Part shown: piece by piece, positions 1 through 9,527 of the stretch
Layout: the number at the start of each line of letters is the position of its first letter
Position numbering within the stretch: position 1 is the stretch's first letter
DNA from: a virus
Lineage: Duplodnaviria; Heunggongvirae; Uroviricota; Caudoviricetes
DNA length: 9,527 bases
Virus record (IMG/VR): IMGVR_UViG_2648501334_000004
Span: 1-9,527 of that record
Reading direction: 5' to 3' (one strand)
Notes under the pieces: generated by a model
What the model was told of the DNA's origin: nothing
Database searches by the model: none
The model's input: the letters and a program-made list of their open reading frames with translations, nothing else
Made by a program: the position numbers and the translations under genes

Positions 1-827
1 TCTGGGATTGCTTCCAGAGCTTCCTGTGCAATGACACCAGCATAGGGCATACCGTTTTCTTTAAGCGTGTATGTATAGCCGTTCATTTTACGGATGCGGT
101 CGGTTGCATTATCGATCACCTGAATGTTGTCTTTCAGATCCCGGTCGGAATGCTGGTTAAATGCGGTGGCATGACATGCACCATTAACGCTTAACATATA
201 GGTGTTATCGGTATTTTTCTGCGCATAGAACATATAAGCGCCACCATCAGCACCAACTTCATATACAACCGGACGGGTAGAGTTACCCCACAAACTAGTA
301 GTAGCGCCAGAATGAGCGGTTCCCTGTGTGTTGATTGTCATGGTTGACCCATGATTGGCATATTTGATTTGTAATGTGTCTGTGCAGTCAAACTTAATAA
401 GCGCGTTACTTCCCCGCACACCATACGACATGAGACAGTTCCCCATCTTAAGGTAACCATCACTGCCTGGAAAAATTAATGTTCCACCGTAAAGATCGCT
501 AAAATCCCAAAAGATACCTTTTGTTCCATTGTGTGTGACAATCCTTGTCATTGTATCTTTTGTACCGTCAATATTTTTTCTAGTGTACATCTCACTATAA
601 GCGTTTTCGGTTTCTCCTGTCTTATTTGACAAGTGAATCTTACCGCTAAATATAGTTCCAGTGGTCGGCAATGTCTTTTGATCATAGATTACATTGCAAT
701 AACTATTCCATGTTGTTTTATTGTCTACATATGATTTTGTTGCGTAGCTTCCTTGATCGTTTTTTAATTTGCTAACGTCGGATTTTAGCGTTTTGATGTC
801 TTCAGGAATTACTGTCGATGTAGCCAT
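1..827 (-). CDS. Tail fiber / tailspike-like receptor-binding protein with a C-terminal peptidase S74 (endosialidase-type intramolecular chaperone) domain; partial, C-terminus lies beyond the left window edge
   Basis: Manual translation of the minus strand from ATG at 827..825 gives 275 codons with no stop before position 1 (MATSTVIPEDIKTLKSDVSKLKND...AFNQHSDRDLKDNIQVIDNATDRIRKMNGYTYTLKENGMPYAGVIAQEALEAIP). It is absent from the ORF track because it has no in-window stop. SD-like GAGGAAG lies 5 nt upstream of the ATG and overlaps the upstream TGA. From residue ~227 there is an S-D-x-x-x-K ... NI ... G-Y-x-Y ... G-V-I-A-Q-E pattern matching the catalytic Ser/Lys spacing and downstream consensus of S74 auto-cleaving chaperone domains (recalled, not searched). 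AT-rich composition. Confidence 0.7.
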   Translation of the reverse strand, partial: MATSTVIPEDIKTLKSDVSKLKNDQGSYATKSYVDNKTTWNSYCNVIYDQKTLPTTGTIFSGKIHLSNKTGETENAYSEMYTRKNIDGTKDTMTRIVTHNGTKGIFWDFSDLYGGTLIFPGSDGYLKMGNCLMSYGVRGSNALIKFDCTDTLQIKYANHGSTMTINTQGTAHSGATTSLWGNSTRPVVYEVGADGGAYMFYAQKNTDNTYMLSVNGACHATAFNQHSDRDLKDNIQVIDNATDRIRKMNGYTYTLKENGMPYAGVIAQEALEAIP

Positions 828-836
828 TTTTCTTCC

Positions 837-1118
837 TCACATCCAGCCACGAAGTTGATGCTCAACAGCAACCACGTATTCATCGAATAATGACGATATT
901 TGCGAATCATTAATGATGCGCACATTTACAAAATATCCGTCCTCCTTAACACATACCGGCTCGCCATCTTCAGTAAGTTCTCCGGTTTCTTTGTACACAT
1001 TACCTATCACGTCAATAAGAATATCATCCTGCATCGACTCGTCATCATAATAGCCAATGCTCTCCATAAAGGCCGAAAAGTCGGCCCTGTCTGCAAATTT
1101 GAGTGTTAAATCTTTCAT
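837..1118 (-). CDS. Hypothetical small acidic protein (93 aa); possible tail-fiber accessory, adaptor or chaperone
   Basis: ORF with ATG at 1118..1116 immediately abutting the stf stop (TAA at 1121..1119), and a stop (TGA 839..837) 9 nt before the next ATG. Co-oriented with the flanking fiber genes. Strongly acidic (about 21 D/E versus 7 K/R by count). No resemblance I can recognise to lambda Tfa. Confidence 0.6.
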   Translation of the reverse strand: MKDLTLKFADRADFSAFMESIGYYDDESMQDDILIDVIGNVYKETGELTEDGEPVCVKEDGYFVNVRIINDSQISSLFDEYVVAVEHQLRGWM

Positions 1119-3308
1119 TTAATACTCACCAATGAATTTTCGAACATCAGTTCGACCAGCAAACACACTAGAAACGTAAGTACTTGTCGACGCTTTATAA
1201 GTTTGCATATAAAGCTGACCGTAATATTTCTCAGTTGTGTTAAAAGCGTATGTAATTGACTCAATAGGTGGCACACCAGAAAAATCAAAAATACGCGGTG
1301 CTACATTAGGAGGAATATCGCCCCAATTTCTATTAACCTCGACAAGACACGTAAGCGGTCTATTATAGATATTATTTTCAGTTGGGATCGTCACCATATC
1401 ACTGGAGCGGGTTGCGGGTGCAGTTGTCGTAATAACAAAAGATGAAGCACATCCGCCGTTTTCAAATTGTGGTGTTGCAAGGTAAATATAATCTCCCGCT
1501 TCAGTTATACCACCTTTTTTCGGCGCATACTGAATCATTGCGCCAATTAAGGTTTCACCTTCAACAGCTTCTATAGTTGCCTCATAGAAAATCCACCCTG
1601 TAACCGGATCTTTAGTTGCAGTAGCTGCTATTCTATTGGCTGCTCCGCCAGTTTTTTCTATTATCAGAGTTCCGAAAGTTAAATAAGCATCTCCTAAAAA
1701 TGTATAAACCGACCCATCGTATTTTTCAAAACGCAAACGACAACGAAGACCATCAGGAGCTTTAACCCTGCATGAAACAGTGCAATACTTATTATCGCCA
1801 CTAACATCAATCCCCCGGGATGCACTGCATGTATGCAGACTAAGTGCAGATGATTGTCCTGTCATATTATCTTTTGTTCGCATTTTGGCATATGAAAAAC
1901 CAAATTCATCAACACCATTATTAGTTTTATCGATATTGCTGGTACTCGTCCATTCAGCGGGAGTATTGGATTTAACAAAATAGTTAGTGCGCTGTCCTTC
2001 AATCAATAAACCTTCTTTTTCAAATCGTGGCTCATCAATTTTAGCAACACTAAATACGCCTGATTTATTGATATATGTGGCAGTTGATGCGCGTTTAAAC
2101 TTAACAACCTTGTCGCCAGGCATCGTTATTTCATCATCACCAATAACAATTTTTTTATATGACGGCGAAAAGCCCGTAATCATATCCAGTGAATCATTAA
2201 ACGGTATCCACACATCAGGCAGTGGCTGTAAGACATATTTATACGGCTCTGCTGCCTGACTTGCATACTCTCTGGCTGCGTCTTCACTTGCTTTAGCTGC
2301 TGTCTGGCTTGCTGCCGATGCTTTCGCCGAGTTCGCCGCTGCAGTCTCGCTTGTCTTTGCATTGGTTTCACTGGTTTTTGCTGCTTTTTGACTGTTGGCT
2401 GATGCAGTGGCAGAAGCAGCCGCCGCGCTTGCAGAACCAGCTGCAGCACTCTCGCTTTGGGCTGCTGCATCCTGACTGTTTTTCGCCGCAGTTTCGCTGG
2501 CTTTGGCATTCGTTTCGCTGGTCTTCGCTGCCGTCTGGCTGGACTTTGCGTTAGTTTCACTCGTCTTCGCAGCTTTCTGGCTGTTAGCCGCAGCAGTTGC
2601 TGATCCAGCTGCTGAAGTCGCAGAACCGGCTGCCGCGCTCTCGCTTTGGGCTGCTGCAACCTGGCTGTTTTTTGCCGCAGTTTCACTGGCTTTGGCATTC
2701 GTTTCGCTGGTTTTCGCTGCCGTCTGGCTGGACTTTGCGTTGGTTTCGCTCGTCTTTGCGGCTGTCTCGCTATTTTTCGCGTTGGTTTCTGATTTTTTGG
2801 CTGCTGTCGCGGAGTTTGCCGATGCAGTCTTTGAGGTCGCTGCCGCCTGTGCACTATTAGCTGCATTCGTTTCTGAGGTTTTCGCCGCGTTCTTCGATGA
2901 TGCCGCTGCAGTTTCGGATTTCTTTGCCGCCGCTGCGCTCTGAGAGGCGGCTTCAGCGTTGCGTGCCGCTTCTTCCACCATTTCCTCAAAACGACGCAAT
3001 GCCTCCGGCATGACATCATCTTCCGTCATGGCACCGAGAAAATCATTCAGCGTCCCCGGCTTAGAATCTTCATACACGGTGATGGTCCCGGCATGTGAAG
3101 GCGGAAAACCTTCAACCAGCAGGGTGACGCTGTACTGGCCATACTCAACATCCATGCTGTAACGTCCGGCTTCATCCGGATTTTCAGAAGCCACCGTGTT
3201 CACCAGTACCGTGGTGCTGTTACGCTTTGCCTTCAGTTGAATAGTGCAGTTCTGTATTGGTTTTCCCGCACCATCTTTCAGCACACCTGAGATTTTTACT
3301 GCTGCCAT
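1119..3308 (-). CDS. stf: Side tail fiber protein Stf: conserved lambda-like N-terminal region, Ala/Ser/Thr-rich repeat shaft, and a divergent low-GC distal domain
   Basis: N-terminus MAAVKISGVLKDG...GRYSMDVEYGQYSV...FPPSHAGTITVYED matches the lambdoid Stf N-terminal family (recalled). The track start at 3314 is a GTG; the ATG at 3308..3306 has GGAG 5 nt upstream and is taken as the start. Position directly downstream of lom as in lambda. Stop TAA at 1121..1119. Confidence 0.9.
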   Translation of the reverse strand: MAAVKISGVLKDGAGKPIQNCTIQLKAKRNSTTVLVNTVASENPDEAGRYSMDVEYGQYSVTLLVEGFPPSHAGTITVYEDSKPGTLNDFLGAMTEDDVMPEALRRFEEMVEEAARNAEAASQSAAAAKKSETAAASSKNAAKTSETNAANSAQAAATSKTASANSATAAKKSETNAKNSETAAKTSETNAKSSQTAAKTSETNAKASETAAKNSQVAAAQSESAAAGSATSAAGSATAAANSQKAAKTSETNAKSSQTAAKTSETNAKASETAAKNSQDAAAQSESAAAGSASAAAASATASANSQKAAKTSETNAKTSETAAANSAKASAASQTAAKASEDAAREYASQAAEPYKYVLQPLPDVWIPFNDSLDMITGFSPSYKKIVIGDDEITMPGDKVVKFKRASTATYINKSGVFSVAKIDEPRFEKEGLLIEGQRTNYFVKSNTPAEWTSTSNIDKTNNGVDEFGFSYAKMRTKDNMTGQSSALSLHTCSASRGIDVSGDNKYCTVSCRVKAPDGLRCRLRFEKYDGSVYTFLGDAYLTFGTLIIEKTGGAANRIAATATKDPVTGWIFYEATIEAVEGETLIGAMIQYAPKKGGITEAGDYIYLATPQFENGGCASSFVITTTAPATRSSDMVTIPTENNIYNRPLTCLVEVNRNWGDIPPNVAPRIFDFSGVPPIESITYAFNTTEKYYGQLYMQTYKASTSTYVSSVFAGRTDVRKFIGEY
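2265..2954 (-). repeat. In-frame coding low-complexity repeat region of stf (KTSETNAK / AAKxSETxA-type units), containing a 189-bp (63-codon) tandem duplication at roughly 2358..2770
   Basis: DNA strings recur at an offset of exactly 189 nt, e.g. ctcgctttggg at 2451 and 2640, and gctgccgtctggctggactttgcg at 2527 and 2716. At protein level, KSSQTAAKTSETNAKASETAAKNSQ(V/D)AAAQSESAAAGSA... occurs twice in tandem with a few substitutions. Confidence 0.85.
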
Positions 3309-3319
3309 ATCCACTCCAC

Positions 3320-3346
3320 AAAAAAGCCCGCCTGAACCGGCGGGCT
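3320..3346 (-). terminator. Rho-independent terminator downstream of lom (minus-strand transcript)
   Basis: Minus-strand RNA reads AGCCCGCC-GGUUCA-GGCGGGCU followed by UUUUUU: an 8-bp GC-rich stem (3326-3332 pairing with 3339-3345, plus A3325/T3346) with a 6-nt loop and a 6-U tract (complement of A3320-A3325). It lies 27 nt after the lom stop and immediately before the stf RBS. Confidence 0.75.
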
Positions 3347-3372
3347 GTCATAACACTGTGTTACCTGGCTAA

Positions 3373-3972
3373 TCAGAACTTATAACCGACACCCACGATG
3401 AAACCGTCAGTGCGCCAGTCGCCACTGCCGGAGCCTTCATAAGCAATATCAATGGCCACGGATTCGGTCGGGTTAAACTGCACGCCAGCTCCCCACGCCA
3501 GAGACGTGTTGCTGTGGCGATCGTCATCACTTCCGGTCAGCACATCGTGCGTTTTCCCCTTGTTGTCAGTTACGCGGAGATAATCCCCGGAGAACGTCGA
3601 AACACGGCTGTAAGCCACACCTGCCATCGCATAAGCACTGAACCATTCATTCACGCGTACAGATGGCCCCGCCATCATGCTGAACCAGCGGTTACGCACT
3701 GAATCTTCATGCCAGCGGGTATCGCTGTAATGCGTTCTTTGCTCATCTTTGGCATTGGCATAACTGAATGACGTCACCAGCCCCAGCGTGTCCGTAAATT
3801 CATAACGGTATTTCACGTTAATGCCCTTCAGGTCATCACTGCCTGGCATATCAGTATGGGTCTGAAGATACCCGGCGCTTAGTGTGGACTGATGCTCTGC
3901 TGCGCTCGCTGGCGTACCAGCGGCAACCAGCCAGACTACTGCGGACAGAATAACAGCACATAATTTACGCAT
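3373..3972 (-). CDS. lom: Lom outer-membrane protein (Ail/Lom/PagC family beta-barrel), a lysogenic-conversion moron
   Basis: 199-aa ORF with a signal-peptide-like N-terminus (MRKLCAVILSAVVWLVAAGTPASA) and a C-terminal aromatic residue (…GVGYKF) typical of outer-membrane beta-barrels. Sequence closely resembles lambda Lom (recalled). Sits between J and stf as in lambda. ATG at 3972 with GAGAGG 6 nt upstream. Confidence 0.9.
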   Translation of the reverse strand: MRKLCAVILSAVVWLVAAGTPASAAEHQSTLSAGYLQTHTDMPGSDDLKGINVKYRYEFTDTLGLVTSFSYANAKDEQRTHYSDTRWHEDSVRNRWFSMMAGPSVRVNEWFSAYAMAGVAYSRVSTFSGDYLRVTDNKGKTHDVLTGSDDDRHSNTSLAWGAGVQFNPTESVAIDIAYEGSGSGDWRTDGFIVGVGYKF

Positions 3973-3995
3973 AATTACCTCTCGCTTTTCTGCAA

Positions 3996-4020
3996 TAAAA
4001 AAGGCACCATTTCTGGTGCC
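3996..4020 (-). terminator. Rho-independent terminator downstream of J (tJ-like)
   Basis: Minus-strand RNA reads GGCACCA-GAAA-UGGUGCC followed by UUUUUUAUU: a 7-bp stem (4003-4009 pairing with 4014-4020) with a 4-nt loop and a U tract. It lies 19 nt after the J stop and about 23 nt before the lom ATG. Confidence 0.7.
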
Positions 4021-4039
4021 CGTATCTGGGTTATAAAAT

Positions 4040-7000
4040 TCAGCTAATCGTGATGCCTGCAGTGGCTTTCTTCATCACAACAACCAGCAAATCGCTGATA
4101 CTTGCTGTGGGATACCAGCCATTTACCAGCCATGCTGACACCGAAAACTCCAGTGTCATGTGACCGTGACCGGCAGGCATATCAATAACGCCACTGTAAA
4201 TCAGCGTATTATCCAGCGCGGTACGGTTATAAATTTCAGCACCGTTTTTCCGCACTATCAGACGGCATGAGGAGTAAATATCAGTATGCTCTCTCTCATG
4301 CTTAGCGCCACTGAATGCCACCGCCGGAATAACAATTTGCCGGTCAAACGGCTGATCGTCATAAACCCTGACGGTAATGGTCCCTGATGGCCACCGCTCC
4401 GGTGCTCGGGAGTCACGGGGGAAAGCTTTGCCCACTGTTTTAACGAGATCGCCTTCAATCTGGTTCGCGGACAGTTTTCCCAGAACCCGGCAGTTCTCGT
4501 TAATCGTGACGTTGTTGAGCGTCCCGGAGTTCGCATTCACGTTACCGCTGATATCGGCATTTTTCGCCGTCAGCCGCCCGTCCGGTGTCAGGGAAAATGC
4601 CGGAGGATTACCGCCGCTGGTAATGGTGGGAGCCGTCAGATATTTCAGGAACACTTCGTTCATGAATATCTGATTGCCCTGCGCCACAAACATCGGCGTT
4701 TCATTCCCGTTTGCCGGGTCAATAAATGCGATACGGTTAGCGGCAACCAGGAACTGGCTCAGTTTGCCTTCCTCCGTGTCCTCCATGCTGAGGCCAAGCC
4801 CCGCGACATAATGTTTGCCGTCTTTGGTCTGCTCAATTTTGACAGCCCACATGGCATTCCACTTATCGTTGGCGTCCTTCCACTCTTTCGAAAACTCCTC
4901 CAGTCTGCTGGCGTTATCCTCCGTCAGCTCGACTTTTTCCAGCAGCTCCTTGCCGAGATGGGATTCGGTTATCTTGCCTTTGAAAAAATCCAGGTAACCT
5001 TCCGCATCATCGCTCGCCCGACCGACAGCCTCCACGAATATCGATTTGCCGACGGTGTTCACACTGCGAACGTAAAAATAATAATCATGGCCCGGTTTGA
5101 TATTGATACTGGCGGCTATCCAGTACAGCGCCGTGCCAAGATAACGCGCGCTGGTTTCAACCTGCCTGATATCCGCAATCCGATTTTCCGAGAACCAGAA
5201 CTCAAACTGTACCGTCGGATCATAAACCGCAAGATGCGGCGTGGCAGTTATCTGAAAATAGCCCGGCGTCAGCTCAATCCGCGATGGCGCTGCCGGTGCG
5301 GCAATCCGGAACGATACCGACGCCGGATCGCCCTGCTGCCCCCACGCATTTACCGCCCGGACTGTCAGACTGTAATTTCCCAGAGCCAGCTGCCTGAAGC
5401 GGTATGTGGTTTCCGTCGTCCGGGCCGTGCTGACCAGCCGCTCACTGCCGTCATCCGCTGCCACGGTCAGGCGAAGCATAAAGCTCACGCCCTTCACCAC
5501 CTTCGGCGTATCCCAGCGCGCCAGCACCTGGTATTCCCCGCTGTCTGCGGTGACTTCGGCGGTCAGGTGCTGCACCGCTGGCGGCGTGACACCATTCACC
5601 GTGCCGCTCTGGTCGCCGTCAAAGTGCGCCCCGTTATCCACGATGGCTTCTTTTTCCGGTACATGCTGCACGGCAGTGATGGCATACGTGCCGTCATCGT
5701 TCTCACGGATACTCACACAGCGGAACAGGCGCTGGCGCAGCGTCGGCAGCTTCAGCCCCCACACGCTGTATTCGGCAACGCCGTCAGGAACCCGACTCAC
5801 TTTCACCTTCACGCCGTCGGTGACGGACTGAACCTCCACGCTGACCGGACTCCCCTGCCCGTCAACCAGGCTTATCAGCGTGGTACCGGAGGATGGCAGC
5901 GTGATTTCACGGTCGAGCGTCAGCGTCCGGGTCTGGCTGTTCACCGCCAGCACGCGCCCGCCAATGCTGATCCCCGCATAGTCATCATCGCAGATTTCAA
6001 TAACATCACCCGGTACATGGCGAAGCCCTTCTGCGCCGACGCTGAAATCCACGGTCTGCGTTTCCAGCAGTTCTGTTTTAATCAGCCACAGCCCGGCGCG
6101 GTGTGCCTGCCCCCGGCTGGTACAGCCAAAGGCATCCATCTTCGTGACGTTACGACCGTAACGGGCAATGGCCTGCGTGTCCTCCACAAGCTCTGTCGCC
6201 GTCTCCCAGCCGTTATTCGGGTCAATCCAGTTCACCTCAACGGCATTATGACGGTCCTTCAGGGCGCTGAAGCTGTAGCGGAACGGCGCGCCATCATCCG
6301 GCATCGCCACATTACTGCGGTTATAGGTCCACACCTTATCCGATGGCCGGTCCTGCACGAACGTCAGCGTCTGCCCGTTCCATACCGGCATACAGCGCAT
6401 CGCCGAGCAGAAATCACTGAGCACATCCCACGCCTTGCGCTGCGTGGTCAGCCAGGCATTACAGGTGATGCGCGGCTCCGTGCCACCAAAGCCATCCGGC
6501 ACCGACTGGTCGCAATTCTGGCCGATGACATACAGCGCCCATTTGTCCACATCCGCCGCACCGAGACGCTTCCCCATGCCGTAGCGCGGATGGGTCAGCA
6601 TATCCCACAGACACCAGGCCATGTTGTTGCTGTATGCCGGTTTAAACGTTCCGTCCCAGATACCGCTGTATTGCCGCGTCTGCGGGTTATAGTTCGACGG
6701 CACCTGCAGAATGCGCCCGCGAAGATGATAATTACGGCTCACCTGCTGGCTGCCGAACTGCTCCGAATCCACCTGTACGCCGACCAGTGCCGTGTTCGGG
6801 TAGCCCTGTTTCACATCGATGATTTCGGTGTATGACGACCAGAGCGTTTTGTTCTGCAGCTGGTCTGTGGTGCTGTCCGGCGTCATCCTGCGCATCCGGA
6901 TATTAAACGGGCGCGGCGGCAGGTTATCCACCACCACCGAGGCCAGATACTGCGAGGTGGTTTTGCCCTTAATGGTGATGTCTTTTTCTGTCACCCAGCC

Positions 7001-7435
7001 ACCGTTACGCTGTATCTGAACCAGCAGGCGGACTTCCGATGGATTCCTGTCCCCCTTTGAGGTGGTTTCCACCAGTGCCTGCACACCGAAGGTAAAGCGC
7101 AGACGGTCGATGTTTGCCGACGTGATGGTCCGGGTGATCGGCGTGTCATATTTCACTTCCGTACCCAGCACCGTCTCGGAACCGGAGGATTCAAATCCCT
7201 CCGGCGGTGTCTGCTCCTGCTCACCTGCCCGGAACACCACCGTGACACCGGAGATGTTGGTATTCCCCTCACTGTCCAGCACCGGTGTACTGTTCAGCAG
7301 CACGCTTTTTAATCCATCCACCGGACCTTCAATCGGCCCTTCGCTGATGGCATCGATCACACTCAGTAACTGCGTGGATTTCAGGTTATCCTTCGCTTCG
7401 CGCGGGGTATGCCCCTTACTGCTGCCTTTACCCAT
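4040..7435 (-). CDS. J: Tail tip attachment / host specificity protein J (central tail fiber)
   Basis: 1131-aa ORF; N-terminus [44 protein letters not shown] and most of the body match lambda gpJ (about 1132 aa, recalled). ATG at 7435 with GGAG 8 nt upstream. The last ~150 aa look divergent from lambda J as I recall it. Confidence 0.95.
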
Positions 7436-7457
7436 TCGTCATGCTCCATAAACGACA

Positions 7458-7477
7458 AAACCGCCCGGAGGCGGTTT
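7458..7477 (-). other. Stem-loop in the I-J intergenic region (possible weak attenuator or translational-control hairpin)
   Basis: AAACCGCC / GGCGGTTT inverted repeat (8 bp) with a 4-nt loop. On the minus-strand RNA it is followed by UGUCGUUUAU, which is not a clean U tract, and lies about 20 nt upstream of the J ATG. Confidence 0.3.
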
Positions 7478-7495
7478 CACATAAAACATTTTGCA

Positions 7496-8167
7496 TCAGC
7501 GACCAATCACCACAACCTGACCACCGTCCCCTTCGTCTGCCGTGCTGATCTCCTGAGAAACCACCCGCGACCCCACACGCATTTCACCGTACAGAACAGG
7601 CAGAACATTGCCCTGAGCAACCATGTTATCCAGTGAGGAAAAATAGGTGTTCTGTTTGCCGTTATCCGTTGTCTGTGTACGGGGAGTTCTGGCTTTCGGT
7701 GCCAGCATCTGCGCCACACCACCGAGCACCATACTGGCACCGAGAGAAAACAGGATGCCGGTCATACCACCGGCCCCAATGGCTGCCCCCCATGCTGCAA
7801 GGGTGGCTCCGGCAGTAAAGAATGATCCGGCAATGGCGGCAGCTCCCAGGACAATCTGGAATACACCACCTGACTTGGCCCCGGCGACTCTGGGAACAAT
7901 ATGAATCACAGCGCCATCAGGCAGAGTCTCATGTAACTGCGCCGTTAATCCGGACGTGCTGACATCCCGCCCGGCAATCCGTACCTGATACCAGCCGCCG
8001 CTCAGTTTCTGACGAAACGCCGGGAGCTGTGTGGCCAGTGCGCGGATGGCTTCAGCCCCCGTTTTCACACGAAGGTCGATGCGGCGGCCAAATCGTTGCA
8101 AATCCCCGTAAAGGCAGATGCGTGCCATTCCCGGTGACGCCAGAGGGAGTGTGTGCGTCGCTGCCAT
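7496..8167 (-). CDS. I: Tail assembly protein I
   Basis: 223-aa ORF with ATG at 8167; sequence MAATHTLPLASPGMARICLYGDLQRFGRRIDLRVKTGAEAIRALATQLP... matches lambda gpI (223 aa, recalled). Gly/Ala-rich hydrophobic segment in the C-terminal half. Starts inside the 3' end of K in another frame. Confidence 0.9.
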   Translation of the reverse strand: MAATHTLPLASPGMARICLYGDLQRFGRRIDLRVKTGAEAIRALATQLPAFRQKLSGGWYQVRIAGRDVSTSGLTAQLHETLPDGAVIHIVPRVAGAKSGGVFQIVLGAAAIAGSFFTAGATLAAWGAAIGAGGMTGILFSLGASMVLGGVAQMLAPKARTPRTQTTDNGKQNTYFSSLDNMVAQGNVLPVLYGEMRVGSRVVSQEISTADEGDGGQVVVIGR

Positions 8168-8808
8168 TTGTCGGTATACCTCTCTCGTTTACTCAGTTGT
8201 TCAGGAATATGGTGCAGCAGCTCGCCATCACCACAGTAAATGGCGGCATGATTCGGCACCGATGAACCAAAGCAGCACAGCAGCACGTCGCCAGGCTGCG
8301 CCTCTGTCAGTGCGACACGGTAAAAACCAGTCGCCTCCATATTGTCAAGATAGAGATTCTGACCGTTACGCCACCAGTCATCCCCGCGATGAAAATCCGG
8401 CATCTCAATCCCCGCCAGATGATAAGCATCCCGGAACAGCGTGTAACAGTCCGTCACCCCGTGCTCAAAGCGACGCCCGGTGAGATGCGGCACACAGCGG
8501 AACTTGTGAATCGCCCCCCGGCAGACCAGCCACCACGGCAAATCACTCTGCACCTGCAGCCGCCGGTCAGCCTCACTCAGCCAGGGCAGACCACCGGGAT
8601 GACTGTGGACCAGTGCCACAATCTCACCCTGCATCTCTGCCTGCAGCCAGTCCTCCGGAGCCATCCGGAAATAATCCTCCGGCTCACCGGAAATATTCAC
8701 GCAGGGGAAATATCTTTCCCCCTCCGGCGCTCTCACCACGAAGCCGCACGACTCCGCTGGCGCACATCGCCGGGCGTGCGCCAGAATCGCTGATTCTGTC
8801 TCTGTCAT
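8065..8808 (-). CDS. K: Tail tip assembly protein K (N-terminal MPN/JAMM-type domain plus C-terminal NlpC/P60-like Cys/His domain), 247-aa long form
   Basis: The ORF-track start at 8850 is TTG; the first ATG (8808..8806) gives MTETESAILAHARRCAPAESCGFV.... JAMM signature E...H-S-H-x7-S-x2-D is present (APAESCGF; ALVHSHPGGLPWLSEAD). Candidate NlpC/P60 catalytic Cys/His (GVTDCYTLF; VPNHAAIY). ATG is 4 nt after the L stop. The 103-nt overlap with I matches lambda K/I as I recall it. Confidence 0.85.
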   Translation of the reverse strand: MTETESAILAHARRCAPAESCGFVVRAPEGERYFPCVNISGEPEDYFRMAPEDWLQAEMQGEIVALVHSHPGGLPWLSEADRRLQVQSDLPWWLVCRGAIHKFRCVPHLTGRRFEHGVTDCYTLFRDAYHLAGIEMPDFHRGDDWWRNGQNLYLDNMEATGFYRVALTEAQPGDVLLCCFGSSVPNHAAIYCGDGELLHHIPEQLSKRERYTDKWQRRTHSLWRHREWHASAFTGICNDLAAASTFV

Positions 8809-8812
8809 GGGA

Positions 8813-9511
8813 TTACTGCGAAAGTTTGTTAATGGAAAGGAAGCCGCCAAAGTTGCCGACGTTATTGCGAAACTTACAGCCGCTCAGGCATTTGCTGCAT
8901 TTATCCTTCGTGATATCGGACGTCGGCTGGTCATATTCATCCGCGACCGCCGGACCGCTATAACCGCACTCATCGCCGCGATAGGTCCAGGTGCAGGTGT
9001 TGGCCAGCATGATACGCCCCGGAAAAACAGAGCCATCCGTTTCAGTCGGTGTGGACAGTACAAAAGAGGCACTCACCGCGCTCAGTTCGCTGCACTGCTC
9101 AATGCGCCAGCGGCTGATCACCTCCTGCTCCGGATCGGCGCCACTGTTTCCGTTGACGAAGTTCACCGCATCCAGAAAACGGGCGTAAACCTTACGCCGG
9201 ACCACCGTTCCACCGACCAGACTCTGCAGATCTTCCGCCATCCCGGTGACCATACCGTACAGGTTAGAAACCGTCAGTGTGGGGCGCGTACTGGTGCCTT
9301 TGCCATTCAGTTCAAAACCACTCCCCTGAATGGGATACGGCTGATACTGTCGCCCCTGCCAGGTGACCGGCTCACCTTTTTCGTTCTGCTCATTACAGAA
9401 AAAATAACGTTCTCCACCGACCTCTGTCAGGTCGATTTCCCAGAGCACCACGCTGGCCGACTGCTCCGCACGGGTGCATTCATTCAGTGTTTCCTGCCGG
9501 ATATCCTGCAT
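8813..9511 (-). CDS. L: Tail tip protein L
   Basis: 232-aa ORF with ATG at 9511; matches lambda gpL in length (232 aa, recalled) and sequence (MQDIRQETLNECTRAEQSASVVLWEIDLTEVGGERYFFCNEQ...). C-terminal cysteine cluster (C..C...C..C...C). The start overlaps the stop of the upstream partial ORF by 1 nt (TGATG). Confidence 0.9.
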   Translation of the reverse strand: MQDIRQETLNECTRAEQSASVVLWEIDLTEVGGERYFFCNEQNEKGEPVTWQGRQYQPYPIQGSGFELNGKGTSTRPTLTVSNLYGMVTGMAEDLQSLVGGTVVRRKVYARFLDAVNFVNGNSGADPEQEVISRWRIEQCSELSAVSASFVLSTPTETDGSVFPGRIMLANTCTWTYRGDECGYSGPAVADEYDQPTSDITKDKCSKCLSGCKFRNNVGNFGGFLSINKLSQ

Positions 9512-9527
9512 CAGTTCACCACCTGTT
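9511..9527 (-). CDS. M: Tail assembly protein M, extreme C-terminus only (partial; N-terminus beyond the right window edge)
   Basis: Minus-strand reading CAG GTG GTG AAC TGA encodes ...QVVN*, with the TGA sharing its A with the L ATG. This matches the 1-nt M/L overlap and the ...QVVN C-terminus I recall for lambda gpM. Only 5 codons are visible. Confidence 0.5.

Follow-up and report, generated by a model that had tools for sequence, protein, structure and literature searches.

A short fibre protein with a C-terminal S74 chaperone domain as a probable distal side-tail-fibre subunit of lambda-like Escherichia coli prophages

Branched lateral fibres made of several proteins are a known design of T5-like phages. 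For DT57C, there is genetic evidence for branched LtfA/LtfB fibres (PMC4728585), in which LtfB reaches the virion only via the first fibre protein, and each of the two proteins has its own receptor specificity (PMC4728585; PMC10713586). The N-terminus of LtfB has been reported to resemble gp15 of phiEco32. In small siphoviruses, lateral fibres may likewise comprise two or more proteins (PMC8594841). For IrisVonRoten (Bas32, Tequintavirus), AlphaFold-Multimer models, which are predictions only, show the distal fibre gp24 attached to gp22, a proximal fibre with a protruding galectin-like domain; it should be noted that the carrier of gp24 is named gp22 in one place of that paper and gp23 in another (PMC11990801). 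The self-cleaving chaperone domain that recurs in such proteins has been characterised in T5 pb1, where the catalytic pair Ser1264/Lys1269 has the Ser-x4-Lys spacing and cleavage takes place just before the Ser (PMC4690869).

We analysed a 9,527-nt stretch of a Caudoviricetes record (IMG/VR IMGVR_UViG_2648501334_000004, positions 1 to 9,527), hereafter the window. It contains a module of three genes in the order large side-fibre gene with a lectin-like C-terminal domain, gene of a ~93-aa protein, and short fibre gene. The same order is found in IrisVonRoten gp22/gp23/gp24, and all three products are homologous to those of the module: the large fibre is 46% identical to gp22 over residues 133-695 (E=1e-155), the 93-aa protein is ~39% identical to the small protein gp23 (~92-aa), and the distal fibre gp24 shares with the short fibre the N-terminal motif (MVTKTVIPTDITKLK) as well as a C-terminal S74 domain. 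The differences are also clear. The window element is a temperate lambdoid prophage, unlike the T5-like IrisVonRoten, and its proximal fibre is anchored by a lambdoid phage_tail_N domain, whereas that of IrisVonRoten has a T5-type N-terminus. IrisVonRoten gp24 has 574 aa and has been described as T-shaped, one of its two receptor-binding domains being gp12-like and the other T5-like, whereas the short fibre has 346 aa and is without the gp12-like collar region, the overall identity being ~25%.

Other systems resemble the locus in part. LtfB of DT57C and DT571/2 is also a second, separately encoded fibre with a C-terminal autocleavable domain, pfam13884 (PMC4728585; PMC10713586); in DT57C, however, both LtfA and LtfB have the chaperone domain, whereas in the window only the short fibre has it, the C-terminus of the large fibre being a lectin-like domain. 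T5 pb1 and the K1F endosialidase are similar in having a C-terminal Ser-x4-Lys domain that is cut before the Ser and a terminal long helix or coiled coil (PMC4690869), but in T5 pb1 (1396 aa) the anchor, shaft, tip and chaperone belong to one chain, whereas here the anchor and the shaft are on a separate protein. The module occupies the genomic position of lambda Stf/Tfa, downstream of J and lom, and its large fibre has the Stf N-terminal anchor PF08400 (phage_tail_N), which the Pfam scan found in this 731-aa protein and not in the short fibre ORF; unlike in lambda, a separate protein with its own chaperone domain forms the distal part. Finally, PHROG 6578 (1210 aa) is a single-chain lambdoid fibre that combines a Stf N-terminus with an S74 domain. 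Residues 36-224 of the large fibre match its profile positions 1-200, and residues 147-275 of the short fibre ORF match positions 999-1128; thus, the two proteins taken together look like a one-chain fibre split in two, with the distinction that there are two genes, that the 93-aa gene lies between them and that the large part has a lectin-like domain of its own.

The short fibre gene is cut by the window edge. The earlier note had described, on the minus strand of positions 1-827, a frame missing from the ORF list that starts at ATG 827-825 and is open for 275 codons to the edge, and translation bears this out. The gap in the list has a mechanical cause, because such lists omit frames running off the window end, and the last 71 codons and the stop of this gene lie beyond it. 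ATG 827 is the first possible start, because TGA 839-837, the stop codon of the preceding gene, stands just upstream of the four-codon gap before it. In near-identical E. coli prophages the complete gene has 1041 nt and encodes 346 aa, and the window protein differs from the complete 346-aa WP_134876044 by two residues only. The probability of 275 open codons by chance is ~1e-8 (41% GC; stop probability of 0.0645 per codon), and none of 2000 shuffles attained this length, the longest open frame being 199 codons. Comparison of the window fragment to the PhiR11_1 copy yielded a dN/dS of 0.10 (78 synonymous and 42 non-synonymous differences), and for residues 227-275 the value was 0.008; therefore, the gene is under purifying selection. 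A chance ORF is ruled out by these two lines of evidence, and the unlisted frame is a real, common gene of E. coli lambda-like prophages. The coordinates of the gene, its parts and its neighbours are given in the table.

Table. Features of the short fibre gene and the adjoining module genes in the window
Feature	Position	Strand	Evidence or remark
Stf-like proximal side tail fibre, 731 aa	1119..3314	-	PF08400, E=1.7e-68; NF048003, E=1.3e-15
Acidic accessory protein, 93 aa, PHROG 1361 (function unknown)	837..1118	-	Directly between the large fibre and IMC fibre genes
Shine-Dalgarno-like GAGGAAG	832..838	-	4 nt upstream of ATG 827; overlaps TGA of the 93-aa gene; read from sequence
Short fibre gene, first 275 of 346 codons	3..827	-	Open frame; PHROG 4563 match
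N-terminal motif MATSTVIPEDIKTLK and start of predicted coiled coil, residues 1-30	738..827	-	Candidate docking plug
Variable allele-swapped block, residues 31-105; candidate receptor-contacting domain	513..737	-	Allele comparison
Conserved beta-rich fibre body, residues 106-226, ending at predicted mature C-terminus H226	150..512	-	
Peptidase_S74 IMC domain, residues 227-275 (first 49 of ~120)	3..149	-	PF13884; dN/dS 0.008; profile match to S16 gp37
Ser227 codon, predicted nucleophile	147..149	-	First PF13884 position; invariant in 53 homologues
Lys232 codon, predicted general base (Ser+5)	132..134	-	Invariant in 53 homologues; T5 pb1 spacing

The sequence elements on which the earlier note had based an S74 intramolecular-chaperone (IMC) domain, namely Ser227, Lys232, GVIAQE and the stretch NIQVIDNATDRIRKMNGYTYTLKENGMPYAGVIAQEA, are all present as claimed, and the assignment itself is upheld by the Pfam HMM search. 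PF13884 (Peptidase_S74) matches residues 227-275 of the window fragment with E=2.5e-12 and 47.3 bits, the curated gathering cut-off being 22 bits, and it matches the complete 346-aa homologue with E=6.4e-14 and 52.4 bits. The domain takes up the C-terminus of the full-length homologue (residues 227-346), and its residues 304-345 are predicted to be helical (pLDDT 80-88). Among 53 homologues, D228 and L231 are invariant together with the catalytic pair, and a profile of these homologues matches the IMC-bearing S16 gp37 (6f45) with E=2e-7. T5 pb1 was detected neither by phmmer nor by the 53-homologue profile search, and the Arg/Asp folding sensor described for T5 pb1 could not be mapped onto the short fibre protein. 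Ser227 corresponds to Ser1264 of T5 pb1, so that H226|S227 would be the scissile bond; by this analogy, we infer that the short fibre protein cleaves between H226 and S227.

Three parts can be distinguished upstream of Ser227. Residues 1-30 are 94-99% conserved within the 346-aa family, and the pattern of the first 15 residues, MxTxTxIPxDIxxLK, is common to the 40%-identical T1-like homologues, gp60 of phage tonn and IrisVonRoten gp24. These 15 residues, being conserved across lambdoid, T1-like and T5-like phages, are likely to be a docking plug. A helix is predicted for residues 9-29 (AF2 monomer), and the number of heptad-like repeats varies among short fibre homologues. The protein had been described as having no obvious long tail-anchoring shaft; it does have a short anchor, consisting of the conserved plug followed by a predicted coiled coil. 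The second part, residues 31-105, is predicted to form beta strands (pLDDT 75-83, AF2 monomer). In 24 distinct 346-aa alleles this block is only 30-53% identical to the window protein, whereas its flanks are 72-100% identical, and matches in E. coli genomes are split in two pieces at it. The third part is the fibre body, in which W180, G181, R185, V188 and E190 are invariant among the 53 homologues. It contains a T4 gp34-like repeat at residues ~170-225, and the 53-homologue profile matches the gp34 C-terminal region (5nxf/4uxe) with E=5e-9. The AF2 monomer of a 346-aa homologue is weak (mean pLDDT 63), its Foldseek search against PDB yielded nothing at E<=0.001 (best match T4 gp34, E=0.07), and phmmer of the short fibre protein against PDB gave weak matches only. 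A weak monomer model and an uninformative fold search are as expected for an intertwined trimer.

We also considered an enzymatic tailspike, since the earlier note had left room for a tailspike of some kind. S74 is the sole significant Pfam match on the full-length protein, with no recognisable glycosidase, lyase or esterase domain and no long beta-helix, so that nothing suggests an enzymatic one; the mature part has only 226 aa, and every PHROG match is to a tail-fibre family. This candidate was rejected.

The gene had been called unusual, a description that does not fit its family. It matches PHROG 4563 ("tail fiber protein") at profile positions 1-275 of 346 with E=1.9e-160, and in near-identical E. 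coli prophages RefSeq names the product "tail fiber domain-containing protein". DNA matching the mature part is found in ~12% of complete E. coli genomes, and also in the isolated phages PhiR11_1, HannyBb and Tritos and in many T1-like phages. Alleles as short as 224-234 aa occupy the same gene slot. The NCBIfam search gave no match to the short fibre, to the 93-aa protein or to the membrane protein encoded downstream, and literature searches found nothing on PhiR11_1/ECOR prophages and nothing relevant on engineered or chimeric Stf proteins. The short fibre gene is thus an ordinary one: its family is already annotated, its architecture has published precedents, and nothing about it is conceptually new.

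The module is kept in the isolated phages PhiR11_1 and HannyBb, on the T1-like contigs with 40%-identical homologues and in the T1-like phage tonn, and in those lambdoid, T1-like, T5-like and rV5-like phages that we examined, a large fibre gene precedes the homologue of the 93-aa gene. In IMG/VR, a motif-bearing ORF comes next at all 78 loci that have DNA after the 93-aa gene, and conversely a homologue of the 93-aa gene precedes each of the 76 motif-bearing ORFs, although these loci are mostly close relatives and the counts are not independent samples; the 76 loci also carry the LP[DE]VWIP fibre junction, except for one chimeric locus (L105). In phage 21 and in naswa, an rV5-like phage, the short fibre is missing although the large fibre and the small protein are retained, and the dependence within the module is therefore one-way. 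There is no terminator-like site between the three genes. No match to a Tfa-type chaperone was found on the ORFs scanned. The short fibre is presumably carried by the Stf-like 731-aa protein, which consists of the phage_tail_N anchor, an Ala/Ser-rich coiled coil and the lectin-like C-terminal domain.

The copy of the Stf-like gene in the window has a rare 206-bp deletion, by which the conserved last ~69 residues are lost; the allele without it encodes 799 aa, and none of the ten complete E. coli genomes that match best has this deletion. The other tail genes of the window (L, K, I, J and lom) are full length and have strong Pfam matches.

Taken together, the short protein probably belongs to a multi-protein side tail fibre as its distal or branch subunit; it would trimerise, cleave itself at H226|S227 and dock on the Stf-like fibre. 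In the mechanism that we propose, three chains would associate via the C-terminal chaperone domain, which would template the folding of the trimeric fibre body. After correct folding, Ser227, activated by Lys232, would cut the H226|S227 bond and free a 13.2-kDa chaperone fragment, leaving a mature chain of 24.8 kDa per subunit (from 37.9 kDa). The N-terminal plug and coiled coil would then attach the short trimer to the Stf-like proximal fibre at its distal end, and the side fibre of the virion would be bipartite or branched, binding by the Stf lectin-like domain and by the short-fibre tip; both of these probably recognise surface glycans such as O-antigen. Trimer formation, presence in the virion and the docking site are inferred. 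The earlier note had already raised, as one possibility, that a separately encoded fibre docks on Stf, and this fits the conserved module homologous to gp22/23/24 and the published AlphaFold-Multimer model. The Stf region LPDVWIPFNDSL...TGF may be the partner of the plug. Since the 206-bp deletion took the C-terminal ~69 residues of Stf, the side fibre may fail to assemble in this host.

The docking site is the point at which another reading departs from this one. The self-cleaving fibre could attach not to the Stf shaft but via the 93-aa protein as an adaptor, or directly to the tail tip (J/L/K region), in which case it would make up a second, independent set of fibres. Between the two fibre genes there is always the 93-aa gene, packed tightly against both, and its product has a confident compact fold (AF2 pLDDT 88) with no informative structural neighbour and no known chaperone relative; T4 gp35 offers a comparison for such a joint or adaptor. 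The BASEL paper, as mentioned, is ambiguous between gp22 and gp23 as the carrier. In addition, identity falls to 44% for the Stf C-terminal domain and to 36% for the small protein where the short fibre still has 88%, so that the socket must be something conserved. Against this, the 93-aa protein co-varies with the large-fibre lectin-like domain (Spearman 0.56), not with the short fibre, and it persists without the short fibre in phage 21 and naswa. It is never fused to a fibre among 1.8 billion representative proteins: all 52 matches in the fusion search are small stand-alone proteins, except for two spurious long ones. Moreover, the tail tips of lambdoid, T1-like and T5-like phages are unrelated, yet the short fibre always accompanies the same large-fibre C-terminal region. 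We therefore regard docking away from Stf as unlikely; the 93-aa protein more probably serves the lectin-like domain, as its partner or assembly factor, than the short fibre.

Two further readings deny the short protein a structural role in this virion, and both seem very improbable to us. It might be a trans-acting assembly chaperone of the large fibre, as suggested by record names such as "chaperone of endosialidase" and "putative lateral tail fiber chaperone" (JK16, SECphi27, ESCO3, PeterMerian) and by the shortest alleles (224-234 aa), which have ~100-115 residues before the chaperone domain. However, these names just transfer the title of the Pfam domain to the whole protein, and the S74 domains characterised so far all act in cis on their own polypeptide and are then cleaved off (PMC4690869). 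The part before the cleavage site has fibre repeats, a coiled coil and a swapped variable block typical of receptor-binding proteins, and the same domain of the large fibre also occurs in phage 21 and in rV5-like phages, which lack the short gene. Alternatively, the gene might be an intact-looking leftover of a decaying prophage that makes no functional fibre. The deletion in the adjacent Stf-like gene, which removes the conserved end of the lectin-like domain, would agree with decay, as would the disrupted copies of the short fibre gene found elsewhere (90, 189 and 227 aa), and the 3' end of the present copy lies outside the window. Conversely, the 275 visible codons are intact, with just the two residue differences from the complete homologue, and L, K, I, J and lom are, as mentioned, full length. 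A distal subunit carried on the Stf-like fibre remains our preferred interpretation.

A more far-reaching version of the Stf-docking model is tentative, and we hold it to be possible but doubtful: the 15-residue plug and the LP[DE]VWIP...TGF junction of the large fibre, perhaps with the 93-aa protein, would be a portable plug-and-socket by which tips are swapped among phages. If this is true, lambdoid, T1-like, T5-like and Queuovirinae phages swap self-chaperoned distal tips of 224 to 574 aa, and the 93-aa protein would act as a joint in the structure and not as a chaperone. Lambda-like prophages with three separate host-binding elements (J, the lectin-like Stf domain and the short-fibre tip) would then be present in about one E. 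coli genome in six. For annotation, the locus illustrates that a gap at the edge of an ORF track can conceal an ordinary gene, and that names of the "chaperone of endosialidase" type mislabel a whole fibre subunit by its C-terminal domain. The short conserved N-terminal plug may serve as a handle for fibre-tip swapping in host-range engineering. The finding would extend the branched, multi-protein lateral-fibre design of T5-like phages to common lambda-like prophages of E. coli.

Translation of the minus strand of window 1-827 gives the open frame described in the earlier note, which starts at ATG 827 and reaches the window edge after 275 sense codons; we refer to its product as the short fibre. 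ATG 827 is the earliest possible start, because the TGA of the preceding gene stands four codons upstream (TGA-GGA-AGA-AAA), and a ribosome-binding-like sequence, GAGGAAG, is located at 838-832. The probability of 275 open codons arising by chance is ~1e-8 at 41% GC, and the longest open frame in shuffled sequence (n = 2000) had 199 codons; its absence from the ORF track is mechanical, as frames running off the window are omitted there. The complete gene in E. coli strain 23AR0303 comprises 1041 nt and encodes 346 aa (WP_134876044, "tail fiber domain-containing protein"), with two residues differing from the window copy; therefore, 71 codons lie beyond the window. Many E. coli chromosomes carry DNA near-identical to this gene.

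The proposed S74 chaperone domain was supported: Pfam Peptidase_S74 (PF13884) matched residues 227-275 with 47.3 bits and the full 346-aa protein with 52.4 bits (cut-off 22). Ser227 (codon 149-147), Lys232 (codon 134-132), and ...AGVIAQEA, all named in the earlier note, were recovered in the translation, and S227, D228, L231, and K232 are unchanged in 53 homologues. The Ser/Lys spacing and the predicted scissile bond before Ser are as in T5 pb1, in which cleavage occurs between Thr1263 and Ser1264, with Lys1269 (PMC4690869); a sequence match of T5 pb1 to the short fibre was not found. The products computed for a cut between H226 and S227 have predicted masses of 24.8 kDa (residues 1-226) and 13.2 kDa (residues 227-346).

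Residues 1-275 correspond to positions 1-275 of 346 in the PHROG 4563 profile ("tail fiber protein", E = 1.9e-160), and the family profile matches the C-terminal region of T4 gp34 (residues ~170-225 of the short fibre, E = 5e-9) and the chaperone-bearing S16 gp37 (E = 2e-7). In the sequence features that were tested, the short fibre agrees with the S74 chaperone-bearing fibre family. Of the separately encoded fibre or tailspike suggested originally, the fibre stands and the tailspike was rejected; identity as an Stf-type protein was rejected as well. Compared with phage PhiR11_1, the window copy has an overall dN/dS ratio of 0.10, and the ratio for its chaperone part is 0.008. The view that the gene is unusual was not borne out, as DNA of the mature part is present in 650 of 5426 complete E. 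coli genomes (250 at >=80% coverage) and the N-terminal motif in at least 60 phage records. The 93-aa gene preceding it is found in 988 of the 5426 genomes. Whole-fibre homologues in four phage records (H120, H137, H150, and H153) are called "endosialidase chaperone", "chaperone of endosialidase", or "putative lateral tail fiber chaperone", which is the title of the C-terminal domain carried over to the whole protein.

Genes of the window and segments of the short fibre
Feature	Position	Strand	Remarks
L	8813-9511	-	
K	8065-8850	-	
I	7496-8167	-	
J	4040-7435	-	
Lom	3373-3972	-	
731-aa Stf-like protein	1119-3314	-	phage_tail_N anchor, Ala/Ser-rich coiled coil, C-terminal "head spike fiber"/lectin-like domain
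93-aa acidic protein	837-1118	-	PHROG 1361, unknown function
Short fibre	1-827	-	
N-terminal part	residues 1-30		94-99% conserved in family; predicted helix 9-29
Swapped variable block	residues 31-105, window 513-737	-	30-53% identity to window, 24 alleles
Beta-rich body	residues 106-226		conserved
Chaperone domain	residues 227-346		long helix at end

Receptor-binding fibres usually combine an attachment end and a chaperone that are both conserved with a middle that varies, and the short fibre shows this layout. Residues 1-15 are common to several phage lineages, the number of heptad-like repeats in the N-terminal part varies among homologues, and the variable block is flanked on both sides by near-invariant sequence. 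This block is closer to the N-terminus than to the cleavage site, a possible sign of a laterally placed binding domain as opposed to a strictly terminal tip. The monomer model of the 346-aa homologue was poor (pLDDT 63), and a fold search with it against PDB returned no matches at E <= 0.001.

The window represents the tail end of a lambda-like prophage, with every listed gene on the minus strand. Strong terminator-like hairpins with T-runs are located directly 3' of J and lom (window 4002-4021 and 3325-3346, minus strand), and no terminator-like site was found in the window between the Stf-like, 93-aa, and short fibre genes. Because the side-fibre genes are downstream of both hairpins, their expression from the late operon would need read-through (Q-type antitermination). 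In complete genomes, the short fibre gene is followed by a 95-aa membrane protein gene and then by the prophage end beside zinT. No family match was found for this conserved predicted membrane protein (95-97 aa, MDITPFLHALCAVAAQ...). At the compared locus L001, its gene (5457-5744) is the final one ahead of the prophage end, with a GC-rich hairpin (5766-5780) between it and the fibre gene; in phage 21 (L010:4292-4585), its gene is directly 3' of the 92-aa gene. A 674-codon open frame antisense to J (window 4811-6835, plus strand) is probably a by-product of J codon composition.

The trio of a large fibre, a ~92-aa protein, and a chaperone-bearing fibre occurs in several lineages, including the isolated phages PhiR11_1 and HannyBb, T1-like ~50-kb contigs (homologues of only 40% identity), the T1-like phage tonn (third gene of only 224 aa), and the T5-like IrisVonRoten (gp22/gp23/gp24). 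Among 80 IMG/VR loci found through the 93-aa protein, the next ORF opens with MATSTVIPxDIxxLK in 78 of the 78 with DNA 3' of its gene, and the reverse search placed the 93-aa gene upstream of 76 of 76 motif-bearing ORFs, although these counts are not independent because the loci are mostly close relatives. The conserved LP[DE]VWIP large-fibre junction is upstream of all 76 except at the chimeric locus L105. The ORF next to the 93-aa gene falls into two types, one of 346 aa (with Ser227) and a "mini" one of 227-241 aa; a few copies are disrupted. Mini fibres (224-241 aa) fill this slot at L020:6292-6996, in ~30 other IMG/VR loci, and in tonn (L011:4292-4966); they carry the N-terminal motif, with only ~100-115 residues ahead of SSIRYK, and a diverged S74 domain that scores 22.1 bits and thus only just reaches the cut-off. 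Dependence within the module runs one way: in phage 21 and in naswa, an rV5-like phage, the small protein and the large-fibre domain are retained although the short fibre is absent.

Identity between PhiR11_1 and the window is 44% for the Stf C-terminal domain, 36% for the small protein, and 88% for the short fibre. The 93-aa protein co-varies with the lectin-like domain, not with the short fibre, and because it also persists without the latter, we rate it as a putative partner of the lectin-like domain or a factor in the assembly of that domain. Likewise, homologues of the 93-aa gene are found 3' of lectin-type fibres where the short fibre is missing, namely in phage 21 and in rV5-like phages. 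The family is small (52 clusters at 50% identity) and always stand-alone, and a search for fusions to a fibre found none. An alpha/beta fold was predicted for the protein with confidence (pLDDT 88); no informative structural neighbour of the model was found, and the fold gave no functional clue.

It should be noted that 206 bp of the Stf-like gene are deleted (junction at window 1119-1130) compared to its closest relatives, locus L002 and the ten best-matching complete E. coli genomes, in which the deletion is not present. The protein consequently ends in ...KFIGEY (stop), losing the last ~69 residues (...IRIGGQ..RHLFGH.RN.R.WHK.LTD.Q..) that are kept in every other homologue compared (lambdoid, T1-like, T5-like, and rV5-like). 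The lost region coincides exactly with a weak Laminin_G_3 match (E = 0.0018, below cut-off); thus, the lectin-like domain of the window copy is probably truncated. As a result of the deletion, the fibre apparatus of this prophage may be defective. Due to the deletion, the Stf-like, 93-aa, and short fibre genes share one reading frame (window 825-3314, minus strand), separated only by TAA (1121-1119) and by TGA plus three codons (839-828).

An AlphaFold-Multimer model has been published for the IrisVonRoten proteins homologous to the module (PMC11990801), and the genetics of DT57C indicate that LtfB gets to the virion via LtfA (PMC4728585; PMC10713586). Based on these two precedents and the one-way co-occurrence, we propose that the C-terminal domain of the short fibre would nucleate trimerisation and folding, that the protein would cut itself at H226/S227, and that its N-terminal plug would dock distally on the Stf-like fibre, at the end of the latter. 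The resulting side fibre would be bipartite or branched and have two binding elements. Lateral fibres of small siphoviruses may comprise two or more proteins (PMC8594841). Among lambdoid phages, the short fibre is the equivalent of the distal subunits that have been described for T5-like phages and small siphoviruses.

Follow-up and report, generated by a model that had tools for sequence, protein, structure and literature searches.

The window, by which we mean the whole 9,527-nt stretch of DNA analysed (positions 1 to 9,527 of the virus record IMGVR_UViG_2648501334_000004), carries a set of phage tail genes on its minus strand. Pfam identified these, in order, as Phage_tail_L, JAB plus NlpC/P60 (K), Lambda_tail_I, J, Ail_Lom, and phage_tail_N; this order (L, K, I, J, lom, stf) is that of lambda, and L, K, and I, which flank J, are intact. 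By nucleotide comparison the window is identical to no sequenced phage or complete E. coli genome, and its best matches cover 79% of it at 96.9% identity (phage 2G7b) and 88-91% of it at 96-97% (E. coli chromosomes). The features in and around J are as follows:

4040..7435, minus strand: gene J (tip attachment protein, or central tail fibre), intact, 1131 aa; from the ORF list and translation, Pfam, and comparison with lambda gpJ
4502..7435, minus strand: lambda-like J body, residues 1-978, with hub, FNIII/Ig domains, helical shaft, and beta-prism fibre; from the lambda comparison, with domain names from Pfam and PMC11101478
4441..4655, minus strand: mosaic junction zone, J residues ~928-998, closest in turn to lambda, phage 21, and YYZ-2008; from per-30-nt identity against five J alleles
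4043..4435, minus strand: Ig-like receptor-binding domain, residues 1001-1131, a non-lambda allele of the 2G7b / VT1-Sakai type; from Pfam, DNA identity, and an AlphaFold2 (AF2) model
3455..4500, minus strand: whole DNA block diverged from lambda (~50-60% identity; ~1.05 kb), covering the J receptor-binding end, the spacer, and most of lom; from per-30-nt alignment to lambda 18205-19699
4002..4021, minus strand: terminator-like hairpin directly 3' of the J stop codon; from a pattern scan
3373..3972, minus strand: lom (Ail/Lom outer-membrane protein), 199 aa, a non-lambda allele; from Pfam (Ail_Lom, E 6e-127)

The J reading frame is the sole long ORF over positions 4040-4500, which hold its last 153 codons and the stop, and it is open across all 1131 codons. 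Its product is 89% identical overall to lambda gpJ (NC_001416 15505-18903) by BLASTP and carries six gpJ Pfam models in the expected order, all over their curated cut-offs (FNIII-A_GpJ, Phage-tail_3, Ig_J, Ig_J_second, Phage_Tail_Tip, and Ig_GpJ_C). By both domain set and gene position, J is a lambda-type tip attachment protein.

The resemblance to lambda is unevenly distributed along the protein. Over residues 1-978, 948 of the 978 positions are identical (96.9%; 94.8% for J nt 1-2934). Counted per 50 residues, identity is 45-50 of 50 up to residue 950, then 36, 24, and 20 of 50, and finally 9 of 32; from NENC (residue 979) to the C-terminus, the aligned proteins are 41.8% identical and the DNA ~55%. 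The motifs FDRQIV, (I/V)DMPAG, and WPSGT, common to lambda, are kept in this stretch. A sequence-only reading of this DNA had claimed that the first ~980 residues of J track the lambda protein and that the last ~150 diverge from it, keeping scattered motifs such as FDRQIV and VDMPAG. Both claims were borne out, the C-terminal peptide that it quoted is found in J, and the pairwise check against lambda J that it proposed returned the low value just given, not an identity of >90%, over the last ~150 residues.

The diverged part was then identified from family and fold. J residues 1001-1131 align with the whole PF12421 (Ig_GpJ_C) profile, positions 1-135, at E 6e-37, scoring 127 bits where the cut-off is 26.2. 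In the PDB, the best sequence match was A8 gpJ (9wca/9wcb, E 4e-94), and lambda gpJ came second (8xcj/8xck and 8iyk, ~E 1e-73). An AF2 monomer model covering J residues 972-1131 is all-beta, with a mean pLDDT of 78.8 and a pTM of 0.73 (pLDDT is <50 for model residues 1-24). Foldseek with this model matched 9wcb and 9wca (A8 with OmpC and A8 closed, respectively; 61% identity, TMq 0.76-0.78), as well as 8xck and 8xcj (the lambda fibre closed and with LamB, respectively; 43% identity, TMq 0.78-0.80), with E-values of 2e-17 to 1e-14 for these four gpJ entries and far weaker values for the remaining matches. The J end is a member of this family with an Ig-like fold, and the Pfam and fold matches to solved gpJ domains thus identify the divergent piece as the Ig-like receptor-binding domain of the central tail fibre, in another allele, in agreement with the earlier claim that what had diverged was the receptor-binding end. 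From 8XCJ and 9WCB, and from PMC11101478, we infer that J would trimerise, its C-terminal domains attaching to an outer-membrane protein and thereby causing the tail to open.

The same J end recurs in a number of phages and prophages. Over its last 561 nt, J matches phage 2G7b at 100% and, at 97.7%, VT1-Sakai, O157 PPompW prophages, a number of Stx2a phages, and temperate phages that were induced from ECOR strains. At the protein level the allele is 98-98.7% identical to PPompW, the Stx2a JNE phages, JLK-2012, and PhiR5_1, and it is found at 96-98% identity in many Stx and O157 prophages. On these identities the J end can be placed in the 2G7b / VT1-Sakai class, whose members are at least 90% identical in the receptor-binding domain. 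When the last 153 residues served as a tblastn query, the allele's own class was recovered at no less than 91% identity (57 records), followed by phage 21 (63%), Stx1a / YYZ-2008 (59-61%), lambda (42%), and 434 (~41%).

To estimate prevalence, the last 461 nt of each allele were searched for in 5426 complete E. coli genomes, and a match was counted if it covered at least 80% of the query. The window's allele class was present in 3350 of these genomes (62%), with a median of two copies per genome; the A8 / YYZ-2008 class was present in 2413, with many of its matches at only 60-80% identity, and the 434 class in 2091. Lambda's own allele was found in 96 of the 5426 (<2%); all 98 matching genomes were at least 99% identical, and the five among the matches listed are laboratory strains. 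The rarity of this J end that the sequence-only reading had implied is thus contradicted. Many of the allele's database copies (among them P0018, P0020, P0035, P0049, P0084) are fragments, frameshifted or fused, so some of its high prevalence comes from prophages in decay and not from active use.

We compared the window's J with those of known systems. Phage 2G7b (NC_049954 / LR595866, Nesevirus) shares an identical J end and an identical stretch over the first 225 nt of lom (both 100%), as well as the order L-K-I-J-lom-stf, but is 96.9% identical over window positions 2019-9527 and differs in the distal stf region. Already in 2020 its J was described as matching lambda at >97% across 982 residues and at 40-60% across the final ~150 (bioRxiv 10.1101/2020.06.25.171868). 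Within the receptor-binding domain, the window allele is 67% identical to phage 21, 64% to Stx1_14040, 62-63% to A8 and YYZ-2008, 44% to the 434 type, and 42% to lambda. The lambda domain seen on LamB (8XCJ, 8XCK) has in common with it the Pfam family, the Ig-like fold, the position at the tip of a nearly identical body, and the lengths of loops L1-L3, but differs in sequence in all four predicted loops, and its critical residues 1012 and 1107 are replaced in the window (S1012 to P). The A8 chimera on OmpC (9WCA, 9WCB; the sequence used here was that of 9wca) is the closest solved structure, with a nearly identical last beta-strand (20 residues), but it has a shorter L1 and a 7-residue L2 insertion that is absent from the window allele. 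YYZ-2008 is the natural counterpart of A8 (98.7% identical in the domain). Given the identity to both and the other loop indels, the window J end is not the A8 / YYZ-2008 OmpC-binding allele. Phage 21 J is the closest characterised allele, sharing the scaffold and identical DNA patches in the junction zone, but its loop set has A8's indels and no lom lies behind it. The anatomy of the window allele is mixed, with lambda-length loops (L4 one residue shorter) on a phage 21 / A8-like scaffold.

Exchange of this part of J has precedents. From an alignment of 1207 J homologues, Maddamsetti et al. 2018 (PMC6646904) named residues 960-1132 the "specificity region" and concluded that it circulates as an evolutionary module of its own, independent of the remainder of J; its lineage-defining indels lie at 1012, between 1048-1049, between 1077-1078, and at 1107. 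Set against that pattern, the window is one more instance, with variation at 1012, 1048-49, 1077-78, and 1107 and no difference in kind. Further, Brödel et al. 2024 (PMC11338833) swapped natural J ends onto lambda after residue 964, yielding the OmpC-specific chimeras A8 and 1A2. Modular exchange of the J end is thus already known (PMC6646904, bioRxiv 10.1101/2020.06.25.171868, PMC11338833), is published for this allele, and is textbook-level for lambdoid phages; grafting such ends onto lambda is accepted engineering practice.

We placed four predicted receptor loops in the domain from the alignment and the moderate-confidence monomer AF2 model, not from a complex structure. As guides we used residues 1012 and 1107 and the sites 1048-1049 and 1077-1078, which PMC6646904 gives as lineage-defining indels or host-range sites of lambda J; PMC11101478, in its available part, names the loops without residue numbers. 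The predicted loops are:

4385..4417, minus strand: L1, residues 1007-1017, of lambda length, spanning lambda's critical residue 1012; from alignment, unstructured in the AF2 model
4277..4306, minus strand: L2, residues 1044-1053, of lambda length, lacking the 7 residues inserted in phage 21 and A8; from alignment
4202..4228, minus strand: L3, residues 1070-1078, NRTALDNTL; from alignment and within-class variation
4100..4138, minus strand: L4, residues 1100-1112, one residue shorter than lambda's, spanning the equivalent of lambda 1107; from alignment

Among 15 members of the class, variation tops out in the predicted loops, with L2 the most variable (up to 7 variants per column). Core residues are invariant across the class. 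The variation is concentrated at HEREHTDIY, at a 15-residue stretch, and at AWLVNGWY, which correspond to predicted receptor loops; within L4, for instance, the class has LVNG, LVNN, WVND, RDGGAF, and SH-GDY. Over the region corresponding to window positions 4100-4306, proteins P0001-P0026 carry L2, L4, and the AGHGHM stretch in discrete versions, variously combined, on a near-invariant framework. Such discrete versions on a constant framework suggest either (i) shuffling at the level of individual loops, or (ii) selection, and variation focused on loops would fit an arms race against a polymorphic receptor.

Taken together, we regard it as very probable that the window encodes a lambda-type J body bearing on its receptor-binding end a natural allele of another lineage, gained by recombination, and that the inserted loops would bind a trimeric porin. 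The divergence, domain family, fold, mosaic junctions, and prevalence are shown by the data here; the receptor is inferred, and the binding mode is read across from the structures of lambda with LamB and A8 with OmpC. Each of three domain copies would reach with its four bottom loops into the extracellular mouth of a trimeric porin; the bottom loops would spread while the domain tops approach each other, new hydrogen bonds would twist the beta-prism and the helical shaft would flip, and the change, relayed up the fibre, would open the tail tip for DNA ejection. Binding and triggering by the lambda fibre are described in PMC11101478.

If the analogy with these complexes holds, the allele's receptor is most likely a trimeric porin. 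Its identity is not predicted by sequence distance, since phage 21, whose domain is 48% identical to lambda's, uses LamB, and A8, whose domain is 81% identical to that of phage 21, binds OmpC (PMC11338833; PDB 9wcb). A single J mutation gives phage 21 the use of OmpC, and later of OmpF (PMC11336670; bioRxiv 10.1101/2023.04.13.536812). By percentage identity, the window allele is about as far from phage 21, which uses LamB, as from A8, which uses OmpC (62-67% to both). The sequence-only reading had taken divergence to mean that a different receptor or a different LamB surface is probably used; the J end is indeed non-lambda, and the change of receptor is left unsecured by the example of phage 21. 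A literature search found no receptor assignment for the allele or for its carriers 2G7b, VT1-Sakai, PPompW, and the PhiR phages, and the SNIPE paper, the BASEL completion paper, a receptor-prediction preprint, a review of STEC phages, and a paper on infant coliphages are silent on the allele's receptor.

OmpC, possibly in an allele-specific manner, is our tentative candidate, at somewhat under an even chance. The closest solved relative, A8, binds OmpC, and both chimeras characterised after a ΔlamB screen use it (PMC11338833). OmpC is dependably produced in the gut and varies greatly, with many alleles in E. coli (74 reported; PMC11338833). Further, among the matches listed, phage records with the allele never name K-12 as host, the named hosts being E. 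coli C and ECOR13; this is a weak hint against LamB, as restriction or immunity could explain it. No one of these points is strong, and we lean only slightly to OmpC over LamB. OmpF or some other protein is an unlikely receptor.

LamB itself is a possible receptor, if a less probable one. The allele may still bind LamB by way of another loop set or another LamB surface, such that the swap would alter affinity or the range of LamB alleles recognised, but not the receptor. Consistent with this, phage 21, with its domain so far from lambda's, uses LamB (PMC11336670) and is at 67% the nearest characterised relative of the window allele; moreover, the L1-L3 loops, at 1012, 1048-49, and 1077-78, keep their lambda lengths, and WPSGT is conserved. 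LamB is, however, down-regulated in the gut (PMC11338833), an odd fit with the commonest allele in gut E. coli, and the want of a K-12 host in the listed phage records weighs weakly on the same side. We consider it improbable that the allele binds something beyond LamB, OmpC, and OmpF, or that it is a natural intermediate of the LamB-to-OmpC switch; in either event the hypervariable L2 and L4 might track the alleles of a polymorphic receptor.

With respect to origin, the DNA is informative beyond the limits of J. Identity to lambda is ~95% up to ~4526 and drops at ~4500, from 24-30 to 13-22 identical positions per 30 nt. It remains low past the J stop, across the spacer and the greater part of lom, and is back to ~90% (25-28 of 30) from 3454 to 3305, lambda-like sequence having returned in the final ~80 nt of lom. 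The sequence-only reading had correctly placed divergence over 4040-4500; at the DNA level the divergent block does not stop with J and continues to ~3455. At the other edge of the block, the junction zone is a patchwork: lambda-like (28-30 of 30) up to J nt ~2780, phage 21-like (29-30 of 30) at nt 2755-2814 and 2905-2934, and, up to residue ~998, matching phage 21 or YYZ-2008 at 24-26 of 30. An abrupt drop in identity that reaches non-coding DNA, together with mosaic junctions, argues for recombination and not for accelerated point mutation. Very probably, homologous recombination among lambdoid prophages has swapped J's receptor-binding domain for a 2G7b / VT1-Sakai-type allele, with crossover junctions in the conserved beta-prism just upstream of the domain (residues ~928-998) and the exchanged DNA extending through most of lom.

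It is very improbable that this divergence arose without recombination, from fast point mutation in a lambda lineage under positive selection. Lambda J in laboratory evolution does gain new receptor use by few substitutions, all within residues 960-1132 (PMC6646904); here, however, DNA identity steps from ~95% to ~55% and stays low across the spacer and lom, the junction zone has patches identical to other alleles, and the allele is 96-100% identical in phages whose genomes otherwise differ. We rejected a point-mutation origin on the basis of the non-lambda spacer and lom and the mosaic junction patches. We likewise rejected, as scarcely credible, the reading that the C-terminal domain is a decaying, non-functional remnant of a defective prophage: while many database copies of the allele are frameshifted fragments and complete E. 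coli genomes gave no exact match to the window, the J ORF has no frameshift or stop in 4040-7435, its end is 100% identical to that of the plaque-forming phage 2G7b (one of a set isolated on indicator strains; PMC6969025), the core residues of the class are invariant, and the neighbouring L, K, and I are intact.

Recombination as the source of the J end raises the matter of lom, which was carried along for most of its length. The window Lom is 45% identical to lambda Lom; at the DNA level, its gene is ~76% identical to the lom behind 434-type and YYZ-type J ends and ~52% identical to lambda lom, and because of these values across J-end types, lom is polymorphic in its own right among lambdoid phages. 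Joint exchange of lom and the J domain could be mere physical linkage. In the available part of PMC6646904 we found no mention of lom as included in the exchanged block. Two terminator-like hairpins with T-runs on the minus strand, at 4002-4021 (after J) and 3325-3346 (after lom), bracket lom as a separate unit; the phage 21 record has a terminator annotated at the equivalent place after J.

The side tail fibre gene stf (1119-3314, minus strand) encodes a 731-aa chimera. Residues 1-285 are 61% identical to lambda Stf and contain Ala/Ser-rich SETNAK-like repeats; the last 366 residues belong to phrog_1419 and are unrelated to lambda orf-314 or distal Stf. GC content declines across the gene from ~55-62% to ~40%. 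The sequence-only reading had both receptor-binding components, the J end and Stf, as non-lambda, and this holds, including for the distal Stf. Right behind stf, at the position of lambda's tail fibre assembly gene, lies a 93-aa ORF (837-1118, minus strand) assigned to phrog_1361 (unknown function) and with no Pfam match; 2G7b has an ORF of equal length in its place. Beyond it, a reading frame of at least 275 codons runs from 827 off the left end of the window (1-827, minus strand). Relatives are annotated there as 'tail fiber domain-containing protein', and the end of the frame (DLKDNIQVID...YAGVIAQE) presumably resembles the start of an S74-type self-cleaving chaperone domain, suggesting that it encodes a second lateral fibre.

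As a discovery, the J end has small value, since exchange of J's receptor-binding end is well established and this allele has itself been published. It is, nonetheless, the commonest natural J tip in E. coli, and we found no published receptor for it, a gap that matters for host-range prediction and for engineering lambda-based delivery particles. Lambda's LamB-binding tip is rare in the natural prophages of E. coli, which makes lambda a poor model for the receptors that lambdoid phages use in nature.
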